This document shows positions 1-64,000 of a stretch of DNA of 64,000 nt, piece after piece. The translations under genes and the position numbers were made by a program. The notes beneath the pieces were generated by a model. It was not told where the DNA came from, ran no database searches, and saw only the letters and a list, made by a program, of their open reading frames with translations. Each line of letters starts with the position of its first letter. Position 1 is the stretch's first letter. Source of the DNA: the human T2T-CHM13v2.0 reference genome, Homo sapiens; assembly GCF_009914755.1 (NCBI RefSeq), contig NC_060928.1, one strand, 5' to 3'.

Positions 1-210
1 GACCAGCCTGACCAACATGGAGAAACCCCATCTTTACTAAAGATAAAAAATTTAGCCAGGCGTGGTGGCGGGCACCTGTAATCCCAGCTACTCGGGAGGC
101 TGAGGGAGGAGAATTGCTTGAACCGGGAGGCGGAGGTTGCGGTGGGCTGAGATTGCGCCACTGCACTCCAGCCTGGGCGACAGAGCGAGACTCCATCTCA
201 AAAAAAAAAA
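1..210 (+). mobile_element. Alu (cut by window edge)
   Basis: Alu right arm and A tail. Confidence 0.95.
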
Positions 211-867
<657 letters not shown>

Positions 868-1599
868 AAAAAGTTAGAAAGAAGTGTAAAAATTAGCATG
901 TACCAAATAAAACCAAAGAAGGATCACAGATTTGAAATCATGGTTATCATCTTATAAAAATGTTACACTTTGTATTCTTGGTTCCTGTAAGACAAGGAAA
1001 TGGTAGTACTCCTCTCATCTCAACCTGGTCCTTCAGTTTTGCTAAGTTCTTTCTTTGGTCATAACTTATTCACCTTTCTATGTTATTGAGTCTTTTTAAG
1101 TCAAATTCTCCTTGCATTTGACTGATTCCTTAGGTTCTTTTATAGATACAATTATAAAAATATTATGAAAAGATAGGTAAGATATATAGATGGAAATGCA
1201 AGATAGATTGTTCTTTTAATGAAGTCTCTTTGACTAATAGAAACTAACTTTAGCTTGCCTGAGCAAAAGTAAAATTTATTTTAAGGCTATGCTATAGGAA
1301 TGTCTCAAGGAGCTCAAAGCAAAAATGCAGCTAACTTGAGGAAAAGATGGAATTCGAAATCCATCAGGACTCTCTCTCTGCTTCATTTATGCTTTTGTCT
1401 ATATTTTTGGCTTATTACTCTCTCTTTGCGAATAACCATCTGTGCTTTTCAGGTTTTAATATAGTCTGTGTGTCCATTCCAGTTTCCTGTTTCCAAGTTA
1501 TGGTCTTGGTCATCTATACAAACTAATCTGTCTCTTTATGGTGGCCTTGATCACTTGTGTTCAGGGGTGTGTGGTTACATGGAATAAAATATGGTTGCA

Positions 1600-1951
<352 letters not shown>

Positions 1952-2863
1952 TTATTGTCAGCTGGGCAGGTGTCTTGTCTCTTCTTTCTGTTGCTATTTG
2001 CAAGTCTTGCTGAAATATTTCTGAGTCTAGTACAAAAACAATATAAAAATTCATTCAATTTTAATAACAGTCACTGGGAAAAAAGAATAAAAAGAGATGG
2101 CAAAAAGGGAAATTTTGGCAAGTTGTTTATTTACTTTCATATAGTGGGAGGGCAAGAGATACAGCACCATGAAGTAGAATTACATGTTAGAACATTTTAG
2201 TAGTACATAATGAAAGTTGAACATTTAAAGAATGTTTACTGAAATAAAATGACACAGGCATGAGTATTGATAGGTTTCTCTGACAAATTTTTAACACTGG
2301 ATTGTGGCATCAGGTTAAATAGTTGGCATTTTTATAAAATTGTATTTTAGTCTACTTGAAATCTATGAAATAGTAATACTAATACCTTATCATATGCTAC
2401 AAATATATATTATTGATAATAAAAATCCAGAAACCATTGAGGAAAAAGGGATTTAATGTAACAGGGACAATTTTAATAGGAAGGGTTGTAGGAGAGTAGA
2501 GTAGGAAATGAGAATAATGAGAAAGTGAAGAGAGATCTAGGTGTTCCAGAAGAAACCAGGAACGTTCCAGTTTGAATTTAGGAGTATAGGTGAAAACTGA
2601 AACAAATCATCACATTGTAGAACCACTTGGGGTATGAGAGCCTCTTTCTGGATCAAGTTTAAAGCATATCACATGCGCAAAAGAAAAATTAAATAGCAGT
2701 GTCATGAAATACATGACTTCAGCACCAGATATGTGATAGTTCCATTGGATTTGTAAGGACTTATTCTGTCTTACTGCTTATGTTCTTTTCTTTTGGGTTA
2801 TATCAAATCAGGTTAAAAAGATGAACACATTCAATTGATTTTATGCTTTTTTTGTTTTTCCAG

Positions 2864-2950
2864 AAATCCTGCAGGACGGACTGGACTGGTGGGCCGGGGG
2901 CTTTTGGGGCGATGGGGCCCAAATCACGCTGCAGATCCCATTATAACCAG
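2864..2950 (+). CDS. NUDT9: NUDT9 coding exon ([29 protein letters not shown]); upstream exons lie left of the window
   Basis: ttttccag| acceptor and |gtaag donor; 87 nt, phase 2/2; peptide matches the NUDT9/TRPM2-NUDT9H motif and splices in frame to the next exon. Confidence 0.96.
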
Positions 2951-3086
2951 GTAAGAACCAATAAAAAGCATATCAGTAGCAAAGAGCTAAGTGATAGAAA
3001 AATTGCAGACTGTAGCTATGTTTGTGTATATATGTATACCTGTGTGTATATACATATGTATGTGTTTGTATATATATGTATGTATA

Positions 3087-4282
3087 CAGTCATGCATTGT
3101 TTAACAATGAGGACACGTTCTGAGAAATGCATTATTAGGTGATTTTGTTGTTGTGTGAACATCATAGAGTATATTTACATAAAACTAGATTGTGTAGGTG
3201 CAATTGTATAAGTAGTATACACCTATGCCATATGCTATAGCCTATTGCTCTTAGGCTACAAGCCTGTACAGCATGTTACTGTACTGAATACTATAGGCAA
3301 CTGTAACACAATTGTAAGTGTATGTATATCTAAACATAGGGAAAGTAGGTAAAAACACGATATAAAAGATAAAAAACCATACACCTGTTTTGGGCACTTA
3401 CCCTGAATGGAGCTTATAGGACTGGAAGTTGATCTGGGTGAGTCAGTGAGTGGTGAGTGAACATGAAAGCCTAAGACATTACTGTCCCCTATTGTAGAGT
3501 TTATAAACACTGCATACTTAGGCTACACCAAATTTATAAAAAATATTTTCATTTTGTTAATAATAAATTGACCTTAACTTACTGTAACTTCTTTATAAAC
3601 TTAAACATTTTTAAAACCTTTTTGGCTTTTTTATAGTAACAGCTTAAAACACATCATGCAACTGTACAAAAATAGTTTCTTTTGTTACCTCCTTATTCTG
3701 TGCACTTTTTTTAATTTAAAAAAAGTTGTTTCTTCTGTTTGTTTTTAAACTGTTTGTTAAAAACTAAGACACAAACACACACATTAGCCTATGGCTATAC
3801 AAGGTCAGGATCATCAATATCACTGTTTTCCACCTCCACATCTTGTCCCACTGGAAAGTTGTCAGGGGCAGTAATATGCATGGAGCTGTCATCTCCTATG
3901 ATAATAACGCCTTCCTCTTGAATATCTCCTGAATGACCTGCCTGAGGCTGTTTTACAGTTAACTTTTTTTATAAGTAGAAGGAATATACTCTAAAATAAT
4001 GATAAAAAGTACAGTATAGTAAATACATAAGCCAGTAACATAGTCACTTATTATCAAGTATTATATACTGTATGTGATTGTACTCTTATGACTGGCAGTG
4101 CAGTAGGTTTGTTTACGTCAGCATCACCACAAGCATGTGAGTAATGCATTGGGTGAGGATATTGACAATGGCTTATGACATCATTAGGTGATAGGAATGT
4201 TTCAGCTCCATTGTAATCTTATGGGACCACCGTTGCATATGTGGTCTGTTATTGACCAAAACATCATTATGTGGCACGACTA
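3087..4282 (+). mobile_element. Tigger3b-like (Golem) DNA transposon
   Basis: Begins ta|CAGTCATGCATTGTTTAAC...GTTCTGAGAAATGC and ends ...CATTATGTGGCACGACT; about 1.2 kb; TA flanks. Confidence 0.85.
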
Positions 4283-6968
4283 TACACACACACACATGCC
4301 TGCACATGTATATTACATAAATATGCATGCAGATGTATATATAATTGATATTTTAAAGAGACTTTATATAAAATCATAGTGATGCGATGTAAGTATAAAG
4401 CTGTACTTATATGAGTAGGTTAGGCATTATATAAAGAAGGTAAATTCTATTTATGCATCTATTTATTGAACATCTATTTGTTCTCAGCATTGAGTAGGCA
4501 CTTTGGTAAATATAAAAAATTCTAAGAATCCTAAGCTGGTTCTCTGTCACTGAAGAGCAATGGCTTTAGTTGCAAGATGGAAAATGTGAAGTAAGAAAAC
4601 ATGTTAAATGTGATCAAATAATATGGGTGATTCAGGATGCTTTAGAAGATTAGAAGATTGGATGTGGGTCATGACTGTGGTAAACTAGTGCACCCAAGAA
4701 AGGCTTTATAAAGCAGGTAGATTTGAGCTGAACTTGAACCTTGGGTAGGGAGACAGCAGGAAGCCTAAGAAAAGGGTTTGTAGTAATATCTGAGTAGAGA
4801 CCAGCTTGGTTGAAACAGAATATTCTTGTAGAAGAGTAGTGGGCGAAAAATGAAACTTAAAGTTAATTTTTGTGCAGTTTTATTGTGGAGAATTTTAAAT
4901 GCCAAAGTTAGGAGTATGGACTGGAGCCATTGAAGGTTTCAGAACGGGGGAGAGGCATTCTCTTCTGAGGCAGACCTATGTGGTAAGCCAAATCATATTC
5001 AAGTCTCTTGATGAGCATGAATCAGAATTAAGAAGGTCAGTGAATCTAATGTTTAGATATGCTTAGCTATCTCCACAGGAATCATCTTTCTAATGTACCT
5101 GAAATATTGTCATATTTGTCATCCTTTTAATTTTTATTTTTTTACTTTTAGAATTTCTTTGCTGACCATCTGTCTCCCCACGTGGAATTGTCATGTTCTT
5201 TCTTTAAATAATGCAAATATCCTCATATTGTTACTTTCTTAGTTTTGATATTTTGGGGGCTTTTCTTCAAGGAGACTCTGTTTTTCTTTGATCTGAGATA
5301 TAATAATAATTTGATAGTTTAACTCTTTATATATTTTTTTATTTTCAAGTTACTGGAAGAGGCACCCATACTCACCCGGTCTTATTTTCTTACTTGCCCT
5401 CTTGATTCTCCTGCCAAAAAGGATCTTTACCCAACCCCAAATTTTATCTTCCCTCCATCCATCCATCCACTTACTCACCCATTCACCTACCTACTTACTT
5501 AACTACTGATCAGCCTACCTCTCCATCCACATACTGTTAGAACCTCTATGGTTTAAATGAGATGGAAAGAGTTAATAAAAAAAATATTAATGGCAGTGTT
5601 AGTTTCTGATTTTGGTGAAGCTGGCTAAAAACAGGAAGGTATGAAATGTTTGAAACAGGAATGTAATGCTAGTAAGGGGACAAGAGCAGAAAAGGGAAGC
5701 CAGAGTTTTGAAAGTTAGAATCTAGTTAGCTTATCTTTATCTATGGTGGACCCAATAGTGGCTGGGAGTATACATGGTGATTGTGTATCAAGTTGTTTTG
5801 AAATGGTAGACTTTTTTAGCTTAACTTTGTCATACAGATAAGAGAACTGAAGGCTTAGAGATGGTCCGAGGCTATAAGAGAGCCCACAGGTGGCAGAGTC
5901 TGGCTTTCAACTGTACTCTTAAGTTGATGTTCTTTGTTATCTCAATAATGCATTAATTAATAATTAATAGTAATGCATTAATTAATAAATTGATGAGTTC
6001 CTCTAAATAGATGAGAGGCAGCAGAAATGGAACAGAGAAGAATGAAAGATGTTGAAGGAAGATTCAAGCCTTAGATGAATTGTTAAAAGTATTCTACTTT
6101 TAGACTAGTCTATTCCAGGCATCCTGTCAGTGCTATCATTAGTTTTTCTATTTGTTTTTCACAGAAGCCCCTCCAAGTAGGTATTGATATATCTATTTTG
6201 AGGATTTGAAAATAGAGACTCACTGGGGTTAAGTTACTTGCCTAAATGTTGTAGATCTGACATCTGAATCAGGGGTAAGTGGCTTTAAATACTGTACTTT
6301 TTCTGTTACACCACTAGTGAGTCTTTACTATACTGTACTTTTTATCATTGTTTTAGAGTATATTCATTCTACTGGAGAATCACCCAGGCACTTTCAGAGC
6401 CAAGATTTCACCCCCCTTTCTTTCAAGTATGCACTTCATGATTCAAAACAGCGTTGTTCAGGATTTCATAAACTTTTTCAGAAGCTCCGGGGCAGGTGTT
6501 AAATTTTCGGATTCCCAGGCATCTCTCCTAGAGATTGTCCAGGTACAATTATCAAAAGTTTCTTCAGATCCTCTAGAGTCAAAATGAGTTGGGAAGTGTT
6601 AATATATTATTGTGAATAAATTCAGGTCAAACAATTGATGACAATTTCATTTTCTGTTCACTTTTGGTTAAAGACAGGAAGGTACATACTGTTAGAACTG
6701 GGGAGGGAATAGCAATAGGGCATAGAAATATTACTGATATTCAGTAAATGTTTATTAGGTTCGTCAATTAAAATGATGTATTAGTTCTGTTAGATCAAGA
6801 AATTTTGTTTTAAAATTGGTGATAATGTATTTAATACTAATAAATAATATAGCAAGAAGCTACTCTGCTTAAAATCCATACATTTGTCCTTCAGAATAAA
6901 ATCTGAGAACATATGCAAGCTGCTGATCATCTCTCTGATCCTGCCTTCTCCCCAGTAGCATCTCTCTC

Positions 6969-7570
6969 TTTTTTTTTTTTTTTGAGATGGGTCTTGCTAT
7001 GTTACCCTGGCTGGTCTTGAACTCCTGAGCTCAAGCAGTCCTCCCACCTCGGCTTCCCAAAGTGCTAAGATTACAGGCAGGAGCCACCACACTACACCTG
7101 GCCAGTGGCCAGCATCTCTCTCTATTCTGTTTCTCATCCTTGTTTCATAGTCACAACTGGCTGGCTGAAGAGCAGTAGCTGTATTGAGTCTTTGTTTTCC
7201 CAGCTCCTTGCATGTGATGTGTAGTAGGTGCCAGTAAATGTTTATGAGTGAACATAGCCACCATTTGCCTTCTTATCTTTCCTTTTTTTTTTTTTTTTTT
7301 TTTTAAGACAGATTCTAGCTCTGTCGCCCAGGCTGGAGTGTAGTGGTGCTATCTTGGCTCACTGCAACCTCCAAGTGATTCTCCTGCTTCAGCCTCCCAA
7401 GTAGCTGGGACTATAGGTGCACACCACCCCGCCCAGCTAATTTTTTGTATTTAGTAGAGACAGGGTTTCACCATGTTGGCCAGGATGGTCTTGATCTCTT
7501 GACTTCGTGATCTGCCTGCCTCGGCCTCTCAAAGTGCTGGGATTACAGGCGTGGGCCACTGCTCCTGGCC
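6969..7570 (-). mobile_element. FLAM/Alu monomer (6969-7102) and Alu (7283-7570)
   Basis: T tails followed by antisense Alu consensus. Confidence 0.9.
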
Positions 7571-7624
7571 GTCTTTCCTCTTATCTAATTAGTGTAAACA
7601 TTCTGCTTGTTCAGTTTAAGTAGA

Positions 7625-7870
7625 TAGTATAGTAATTAAGAACACAGATTCTGGAACCAGATTGTCCAGGTTCAAAGTTGTGTTTACGCCCTTGTTAACA
7701 CTGTAGTCTTGGGGAAGTTACCTAACTTTTCTGTGCCTCATTTTCCATATCTGTAAAATAAAGATAATAAAACAACTATGTTATAGGGTTGTTTTGAGGC
7801 TTAAATGGATAAATACATTAAAGCACTTAGAACAGTGTTTTATATATATATAATAAATGCTATCTAAATG
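7625..7870 (+). mobile_element. MIR SINE
   Basis: gggaagttacctaac...tgtgcctcattttcc...atctgtaaaat...aaagcacttagaacagtg. Confidence 0.75.
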
Positions 7871-8794
7871 GCTTTTAGAAAATAAAAATAAAATCCATAC
7901 TGTCTTCTGTCCTGTCATCATCTTTTACCTGGATCATAGTAGTAGCCTCCCAGCTGATCTTCTTGAGTCCAGTCTTGCTTTCCTCCAGACCAACATACAT
8001 GCTTTTGTCAAAGTGAGTGAGCTTTCTAAAATACAAACTGGTTATGGTTTTACCCTGCTTAAAAACACTCTCTGGCTCTCTAAGTAAACGAATTAGATGA
8101 ATCTTGTCGTATAAGCCTGTTGCCCACTTTTCTGGTCTATCTTTTCCCTCACTGATGCCCATGGTGCTAGACCCCATATGAACATTCAGTTTCTTGAACA
8201 CATTATTTTATTTTATGACTTTGTTTCTTGCTTATGTATTCCCCTTTCTGGCATTTTAAAAACAGATGTGCCCTCTTGTACTAATTATTATTTCATTTCT
8301 GTTTAATATACTCATCAAACTATCACCCTTCTGCTAATTTAGAGCCACTGCTAGACTATGAGCTCTTTCATGGGAGGAACTAGATATGGTAGATATGGTA
8401 GTCAGCTACTATATAAGGAAATTTGGAAACTCATATGCATACTAATATTTTATTGGGTTTCATCCAGAGTAATACTTATATCATAGACCTTCTTTTTTGG
8501 TTTAGCATTGGAAGTTTTTTTTTTTTTTGTTTTGTTTTGTTTTGCCTGAGAGATCATTAGGACAATTCCTAAAATTGGGCTAGAGGTTGATATGGAGGTG
8601 AGGAAGGGGAAGGGGAGATTTATTAATATCAACATCTCTGGCAAAGAGAGTGTGGTTAGAAAAAGTGTATTCTGAAACTAACATTGCCTTGATACTTTCT
8701 ACAAAACCCATAAGCGATTCAATTTAAAATATAAAATAAAAGGATAGAGTTTTTTTTGTTTATCAAATCAGAGGGCATAAAGATTGAGAAGCAG

Positions 8795-9088
8795 GGCCGG
8801 GTGGCTTACACCTGTAATTGCAGCACTTTGGGATGCCGAGGTGGGAGGATGGCTTGAGGCCAGGAGTTCAAGACCAGCTGGGTAACATAGCAGGAGACCC
8901 CATTTGTAAAACAAAAAAAATTAGCTGGGCATGGTGGCCCACGCCTGTAGTCCTAGCTACACAGGAGGCTGAGACAGGAGGATTGCTTGAGCCCAGGAGT
9001 TTAAGGTTACAGTGAACTATGATTGCACCACTGTACTCTAGCCTTGGTGACAGAGCAAGACCCTGTCTTTTTAAAAAAAAAAAAAAAA
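8795..9088 (+). mobile_element. AluJ
   Basis: Full dimer; TSD aaagattgagaag. Confidence 0.93.
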
Positions 9089-9176
9089 AGATTGAGAAGT
9101 ACTGCTTTTGACACCAGCTAAACTGGGTCATATAATCTGCTTTTCTCTTAGCACAGGGTGAACTGTTAAAAGCAAA

Positions 9177-9801
<625 letters not shown>

Positions 9802-10178
9802 CAACTACCAGTAATTTTTAAAAGGGGATTCGTAAACTTATTTTTTAAAAAACTTTGATAACCTTTTCTTTAAATTCTATTCTGCTACTTCTTTTTTTGT
9901 TAATACTTTAAGTAGTAAAAATTGTTTATATCCTGAATTTTCATTACAGATAATGTAGTGTCTTTTATGTAATGTAGACATTTGTCCTGGTTTGTAACAG
10001 TGATGAATATAGAATATTTCCAGTAAAAATCAATAGTTTTAAATAAAACTAGCTGATTTGAGATAAATTTATATATACTCTGCTTTAAAGAAAAAGTCCT
10101 TGTAACTTTATCTCAAGTTTGAGATAGAACCTTAGTTTTTGTTGTAAATCCGTTATGATTTTATATTACTATTCACAG

Positions 10179-10290
10179 ATGGAAAAGGGATAGCAGTGGA
10201 AATAAAATCATGCATCCTGTTTCTGGGAAGCATATCTTACAATTTGTTGCAATAAAAAGGAAAGACTGTGGAGAATGGGCAATCCCAGGG
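10179..10290 (+). CDS. NUDT9: NUDT9 coding exon ([37 protein letters not shown])
   Basis: ttcacag| ... ggg|gtaag; 112 nt; overlaps ORF 10210-10437; ends at the start of the Nudix box. Confidence 0.97.
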
Positions 10291-10884
10291 GTAAGCATTA
10301 AAATTAAATTAGTGTTTAAGTTCCTTTTAGTTGCTTTACTTACTACAGGGTTATTGTTTGTGAATCTTTTCTATTCCATTTTCCTCTATTCCTTCCCACT
10401 TCATTTAGTAATTCTTATGTTTTTCATCCCTGCATGAAGTGTCATTGTCAGCAACAAGTTTAGGATAATCCAAGACTGTTAGAATCTGCGTGTAATTCTG
10501 ACACCTTTGGGAAATAACGTGGGCTTTGAAGTTAGATGTAGGTCTGTGTTCTGGCCGTTCTACTTGCAGCTGGGTGATTGGGAGTTCAGGCCCTCATCTT
10601 TAAAATAAAGAGATCTACTTCACAGGATTATTAGAGATCACATTTAATAGGCATTCATTATGTTGGGTCCCATTTCAGAATTTAACCTCCACTCCAAGCC
10701 CAAGGTAGTATTTTTAAGCACTTTTTGGTTGAATTCTGATAACTTTTGACAATATTTAAAAAATTAGCTTTTGTTATTTACTGTTCTGTGTAGTTTAAAT
10801 AATTTCTATAATGTTATCAAGATGAGTATACTTTTGTTGGCTTGTAGTTTGAATTTATGGCAGTGGTATATTTGAAGTGGCCAT

Positions 10885-11710
10885 TTATTTTTTATTTTTT
10901 ATTTATTTATTTATTTTGAGACAGAGTCTCACTCTGTTGCCCAGGCTGGAGTGCATTGGCGCAATCTTGGCTCATTGCAACCTTTGCCTCCTGGGTTCAT
11001 GCAATTCTTGTGCCTCAGTCTCCCAACGTAGCTGGGATTACAAGTGTGTGCCGCTATGCCTGGCTAATTTTTGTCATTTTAGTAGAGACAGGTTTCACTG
11101 CGTTGGCCAGGCTGGTCTCGAACTCCTGGCCTCAAGCAATCTGCCTGCCCCGGGGCCTCCCAAAGTGCTGGGATTACAGGTGTGAGCCACCACACCTGGC
11201 CTGAAGTGGCCGTTTAAAATGTTTATGTGTGTGGTAGAGGGTTTTATATTTTATACCATATTGTGAAATGGAGATAGTTTGATATGAGGATGACTCTTTA
11301 TAAAAACATACAGTTGTCTGCAAGAATGTTTTTTTCTGTGTAGAATAAAAATGAGTGGAAATAAGGATCTCAGCCAACTCTGATAAAAGTTTAGGCTAAT
11401 TTCTTTTTCTTTTTCTTTTTTTTTTTTTTTTTTTGAGACGGAGTCTCACTCTGTTGCCCGGCTGGAGTGCAATGGCATGATCTCAGCTTACTGCAGCCTC
11501 CACCTCCTGGGTTCAAGCAATTCCCTGCCTCAGCCTCCCGAGTAGCTGGGATTATAGGCGACCACCACCACACCTAGCTAATTTTTGTATTTTTAGTAGA
11601 GACAGGGTTTCACCATCTTGGCCAGGCTGGTCTTGAACTCCTGACCTCGTGATCCACCCACCCTGACCTCCCAAAGTGCTGGGATTACAGGCATGAGCCA
11701 CCGTGCTTGG
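10885..11710 (-). mobile_element. Two antisense Alus (10885-11201, 11399-11710)
   Basis: TSDs tgaagtggcc and tttaggctaattt. Confidence 0.93.
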
Positions 11711-12624
11711 TGAACTTTAGGCTAATTTCTATGAGCCAAATAGTCAAACTTCACTTAGGTTGAAAGCAATAACGTAATAATGATTTCATCATAGAATCTT
11801 GCATTTTTATTGTTATTTAAAATTCTTATCAGGAAACTGCTGTCATTGTTATCATTTTGACAGTTATTCATCTAATCAGTGTATTTTTAGTATCTTCCTT
11901 TTGTCAGCTAATATTTTAGACACTGAGAATACAACAGAGCAACATGAACAAATAACCTCTGTCTTTTGGTGCTCCCATTCCAGTTGGAGAGACAGATAAT
12001 ATAAGATACATAAGTTAAATATATCGCATGTTAGAAGGCAGTAAGTATTAAGAAACAAAAGCAAGGTAGAGGACTAGGAAGTGTTTGAGAGTTTGCGATT
12101 TTAGACAGGGCAGTTAAGAGAAGACCTCCCTGAGGAGGTGCATGTTAGGTAACTATCTGAAGGAAATGAATTAGTGAACCATGCAGATATCTAGAGAAAA
12201 GCATCTTGGATAGAGATAATAGCAGGTACAAAGGCTCTCAGCGGGCAGCATGTTAGGCAGGTCCTGGGAACATTGAGGAGGTCAGTGTGGCTGGAATGGA
12301 ATGAACAATGGGGGAAGAATCAATGTGCTGTGTTATTTCTAACCTCCAGTCCTTTTTCCTTAGTTCGAGTTTGGCAAGTACCAGGAAATTGGTTTGATTG
12401 CCATAGGCTAACCTTGGACCAATCACTGTGGCCAAATACATGAGGTATCCTTATTGGCTCCTTCTACTAGCAACAGATGGTTTAGAGAACAGTGTATCAC
12501 AGAGAAATGGGGATCACTATTATAGGCAGATTGAATAATAAATGTTCACTCTACTACTCAATAAATATTTGTTGAACAAATCAAAGCTGATCCCTTTTTT
12601 CAAAATTTTTAATGTGACTCTTAG

Positions 12625-12771
12625 GGGATGGTGGATCCAGGAGAGAAGATTAGTGCCACACTGAAAAGAGAATTTGGTGAGGAAGCTCTCAACTCCTTAC
12701 AGAAAACCAGTGCTGAGAAGAGAGAAATAGAGGAAAAGTTGCACAAACTCTTCAGCCAAGACCACCTAGTG
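12625..12771 (+). CDS. NUDT9: NUDT9 coding exon with the Nudix box ([24 protein letters not shown]...QDHLV)
   Basis: ctcttag| ... gtg|gtaag; 147 nt, phase 0/0; GX5EX7REUXEE Nudix signature. Confidence 0.97.
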
Positions 12772-12984
12772 GTAAGAAATAGTGTTTCTGGGAGGGATTT
12801 AGTTCTGTGGATTGATGAAAATGACTTAAAAGTTGACCTGGAAATCTGTATGTCCTTCTCTAAATAAAGTGGAATACTTGTATATTTAAAATATATTCAC
12901 AAAAACAAATTACAGATCTTCACTGTAAATAGGTTTCTATTTAAAGTTTTATAGCCCAACTTTAGGCTATATAGGCTAAAATGA

Positions 12985-15198
<2,214 letters not shown>

Positions 15199-15407
15199 TA
15201 TTTACATTTCTTTAAAAAAATTTTGATAGAAACACATAATGTCAAATTTACCATCTAAACTGTTGAAGGTACAGCTCAGTAGCATTAAGTATGTTCATGT
15301 TGTTGGGCAACAGGATATTTACATTTCTGATGCTAGTGAAGGTAACATGCTCTGCTGTACTCACTACACCTTGGACTTTTAAAAAATTTGTCTTCTTTTG
15401 AAAATAG

Positions 15408-15492
15408 ATATATAAGGGATATGTTGATGATCCTCGAAACACTGATAATGCATGGATGGAGACAGAAGCTGTGAACTACCATGACGAAACAG
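15408..15492 (+). CDS. NUDT9: NUDT9 coding exon ([28 protein letters not shown])
   Basis: aaatag| ... cag|gtaac; 85 nt; conserved [12 protein letters not shown] motif; not in the ORF track. Confidence 0.96.
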
Positions 15493-16624
15493 GTAACTTT
15501 ATATTTATTAAACTGGCTGGGATTAAAGGATCAATTTAAGCCATTAGCCCACTAAGGCATGATTAAATCTGGACTATTTAGCATCTTAAACCAATTAACT
15601 GTTGATTGTAGGACTGTAGTTATATGAAAGCAAAATTGTTGGTATTAAAGGAATACATAGAAGAAATCTTCAAAACTTTTATCACCAGTGACTAAATTTT
15701 CTTTAATCCATTGGTAACATTTGAAATTAAGGATGAAATTATGGGCTAAAATGATATGCTTTAAAGATGTCAGATTATTTATTGAGTATAGTTCCCTTTT
15801 TTTGCAAAACAAAAGCAACTGGGATTTGGGTAGGAAGTATGGCAATGATAAAGGAAATGGGATTTATATCTTACTATTTCAAATATTTTTATAATAATCT
15901 TGGATTGTTAATACACAAAGCAATAACAAAAAATTCCAAGTACTGAAAAAATTTTAAATGAATGCTGTTTCTGGTGTATGGAATTTAAAATTTTATGAGG
16001 AGGGTCAAACCTGTTATTACAGAAGGAGAAAGGAAAAATCTGCTGTCTTAAAAATTAATTTGGTCTTAATGTACACATTGAATGGCTCCCTTGAAACATA
16101 TTTTATTGCTAAATTTGATTTGTTTTTATTTGTAGCATAAAAGTGGGGGCACCATGCTAGAGAAATGAAATGAATGTTCCACTCATAGTTCTTTCTGAGC
16201 TGTGTAACCTTGTACAAATCATTTGTCCTCTTGGACTCAGTTTTTTCACTTACAAAATGGGCTAGAACTAGATCTGTCATTTCCATATCCTGTGCTTTTG
16301 CTTGTTGAACTTGGAGGAAACTCCTGGGACCATTTTCTATTCCTGTATTTCCACTAAGGTGTATTAGAAGAGTTTATCCTAGTATGAAAACTTAGAAGAA
16401 ATATGCAGATGTAAATTAGAAGCAGGTCTGTACAACTTTAGTACTGATAAATTTGTTAACTACTTTAAAGTTTTGGAGTTAAAAACAATGACTGATCCTC
16501 CAGAAGTTGATTATAGAGTTTATGGATTGTTCACTGTTTTTACCCTATCTTTTTCTCTCTTTAAACTTAAAAAATTTTGTTTTGATAATTCCAAAATCTC
16601 TGCCATATTTGAGTTCGGTTTTAA

Positions 16625-16999
<375 letters not shown>

Positions 17000-17793
17000 T
17001 AGTGCTTTTTTGAAAATTGACCATGATATAACTTGTAAGGGAACTAAGGCAAATAGTTCTTTAGCGTGAGGTTTTATGTTTATCTGGCTAGGAGTTAGGC
17101 TGTGTTTTTTGTTTGCTGTCATTGTATGTGTCAGAGGCTAAAATTTCCTCTAGTTTTGGGTTTCCCTGGAGACTTATTAAATGAGGTCTGAAGCATGCCC
17201 TTCTTTCACCTGTCTTCCCCTTTTATTAAACAGGAGTCCTATTGATAGATATGGTGGTAAATTCTAGAGGAAGGGGAATCATAGGAGAATATATGGTTAG
17301 ATGTCAGTCTTTTAGTGAGCCTGTGGCCCTGGGCTGTGACCCTTCATATGTTATTCTCAGCTTCCCTCCTTCCTCCCCAATCCTTAGGAAAGACAGGAAA
17401 TCCAGCGGGGGCTGGAGTTGGGTATTTCCTTTCCCTCAGGTTGCTTAGGGCTTGGTAAAATAGTTTTCCTTGAGGGCAGAGTGATCTGGGTGTATTTGAA
17501 ATTGGTTACCTTTCCCCTCTCCATGTTAGAAAGGAGAGAGGATTTTTCTCCAGTCTTCACCTGGTGGCTTTCTTGGAGGTAAAGCTCACTAAAATGTAGG
17601 CCCCCTCTTCATACTGGTATGGCTGACCCCCTAGGAGATTTTATCTTTCAAGCTAGTCCAAAGGTCAGCTTTCAGCAGTTAGTTACCCTTTAAGTGTTCC
17701 TACCAGGTGCTGACTCCAGCGGTAGGCTTCTCTCCCTGGTCAGTTGTGATTCTCTGTATTTGCCTGTCTCTCCAGTTTTTGGTATGGCAGTGT

Positions 17794-17991
17794 GGTCTCT
17801 ACTAAGAATACAAAAAAATTAGCTGGGCGTGGTGGCAGATGCCTGTAATCCCAGGTACTCGGGGGGCTGAGGCAGGAGAATCGCTTGTACTCAGGACGCG
17901 GAGGTTGCAGTGAGCCGTGATTGTGCCACTGCACTTCAGCCTGGTCAACAACAGCGAGACTCCATCTAAAAATAAATAAAATAAAATAAAA
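17794..17991 (+). mobile_element. 5'-truncated Alu
   Basis: Linker, right arm and (taaaa)n tail. Confidence 0.9.
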
Positions 17992-18235
17992 TATTTAAGT
18001 AATGTTGCCTTGAATACTTTAATAGGCTTGTCTCTATTTCATCAGAATAAATTCTTCAAAGAGGAATTACTGGATTGCTTATTGTATCTTCAGTGCCTAG
18101 TACAGTCTGGCACACAAGATGCACTCTGATATTTACAGAATGAGTGCTTGTCAAAGAAAACTTACTTTTTAAAAGCTCTTGATAAACATTGCCAAATTTC
18201 CTACAGAAATATTCCATTTATATTCCCAGCAGTGA

Positions 18236-18530
<295 letters not shown>

Positions 18531-18880
18531 TTGTTTATTTTTTTACATTTAAATCTCTCATCCCTCTTGGACTGATTTTGATGTAAGGTTTCATATTCAT
18601 ATAATATAATCTCGTTTTTAAGGATAATCTTTTTAGAGAAAACTCTTTGTGTTTATCTAAAATTTAGGGACTTGGTTAAAATTTGGACATTTTGGAATAC
18701 TCTGGTTTTTTTTCTTTTATTCATTCTGCTGACCAGGGATGGAATGGTCTAGTTTTTAATTCACTTGGCCGGCTAGTACAATGATGATATAAGATTATTT
18801 TAAATAAGAATACTTGACGACATAGATATGCTAAAACAGAAATGAGTTTTTCTTGGTGATGGTTTTTCTTTGGCAACCAG

Positions 18881-19059
18881 GTGAGATAATGGATAATCTT
18901 ATGCTAGAAGCTGGAGATGATGCTGGAAAAGTGAAATGGGTGGACATCAATGATAAACTGAAGCTTTATGCCAGTCACTCTCAATTCATCAAACTTGTGG
19001 CTGAGAAACGAGATGCACACTGGAGCGAGGACTCTGAAGCTGACTGCCATGCGTTGTAG
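18881..19059 (+). CDS. NUDT9: NUDT9 last coding exon ([20 protein letters not shown]...EADCHAL*)
   Basis: caaccag| acceptor; phase 1 matches the preceding donor; LEAGDDA motif; TAG at 19057-19059. Confidence 0.97.
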
Positions 19060-19356
19060 CTGATGGTCTCCGTGTAAGCCAAAGGCCCACAGAGGAGCAT
19101 ATACTGAAAAGAAGGCAGTATCACAGAATTTATACTATAAAAAGGGCAGGGTAGGCCACTTGGCCTATTTACTTTCAAAACAATTTGCATTTAGAGTGTT
19201 TCGCATCAGAATAACATGAGTAAGATGAACTGGAACACAAAATTTTCAGCTCTTTGGTCAAAAGGAATATAAGTAATCATATTTTGTATGTATTCGATTT
19301 AAGCATGGCTTAAATTAAATTTAAACAACTAATGCTCTTTGAAGAATCATAATCAG

Positions 19357-19362
19357 AATAAA
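19357..19362 (+). terminator. NUDT9: Probable NUDT9 polyadenylation signal
   Basis: AATAAA about 300 nt after the stop, followed by U/GU-rich sequence (tctgtttc...ttcttgtttgtc). Confidence 0.75.
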
Positions 19363-19825
19363 GATAAATTCTTGATCAGCTATAACTTCTGTTTCATCTA
19401 GTTCTTGTTTGTCAATGCCTTCCCTCCCGCTCCCCATCTTCTGAGGCCTGAAGGATGTTCCTGCCACATCAAACTCCTTTAGGCAGAGTACCGCCACTGG
19501 ATGTATAGTTTAATGTTTCATCTGATTTTTCTTTAAATTATTTCCTTCACATTTTGCTTCACATGATCTTGTTGAAGCTAATTTTGAAAATGGAAACTAT
19601 GTTTTCTTGACTTTAGAAGCATTAGTTTTAAGAGGAAATTTCAGCCACTAGTCAATAGAGATCAAAATCAGTGAACAAGAGCTGATACTCTCATTTTCAA
19701 AAATTCTGAATTAAAAAAAGTCCAGGAAGTTAGTAATTTAAATCAGTATGTTCATTTCACTCTAGTGAAACTACTATATGTTGTAAATTAGTTAAAAATG
19801 GATGTTCAGAAAAGAATTGAAATCA

Positions 19826-20470
19826 GGACAAAAAATTACAGATGCTAGTGAGGTTGTAGAGAAAAAGGAATGCTTATACGCTGTTAGTGGGAGTGTAAAT
19901 TGGTCCAACCATTGTGGAAGAGAGTGTAGAGAGTCCTCAAATATTTAAAGATATTTGACCCAGTAATCCCATTACTAGGTATATACCCGAAGGAATATAA
20001 ATTGTTCTATTATAAACACATACTCACGTGTATGTTCATTGCTGCACTATTCACAATAGCGAAGACATGAAATCAACCTAAATGTTCATCAGTGATAGAC
20101 TGGATAAAGACAATGTGGTATATGTACACCATGGAATACTATGCAGCCGTAAAAAAGAATAAGATCATGTCCTCTGAAAAGACATGGGTGGAGCTGGAGG
20201 CCATTATCCTTAGCAAACTAATGCAAGAACAGAAAACCAAACACTGCATGTTCTCTTATAAGTGAGAGCTAAATGGTGAGAACACATGGACATGGGAACA
20301 ACACATTCTGGGGTCTATTGGAGGGTGGGAGGAGGGAGAGGATCAGGAAAAATAACTAATGAGTACTAGGCTTAATACCTTGGTGATGAAATTATCTGTA
20401 CAACAAACCCTCATGACACAAGTTTACCTATGTAACAAACCTGCACATGTACCCCTGTACTTAACAACAA
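19826..20470 (+). mobile_element. L1 3' fragment (L1PB/L1MA-like)
   Basis: ORF2 C-terminal and 3'UTR motifs: gcactattcacaatagc, atggaatactatgcagcc, acaaacctgcacatgtacccc. Confidence 0.9.
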
Positions 20471-21496
20471 AATAAACACAAAGGAAAATGTTAGCCATGT
20501 GTGAATTTTAAACTTCTTGGTAGTCACATTAAAAATAAAAAGAAACAAGTAAAATGGTTTGTAATTATTTAATCCATTATATCCAAAATATCTTAATATG
20601 TGATCAATATATAATTATTAAGTAATTATTTTGGTTCTATAAAAACAGGAACAGAGGTGGAGGTCTCTGTGAGTTAGTGTTTTTTTGTTAGGAAAGAAAT
20701 GTTAAAGATTGAAATAGATTTTTGAGAAAAGCATGGTTAATGTTATAAATCCCAGAGGAAAGGAGGGGGTTGGTGCTTTGGGGGTTTTTGGAAGCAAGGA
20801 AAAGGAAAGAAAAGTAGTACTGCCTTGTCTTAGTGGACATGTTTATCTCATTCTGGCTAAGGATCTCTGTTGGAAAGCCCTGTGATAGGAACTCCTATCC
20901 ACCTAAGTAGGGTTGGGCTATAGCTGGAGCATCTCAGGAAAAGCTTTAGGGGAGACAGACATTATCGTTTTCTTTCCTTCAGATGTTTGAAAAAGATTAG
21001 GCTTACTCTGTAGCTAGAGAGCAGAATTACGGTTAAGGTAAAACAAAGTGTTGTTCTGTTTTTTGTTTCGTTTATTTGATGTCAGAAATTTTGGTGGTAA
21101 ACCTGAATTGAACTGACAGGAGGCTTTTTTCCCCTTAGTTACGACTGTAGATTTTCCTGAAAAGCATTAGAATGTTTGATTTCAGGATACCTTGAACCCT
21201 TCTGGAGTAGTTATAAATAGGGCTTATGTATGTATTAACTTCTAAAAATCCATAAAATCCTGGTCCCTACGGTGAGTAATAAGGGATTGATACTTGATGA
21301 GGATGACCTGCTCAAGAGGTTAGATGGCCTTCCTGCATGGAAGAGTTGGCTTCTACTTTCACCATTTGGCAGGAAGAAATTGCTTCTTCCTATCACTGAA
21401 TGGAGTTCTCCAAAATTGAAGCTACTTGTTTACAAAAGCTCTTTTAACAGTTTGAGCAATTTTCTGAAAATTTTGGCCTTTACTTGTGTGTCATAG

Positions 21497-21802
<306 letters not shown>

Positions 21803-21839
21803 TAATAGTTTTGATACATTTGAACTGCCATTAATAAAG

Positions 21840-22024
21840 ACATTTGGTTATATTAAAGGTTTATTTAAAGTATGACTAAAGCCCATGGTCTAGATACATT
21901 CTTTATGGTTTTTTGGAGTTTTCACTGGAACATGCACAAAGTATGCAAAATTATAAAACTACCATCAACTATAGTTAAGATAGAAGTAGATACTCTTCTG
22001 ATAACTGTAAATATCCAGCACCAT
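21840..22024 (-). other. SCPPPQ1: Candidate SCPPPQ1 last (3'UTR-only) exon with poly(A) signal
   Basis: Textbook acceptor CTAACattttgttttttccctattatag| at 22025; AATAAA on the - strand at 21865-21860. Confidence 0.6.
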
Positions 22025-23039
22025 CTATAATAGGGAAAAAACAAAATGTTAGTTTCAGATATTCCTAGAGGAAGATCTATCTGCTATATCACTAGGTAAT
22101 ATTCCCTTCATACTTATTTTCCTTATGTCTTATGTAAAATGAATGTTTTTTATTTTAGAGACATTTAGTAAAATAAGTAATAATATTTGCCATTTACTGA
22201 GTATCTATTATATTTCTTAATTCTATCCACATCCTGTTAGGTAGTAGTATTCCCATTTCACAAATGAATACATTGATATTTAGAAAGGTTGCCCGCAGTT
22301 TTATTTGCTAGTAGAGTTGGGATTTGAATCATGGTCTGACTGGGTTGCAAAGCTATTCTGTCTATTGTATTCCCTACTAAGGTTAAGAGTCTTTTATGAT
22401 ACATTATTTAAGTATGCAGCTTGGAAGATTATGTGTAACATAAGTAGTACTCATGTTATTCATAGTATTGCAGTTATGATTTGTGAGTTGAAATTTAAGG
22501 GCCACACCTGATTTGGCTAGCATTGTTGAAGTTGTTTGTGTAATTTTGGCCCAAAGATAGTTTATTTGATGATAACCTAAGGATAAAGGGCCACAGTCAG
22601 TGTTTGTTTTGTCAGCAGGTGTTCTTGAGCTTTTGAAAGCATTTCAAACTCAAATAGAAGGATATGCAAAGTTTCCTTAGGATCATAACTACTTTAAATA
22701 TTTGGTGGCTAAAGGGGGAACTTGAAAATTCTGAGCACTTCGAGAGGCTATTCTTATTTAACAGTATGTTTTCTTATGCTTAGGACTTCTGGTGGTGGTT
22801 ATTTTCTAAAATATTTCTGGAGTTTTAATAAACTGACTTTAAAATACATCCTTTGAAGAAAGCATTTGTAATTAATTGGTCTTGTTTACACCTATTTTCA
22901 TCATATTATTAATTTACCGTTGTGGACACAATCAGAGGCAATTAAACTCATGATAAAAATATTGAAAAGGATATAAATGCATGAAAGAATTTGGAGATTT
23001 TACTAACCATACGTAACTTCTGGCATAGTAGTGGGAGAA

Positions 23040-23045
23040 TTATTT
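23040..23045 (-). CDS. SCPPPQ1: SCPPPQ1 penultimate exon coding K-stop (exon about 23008/23013-23045)
   Basis: tattttgacag|AAA TAA, then donors |gtatgg (23012) or |gttagt (23007); casein-like short stop exon; an alternative candidate lies at 23653-23727. Confidence 0.6.
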   Translation of the reverse strand, partial: K

Positions 23046-23730
23046 CTGTCAAAATAGATAATACAGATTATAGTTATAATTTATATGAAGATATTTTCAC
23101 CACAATTCCTTCTTCACCCATGCCTCCCATTTTATGGTTATTTTATTGCTGATGTGTTAATATTGGTATAATCATGTATGTTGGAGGTGGAAAATAATGT
23201 GGAACTGTTAAATGCTGATAAATTGAATCCTTAACTGTTTACAGCATAGAGCTTAATCTCTCCCACTTGGCCTCAGATAGTCTAAGTATTTGAAATGGTA
23301 AAAGGTACTAAATAAGCACTTCAGGGCAATGTAACTTGTTAGGAGAGAAGCAGTTGGGTGGAAATCCAGTTTCTTTCTCCAAGGCTGTAGTACATACACT
23401 ATGATTGGGCCCGTGAATAGCCTCTGTAGTCCAGCCAGGACAACATAGCAAGATCCTGTTTCTTAAAAATATTAGAACAACAAAAGGGATATATACCTTT
23501 TTGGTCTCCACGTTTTTCTTTCTTTCTTTCTTTCTTTCTTTTTTTTGGTATGTATTTTACATGAAAGCAAACTTCAGTGAAAGTCAAAGTAGAAGTCAAA
23601 GTTTGTAGCCTTTGTATCCAGCAAGTTAATGCTTTTTGTTAAGATGTGTTACCTTGCCTTGAGATCAGTCCATTTCTAGGTGTGGCAGTTTTACAGTAGG
23701 CTTTTCTCATTATTTACTATGAATTGCCTA

Positions 23731-24049
<319 letters not shown>

Positions 24050-24333
24050 GCCTGAAGCAAACTTTGTTGTTTGAAATTTCATATTGCATATATGCCTGTA
24101 AATTTAAATTTTGTGAAATATCAAGGACATTATTAAAAAATACCTTTTTAGACTGGCAAAAATTTTGATGTAAAGATTTTGGAGGAAATGAGTTTATAAC
24201 TTATGAGTTCTAGTTTGGTAGATCAGTTGAGGTTGACTCTCATATTTTTATAGTTACAAAGAGTTTCTCTTACCTTTCGTGGCATTGAATATAACTTACC
24301 TTTATCAATTTAGTCATGGAAATAAAATCTTAC

Positions 24334-24345
24334 CCCAGAGAAGTT
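24334..24345 (-). other. SCPPPQ1: Degenerate 12-nt SCPPPQ1 exon 8 (NFSG) lacking its AG acceptor
   Basis: Branch-like TACTAA, about 30-nt T tract, then ttttGG|AAC TTC TCT GGG|gtaaga; donor intact, acceptor reads GG. Confidence 0.6.
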
Positions 24346-24449
24346 CCAAAAGTTAAAAAAAAAAACAACAAAAAAAAATTTAGTAAGATGTTATCTTTAG
24401 TCTATTAAGTAAATGTGTAGTTTATTATAGCATAAAAATAGAGCCTTAC

Positions 24450-24479
24450 CCCTAGTTGGTTCAAAATAGCAATGAGTAA
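24450..24479 (-). CDS. SCPPPQ1: SCPPPQ1 exon 7: LLIAILNQLG
   Basis: ttcttccttcacag| ... ggg|gtaagg; 30 nt, phase 0. Confidence 0.82.
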
Positions 24480-25212
24480 CTGTGAAGGAAGAAAAATTGA
24501 TGATCAGTGCTGTCAATAGGTTAATTTTTAAACCTACATTTAACTTATTACATATGCAAGTTAGTATACTTTGTATACAAAAATCTATTTTATTGAAAAA
24601 TTCCATTTTATTGCTTAGTATATTATTTATATGATACAAGATTTTAAAATGACAATATCTGGATTTAAATACCTTTAATTCACAGAAATATTTTCTTTCT
24701 ACAGCTTTGTAATGATATTTACCATATTTGAAAGTTAGAAAATTGATTTGAATGGTTAAGAAACCCTCTGTGTACACTTCCATACAAGTCCCATCTTTCA
24801 TAAATGATTCAGATTCCCTGTGTGAATGATACTTGAACTAAAATTTTAGGACAACTATGAATACTTTGTTTTGAGAACTTGCTTATACAAGCAGTTTTAC
24901 TGGAAAATTGTTTTGTAGCATCCACATGGTCCTGTTTTAAGATTCTGGCAGCTTGCTCAAGAAATTGACCAACTCCGTCTAAAAGGTGAATCTCTTTACT
25001 TGTTGAGCTGTCTGTCTTAGAGTGTATGCAGTAATATTTAAGCTAAACACTGTCCCAACTGTGACAGATCTTAGGCACGAACAATGCCCTCAGGTAGCGT
25101 TTGTTCTGTTAGGGTGCCTTTCTCTGCTCCCTACCTTAATTAGGACCATTGAGAGATGTTGAATGTAGTATTTATATGGACTTTATAGAATAACAGGGCA
25201 GAATATATTTAC

Positions 25213-25239
25213 CGCGATAAGATCATTAGGTGTGAGGAC
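25213..25239 (-). CDS. SCPPPQ1: SCPPPQ1 exon 6: VLTPNDLIA
   Basis: ttcctttattctag| ... gcg|gtaaat; 27 nt, phase 0. Confidence 0.85.
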
Positions 25240-25592
25240 CTAGAATAAAGGAAACAGTCAAAGTAAGGAGTTGTAATTCAGCATTTCATCTACTTTTGTA
25301 TCTTATATATTTTATATTAGCTTGGTAAATGAGAGCATGCTTTTTAGAATTCTCATCATTTCTAAAGTTCAATTATTAAAATTCACTAATATTTTAAGTA
25401 CCCCCCCCAACCCCAAACCTATCTCTGGAAACATGTAGTCTGTATTTTCTGTTGTGGGCTCCAGACATAGCAGTGACTTCTTGGAAAGATTATTAAACCT
25501 ATGATTATTGGGTTTGAAAAAGACTATTTTGGGATCACCTCTTTCTGAAAGAAAACTTTAATAATATTACTTCCTATAATCGTAATAGGAGT

Positions 25593-25901
<309 letters not shown>

Positions 25902-26551
25902 TTATTACTTGGAGTTAATATGCTGAAATATACATAACTTTTTTGTATGATACTGAATCCGCCTCATCTTATGTATTTATCACTAATTCAGTAAAATCTT
26001 TTCAAAAGTAAAATTTAAGCAATTCCTTTATACCATGACTGTAACCTTAAATCTATTTCAAATGCTTCTAGGATATATTACATTTCAATAAGAATGCATT
26101 TTACCCCCACTAATGACAAACGTAAGCATAAAATTTTAGAGGTGAAATGGACTTTGTAAATCATCTGTTGTCACTGTTTTATATTCTAGAAGAGGATAAG
26201 GGTCACAGGAGTTAAAGATAATTCCAAAGTATTAAAGGGCAGACATGGAGCTTACATCTCCAGATCATTTAACTTCAAATTAAGTGCTTTTTCTACTAGT
26301 TGGTCCCTGGGTTTATTCTACACAAATAAGGAAAGTTTCAGGTCTTAGGTAATTCAGTTTTCAAGGATATGTGAAATTTGAACATTCAATTACTCAAATC
26401 AAACAAAATATCAATAACTAATGGTCCCCCAAAGAGAATGTTAGCCAGTAATTATTGGTATCAAATTCTCCCCAATTAAATCTAAAGAATTTTCAAGTTT
26501 TTGTTTTGTATTAGTTTAAGTATTTCCTAAGGAAGCTTTAAGTATAACCAC

Positions 26552-26590
26552 CTGATTTGGATTGTAAGGAAAAGGAAAAGGAATAGAAAT
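26552..26590 (-). CDS. SCPPPQ1: SCPPPQ1 exon 5: ISIPFPFPYNPNQ
   Basis: Long T tract + gtag| acceptor; 39 nt, phase 0; weak donor CAG|GTGGTT. Confidence 0.82.
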
Positions 26591-26961
26591 CTACAAAAAA
26601 AAAAAAAAAGTAAATTGTGAATGAAACTGTGAACACTTTCTCTTGCTTTTTCTCATTTATTCATACATTCACTCATCCTTCCACCCATCTATCCATCCAT
26701 CCCTACAATATTTACTGAGCAATTATTCTATATCTAGGGTTTAGGGATAGCAGTAAATGACACTTAGAGAGCTCACCTTCTATTTGGTGGAGATTAGAAT
26801 CTAGTGGGTTCAATATAATATTTTCTTTCAAGAGGTATGGTTGTTCTTCTTAATTTATCTAACTTAAAGCCCAGGAATCTGTCTTAATGTGTTGATAGTT
26901 TTTACAAATCTACCACTTTCCCTACAGTGTTACTTTCTTTGCTTGCTTTGAAGATACTAGT

Positions 26962-26975
26962 CTGCCATCTGGTGG
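26962..26975 (-). promoter_or_regulatory. CTCF consensus motif in SCPPPQ1 intron 4
   Basis: CCACCAGATGGCAG, a full match to CCASYAGRKGGCRS; occupancy unknown. Confidence 0.55.
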
Positions 26976-27122
26976 TAGGAAGAGTTTCCATTTCACAGAA
27001 GAGTGATTCTTTTAATTGTCATATAGATTTAAATAAATTTAAATTTAAATGTTAACAGTGATTCCTAAGTTCTAATTATAAACCAAGACTCCAAGATTTT
27101 GCATCAGTTTAAAATAAATCTT

Positions 27123-27882
<760 letters not shown>

Positions 27883-28824
27883 AAGGGGTATGTGAAGTTT
27901 TAAAACGTATGTGATTTTTAAAGAAAAAAATCATTGCTTAAATACTTATCCAAATTTAACAAGGCCCCAATCTGTGTTGCAGCATCATTATTTTAGACTA
28001 AAATAATTTTCTACCCCCAAATTGCCTTGTGCTTTTCAAGTCTGCACCCATGCACTTGCTGTTCCTCTGCCTGAAATGTTTCATCCATTTGTCTTCCTTC
28101 AAGACCTGGTTCAGATACTGTCTTCTCTGAAGTCTTTGATCCATAGCTTTGTATTTGTGTCTCGAAATACTTATCAAATTACACTGTAGTTTCCCTTTAT
28201 GAGTCTCTCTTCCTCATCAGATCTGAACTTATACTGTTTGTACCTCAAGCACTCACCGTTGACTCTATAATGTAGTCGACTTACAAAAGTGTTATATATA
28301 GAATAAAGGCAACTCTATTGTGTATTTAGCATTGTTCCAAACTTTATTGAAAAAATGTTTTAAGAATCCAGATATTAGGAGAGCCTGGAGAGAGTCCAAA
28401 CAGAAAAGCAAAATAACTATTTTGCTTGAACTTGGGAAAAAGTTATATAAAGCTGGGGAAAAAAATCTTCTTAGAGAAAGAAAGCAACAAGGTGAATTTG
28501 AAAAAGCAAAAGAATGGATATTATAGAAAGAAGTATTCTCTTCATAAAGAGTAAGCTCGTAACGGTCAAAGTAATTCAGCACAAACACCTTTTTAATAGT
28601 AAGTGCAGAGAAACACTGCGAGAGGGCACTGAAGATTTGGAGGGAAATTTGCTAGCCCCTTGCCACGTTCCACTATAAGCTATATGGGAGAGAAGTTTGA
28701 ATAGCTGATTCCTGGGGACTGCCTAAAGCCTCATATTTCAGTATCAAAATTTGGAAAGTTTCATAACCACCATCCAACAAATAAATCCTTTTAGCTATTT
28801 CAGATTCCCCAAACCCATGCTTAC

Positions 28825-28902
28825 CAGGGGCGGTTGCGGAGGTAGGGGAAAGAGGACCTGAGGGAAAAATGGTGGTACTTGTGGTGGGTAAAAGATAAAT
28901 CT
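28825..28902 (-). CDS. SCPPPQ1: SCPPPQ1 exon 4: RFIFYPPQVPPFFPQVLFPLPPQPPL
   Basis: tttttacag| ... ctg|gtaagc; 78 nt, phase 0; Pro/Gln-rich. Confidence 0.92.
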
Positions 28903-28994
28903 CTGTAAAAAGAAACATGATGTCAGTCATTTCAGACAATGGCAAACTTTTAAAATGATGAATGCATTATTTAAAAATACAATTAGAAGTTCAC

Positions 28995-29027
28995 CTGTTC
29001 ACTGGAACTTTCAGCATATTGTTCGAG
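28995..29027 (-). CDS. SCPPPQ1: SCPPPQ1 exon 3: LEQYAESSSEQ
   Basis: ttttgcaag| ... cag|gtgaac; 33 nt, phase 0; ends in the SSSE (S-x-E) motif typical of SCPP exon 3. Confidence 0.9.
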
Positions 29028-30607
29028 CTTGCAAAACAATAACAGCAACAAGGTAAAGCAGCATATGGAAATACATTATCCACTAAAGAGAGGTTTTGTT
29101 CTAAAGGAGAATAAGTAATAAGCCACTATGGAGCATTATACCCATCAGTAATGTAACTTCACTTCTGAAATAAAAAGCAGTTGGATATCTAATAGGGAAA
29201 AGTTTAATTAATTTTGTGCAATGATTTGGAAGACCAAGGCTTTTTGCTTTTAAATTTATATCCAAAGAATGCTTTTATTTACATTTCTTAAGATTAATTC
29301 CATATTACATGAATATTTCCTTTTGTAAATCTTTGAATGGTGTTCTTGATTTAGTTCTCAGTAGTTATAAACTCAAAGTGAAGGGAGTGTGGAAATGTAC
29401 ACTTAAGTTCTGCACCCCAAACACAAATTTTGAAAGCTCCCTCACTTCTTCAAAAGCTCCTTTGATACAAAGTGTGCAGGGGAGAGAGTTTCTTGCCTAC
29501 TTGGTGCCCTCATATTCAGACTAGTAAACCCAGATTAGACTCAGTGGATCTCATTTGTATATAGTCAGTTGATGACAAAATGTCTATATAGGTGAAGTTA
29601 ATGATGTTCTGGGATTACAGTATTTCATATATTCTTAGATGCTATCATTGTCAAAAGCACCATTATTTCATAAATTACCAAAAAAGAAAAGCGCTGCTGT
29701 TAAGCTGCCGTGACACTTTATCAAATTGTGTTTTTAAGACACAGCTCAATTTCAGAGCTGCTGAAATATCAAAAAGTACATATTAGAATTAATGAAATAT
29801 GTATACTGCAGCATTCCCATCAGCCTAAAGAAACAGGCAATACAAATTGTTTGGAATTTTAGACCACGATACTTGCCAGCTTTGGCAAAAAGGATTGTGG
29901 TCTAAAGAAACAAATTAGGTTTGTTATCAAGGGCACTATAGATGAATGTAGCTTTTTATCCAAATCTGGTTTTCAAAAATTGGACTTTAAAGGTGTGTCT
30001 GTATGATCACTCAAATATAATTCAGGCATAAGTTGTTTTTATATTCATAATTTAGTAATCAATGTAAGTTATCTTAAATATTTCCTTCTTTAAAATCAAA
30101 TCTACAATGAGGTAGATAGTCCTTTGGTGTCAGAGCATTTCCATGTAACAGCCTTTTAAGAAAACATGAGATGGTTTGGGGCAAGGGCATTACAAATGAA
30201 ACTCAATTCAAACTGCTTAATTTAGACCTGGGTCACTGCAGAATATTTGTTCTATATCACTGAGTTTATTGAGAACATCCTATCTTTCAAATAGGACCCT
30301 TCTCTGCCTTAGATGCATTAAAAAAATCATCTCCGTGCAACTCTGAGGTGTTCCTAGGACTCATTTTATAGACAAGGAAACCATGGGTTAGTTCAAAGTC
30401 ACACAGCTAGCACATGGCATATGGAGCTGAGATTTGTACTGGGCAGAGTCTTGGACTGACAAAGAGTGGTGAACTCCTAGTTCTATGACTTTCCTGGGTT
30501 CCGCTTTCCTCTTTTGTGAAATGAAAAGATAAGACCTGCTTTCTAGCCGAGAAATGCGATGACTCTAAATCTGAAATTGAGTCAGCAGCTGAGGAGGGTG
30601 TACTCAC

Positions 30608-30664
30608 GGGGATGGGCAGAGCAGTGGCAGTGCTCAAAAGGCCAGCCAAGATGAGAAATTTCAT
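30608..30664 (-). CDS. SCPPPQ1: SCPPPQ1 exon 2: signal peptide MKFLILAGLLSTATALPIP (exon starts at 30678)
   Basis: ttccag| acceptor, 14-nt UTR, AGAATGA start context, 57 coding nt, |gtgagt donor, phase 0; casein/SCPP-type signal-peptide exon. Confidence 0.92.
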
Positions 30665-30964
30665 TCTAAAGGTCGAGCCTGGAATTGAAGGGGTAGGAGA
30701 TCATTTCGAGTTTTTTTCTATGTAAGTCCTATTCCTATTTAGAGGTGTTGAAATAGTGGTCAAGATAAATCCTGCCTCCAAACATAGGTTTTGTAAGCCT
30801 ACAAGAGTGTTTTTAAAAGCTTTGAATTCCTTAGACAAGACATGCACTGTTTAGCTCCCAACATAGCCCATTACTTTCTACTTTCTTATAAAGTTACAGT
30901 TCGGCCTATACACTGTACATGTTTGGTCCCTGAAGTTGCGTTTGTGATCTCTACACACAAATCC

Positions 30965-31277
30965 TTTTTTTTTTTTTTTTTTTTTTTGAGACAGGGTCTT
31001 GCTCTGTCACTCAGGCTGGAGTGCAGTGGCACAATCATAGCCTCCTGTACCCTCGAACTGCTGGGCTCAAGTGATCCTTCTGCCTCAGTCTCCCAAGGAG
31101 CTAGGACTACAGGTGTGCACCACCACACTTGGCTAATTTTAAAAAAATTTTCTTAGAGATGGGGTCTTGCTATGTTGCCCCCCTGTTGCAAGGATGGTCT
31201 TGAACTTCTGGCCTCAATCAACCTTCCCACCACAGCCTTCCAAAGTGCTGGGATTACAGGTGTGAGCCACTGTGCTC
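30965..31277 (-). mobile_element. AluJ in predicted SCPPPQ1 intron 1
   Basis: TSD tctac(a/t)cacaaatc. Confidence 0.92.
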
Positions 31278-31419
31278 AATTCTACTCACAAATCTTTAAA
31301 CACCAGTGTTACATCATGCTTATTATTAGTAATTGATCACTACTGGCTAAAATGAGAGGAAAGTTTTTATGTAATACACAAATAAATCCACCTGAAGCTT
31401 GTACCTCTGTGAGACTTAC

Positions 31420-31460
31420 CAGGCCTTCATATAGTCTGGTTGCTGTTATTGCCAGTTATA
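31420..31460 (-). other. SCPPPQ1: Candidate non-coding exon 1 of SCPPPQ1 (5' end uncertain)
   Basis: Strong donor CTG|GTAAGT at 31420/31419, the nearest one upstream of exon 2; SCPP genes have a short non-coding first exon; a competing donor AAG|GTAAGT sits at 31644. Confidence 0.5.
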
Positions 31461-32814
31461 GTTCTCGGGAAGGAAATTGTATGGGAAAAATTTTGTAAGA
31501 TGTAATGGGTTGGTAGAAAATCAGCACAATATGAGTAAATTCAGATTCAATAAAGGAAATCAACTGGCCTTTTATTGGTCCATTGGTTCTGAAAGGAGAC
31601 ATTTTTATGTTTTAAAAATCGCACTTAATTCAAATTAACTTACCTTGTGAGTTTCAAACCAAATCACTGTATTCTGGAATTGGATTTTGAAAGAAAAACA
31701 ACTTTATCATGTTATTATTAAGACTTATCTCCAGCATTTGAGGCAAGTTATATCTATAAATCACACTTCATCTGTTATATATATCTAAAACCCAACTCTG
31801 ATTTCAATCTTAGTGCTACTTTGCCTGAATTTAGGCAACTTATTTCCCTTTTCCTTTTTCATGTTTTTTCTTTGTATTTTTCTTCTTTCTGGATTCAAAC
31901 ACTAATTTCTTTCTTCTTATTAGAAGTGGACCTGTTAGAAATCATTAAATTACCCAATACAAGAATATGTTACATTCTTTTATCTAGTGCATTAGAATCA
32001 GTCCAAATTATACTATATATCTCTTCAATTACCTTTGCTTCAGTGGCCCTTGGAGCAACAAATTCAAGGAGCAGTGTGATCACCTAGAATCTCTATGCCC
32101 ATCTAGTATTTAAGCCATGTTACTAATGCCTTTATGGTTATGGGCAATATGAGTCACAAAATTCAAAGCTAAACTGAATAATTGCTTTCACACCAGGAGC
32201 TCCAACTTCCAAAATATCTCAATTACACAGAGGTAGACTTACAGACTGATTACTGAGAAAATAACTGAGAAAATAATCTCTTAGGTTGGGATTAGAGTAT
32301 GTCTTTATCACAAACAACCCACAATTAAAAATTGTGACCACCAAGAATATTAACGTGCCTCTATAATAGATGAGCTAGCTGTACATGTAAGAGCCTTAAA
32401 TGATACAGAAATTTAAGGTTTGAGATTTTCTCTTATTAAATATTTTTCGTTTCAAAATGAATATTATTTTCAAACAAAATTTTTTAGTAGATATTGAGGT
32501 GGTTTCCTTACCTTGGTGTTAAAATCACTTTTCACTATTCTAAAATATTTTTGAAAGTTGTCTGAGGGTAAAAGATAATTTAGGCCTAATTAATACCTCT
32601 GAATACAACTTCACTGTTCCCAGCAACCTAGTTTGTAATTAGCTAAGACCTTTTCAGCTTCATATAAAAACGTTCTGAAATTTGGAATAGTTCCTAAAAT
32701 TATTTCTGTAGTTGGAAAAAGTTACAAATAATACTTAATTCGATTTTGATTAATCAAATTGAACTTAATTTTTTAGAAAGGACATAGTATGATATGGTTC
32801 TAGTTAAGGTAATT

Positions 32815-33129
<315 letters not shown>

Positions 33130-33269
33130 CTATGAAAGAGATAACGAATGAAATTTTGAAATACTCAGAGAAGATTATTCTGATAAAAAAATAAACTATT
33201 CTGTAAATATCTTTCAGATAAAATTCCTAGGGGCATGTTCTCTCAGTGACTATCACAGATAAGGTTTGT

Positions 33270-33290
33270 AACAACAACAACAACAACAAC
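33270..33290. repeat. (AAC)7 microsatellite
   Basis: Read directly. Confidence 0.9.
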
Positions 33291-33759
33291 ACATTTTTGA
33301 TTATTTGAAAAAATAGTAAAAGATAATTGTATTGATATCTTTCATTTCAGCTAGAAAAATATGTAAAAAACCATTTTCTTTCAAATAGTCAAATAAAGTG
33401 AGTGACATGTCCTTTTATTGCCTTACTTCAGAACTTGGAAAACTATATTATAATGTCATATTTTTGTGATCTAGCTTTTACTGTAATAGTTACCAAAGAA
33501 GAGCGCAAATAAAAAGACAAATTTTTGCTTATGACAGGTTTTTCGCTATCAATTTACATTAATAATATTTAATCTCTTTCTACATTGGACATCAAGACGC
33601 TTTATGGCCCTCTACCTGTTTTACCATTACATTTTCTTTATTGTGAGGCAATGATTATGTGAAATTTTTGCAGGGCCGCCCTCTTCCCCAGCACACATGC
33701 TCAACTGCACAAAAAGTTAGAATTAATTGGATCAAGCAGTGCATAATCTTTCACATTTT

Positions 33760-34058
33760 ATTTTCATTTATTTATTTTTTGAGACAGGGCCTTGCCCTGT
33801 CACCCAGGCTGGAGTGCAGTGGCACAATAGCTCACTGCAGCCTCGACCTGCTGGGCTCGAGTAATTCTCCTACCTAAGTCCACCAAGTAGCTGGGATCAC
33901 AGGTACATGCCACCACCCCTGGCTATTTTTTTAAGTTTTCATAGAGACAGGGTCTCTCCATGTTGCCTAGGCTGGTCTTGAAATCTTGAGCTCAAGGAAT
34001 CCTCCCGACTTGGCTTCCCAAAGTGTTGAGATTACAGGTGTGAGCCTCTGCACCCAGC
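33760..34058 (-). mobile_element. AluJ
   Basis: Antisense Alu consensus. Confidence 0.9.
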
Positions 34059-34216
34059 TTGTTCTACATTTTATATCAAATTTGGTAAAAAAGCACTTGA
34101 TATTAGTTTTTTTCTGTTTAAACTTACATAATGATGAAGGACATTAATGAGCACCTCTTATCTTGCCACTGAGTATTTGTTTCCTGTAAGAGATGTCTCA
34201 CACTTTTTTCTCAACC

Positions 34217-34234
34217 ACACACACACACACACAC
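34217..34234. repeat. (CA)n microsatellite just downstream of the SPARCL1 3' end
   Basis: Read directly. Confidence 0.9.
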
Positions 34235-34368
34235 TTAAGGTAGTAGGGTTTAGGAAGCACAATTATAATTTGACATGAAGTGTGAGTCTTGGGTTGATCT
34301 TTTACATTTGATTGTCTAAATAATAACTGGAAATACACTTGCATAAGCATTTGGATTTTTATGGACTC

Positions 34369-34374
34369 TTTATT
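34369..34374 (-). terminator. SPARCL1: SPARCL1 polyadenylation signal
   Basis: AATAAA on the - strand about 415 nt after the stop. Confidence 0.8.
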
Positions 34375-34789
34375 AGGGTATTAAGATATTGAAAATAATA
34401 CACGTAAACCACAAAAGAGTAGCATTCCATTTTCTTGAAGTGCACATGATATTATGAACAATACAAATGCATTATTTTTATCATTAATAGTTTAATCATT
34501 AATTATCTCATAAGTCAATGCAGAGAGTGAAATTACTATGAATTAAACTTCTGTTCACAATGTACAGTATTTTGCATATGTTGACTTTACTTAATTGTAC
34601 ATTTTTGTTTCCAAAGTTAATGTTAAATACCTGGTGCATAGGTTGTTGTCAAGCAATTACTCTCATTGTCTTGTCATACATGCTAACATTTTGCTAAATA
34701 TAAATCTACAAGTATCACAGCTGCATATATTTCTGAAGTGGTTAGAACAGAGGAGGATGCTGGAAAGTTGAGTTCTTTAAAATCTTCGT

Positions 34790-34818
34790 TCAAAACAAGA
34801 GATTTTCATCTATGTCCT
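34790..34818 (-). CDS. SPARCL1: SPARCL1 last coding exon (EDIDENLLF*)
   Basis: tttttatag| acceptor; TGA at 34792-34790; summed CDS is 1995 nt = 664 aa + stop. Confidence 0.96.
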
Positions 34819-34919
34819 CTATAAAAAAACAAGAAGCAAAATGACACTTTTAGAAAGTAGCCAGAGTAGTAGCACAAACAATATTAGAGTTGGGGGATTA
34901 GAGAAACCATCTAATAAGG

Positions 34920-35098
34920 CAGTATAATGGTGATCCTCAACTTTGGTAGGACAGCAACATCACTCATGAACTTTTACAAATATGTATTTTTAGGCCTCAC
35001 CTCTGGACTCTAGAATCAGAATCCCTAGGGGTGGACTAATGGCATGTAGACGTTTAGAAAACTCTGCAGGTAATTTGGCTGCAGGGTTGAGAACCACT
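34920..35098. mobile_element. MER5-family hAT MITE (similar copies at about 43703-43886 and 51020-51197)
   Basis: agaatcagaatc...gggttgagaaccactg; tggttct...ctggctgcacattagaat. Confidence 0.6.
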
Positions 35099-35745
35099 GA
35101 TAGAGGAAGAGCAGGTTAACGGGAGGTCCAGCCAAGAAGTGCCCAGTATACTAATCTAGAAGGTGAGCTGAAAAATAATGGAAATAAATAGAAGTGTAGT
35201 GCTAGGTTATTCCAGTTTTTAATTGAGTAGCTTGTGAAAGAAATTGTCGCCATACCTGTGGAAGAAGACAGCATCCTCTAGCAAATATAAGATCACTCCT
35301 TACCAACATGGCCCACCCTAACAAACTATTATACTACTCTGTGTGGGCACTAGGTAATTTTCCTGCTAATAATCTTTATCTAGCCCAGAGAATGGGAAAG
35401 ATTATGGACTTTGATTTTTTTTTTTGAGTACTGGCTTCATATGTAAAATGGAGATAATAGCTTCATTAGTTATACGTTTACTTATATTTGCACCCATAGC
35501 CTTTGTCTTCTTTCTGTTGCTCAGATAAGAGATTGTCCTTTTTCTTGACGTTAAGGCTAATTCCTCTACCTATGCTCAAGATCTCTTCTGACCTTCACAA
35601 GATTCTCCTTTTACTTTCCTCTTTTTTTCTTACATCCTTCTTCCACCTTTCCTTTTTTACTAGACCCTTCCATTAGCATTTAAATATGTTTCATATTTAG
35701 CCTCTAGAACAGTGCCTGCATTTATGTAGACCATCTGTAAAGATT

Positions 35746-36058
<313 letters not shown>

Positions 36059-36634
36059 TGTAAAGATTTCTTGAGCAAATGAATGAGTAAATGAAAGGAG
36101 TGCTCAAATCTCTTTTATTCTAAAAAATGCTCCCCTTTTTTAGAAAATGCTCTGTAGCTTTTCTAGGTCTTTCCTGCACTCAAACATCCACTCCTTACCC
36201 TTTCTAATCTCCCTTTTCTTCTCAACCCATAGAATGTGACTTCCATGTCTACCATTCCACCAGAACTACTCTAACCAAGGCTACCCAGGATATCCTTATT
36301 TCTTTCAACTTCTTTGACATCTCAGTCGCATTTGGCACTGTTAATCTCTTCCTCCTCTTTGAAACACCTCCTTTGCATGGCACTATCCTGGTTTTCTTCC
36401 TTCATTTCAGGAGAAACTTCATTCTCCTTACTGAATTCTTTCTTCCTCCCCTATCCATCATCTAGATGTTGTTGTTTCTCAGTGCAGTGTTCAATCCTAG
36501 ACCCCTTTTCATGTAACTCAATGCGTTTTCCTTGGGAGAATTAATTCCCTTCCCTGGTGTCAATTATTCTCTGTATGCTTATAATCCTCAAATATGCATT
36601 TCAGTTCCAAAACCCTGTCTTGATATATAAGCGG

Positions 36635-37010
36635 CCAACAAATATATATAAAGTTCCACATTACTAATCATCAGGAAAATTTAAATCAAAACCATCTCAC
36701 AATAAGATGCCATTTCACACCAGTCAGAATGGCTGTAATTAAAAAGTCTAAAAACAACATGCTGGTGAAGCTGCAGAGAAAAAGAATGCTTAGACACTGG
36801 TAATGTAAATTAGTTGAGCCACTGTGGAAAGCAGTTTGAAGATTTCTCAAAGAACTTAAAACAGATCTACTATTCAACCCAGCAATCCCATACTGGGTAT
36901 ATTTATAAAAAAATCATTTTACTAAAAAGACACATGCACTCATATGCTCGTTGCAGCACTATTCACAATAGCAAAGATATAAAATCAATGTAGGTGCCCA
37001 TCAGTGGTGG
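36635..37010 (+). mobile_element. L1 ORF2 3' fragment
   Basis: cagtcagaatggct, ccactgtggaaagcagtttg, cagcactattcacaatagcaaaga. Confidence 0.8.
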
Positions 37011-37049
37011 GCATGGTAGGGATAATGGTAGTTTTGATGGAGTGGTAGA

Positions 37050-37089
37050 GATAATGGCCAAACCATAATTACTTTTGCATGAAACTAAC
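37050..37089. mobile_element. MADE1/HSMAR1 terminal inverted repeat remnant
   Basis: aatggccaaaccataattacttttgcatgaaactaa resembles the mariner TIR. Confidence 0.55.
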
Positions 37090-38399
37090 ACTTAGGAGGC
37101 AACCTAATACTTTACAATTCAACGTATCTAAAATGGAATTTGTCATTTACTCCAAATCCACTTCTGTTCTTGTGTTTTCTCAGTGGAAGATGCCTCTATT
37201 TACCTCTATTTACCCTGCCTGCTCTGAGCCAGGGACCTAGGCATTGCACTTCTCTTTTCAGTCTCTCACCTGTCTGCTCTCGGCTCCCACATATTTCCTA
37301 TCAAATATTGTCTTATTTCCACATGCTATATATTTGAGTATGCTTATATCTTAAAATATATCTTGAATATGTTTACTTCTCTCTTTTTTTCCCCTTTGGT
37401 CACTCCCCTAGTTCAAGTTCTCATCAGCTCTTGCCTGGGTTTACCACAGTATTCTCTCAACAATTCTTTGGCCCCACCACAATGTAACCAGGAGAATCCA
37501 TCTTAAATACAAACCCAGGGAAATCACTGGCTTGTTTGAAACACTTTGGTGGCCCCCCAGTACTCTTAGGATAATGTCTTTAAATGGCTTAGGGGAACTT
37601 GCGTCATCTGAGTTGTTTACCCTGTTAGTCTCACTTGGAGGGTTTTCTGACGATTAGCATGGGTATGTGTCAATGCATGGTATGCATGGGCACAAAATAA
37701 ATGAGGATTCCTGCACCTGTTACCTGAACCCCATTTTTACAGATAAGGAAAATGAGACTCACTGAGGCTAAGCAACATGCCCTAATTCACACAGCTAGTT
37801 AATAACAGCTATGTGAGGAATATATGAGCACGTCTATCACAGGCAGTTAAAATTCAGGAAAACATTGGCTAAACTTTATCTTCTCCTGTAGATTTCTCAG
37901 CCTTGAAGGAAAGAAGGGTATACTTACAAATAAATTTGTTTTTCTTTAGCTACATTCCAAAGCAGTAAGTTGTTTACGTGTTCTGACTGAATATTTAATA
38001 TCTGCTTTATTGGTTTATTATGTGATAATTTTTTCCTTTCTTCAAAATAAGGCAATGATGGCCAAACCACAGTGCACAAACAAGATCATTAGCAGCTTTG
38101 TAAATGACTGGATTTTAAGCCCTTCCTGCTCCTCCCAGACAACCGCCCAGCGGAGCCTGGGTGAGCTTACACACTGAAGAGCTGCCAGAAGCTTTGCAAA
38201 AGGAAGAATGAGATGCAACTGGTTTTCTTAAGTAAAATGGCCTCTGTTTAAATTTGCCTTTTTATCAGTCCTTTAAAATCACATGTCATATAAACAGGCA
38301 TCCATAAATACATCCTATCCCAGCTGAGTTTTCCCCTCTAGATAATGGTGGGCAGGGCAGGACAGAAGGATATATTTGAATTTTTATAAGTACTCTGCT

Positions 38400-38897
38400 T
38401 GTATCATAGATGTTAGAAAGACAATTGACATCCAACCCCCTGTGGTCTCCTTCTCCTCCTCCTGCTGTAGCAGGATTGGTCAGTGTGACCAATAGAATGA
38501 GGCAGAAATCATGATATATAACTTCTGAGGTTAGGTTATAAAAGACATTGGGGCCTCAGTCTTGGCTTTTTCTCTCTTTCTGCCTGGTCACTCGCTCTGG
38601 AGGAATCCAGATACCATGCTGTGGGCAGCCCTGTAGACCAGAGGCCTACACGATGGGATACTGAAGGCTCCTGCAAAGAGCCATGGGAGTGGGCTTAGAA
38701 GTAGACCCTTAGCTGCAGTCAAGCCATCAGATAACTGCCGCACTGCATGACCCCTTGACCACAACCTAATGAGAGATCCTAATCCAGAGCCATCCAGGTT
38801 AGTTACTGTGAGATTCCTGACCCTTGGAAACCGTGAGAAAGAATTTAACCTGTTAAGTTGTGGGGTGATTCACTATGCAGCATAGACAACTAATACA
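38400..38897 (+). mobile_element. MLT1F-like MaLR LTR
   Basis: gtgaccaatagaat...cttctgaggttaggttataaaagac...gattcctgaccc...gcatagacaactaataca terminus. Confidence 0.7.
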
Positions 38898-39412
38898 CAG
38901 AACTAGGTACTTACAAAAATATACATCCTTTCACAGAATGTTTATTTCACAGAATGATATTGCAAGGAAAAGGACTGACCCTCTCTGCTTACCTATTTAT
39001 TAATAAGTAAATCCTCATACTTTCACCTCTTCCTCTCTAATTTCAAGGCATTCTACATATGCATGGGGGATATTTTAAAAATGAAGTATGCACAAGTTAT
39101 TTCTTTTTGGGAACTTCTGACATTTGATGAACTGACTTTCTTTAACGGCTTAGCTGCATGTTTATCCCAAGGGTATATTGTAAACATGAATGAAATCTCT
39201 GTTTCAGAGATTTGATGTTCACTGTTAATTTATGTTCTGTGAGTGGTATTTTTCTTATTTATTTATTTTAATTGACAAATAAAAATGGTATGTATTTATC
39301 ATGTAAAACATGACCTTTTAAAATATATATACCTTGTGGAATGGTTAAATTGATCTGATTAACGAATGCATTACCTCACATACTATCATTTTTGTGTGTG
39401 TGTGTGTGGTGA

Positions 39413-39753
<341 letters not shown>

Positions 39754-40446
39754 CTTTCATATCTTAATTATTGAAAACATACTTGCTCATAAAATTCAAG
39801 CCTAACTTAAGGAAAGAAAAGGAAACATATTAAGACATAACCCAGCAAAACAAGCATCTAAATTTAATTTCCTCCACTGCAGGAGTAAAGAAAGAATACT
39901 CTGATCTACCCTCCCACAGCTCCCATTCATTGAGGGTGAAGCCATGGGTGAGTTTTGGGTTAAAGGATTATCCCGGCACTAATTGTGATGTAAAATCCAG
40001 TCTTTAGTGTGTTGGTAATGGATTCTGAGATGTTCTGACATCTCCCATTGTCAGAAATGGGCTTGCTTTTTTATTCTTTATGTGTAATTTTGAAAAGTTT
40101 GGCCCAAGGCCCAGGTTAAGGTAGGATATGAAATAAGGAAGGACACAAAGCCTGCTGAGATTTGGCCCAATTCTGGATTCACACGTCTTTCTAGGCTTAG
40201 CTGACTGTTGAGACCTCAATGCATGTTCACCCTTGCTACCCTTTGAAAACAGTGCCATAAAGGTAGTAAGAAGTGACTTCGCAATGACAGCATGTGCACC
40301 AAGGGAGTCCTATCTGGGAAGCTGCCACCTTTTTTTTTCTAGCTTCCAATTCGAACATGTGGCAGGACCTCTCTATGAAGCATGCAGGGCTTAGGGCTTG
40401 TCTGAGGAAGAAGACATCCCTCTTCTTTGGCTGGTGATGAATTTAC

Positions 40447-40595
40447 CTTCTTTAATTCCAAAGCAGTGGCCCCACTCCTTCAGGGTGATGTGCTTATCCT
40501 TGTTGGGGTCACACTCCTCAAAGAAACGGGTTATGCAGTGTTCCATGGGCACCAGAGATGCTCGCAGAGGAGCAAGTTCAGAATGTGTCAAGACT
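40447..40595 (-). CDS. SPARCL1: SPARCL1 exon 10 ([12 protein letters not shown]...[22 protein letters not shown])
   Basis: ttgcag| ... g|gtaaat; 149 nt; second EF-hand [12 protein letters not shown]. Confidence 0.97.
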
Positions 40596-41039
40596 CTGCA
40601 ATGAAATACATGGCATCCTATTAATTGAGTAGCTTGTGCATGAAGATTTAACTCTCAGGCTCACCAAGGACATTTTTCTCCCATAAGGTTGCTGTATATG
40701 TGATATAAATAGAATACAGATAAAAACTGCCAACGAAATAAAGTATTTGTGGGTAAGGTTGACAGCTTTTGGGATGTTGATTCACAAGTTTTCTGTCTTC
40801 ACAGGAACTGTCCTTCCCCCACCCTAAATCTATAGGGGTGTACCCAGCAGTCATGTTGGTACAACCTGGTTCTCATCTACTGGCCATACCTGATTGTTTT
40901 AGATGTAGTCACTTGACCCACATTGGGCCAATCTTGGGAATTTACGATCAAGAATGAGAAAGTTGGAGGAGTATCTGTGGGAAGCTGGACCTTAACATGT
41001 AAACTTGGGAGCTGTGGTGTAGCCATATTCTGCTATCTT

Positions 41040-41242
41040 CACAGCAGCTTTTTTTTTTTAATGAATATTACATAGCTTTGATAATTGTGATAAGGGGACT
41101 TCAAAAAGTTCATTGAGAAATGGAATTAAAAGATAAAATTATAAAACATAAACTTTATCAACATAAGCTCTATCAAGTTTCAGACTTTTTTATTATTATT
41201 ATTATACCTTAAGTTCTAGAGTACATCATACACAGCAGCTTT
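41040..41242 (-). mobile_element. Severely 5'-truncated L1PA with 3'-transduced sequence containing an HSMAR2 end
   Basis: 12-bp TSD cacagcagcttt (41040-41051, 41231-41242); L1 terminus 41186-41226; second poly(A) at 41049-41059. Confidence 0.75.
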
Positions 41243-41388
41243 GTGTTTAGACTCCTAACCAGGCATTTCAGTATTCTAAAATGGAACTGGGAAATGTCCT
41301 AAATCTGTTTAGATTTTCCTTTTGCATAGATATGTAGATATTTTATCAGAGAGATAAATCTAGAAATGGAAAGGTAAAGAGTTCTTAC

Positions 41389-41537
41389 CTATCCATAGGG
41401 TGTTGGTCAAGTTCACTAAACTGCCAGTGCACAGGATACACATACATGTGGTAGTTTTTCTTAAAGTCCCTTAAGAGAAGGTCAATGGGATGGTCCCCAG
41501 CCAAAAGCCTCTTTTCATCCAGGTAAATTTTCTTGAC
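41389..41537 (-). CDS. SPARCL1: SPARCL1 exon 9 ([17 protein letters not shown]...[13 protein letters not shown])
   Basis: atcccag| ... ag|gtaaga; 149 nt; first EF-hand. Confidence 0.97.
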
Positions 41538-43440
41538 CTGGGATTAGGAAGGCAGAAGACTGTCAGAGAATCAGACAAATGTAATGGACTTGTCACTTGC
41601 TATAAACTTTACTTGAAGAGTGACAGTAACACGATAGGGGAAAACAAGCTCAGGACATCATGTGCAACTAAATGAAATTCCTTCCAATCAATACTACAGG
41701 CCTTTCTCATGTCTACACAGAATAGCACCTGATGTAAGAAACCTCTGGTTTTTAGAAGAAATTTAAATTCTTTTTTAAACTTTTAAATATTTTAAGTATG
41801 TTTTGCCTCTTTCTTTTAACCAAGTAATGTTCGCTGCTTTTTTTTTTTTTTTTTAAACTATGAGGTTTTAATGAAAAGGGCTGAATTGACTAAGGTGATT
41901 AGTTAGTGAAAAGTGCTGCTCCTTCCCCCGATGACAGAGTCCACTCTTAGTCTTCTAGGTCATCCATCCAGTGCCCACTCAGTCTTGCTTTCACCCTGGT
42001 GTGTTATTGCTTGGCCAGCCCCATTGAAATTTCCCTGTTTCATAGCTAATACCCTCAAGGCTCTCTGTGACAAGGTATTCAAGACGGGGGCTAGAAATTA
42101 TTCTTGAGCAGTGCCTGTGAAACTCTCAGCTTGTGATGTTGCCTCTTATTTCACTGAGTAATTGGAAGCAAACAGGACCTCCACCTGCTCCCAGAACCAC
42201 AACTTTGCTCCCTGCGACCTTCCTGTGCTCCTAACCTAAGTCCAATCCCTCTCCTCTGGGTGGGACATGTATCGAAGAATGCCCTCTGGCAGTTGTGCGC
42301 ATTCTCTGCTCCCCACTAACATTTCCTTCTTGACTGGGTTATTTCCAGAAGCGTGCAAACATCCTCTACCATCTCCCACTGCTAGGTGGGACTCTTGTAC
42401 TCACTTTCCACTCCAGCTGCCACCCCATTTCTCTTTATCTCTTCATAGCAAAACTCCTTGAAAGGATTGTCTATACTTGCTGCATCCATTCCTCCTAGTC
42501 TCTGTTGAACTCTGTCCACTGGAGCTTCCCTCCTGAAACATGCTCCCACCCCAGGAACAGTTCCTATCAAGGTCAGCTATGACTTTGACATGCTAAATCC
42601 CTGGCCAATTCTCAGTCTTCAACTCATAACCTATAAACAGCATCTGACACAGTTAATGCACACCCTCCTTCTTGTTTTATTTGTCTTCACACCATGTTTA
42701 ATCCCAACTGACATACTTATACATATATTTGCTGATTTGGTTATATTTACATAAATGCTCATTTTACTATATATAATTGCATATATGCATATATATGTAT
42801 GTACAAATATATGCATATACAAACATTACATACGCACACACATATATACTTATTTGTTTAGAGTCTGTCTCTTCACCCAGAATGTAAACTCATGAAGGCA
42901 GAGATTTTCTTTTCGTTGCTGTATCTCCAGTATTTAGGTCAATTTCTGGCACCCAGGATACACTCAATAACTATCTGGTGAATGAATTTTCTCTGGAAGC
43001 TTTTGGAATCAATGTTCTGTGCTTTTTAATCTTAATATATTACTGATATTTTGAGTAATGGATTTACTTTATATCATACATCTATGTCTGGCCTATGAGA
43101 ACAAAACAAATGCTTAGATTTAAATAAGATGTTTGGACTGACTAGATCAATGCTAAATTTATATTAACTTTGCTCAACCAGAGCTTGCTCTAGGTAGGAA
43201 TTGAAGAGCCCTAATTCAGGCCACTGACCATTGGGAAGAATGGGGCGGTTTGGTGGTGTCTGAAACCTTGTGGCGTGAATGGTGACATCTATTATTCTGT
43301 TAAGCCACATGGGCTAACCGGGCATGGGGAAGCATAGTGGGCTTTTGCCAGTATGCAGAGGTAGGTAGCCCCCCCACCACGTCTTTCTTCCTCATGCCCT
43401 GTAGACAGACATTGAAGAAGCTAACCTGTGGATAACTTAC

Positions 43441-43577
43441 TTTATTTCTCTGCTTCTCATTTAGATAACCAGCGTGTTCAGAGTTGGCTTCATAAAGCTG
43501 CATGAGGATATTCTTGAGCCAGTCTCTCATCCGTAGAGGAAACTGAATCACTTCAAAGTCCGTACAAGTAGGAATAG
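43441..43577 (-). CDS. SPARCL1: SPARCL1 exon 8 (SIPTCTDFEVIQFPLRMRDWLKN...QRNK)
   Basis: taacag| ... aaa|gtaagt; 137 nt; FPLRMRDWLKN SPARC EC-domain motif. Confidence 0.97.
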
Positions 43578-43949
43578 CTGTTACAAGCAGAAAATGTACT
43601 GTAATCTTTGGGCTTATTTGTGTCCTATGGCAAGTCCTCATAATAGGAAGCTTAACGACTTCTGGCAACTGACAGAGCTTTCTCAGGTCCCCATTATTAT
43701 GACAGTGGTCCTCAGCCCTGGCAGCAGCACAACAAAATTGCCTGGGGTTTTAAAAAACATACCAAATGCCAGCTTCCAATCAAGTAAATTCTGATGTGAT
43801 TGGTCTGGCGTGAAGTCTGGGCATCAGGATGTTTTTAAAGCTCCAAGATCTATTTGGATGTGCAGCTAGGCCCCAGAATCACTGCTGTAGAATCAGAGTT
43901 GAAATTTGTAGGTGGAGGGCACAAGTGCTATTGAATAGAGAAAAAGGTA

Positions 43950-46900
43950 GCTATTAGCTGATACTACAGTAAGAAATAATGCTAAATCTCAGTGGCTTAA
44001 AGAAACAGAAGTCAATTTTGCAATCCTGCTACAAGTCCAATACAAGTTGGCAGGAGGGCTCTGCTCATTGCAGTCTCCCCAGAGCTCAGGATCACTGCCG
44101 TTTTTTTTTTTTTTAATTATACTTTAAGTTCTGAGATACATGTGCAGAATGTGCAGGTTTGTTACATAGGTATACACATGCCATAGTGGTTTGCTGCACC
44201 CATCAACCCATCATCTACATTAGGTATTTCTCCTAATGCTATCCCTCTCCTAGTCCCCCAGCCCCTGACAGGCCCTGGTATATGATGTTCCCCTCCCTGT
44301 GTCCATGTGTTTTCACTGTTCAACTCCCACTTATGAGTGAGAACATGCAGTGTTTGGTTTTCTGTTCCTGTGTTAGTTTGCTGAGAATGATGGTTTCCAG
44401 CTTCATCCATGTCTCTGCAAAGGACATGAACTTATCCTTTTTTATGGCTGCATAGTATTCCATGGTGTATATGTGTCATATTTTCTTTATCCAGTCTATC
44501 ACTGATGGGCATTTTGGTTGGTTCCAAGTCTTTACTATTGTGAACAGTGCTGTAATAAACATATGTGTGAATGCATCTTTATAGTAGAATGATTTGTAAC
44601 CCTTTGGGTATATACCCAGTAATGGGATTGCTGTATCAAATGGTATTTATAGTTCTAGATCCTTGAGGAATTGCCACACTGTCTTCCACAATGATTGAAC
44701 TAATTTACTCCCACCAACAATATGAAAGCGTTCCTATTTCTTCACATCCTCTCCAGTATCTGTTGTTTCCTGACTTTTTAATGATCGCCATTCTAACTGG
44801 TGAGAGATGGTATCTCATTGTGGTTTTGATTTGCATTTCTCTAATGACGAGTGATTATGAGCTTTTTTTCATATGTTTTTTGGCTGCATAAATGTCTTCT
44901 TTTTGAGAAGTGTCTGTTCATATCCTTCACCCACTTTTTGATGGGGTTGTTTTTTTCTTGTAAATTTGTATCTGTTCCTTGTAGATTCTGGGTATAAGCC
45001 CTTAGTTAGATTGACAGATTGCAAAAATTTTCTCCCATTCTGTAGGTTGCCTGTTTACTCTGATGATAGTTTCTTTTGCTGTGCAGAAGCTCTTTAGTTT
45101 AATTAGATCCCATTAATCAATTTTGGCTTTTGTTGCCATTGCTTTTGGTGTTTTAGTCATGAAGTCTTTGCCCATGCCTATGTCCTGAATGGTATTGCCT
45201 AAGTTTTCTTCTAGGGTTTTTATGGTTTTAGGTCTTATGTTTAAGTCTTTAATCCATCTTGAGTTAATTTTTGTATGAAGTGTAAGGAAGGGATCCAGTT
45301 TCAGTTTTCTGCATATGGCTAGCCAGTTTTCCCAGCACCATTTATTAAATAAGGAATCCTTTCCCCATTGCTTATTTTTGTCAGGTTTGTCAAATATCAG
45401 ATGGCTGTATATGTGTGGCATTATTTCTGAGCCATCTGCTCTGTTCCATTGGTCTATATATCTGTTTTGATACCAGTACAATGCTGTTTTAGTTACTGTA
45501 GCCTTGTAGTATAGTTTGAAGTTAGTTAGCGTGATGCCTCCAGCTTTGTTGTTTTTGCTTAGGATTGTCTTGGATATATGGGCTCTTTTTTGGTTCCCAA
45601 CTTTAAAGTAGTTTTTTTCTAATTCTGTGAAGAAAGTCAGTGGTAGCTTGATGGGGATAGGATTGAATCTATAAATTACTTTGGGCAGTACAACCATTTT
45701 CACGATATTGATTCTTCCTATCCATGAGCATTTGTTTGTGTCCTCTCTTATTTCCTTCAGCAATGGTTTGTAGTTCTCCTTGAAGAGGTCCTTCACATCC
45801 ATTGTAAGTTGTATTCCTAGGTATTTTATTCTCTTTGTAGCAATTGCAAATGGGCATTCACTTATGATTTGGCTCTCTGCTTGTCTGTTATTGGTATATA
45901 GGAATGCTTGTGATTTTCGTACATTGATTTTGTATCCTGAGACTTTGCTGAAGTTGCTTATCAGCTTAAGGAGATTTTGGACTGAGATGATGGGGTTTTC
46001 TAAATATGCAATCATGTCATCTGCAAACAGGGACAATTTGACTTCCTGTCTTCCTATTTGAATACGCTTTATTTCTTTCTCTTGCCTGACTGCCCTGGCC
46101 AGAACTTCCAATACTATGTTGAATAGGAGTGGTGAGAGAGGGCATCCTTGTCTTGTGCTGGTTTTCAAAGGGAATGTTTCCAGCTTCTGCCCATTCAGTA
46201 TGATATTTGCTATGGGTTTGTCATAAATAGCTGTTATTATTTTGAGATATGTTCCATCAATACCTAGTTTATTGAGAGTTTTTAGCATGAAGGGATACTG
46301 AATTTTGTTGAAGACCTTTTCTGCATCTATTGAGATAATCATGTGGTTTTTGTCATTAGTTCTGTTTATGTGATGGCTTACACGCATTGATTTGCGTATG
46401 TTGAACCATCCTTGCATCCCAGGGATGAAGGTGACTTGATTGTGGTAGATAAGCTTTTTGATGTGCTCCTGGATTTGGTTTGCCAGTATTTTATTGAGGA
46501 TTTTCGCATCCATGTTCATCAGTGATATTGGCCTGAATTTTTTTTTTTTTTTGTATATCCTTCAGGTTTTGGTATCAGGATGATGCTGGCCTCATAAAAT
46601 GAGCTAGGGAGGAGTCCCTCTTTTTCTATTGTTTGGAATACTTTCTGAAGGAATAGTACCAGCTCCTCTTTGTACCTCTGGTAGAATTCAGCTGTGAATC
46701 TGTCTGGTCCCCAGCTTTTTTTGGTTGGTAGGCTATTAATTACTGCCTCAATTTCAGAACTTGTTATTGGTCTATTCAGGGATTCAACTTCTTCCTGATT
46801 TAGTCTTGGGAGGGTATATGTGTCCAGGAATTTATCTATTTCTTCTAGATTTTCTAGTTTATTTGTATAGAGGTGTTTATAGTATTCTCTGATGGTAGTT

Positions 46901-47903
46901 TGTATTTCTGTGGGATCAGTGGTGATATCCCCTTTATCATTTTTTATTGTATCTATTTGATTCTTCTCTCTTTCCTTCTCTATTAGTCTGGCTAGCTGTC
47001 TATCTATTTTGTTAATCTTTTAAAAAAACCAGCTCCTAGGTTCATTGATTTTTTGAAGGGTTTTTCGTGTCTCTATCTCCTTCAGTTATGCTCTGATCTT
47101 AGTTATTTCTTGTCTTCTGCTAGCTTTTGAATGTGTTTGCTCTTGCTTCTCTAGTTCTTTTAATTGTGGTGCTAGGGTGTCAATTTTAGATCTTTCCTGC
47201 TTTCTCTTATGGGCATTTGGTGGTATATATTTCCCTCTAAACAGTGTTTTAGCTGTGTCCCAGAGATTCTGGCCCATTTTGTCTTCATTCTCATTGGTTT
47301 CAAAGAACTTCCTTATTTCTGCCTTAATTTCGTTATTTACCCAGTAGTCATTCAGGAGCAGGTTGTTCAGTTTCCATGTATTTGTGCAGTTTTGAGTGAG
47401 TTTCTTAATCCTGAGTTCTAATTTGATTGCAGTGTGGTCTGAGAGACTGTTATGATTTCCATTCTTTCACATCTGCTGAGGAGTTTTTACTTTCAATTAT
47501 TTGGTGAATTTTAGAATAAGTACAATGTGGTGCTGAGAAGAATGTATATTCTGTCAATTTGGGGTGGAGAGTTCTGTAGATGTCTATTAGGTCTGCTTGG
47601 TCCAGAGCTGAGTTCAAGTCCTGAATATACTTGTTAATTTCTGTCTTGTTGATCTGTCTAATTTTGACAGTGGGGTTTTAAAGTCTCCCACTATTATTGT
47701 GTGGGAGTCTAAGTCTCTTTGTAGGTCTCTAAGAACTTGCTTTATATATCTGGGTGCTCCTATATTGGGTGCATATATGTTTAGGATAGTTAGCTCTTCT
47801 TGTTGCATTTATCTCTTTACCATTATGTGATGCCCTTCTTTGTGTTTTTTGATCTTTGTTGGTTTAAAGCCTGTTTTATCTGAGGCTAGTATTGCAATTC
47901 CTG

Positions 47904-47958
<55 letters not shown>

Positions 47959-50820
47959 TTCCAATTCTTGGTAAATAGTCCTCCATCCCTTTATTTTGAG
48001 CCTATGTATGTTTTTGCATGTGAGCTGGGTCTCCTGAATACAGTACGCTGATGGGTCTTGACTTTTTATCCAATTTGCCAGTCTGTGTCTTTTAATTGGG
48101 GCATTTAGCCCGTTTACATTTAAAATTAATATTGTTATGTGTGAATTTGATCCTGTCATTATGATGCTAGCTGGTTATTTTGCCTATTAGTTGATGCAGT
48201 TTCTTCATAGTGTCGATGGTCTTTACAATTTGGTATGTTTTTGCAGTGACTGGTACTGGTTTTTCCTTTCCACATTTAGTGCTTCCTTCAGAAGCTCTTG
48301 TAAAGCAGGCCTGGTGGTGAAAAAATCTCTCAGCATTTGCTTATCTGTAAAATATTTTATTTCTCCTTCACTTATGAAGCTTAGTTTGACTGGTTATGAA
48401 ATTCTAGTTTGAAAATTCTTTTCTTTAAGCATGTTGAATATTGGCCCCCACTCTTTTCTTGCTTGTAGGGTTTCTGCAGAGAGTCCCACTGTTAGTCTGA
48501 TGGGCTTCCCTTTGTGGGTATTCCGACCTTTCTGTCTGGCTGCCCTTAACATTTTTTCCTTCATTTCAACCTTGGTGAATCTGACAATTATGTGTCTTGG
48601 AGTTGCTCTTCGTGAGGATTATCTTTGTGGTGTTCTCCGTATTTGCTGAATTTCAGTGTTGGTCTGTCTTGCTAGGTTGAGGAAGTTCTCCTGGATAATA
48701 TCCTGAAGAGTGTTTTCCAACTTGGTTCCATTCTCCTCATTACTTCCAGGTACACCAATCAGATGTAGGTTTGGTCTTTTCACAGAGTCTCACATTTCTT
48801 GGAGGCTTTGTTTATTCCTTTTCATTCTTTTTTCTCTAATCTTGTCTTCATGCTTTATTTCATTAAGTTGATCTTCAATCTCTGATATCCTTTCTTCCAC
48901 TTAATCGATTTGGATATTGATACTTGTGTATGCTTCACGAAGTTCTCGTGCTGTGTTTTTCAGCTCCATCAGGTCATTTATGTTCTTCTCTAAACTGGTT
49001 ATTCTGGTTAGCAATTCCTCTAACCTTTTTTCAAGGTTCTTAGCTTCCTTGTATTGGGTTATAACATGTTCCTTTAACTCAGAAGAGTTTGTTATTACCC
49101 ATGTTCTGAAGCCTACTTCTGTCACTTCCTCAAACTCATTCTCCATCCACTTTTGTTCCCTTGCTGGCAAGGAGTTGTGATCCTTTGGAGGAGAAGAGGC
49201 ATTCCCATTTTTGGAATTTTCAGGCTTTTTGTGTTGGTTTTTCCTCATCTTCATGGATTTTCTGCCTTTGGTCTTTGATGTTAGTGGCCTTTGGATGGGG
49301 TTTTTGTGTGGATATCTTTTTTGTTGATGTTGATGCTATTCCTTTCTGTTCATTAGTTTTCCTTCTAAGAGGCCCCTCTGCTGCAGGTCTGCTGGAGTTC
49401 ACTCAAGGTCCATTCTAGACCTTGTTTGCCTGGGTGTCACCAGCAGAGGCTTCAGAACAGCAAACATTGCTGCCTGTTCCTTCCTCTGGAAGCTTCGTCC
49501 CAGAGGGGTACCTGCTAGATGCCAGCCAGAGCTCTCCTGTATGAGATGTCTGTCGACCCCTGCTGGGAGGTTTCTCCCAGTCAGGAGGCATGGGGGTCAG
49601 GGACCCACTTGAGGAGGCAGTCTGTTCCTTAGCAGAGCTTGAGTGCTGTGCTGGGAGATCTGCTGCTCTCTTCAGAGCTGGCAGGCAGGAACATTTAAGT
49701 CTGCTCTGCCCACAGCCGCCCCTTCCCCCAGGTGCTCTGTCCCAAGGAGATGGGAGCTTTATCTATAAACCCCTGACTGGGGCTGCTGCCTTACTTTCAG
49801 AGATGCCTTTCCCAGAGAGGAAGAATCTAGAGAGGCAGTCTAGCTACAGTGGCTTTCTGGTGCTGCCGTGGGCTCCACCCAGTCCGAACTTCCTAGCAGC
49901 TTTGTTTACACTGTGAAGGGAAAACCGCCAACTCAAGCCTCAGTAATGGTGGATGCCCCTCCCCCCCACCAAACTCAAGCATCCCAGGTCAACTTCAGAC
50001 TGCTGTGCTGGCAGCAAGAATTTCAAGCCAGTGGATCTTAGCTTGCTGGGCTCTGTGGGGGTGGGATCCACTGAGCTAGACCATTTGGCTCACTGGCTTC
50101 AGCCACATTTCCAGGGAAGTGAACAGTTCTGTCTTGCTGGCATTCCAGGTGCCACTGGGATATGGAAAAAAACTCCTGTAGCTAGCTCGGTGTCTGCCCA
50201 AATGGTGGCCCAGTTTTGTGCTTGAAACCCAGGGTCCTGGTGGTGTAGGCACCCGAAGGAATCTCCTGGTCTGTGGATTGCGAAGACTGTGGGAAAAGCG
50301 TAGTATCTGGGCCAGAATGCACTGTCTTTCGCAGCACAGTCCCTCACAGCTTCCCTTCGCTAGGGGAGAGAGTTTCCCGATCCCTTGCAGTTACTGGGTG
50401 AGGCAACACCCCACCCTACTTTGGCTCCCCCTCTGTGAGCTGCACCCACTGTCTAACCAGTCCCAATGAGCTGGGTACCTCAGCTGGAAATGCAGAAATC
50501 ACCCTCTTTCTGCGTTGATCTCACTGGGAGCTGCAAACCAGAGTGGTCCTTATTTGGCCATCTTGCCAGCCACCAATGACGTTGCCATTTTTTGAGGCCA
50601 CTATCTCAAAGAGAGTTTGTGGTGGCAAAGGAGCAGAGGATGGAGAACCATACCCCAGCTCTTGAATGCTTCTGCCCAGAACTCACATAGATGACTTTTT
50701 TCACATTTCCCTGGACAAAGCAAGATATATGGTCATACCTAACGTCCAGGAGGCTGACATGTTTCATCCTCTCCTGTGTCTGGAAGGGGAGGAGACCCGG
50801 AAACATTAGTGAGCACTGCT
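43950..50820. mobile_element. Old MaLR (MLT1-like) LTR split by the L1 (pieces about 43950-44100 and 50580-50820)
   Basis: atctcagtggcttaaa...gggctctgctc on the left, gctcttgaatgcttctgcccagaa...aaagcaag on the right. Confidence 0.55.
44101..50573 (-). mobile_element. Full-length decayed LINE-1 (L1PA7/8-like) in SPARCL1 intron 7
   Basis: 5'UTR start GCTGGCAAGATGGCC, ORF1 fragments (48901-49254), ORF2 endonuclease (MTGSNSHITIL, 48159) and RT (SLFADDM, 45113-46519) fragments, 3'UTR and poly(A) at 44101; many stops and frameshifts. Confidence 0.96.
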
Positions 50821-51298
50821 AATGTGGAGAATCACTTAGTGGTAAGGGGAGCCAAACACAATTGAGAATATCCTGGGGAAGGAAGACAGCCTTAAAACAC
50901 TTCTGGAAAAATGTGTTGTCAGAGACTTCTTGGCAAAGGCTTAACTTAAATTGGGAAGAGGGCAAATAATGTAGCAAAATTCCAGTGATTCAACTCTGTG
51001 ATTAAGTGGATAGCATTATCATAGTGGTTCTGAGCCCTGGCTGCACATTAGAATTGTCTAGGTTACTTCAAAAACAAATAAAAAAAACAATGTCAGGATT
51101 CCAACCTAGTTCAGTTAAATCAGAATCTCCTACGGTTAAGGCCTGAGAGTTCTTATTTTTTAAGTTTCTCCAGTTGATAATTTTTGTGTTCAGAACTACA
51201 TCAGCTTTTCCCTGTTTGCATATAGATAATTCAGGCATGTCCAGATTCACCCCAAGCCCTCTCAGAGATGATGGTTGACAGGAGGGACATAATCTTAC

Positions 51299-51419
51299 AT
51301 TTGCAGGCTCCAAAATAATCCAGCTGGAGTTGATGCCCCTTTTTGGTCCCCTCCAGTCTGCATTTAGTAGCGAATAGATGACAGGAACTAGCATAGGTCT
51401 GATTGTCAGTGCCACAAAC
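51299..51419 (-). CDS. SPARCL1: SPARCL1 exon 7: Kazal module ([24 protein letters not shown]...YFGACK)
   Basis: ttccatag| ... t|gtaaga; 121 nt; Kazal VCGTD..TY...C motif. Confidence 0.97.
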
Positions 51420-51785
51420 CTATGGAAGATAAGTAGAAGAAAAAGCTGATAGAGCCAAATGCTCACTGGAAGACACTCTGCTCCTTAAAGCTCATATGCT
51501 GATAACAGCGCTGTGCCAAAGATGTGGTCAGGTAGGTGAGACTATTAAAATCGTAATTGTTCCATTTGGCATCAAAAAAATCAACTAAACTGTACCAACG
51601 GTGATGACAATTTAGCTCTAGATAAGCTCAGTAGAATGAAAACTGCAGATGTTCCAAATATCCCAAATAACCAAATGATAACCTAGGTATCTACCTTTTT
51701 TAAGCAAAAATTTCAATGGCAAATATTTTTATTTCAGTCACTAACCTTTTGGAGCCACTTAAAGACTATTTTGCAGAATACTTAC

Positions 51786-51904
51786 TTGATCAAGGGGTTT
51801 TGTTGGAGGACAAGTCACTGGATCCTGGCAGACACAGTGAGGTTTTCCCTGTTGGTCTGCCTTACAGATGTGGCCTCTTTTACACTGGAAGCTCATGCAA
51901 GAAT
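51786..51904 (-). CDS. SPARCL1: SPARCL1 exon 6: follistatin-N module (DSCMSFQCKRGHICK...PTKPLDQ)
   Basis: ttctgttag| ... caa|gtaagt; 119 nt; SPARC-type cysteine spacing. Confidence 0.97.
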
Positions 51905-52643
51905 CTAACAGAAAAGATTGGGCAGGAAGCATGGACAAAGTTAAATTGAGTATGTAAATACAAATTCACTCAACTAGTTTCATTTTCACTAATGAAGGGG
52001 AAATTTTGAAGTCCTTGAAATTTGCAAATTTGGAAGTGGGAAGACATTGGAATCCTCTTTAATTGATGTGTTAATGTCAGATGGAACCTTCTATTTTACA
52101 TGATAATTTTACTGATTATTTTACATGATAATCTAGATTTCCTCTTGCAGCAGTTTGGATTGGAGATGTGCAAAGAACAGACAGCTCTTCTATGCCTGAG
52201 ATGGTCATAGTCTGAAGTCCTTAGTGCAACGTTGTGCAAGCTGGTCAGAAGTGAAATAAGGCTGAAATTCAAAATGTTTGTGATAGGGGGAGGAATAAGG
52301 TCCTTTATCAAGTATGGGATATAAATTCATCAGCAAGTTACAGATTTGAGAATAAATAAGATAGAATTAAGTCTTTTCAGAAGCAAAAGGATTTAAGGAA
52401 GAACTCTAGCCCTTTCACTAATATCTCAACAGGGCTTCCAGTTTGCAAACACATTTACCCATTGTTGTATATCAAGTATGCACAAGAAAATGTCAACAAT
52501 TTATGGGAGCATTTCCTTGGGGAGGACTGGGGAGAGAAAAAATTCTGTGCAGCATTCACAAAGGATGGAGGGACAAGCCCAAAGTGGCAGATTCCATTTC
52601 TTCCTTGATATAGTCACAAACAGCTTGCTTCATGCATACTCAC

Positions 52644-52716
52644 CCACAGCATGCACCCTCATGTTGCCTTCACTTGACGTTTCCTCCTCATTTGATGAGT
52701 TCTCTGCTTTCTTGGC
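52644..52716 (-). CDS. SPARCL1: SPARCL1 exon 5: AKKAENSSNEEETSSEGNMRVHAV
   Basis: ttctaaag| ... g|gtgagt; 73 nt. Confidence 0.95.
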
Positions 52717-52835
52717 CTTTAGAATAACAAGAGCAAAAGTTAAAATCTACTAAGAGGAGAGCCATTACTTAATTTATATTTCCACTGTGCATACTTTCAC
52801 GAGTATTTTTCATGCTCAAATCATTTCAAATCTCA

Positions 52836-53544
<709 letters not shown>

Positions 53545-54039
53545 TTAGTGCGTTATCTCTGGGGATTACTCAATAAGACTTGGAGTCTCCTCTTTGGATT
53601 TGAGAAAACACTAGAAATGTAGTATTATCTTGTGATTTTGTAGTTAAGCCAGAGTTACATTGGAAATCTCTCTGAATTTGTTGGTAAAGCTTTCATACCA
53701 GGCTTTTAAGGTATAAGAAAACTCCTACGTTAGAGTGGCAGCAGAGTTCTCAGTAACTGAGGTTACCATTGACCTTGTGTACCAAAATCTGTGCCAAGTC
53801 CTGCTGGCACAGGACTTTGTGGCTGCCAGGATTTTGAATGAAAGCTCCAAATATGCTTCCTCCCTGCCCCGATCCTGCTGTAGTTTCCAGATTATCATTT
53901 TGGTATGTGTTTGCTTAATAAAGTAGGACCTTAATCTTTATAACTAATTCAACAAACATTGTTGGCTCTTTTGTTATGTCAGAGACATTTTGTTGGACAC
54001 TGGTGATTCAACTCGAAAACAATATGGCATCTGCTTTCA

Positions 54040-54432
54040 AGGCATTAGAGCAGCAGTTGCCAGTATCTCCTGTCCTTCAGATCTGTCATAATTTATCATT
54101 CCAGCTAGTTCCAGGGACTTTCAATGGCCAATATCTGCATTTCCGTGCCTGAAAAATCATGGAAATTGACCTGGCTCACTCAAGGGACAGGCTGGAAATG
54201 CTGGGAAATTAATACCCCTCTAGCAATCCTCAGCCAAAAGAAGTACCCTAGCTCCTTCAGTCGCCAAATGGAATACTTCTGAGAAAATGTCTTTACATGG
54301 CTTGAATGATGTTCCTTTTATTAGCTTCCTTTCCTTCTTGTGTTACTTCTGCACTCCTCTTTGTTCCCTGTGCTTCTTAAATAAACAACACTCAAATCCA
54401 AGATCTGCATCTACGGGAACTCAAATAAAACA
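54040..54432 (+). mobile_element. LTR16-like ERVL LTR
   Basis: gggacaggctggaaatgctgggaaattaatacccc ... aataaac...ctcaaatcc...gggaactcaaataaaaca. Confidence 0.5.
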
Positions 54433-54604
54433 GGCATTCTCAGCCTAATGATAGAGATAGACCTAAAAAGAAATAACTGTAATATATTTTAGTAATGTAC
54501 TAGTAGACATCCATACAGGACACTGTGAGAGCACAGAGAAAGGTCATGACTGTTTATTGATAATGCTGGCTTTATTGGACAAGGACCATTTAAAATAATT
54601 TTAC

Positions 54605-55621
54605 CTCTTGGTGCTCTCCAGGCTCAGTGGTACCTATATTTTCATTTTCATGTACTTTTTCTCTTTGCTCCTCAATTTTGAGGTGATAGGCAATGGATTG
54701 AGCTCTCTCGGCCTCCAGAAAGGCCTGGCTTGGGATGAAGTAGTCATCACTTGCACTGTGCCTGGGGCCATCAGTGCCGCCATCATCGCCATCATCATCG
54801 CCATCATCATCAACTCCATGATTTCTGGGCGTGGTATTACCATCATCAGTAGGTTCCATGAGCAGAGCCTCAGAAACAGTCTTTTCTTCTGTCTCTTTGT
54901 GGTTGCTGATAGCTTCTAGGCCAGTTTTACCCTCTTGACTCTGCCATTCAGTTTCTTGAATGTGCTTATTGACGTTCGATGCATTTTCCTCTTCCATTTC
55001 TGCATTGGAGTTATCTTCTTGTTCTTGGTTACCCTGATCAAATTCATCCTCCTGCATCTTGCTTACTTGAGTTGGTTGATCAGACTCTTCCAAAATATCA
55101 TCAGATTGGGTATTGTCTTCCTCCTGCTTGCTGTTAGCATGCTCCCTGGGCAATTCTGTCTTTCTTTCTTGGTTATCATTGTGGGTACCAACTTCACCTG
55201 GCTCTTTTTCTTCTTCCTCTTCTCCATTGGAAATATTTGGATCCTGCTCTTGGTTTCCTTGATCCCTTAGGCCTTGGCTATGTTTACTGCTCCTGTTCAA
55301 CTGATGATGTGAATAATTTCTAGGTTGTTCTTGGTTTTCCTCTCTCTTTGTGATACTTTCTTGTTGGTTAGAATCTGTGAAGGAACTAACACCAGGAGCC
55401 AAAAAATCAGTGTTCTCTGAGAGTTTTTTCTCCTGAGGCTCACTCATATCTTCTTTTATGTCCAATGTACCTTCAGTTGGTGCATACTCCAAATTCACAC
55501 TTAAGTGACCATCACTGTCCTCTTGATCCTTCAATCCCAGCTCTTGGCTAGAACTCTTGCCCTGTTCTGCTGACTGTTCATGGCTTTCCTCTTTTGACTT
55601 TAGTACTGATGATTTTTCAGC
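54605..55621 (-). CDS. SPARCL1: SPARCL1 exon 4: large acidic domain (AEKSSVLKSKEES...PGEHQE)
   Basis: 1017 nt open, phase 0/0; contains ORF 54590-55534; E/D/Q/N/S-rich with many S-x-E sites. Confidence 0.97.
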
Positions 55622-56003
55622 CTTAAAAGAAAAAAAAGTTCATTCTTCAAACAAATGATAATGTAACCATATTTATGCCTAAGGTAACATTTAATATTCA
55701 TTATTCTTTTTCTTCACACACTATCATGTAAACATGTTTATAATATTCCTCACAATCTGTAGCCACAGGTTTAAACTGAATTTGGATTTTATAAAATGAA
55801 ACAAGTATACAGCAGCTCAGCCCAAGTAGTAAAACTCATTAATCCTCATCATTCTTCTAGTGATTGGAGGCAGTTGAGGTGATCATCATGTTTTAAAAAA
55901 ATTAAACTGAGACATAAATAACATAATCTCTTTTACCATGCTTTGAAACTAAGACCTTTGGAGAATTAAAAAATTGTATTAATATAAATGATGTTACTTT
56001 TAC

Positions 56004-56150
56004 CTTATGGTGGGAATCGTCTTCTGTGGATACTGCTGTTTCTTTTTCATTTTCTTCAGCTTCAGCCCTTAAACTGGGGATTGCAGTGTTGTCGGGTGCT
56101 ACCGTTTCAGCAGTTGGTTTGGAATGATCAGATAATAATCTTGCATTTGT
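56004..56150 (-). CDS. SPARCL1: SPARCL1 exon 3: TNARLLSDHSKPTAETV...EDDSHHK
   Basis: tttttcag| ... aag|gtaaaa; 147 nt, phase 0/0. Confidence 0.96.
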
Positions 56151-56660
56151 CTGAAAAAATTAAAAACTGGTTTTTGTTATTCATGTCTGGATGCTAATTT
56201 ACAAATTTGCTAGTTACTCTTGTTGTCATCATTATTAGTAGCAATATACTTCATTTATACCAACAATTTAAAAATATTCTCTAGAGTTTTTGAGGATATA
56301 AGCAGATGCCTAGAACAGAATGTTAAGTGGAAGCAGAATCTCAATTGTGTTTAAGAAAAAGTTATTTATGCAGAGACTGGGTGAAAATAAAACAAAATGC
56401 ATTTAAATAATGGTAACTTTGAGTTTTGAAATTATTTTCTGTGTTTTTTAAACTTTTGCAAAGCATTTGTACTTTACAATTTTGGAAAGTGTTGTTTAGC
56501 AGAAAGTTGAAGTCAAATAAAATTAACCATAGGATATAGTATTGTACATTTGCCTAATTTAAGTACCCACCGATAATTAGCAGAAAAATTTATAAACTTT
56601 TTATCAATATTTATTTGATTTCTTAACGCCATTGGCCTTAACGTTGGTCAGGAAATCTTA

Positions 56661-56968
<308 letters not shown>

Positions 56969-57272
56969 TTAGAATTAATTCAGACTGTGTGAGACAGGGC
57001 ACTAAGCCTAAGTAGAAAAGGGCATGTCTGGAGTATTAATTTCTATTAGAGGGATGGTCCTATTTCTAGCAAGATTGGAGACTTGGATAAAGAGCTGGGC
57101 AGTGATGCATGATGGGGAAGTTGAACAACTGAACTTGGAGGTAAGAGGCCTCCATTCAAGTCTTGCCTCTGCTATTTACTTTCTATCTGTGGTTTGACAG
57201 GTCGTTAATATTTTTTATTAGTTAAAAAACATTAATAAAATTAATTCATTATATTAATTTTTAATTAATTAA

Positions 57273-60198
<2,926 letters not shown>

Positions 60199-60544
60199 CT
60201 AAAATCTTGGGTTTATAATAACAATGTGATGAGCTTCCCTGGGAGAATTTATTTCTTCCTGTCTCTTGTGTATTTGGGCTGATTCTATGGCTAATAAACT
60301 GATAGCCCAAACTTTCTGCTGCATATTTATTGTGTCCTGTAGAACCTGATAGTTCTAAAATTTTTTTTTAAGTACCTTATCTTGAGTTTTCCAGTTATTT
60401 GTTTGTTACTTGGGCAATAAAGAATATAATTAAAATAAAAAGAGAATTTCAAACCATTATATAAGAACATTTTCTTTTAAATGGAGGATTTCTGCATTAA
60501 ATGTCAGGAGAAAGAGATGTAATAACAGAAGAAAGGAAATTTAC

Positions 60545-60598
60545 CGGGATTGCAGCTGCAGTTCCCAAGAGACATAGGAAAAAAAGCCCAGTCTTCAT
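60545..60598 (-). CDS. SPARCL1: SPARCL1 exon 2: MKTGLFFLCLLGTAAAIP (exon starts at 60609)
   Basis: ttcacag| acceptor, 11-nt UTR, 54 coding nt, |gtaaat donor; signal peptide. Confidence 0.96.
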
Positions 60599-61796
60599 GC
60601 TTTCCAGATCTGTGAACCAAGAAGATAATTATCAGTGGCAGGGAAAAGTTTCCTCATGAAAAACTGAAAGATAGTCTTAGCAAATACTGAGCTTGATATT
60701 GTCCTTGGCATATAAAAGTGATTTCTATCTTTGTGGATTAATATGTCTGAAAAGACAGATTGATGGCAGTTCTTACTCGATTGTGTACCTGTGAAAATTG
60801 CTCCCTGATTTTTCGGTCCGGCCATGTTCGGCAGAACCTATCTCTGTTTATGACAGTACTTCTTCGAGTAAAGACTCTGTGCAGATCTCAGGTCTTAAGA
60901 TTCATGAGTATTCATAATGAAAAAAAAAAGTCATATGTCAAGGTTGAGTAAAAACACGCTGCCTGTTTAGTGGTAAAGAAACACATTCATTCAGTGAAGA
61001 TTTTTAGTCATGCAGCACTGCACTGCCACAGAGTAATAGACCTAGAGGGTATTAATGTTCATCTGATTTAGAGGTCTTTACTGGCAATCTGTGAGTTAGG
61101 GGTGGCCTGCAGATAGGTTTGGTTTGGTAGGCACTGTGCATTTTAAACCAGTATTTTAAATTCCAGAGGTTTCATGTCAAAATCCAAATTTCCAGTTTCT
61201 CTTGAACCATCTGACCTCTTAGCAACAACAGGTCTTCATGACAGCAGTTGGCTGCATCTGAGTTGAGACTGTCCTCTGTAAGGGATGCTGGCGTTTGTGC
61301 TTGATCTGTCTCACTTTTGGTATTTGCCTTTCATTTGAGTTTAGTTAGTTCCGAACGAACTCTTTAAGTTTAGAAACGAGACAAGTGAGGCTCAGAGAGG
61401 TTAAGTAAGTTGTCTCCAGATGAACTCTGGGTCTAAGGCTTTTCCCACACACCAGTTATATTATTGTGGTTCTTGAAAGTAGTGGGCAGCCTACATTTTT
61501 TTGCAGGATATCCCTAAGTCTGGTAGTCTGACCTGTAACTGGGATTAGGGCTGCAGCTTTTAGTATTTAATAGAGGTTTTATGGATCGCCCAGAAATACT
61601 AGATGACTCCTTTAAATTATTTTTTGCAAACATAAACACATTCACAGAGTTTTAAGTAAGACTTTGAGGTTTATAAAGAAACTGAGCAGTTTCTTCTGCT
61701 ACTTATTCCAATATTTCTAAACAATGTGCTTAAATGGATATTTTAAAATATATTAAATATTACTCTAGGGATTTAATATTGCAACAACTATCACTT

Positions 61797-61841
61797 CACA
61801 CACACGTACGCGCGCACGCACATACGCGCGCACGCACACAC
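61797..61841. repeat. Mixed (CA)/(CG) alternating purine-pyrimidine microsatellite
   Basis: cacacacacgtacgcgcgcacgcacatacgcgcgcacgcacacac. Confidence 0.9.
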
Positions 61842-62993
61842 TTCTCTTCCTCCTTTCTCTTCCTAAAATAATTTTATCATAATTCTTGTTTAAATTTTTA
61901 TTTAACATTCATGACAATGTAAATATTCTTCACAGCTGAACCAAGTAGTCATTTCATGTGTTGAACCACACTGACATTTATTTTCTTGAACGATATTTTG
62001 CTTTGGTTTTGATTTAAAAATTGCCTTCCTTTTAAAGCTTTTTACGTACTTTTTTGTGCACCCATCACTTATTCTTCCTGAATTTTCCAACAAAATTTAA
62101 AATTTCCTCTTAATATGGTAACAACAATAACAACAACAGAGCTACATCAACAACCCCGTAAGGAAATCCCTCGTGTCCATTTCGCCCCTTGGAAGTGGCA
62201 CTCCCAGAGCCTCGGAGTTCTTGCTTCCTTTGGACTGGTGTATCTCCGGCTGCTGGGCAGCTTTTCTCCTGGGGTCCATACCTGGGGTCACCACGCCCTG
62301 GTAATCCCCTTTGTCTTTTTTCTTCTGTTTGATTTCTTGCTTCCTAAGTCCCATATATTTTTCTTTCTTAGTTTTCTCCCTCATTTTGATGAAGCACATA
62401 CTCCATAAGTTTCTTGAGAAACCACACACAGGAGACAGAATTTTTAAGGTATTGCATATTAGAAAAATATCTGTATTTTACCCTTTACTTGATACATAGT
62501 TTGAATAGATATAGAATTCTAGATTGGAGTATTTTTTTCTCAGAATTTTTTTTAAAACATTGGTCTATTTTCTTATAATTTCCAGTGTTGCTAGTAAGAA
62601 CTCTGATGTGAGTTTTTCCCCAATGTTTTTATGAACATAGTATTTTTTTCTTCTTTATGGATGCTTTTATGTTTTTACATTTGGCCCTAGTCTTCTGAAA
62701 TATTACCATCTCTGCCTTAGTTTGGATACTTTTACATTTAGTTTAGGAACTCATTAGGCCCTTTGAATTTGGAAATTTATATATTTCAGTTCTGGGGAGC
62801 ATTTTATGTGTTAGTTCCTTAATGATTTTTGCCCTTCTATTTTTTGTCTTTTCTTTCTAGAATTTATATTAGTTAAATATCAGAATTCTGGGGTTGATTC
62901 TCCGATTTGCTAATCATTTTTGCTCTTCTCTTCAACAGTGTGTCTATCATTCTGGGAAACTTTCTCACTTTTACCTTACATCTCTCCTATTGA

Positions 62994-63127
62994 TTTTTTT
63001 TTTTTTCCTGGAGATAGGGTTTCGCCATGATACCCAGGCTGGTATCAAACTCCTGAGCTCAAAGTGATCTGCCTGCCTCAGCCCCCTAAAGTGCTAGGAT
63101 TACAGGGATGAGCCACTGTGCCTGGCC
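62994..63127 (-). mobile_element. FLAM/Alu left monomer
   Basis: Antisense Alu monomer. Confidence 0.85.
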
Positions 63128-63164
63128 TGTTTTATTGATTAAAAAAAATTATACCTTTATACTT

Positions 63165-63540
63165 CATTTTCTTTTTTAATTTTATTTTTAAATTGACAAA
63201 TAACAATTATACATATTCATGGGGTACATAGTGATGCTTCACTACATATAATGTATAGTGATCAGATAAGGATAATTTGCATATCCATCACCTCAAACAG
63301 TTATTATTTCTTTGTATTGGGAACAGTGTCTTCTTTCTAGCTATTTGAAATATATAATATCCTACAGTGGTATAGAGCACTAGAACTTATTCTTCCTATT
63401 AGCTATAGTTTTACGTCCTTTAACAAATAGCTCCCTATTCCTTTCTTCTCCTCACCCTTCCCAGCCTCAAGTATCCTCTGTTCTACTTCTTACTTCTATG
63501 AGATCAACTTTTTCGCTTCCATATGAGTGAGAATATGCTT
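63165..63540 (-). mobile_element. L1MA-like 3' end
   Basis: attgacaaataa...catggggtacatagtgatg...tatgagatcaactttt...tatgagtgagaa. Confidence 0.75.
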
Positions 63541-64000
63541 ATATACTGTTAATTTTTTATTTCCCGAAGGCTTCTTTTTAATATTGTCCTGTTCTTTATT
63601 AGTGTGACATATGTTCTTGTCTCCTTGAGGATATTAATCAAATATTTTGAAAATTTCCTCTGCACCCTGCAGTTTCTGTTTCCTTCTTGTTCCTTTTTTC
63701 CCCAGTTAGTTTGTTTTGATCTTTGTTTTTCCTGTTGAAAGCTTTTCTCTAATGTCTGATGTATTTGGCTGTCCATTAATACTTTGCAGTGAGTCACTAG
63801 AAAGCCAATTAGAACTTTATGGACAGGGCTTGGAGGGCTTCCAAAGAATAGTTCCATGGAGCATTGGAGGGCTTCCAAGGAGCAGTAACCTGACAGTCTT
63901 GATGGGGCACCCCAAATGTCATTGACAGATATTACAGGGAGATTTTCTTTTCTCTAGAGGAGAAATTCATACCTCTTACCTTGAGAAGCAAATATAAACC

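What the first reader, a model, noticed from the sequence alone, without database searches (positions are those of the whole stretch)
24334..24390. Apparently dead exon 8 of SCPPPQ1: branch point, T tract and donor intact but AG replaced by GG
Seen on the - strand: TACTAA, about 30 nt of T-rich tract, then ttttGG|AAC TTC TCT GGG|GTAAGA. This is an in-frame 12-nt exon (NFSG) missing only the invariant A of the acceptor (position 24347). Inference: NFSG+K* resembles the GFLGR-like C-terminus I recall for rodent SCPPPQ1, suggesting a lineage-specific or polymorphic splice loss. Exon 7 lies only about 100 nt upstream and could be co-skipped. Losing exons 7+8 gives 19+11+26+13+9+1 = 79 aa and removes most of the hydrophobic helix. 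I recall the curated human protein being about that length but cannot verify it.
Basis: partly seen in the sequence, partly recalled or inferred. Interest (0 to 1): 0.7.

Follow-up and report, generated by a model that had tools for sequence, protein, structure and literature searches.

The report
Lost micro-exon acceptor in human SCPPPQ1
A tiny 12-base exon that other mammals use near the end of the tooth-attachment gene SCPPPQ1 has lost its splice acceptor in this human genome, so splicing moves 17 bases downstream and gives the human protein a different tail.

Summary
On the minus strand a branch-like TACTAA and a T-rich tract are followed by GG (24347-24346), a 12-nt in-frame unit (24345-24334, NFSG) and GTAAGA.

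The unit is the human counterpart of a conserved 4-residue micro-exon. Of 38 mammalian SCPPPQ1 models, 22 carry [G/N][F/L][F/L/I/V]G at this point. Eleven of them, including the curated dog and horse precursors, then end in K, which is what human exon 9 (AAA TAA) would supply. Macaque and owl-monkey models start an exon exactly at the N, so an acceptor is inferred there in monkeys.

The exon is displaced rather than simply dead. The first AG after the branch region is the AG inside the old donor GTAAG (24330-24329). RefSeq exon 8 (24328-24300) starts there and uses a second donor at 24299. The 17-nt shift changes the frame and gives ...NQLG-ILFP* (79 aa).

Exon 7 is kept. The length of 79 aa arises because a different 13-aa exon is skipped.

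When the A-to-G change arose (human, ape or polymorphic) could not be tested.

This is an ordinary kind of event, seemingly undescribed for this gene, and of modest interest.

The parts
24450..24479 (-). SCPPPQ1 coding exon 7 (LLIAILNQLG), phase 0, donor GGG|GTAAGG; retained in the human model
   Evidence: hub annotation
24380..24387 (-). branch-point-like CTTACTAA (yUnAy CTTAC with A at 24384; TACTAA at 24385-24380)
   Evidence: sequence motif only, branch use not shown
24348..24379 (-). T-rich polypyrimidine tract. It gives 15/17 pyrimidines at -20..-4 of the dead site, equal to the best acceptor in the window
24346..24347 (-). GG where the acceptor AG of the micro-exon is expected (A missing at 24347)
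   Evidence: acceptor inferred in macaque and Aotus from models that start an exon at the next base
24334..24345 (-). relic 12-nt micro-exon AAC TTC TCT GGG (NFSG), orthologous to the GFLG/GFFG/NFFG unit of other mammals
24328..24333 (-). old micro-exon donor GTAAGA. Its AG (24330-24329) is the acceptor of RefSeq exon 8
24300..24328 (-). RefSeq exon 8; coding 24328-24314 = ILFP*, in a frame shifted by 17 nt relative to the micro-exon
   Evidence: hub annotation; composition test
24294..24299 (-). second donor GTAAGT used by RefSeq exon 8. The 39 nt from the old donor through the first five bases of this one (24333-24295) are conserved in other mammals
23008..23045 (-). exon 9. It starts AAA TAA (23045-23040), the ancestral terminal K and stop; in the human model it is 3' UTR

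Best explanation
The 12-mer is the relic of a conserved 12-nt, phase-0 micro-exon of SCPPPQ1. In other mammals it encodes [G/N][F/L][F/L/I/V]G and is followed by a last coding exon that supplies one Lys and the stop. In this human genome the acceptor reads GG instead of AG, which would be a single A-to-G transition at 24347. The branch region and polypyrimidine tract are still present. The next AG downstream lies inside the micro-exon's own donor GTAAG, and that is where the human mRNA's exon 8 begins. A pre-existing, conserved second donor 34 nt downstream of the old donor closes the new 29-nt exon. The 17-nt shift changes the frame, so the protein ends ...NQLG-ILFP* instead of ...NQLG-NFxG-K*. 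Shown here: the sequence, the AG-free zone, the RefSeq exon coordinates, the orthologue C-termini, and the fit of the published human protein to the ILFP tail. Inferred: that monkeys have AG at this site, that the A-to-G change caused the shift, and which branch point is used.
For: (1) Orthologues. Of 38 SCPPPQ1-like models, 22 carry a 4-residue unit right after NQLx. Eleven end unit+K (dog and horse 'precursor' records, Marmota, Ictidomys, Spermophilus, Peromyscus, Nannospalax, Psammomys, Jaculus, Chinchilla, Microtus). (2) Macaque X2 (NFFG...) and Aotus X2 (NFLG...) begin an exon exactly at the base after the human GG. (3) Human unit plus exon 9 still reads NFSG-K* with no other defect. (4) On the minus strand there is no AG between 24396 and 24330, so the RefSeq acceptor is the first AG after the branch-like motif. 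(5) The RefSeq acceptor is the poorest of 24 real acceptors in the window, with 9/17 pyrimidines against 11-15 for the others, and A at -3. The dead site has 15/17 and T at -3, so the tract belongs to the dead site. (6) PMC8660882 (passages read) takes the human sequence from GenBank MK322956.1. It gives Pro 22%, Leu 19%, Gln 9%, charge -3 and FPLPPQPP at 34-41. The ILFP model gives 21.5/18.5/9.2%, -3 and position 34. The NFSGK model gives 19.7/16.7/9.1% and -2. (7) Human Ser at unit position 3 is unique; all 22 other units have F/L/I/V there. This fits relaxed constraint.
Against: No primate genomic DNA could be read, so AG in monkeys is inferred from predicted protein models only. No ape model was visible; apes may be hidden inside 90% clusters. 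Both visible monkey models that hold the unit (2 of 2) read through the micro-exon donor (NFFG-VRFYFHD). So the K-ending form is not shown for any primate. 16 of 38 models lack the unit, although these look like read-through or truncated predictions. GRAVY (0.45) and hydrophobic content (42%) in the paper are not reproduced exactly by the ILFP model (0.53 and 48% with a 15-residue signal peptide plus Met). The window is one human haplotype, so polymorphism is untested.
Confidence: 0.75

Rival explanations
1. The micro-exon's short form (unit+K) was already abandoned in anthropoid primates. Monkeys would use the upstream acceptor with the downstream donor (46-nt exon, tail NFxG-VRFYFHD*). The human change would then have replaced that tail, not a GFLGK-type tail.
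For: The visible macaque and Aotus models that contain the unit both read through its donor. Human would read NFSG-VRFYFHD* over the same 46 nt. The second donor is functional in human (RefSeq exon 8).
Against: The same read-through appears in predicted models of rabbit, seal, two bats, a ground squirrel and Przewalski's horse. The curated horse record from the same genus ends GFFGK. Read-through may therefore be a prediction habit with 12-nt exons. The micro-exon donor GGG|GTAAGA and exon 9's AAA TAA are intact in human. X1 isoforms of the monkeys were not visible.
Confidence: 0.2
2. GG is a private or polymorphic allele of this assembly. Many humans would carry AG and include the micro-exon.
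For: Only one haplotype was read, and no population data were available.
Against: The RefSeq transcript, and the independently reported human protein, fit the ILFP tail and not NFSGK. The Ser at unit position 3 suggests some time without constraint.
Confidence: 0.05
3. Chance resemblance: the 12-mer never was an exon.
For: The bare motif occurs 3 times in the window.
Against: Position, frame and sequence match the 4-residue unit in 22 of 38 orthologue models. Seal and rabbit models align to 24342-24295 and 24336-24295.
Confidence: 0.02

Closest known systems
Cryptic 3' splice-site activation after loss of the natural AG (use of the first AG downstream of the branch point; established splicing knowledge, recalled)
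   Same: The natural AG is missing, the branch region and pyrimidine tract are kept, there is an AG-free zone, and the next AG is the one used in the annotated mRNA.
   Different: It looks like a lineage change rather than a disease allele, although fixation was not tested. The new acceptor is the AG inside the old exon's own donor GTAAG, so the whole 12-nt exon becomes the 3' end of the intron. A pre-existing conserved second donor closes the new exon.
Mammalian SCPPPQ1 C-terminus (dog and horse curated precursors, many rodents): ...ILNQL[G/Q]-GF[L/F/I/V]G-K
   Same: Same gene, same position and same exon order. The human DNA still holds unit plus K* in frame.
   Different: The human model ends ...NQLG-ILFP, with no terminal Lys. 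Primate models also lack the 13-residue IPIPxPFPxDPNQ exon (PMC8660882 passages).
Conserved micro-exons (30 nt or less) that depend on strong flanking signals (recalled general knowledge)
   Same: The exon is 12 nt and phase 0, with a strong tract, a consensus-like donor and conserved flanking intron. Non-primate read-through tails match the human translation at 45/68 residues, against 11/48 for the intron after exon 7.
   Different: No evidence here for neural or SRRM4-type regulation. The tissue is tooth-associated epithelium, according to the papers read.

Membership tests
SCPPPQ1 orthologue (P/Q-rich SCPP gene) | Sequence orthology of the coding exons to named SCPPPQ1 proteins | tested here: met
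   One search used the open frame around exon 5 and hit macaque SCPPPQ1 (E 1.7e-6). In one search the dog, seal, rabbit, marmot, deer-mouse and mole-rat proteins map exon by exon onto 30664-24450.
SCPPPQ1 orthologue (P/Q-rich SCPP gene) | Signal peptide, SxE phosphorylation motif and all coding exons in phase 0 (features recalled from the SCPP literature) | tested here: met
   In one search the coding exons are 57, 33, 78, 27 and 30 nt, all divisible by 3. The protein starts MKFLILAGLL... and has SSSEQ in the second coding exon. Cleavage and phosphorylation were not tested.
SCPPPQ1 orthologue (P/Q-rich SCPP gene) | Stop codon in the penultimate exon, last exon untranslated (recalled family trait) | tested here: not met
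   In the human RefSeq model the stop lies in exon 8 of 10, one exon earlier. The ancestral reading (unit + AAA TAA in exon 9 of 10) would meet it.
Conserved 4-residue micro-exon of SCPPPQ1 | Unit [G/N][F/L][F/L/I/V]G directly after ...NQLx, in phase 0 | tested here: met
   Human NFSG sits at the same point and in frame. Position 3 is Ser, which none of the 22 other units has.
Conserved 4-residue micro-exon of SCPPPQ1 | Functional AG acceptor in front of the unit | tested here: not met
   GG at 24347-24346. RefSeq exon 8 starts 17 nt downstream.
Conserved 4-residue micro-exon of SCPPPQ1 | Functional donor after the unit | tested here: inconclusive
   GGG|GTAAGA is consensus-like. Its use cannot be shown without RNA data.
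First-AG cryptic acceptor use | No AG between the branch region and the used acceptor | tested here: met
   In one search the AGs on the minus strand in 24449-24300 are at 24446, 24403, 24396, 24330 and 24301 only.
First-AG cryptic acceptor use | Experimental proof that the A-to-G change causes the shift | not testable with these tools
   This needs a minigene or junction reads from carriers of each allele or species.

The most novel reading that the evidence does not exclude
The second donor at 24299 may be an ancient, functional partner of the micro-exon across Boreoeutheria. The stretch just after the micro-exon that leads to it (39 nt were scored, 24333-24295) would then be more than a leftover. 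It could be a conserved alternative 5' splice site giving a second C-terminus (unit + VR[F/L]YF...). Or it could be a downstream U1 landing site that lets a 12-nt exon be recognised at all. The human lineage then rebuilt its C-terminus from these two old signals after a single base change, with the old donor's AG as acceptor and the helper donor as donor.
Probability: 0.3. Interest if true: 0.5.

Novelty: new member of a known kind. Interest (0 to 1): 0.35.

Why it matters
SCPPPQ1 is studied as a component of the basal lamina that seals gingiva to the tooth and as an antibacterial peptide source. Rat and human proteins are used side by side in that work (PMC7840901 and PMC8660882, passages read).

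That work notes that the human protein lacks one rat exon and has a shorter C-terminal helix. The passages I read give no genomic reason. Here the tail difference is traced to one base at a micro-exon acceptor.

- It shows that the human tail (ILFP, no Lys) is a frame-shifted novelty, not a diverged copy of GFLGK.
- It cautions against carrying C-terminal results over from rodent to human.
- It gives a simple test case for first-AG selection and for how 12-nt exons are defined.
- The human stop lies 52 nt before the last exon junction, against 32 nt in the ancestral reading (counted from the coordinates). This is at the edge of the recalled 50-55-nt rule for nonsense-mediated decay, so mRNA level might also be affected. 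That last point is inference.

Tried and rejected
1. Tandem-duplication origin of the micro-exon from the end of exon 7 (GGG|GTAAG + TATTT...). The local alignment scored 21, and 36 of 2000 shuffles reached it. Three of 16 other donors in the window scored 22-23 against the same stretch. Rejected.

2. The motif as evidence on its own. It occurs 3 times in the window, against 0.37 in shuffles. Too weak alone.

3. Rfam scan of 21000-33000: no family.

4. Sequences of rat and human protein in the supplements of PMC8660882 and PMC7840901. The figures are pictures and no letters are held.

5. Kawasaki et al. 2011 (doi 10.1093/molbev/msr020) is not held. Moffatt et al. 2014 (Cell Tissue Res) was not looked up, since it was assumed not to be held. 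Either may describe the exon structure, so 'not described' rests only and on the passages read.

7. Own-genome search: the 221-nt region is single copy. The only second hit is 41 nt of T-tract on another chromosome.

8. Ape status. No ape or human record appeared as its own row. No tool was available to list cluster members.

Full report
**Observation**

Read on the minus strand, the intron after SCPPPQ1 exon 7 (24479-24450, LLIAILNQLG, donor GGG|GTAAGG) contains these elements in order:
- CTTACTAA at 24387-24380;
- a T-rich tract at 24379-24348;
- GG at 24347-24346;
- AAC TTC TCT GGG at 24345-24334;
- GTAAGA at 24333-24328.

All coding exons of the RefSeq model are phase 0 (57, 33, 78, 27 and 30 nt), so the 12-mer is in frame. 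Followed by exon 9 (23045-23008, which starts AAA TAA) it would read ...NQLG-NFSG-K*.

As a bare motif it is not rare enough to convince. A 12-nt unit between a tract of at least 15/17 pyrimidines and GTRAG occurs 3 times on the two strands of the window, against 0.37 +/- 0.61 in 200 block shuffles.

RefSeq exon 8 is 24328-24300. Its donor is GTAAGT at 24299. The exon is 17 nt out of register with the 12-mer, so the frame changes. The model ends ...NQLG-ILFP* at 79 aa.

Exon 7 is retained. The real sum is 19+11+26+9+10+4.

**Orthologues**

A search with the window's open frame around exon 5 found macaque SCPPPQ1 models. Searches with the macaque model and then with a 14-sequence alignment gave 41 records. 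I set aside three of them: a misnamed Plecturocebus fragment and two caecilian U1-C-like proteins. That leaves 38 SCPPPQ1-like models.

- 22 of the 38 carry a 4-residue unit [G/N][F/L][F/L/I/V]G immediately after ...ILNQLx.
- 11 of these end unit+K. They include the records named 'precursor' for dog (GFFGK) and horse (GFFGK), plus Marmota, Ictidomys, Spermophilus, Peromyscus, Nannospalax, Psammomys, Jaculus, Chinchilla and Microtus.
- 8 read on through the unit's donor (unit + VR[F/L]YF...).
- 3 continue otherwise.
- 16 lack the unit. They read through an earlier donor or diverge or truncate earlier.

The ancestral boreoeutherian C-terminus is therefore a 12-nt micro-exon plus a one-codon last coding exon. 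This is what the human DNA still spells, except for the acceptor.

**Primates**

Macaque isoform X2 (...NQLG-NFFG-VRFYFHD) and Aotus X2 (...NQLG-NFLG-VRFHFLD) start an exon at exactly the base that follows the human GG. I infer that these monkeys have a usable acceptor there, presumably AG. I could not read their DNA.

Asn at unit position 1 is shared by human and both monkeys. Ser at position 3 is human only; all 22 other units have F/L/I/V. That fits loss of constraint after the acceptor was lost. No ape record was visible as its own row, so the change is dated only to after the split from Old World monkeys, and polymorphism is untested.

**Why splicing lands where it does**

On the minus strand the only AGs between the exon 7 donor and exon 8 are at 24446, 24403, 24396 and 24330. 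From the branch-like motif (A at 24384 or 24380) the first AG is the RefSeq acceptor, 51-55 nt away. A second yUnAy (TTAAC, A at 24353) lies 24 nt before it.

The RefSeq acceptor is the poorest of the 24 real acceptors annotated in the window. It has 9/17 pyrimidines at -20..-4, where the others have 11-15, and A at -3. The GG site has 15/17 and T at -3, equal to the best in the window. The strong tract was therefore built for the dead site, and the used AG is simply the next one available. This follows the recalled textbook rule of first-AG selection. The causal link is inferred, not shown.

**Independent check of the human tail**

PMC8660882 (passages read) takes the human sequence from GenBank MK322956.1. 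It reports Pro 22%, Leu 19%, Gln 9%, net charge -3, FPLPPQPP at residues 34-41 of Met + mature protein, absence of rat exon 5, and a shorter C-terminal helix than in rat. The table compares this with the two candidate tails, each with a 15-residue signal peptide removed and Met added.

| Value | PMC8660882 | ILFP model | NFSGK model |
|---|---|---|---|
| Pro | 22% | 21.5% | 19.7% |
| Leu | 19% | 18.5% | 16.7% |
| Gln | 9% | 9.2% | 9.1% |
| Net charge | -3 | -3 | -2 |
| GRAVY | 0.45 | 0.53 | 0.29 |
| FPLPPQPP start | 34 | 34 | 34 |

The published protein therefore carries the ILFP-type tail. GRAVY and the paper's 42% hydrophobic content (my count is 48%) are not matched exactly.

**The stretch behind the micro-exon**

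Models that read through the unit's donor give a window on the flanking DNA of other species. In six non-primates their tails match the human translation of 24333-24295 (VRFYFHD*IDKGK) at 45 of 68 positions. Models that read through the exon 7 donor match the human translation of that intron start at only 11 of 48 positions, again in six non-primates.

The tails of rabbit, seal, Molossus and Przewalski's horse all end DKSK where human has DKGK, which lies across the second donor. So the 39 nt from the old donor through the first five bases of the second donor are conserved well above a neighbouring intron start. This could be an old alternative donor or an exon-definition aid for a 12-nt exon. 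Or the read-through models could be prediction artefacts over a conserved splicing enhancer. I cannot decide between these. The curated horse record ends GFFGK while the predicted Przewalski's horse X1 reads through, which shows that both readings are drawn from near-identical loci.

**Consequences**

The human tail loses the terminal Lys and the G-x-x-G unit and gains ILFP.

The stop (24316-24314) lies 14 + 38 = 52 nt before the last exon junction. In the ancestral reading it lies 32 nt before it (counted). This is at the recalled 50-55-nt threshold for nonsense-mediated decay. The point is inference only.

**Rejected ideas and limits**

- A duplication origin of the unit from the end of exon 7 does not hold. 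Other donors in the window score as high.
- Rfam finds nothing in the gene.
- The region is single copy in the assembly.
- The literature I could search and the passages read do not describe the acceptor change.
- Kawasaki et al. 2011 was not held, and Moffatt et al. 2014 was not looked up. The sequence figures of the two Scientific Reports papers are images.

**Verdict**

This is a lineage change of an ordinary kind, loss of a 3' splice site with use of the next AG. Its one neat twist is that the old donor supplies the new acceptor.

Noticed in passing
window 26552-26590 (minus strand), with flanks 26546-26615: This is an intact-looking relic of the 13-residue exon (ISIPFPFPYNPNQ) that non-primate SCPPPQ1 proteins carry (IPIPxPFPxDPNQ). 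It has a long T tract, a TAG acceptor and an open frame, but a weak donor CAG|GTGGTT. The human RefSeq model and the macaque, Aotus and Callithrix models all lack it. PMC8660882 says the human protein lacks 'rat exon 5'.
   Followed up: partly
window 24295-24333 (minus strand): This 'intron' stretch after the micro-exon translates to VRFYFHD*IDKGK. It is 66% identical (45/68) to the read-through tails of rabbit, seal, bat, squirrel and horse models. The start of the preceding intron gives 23% (11/48). The stretch is conserved for an unknown reason, possibly an alternative donor or a splicing enhancer.
   Followed up: partly
window 23009-23053 (minus strand), exon 9: A ruminant-like record (P0012, 7 members) reads exon 9 in another frame (GFFG-NNSLTTMSEVTW against human translation NNSPTTMPEVTY). 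The K-stop may therefore be shifted by one base in that lineage, or the model may be off by one base at the acceptor.
   Followed up: no
P0037 (Megaptera novaeangliae model): The humpback whale SCPPPQ1 model diverges and ends right after the ...NPNQ exon (79 aa). This may reflect decay of the gene in a toothless whale, or only a poor model.
   Followed up: no
window 12700 region (minus strand): The only other site in the window with a strong pyrimidine tract, AG, a 12-nt unit and GTRAG lies antisense to NUDT9 exon 12625-12771. It is probably chance.
   Followed up: no
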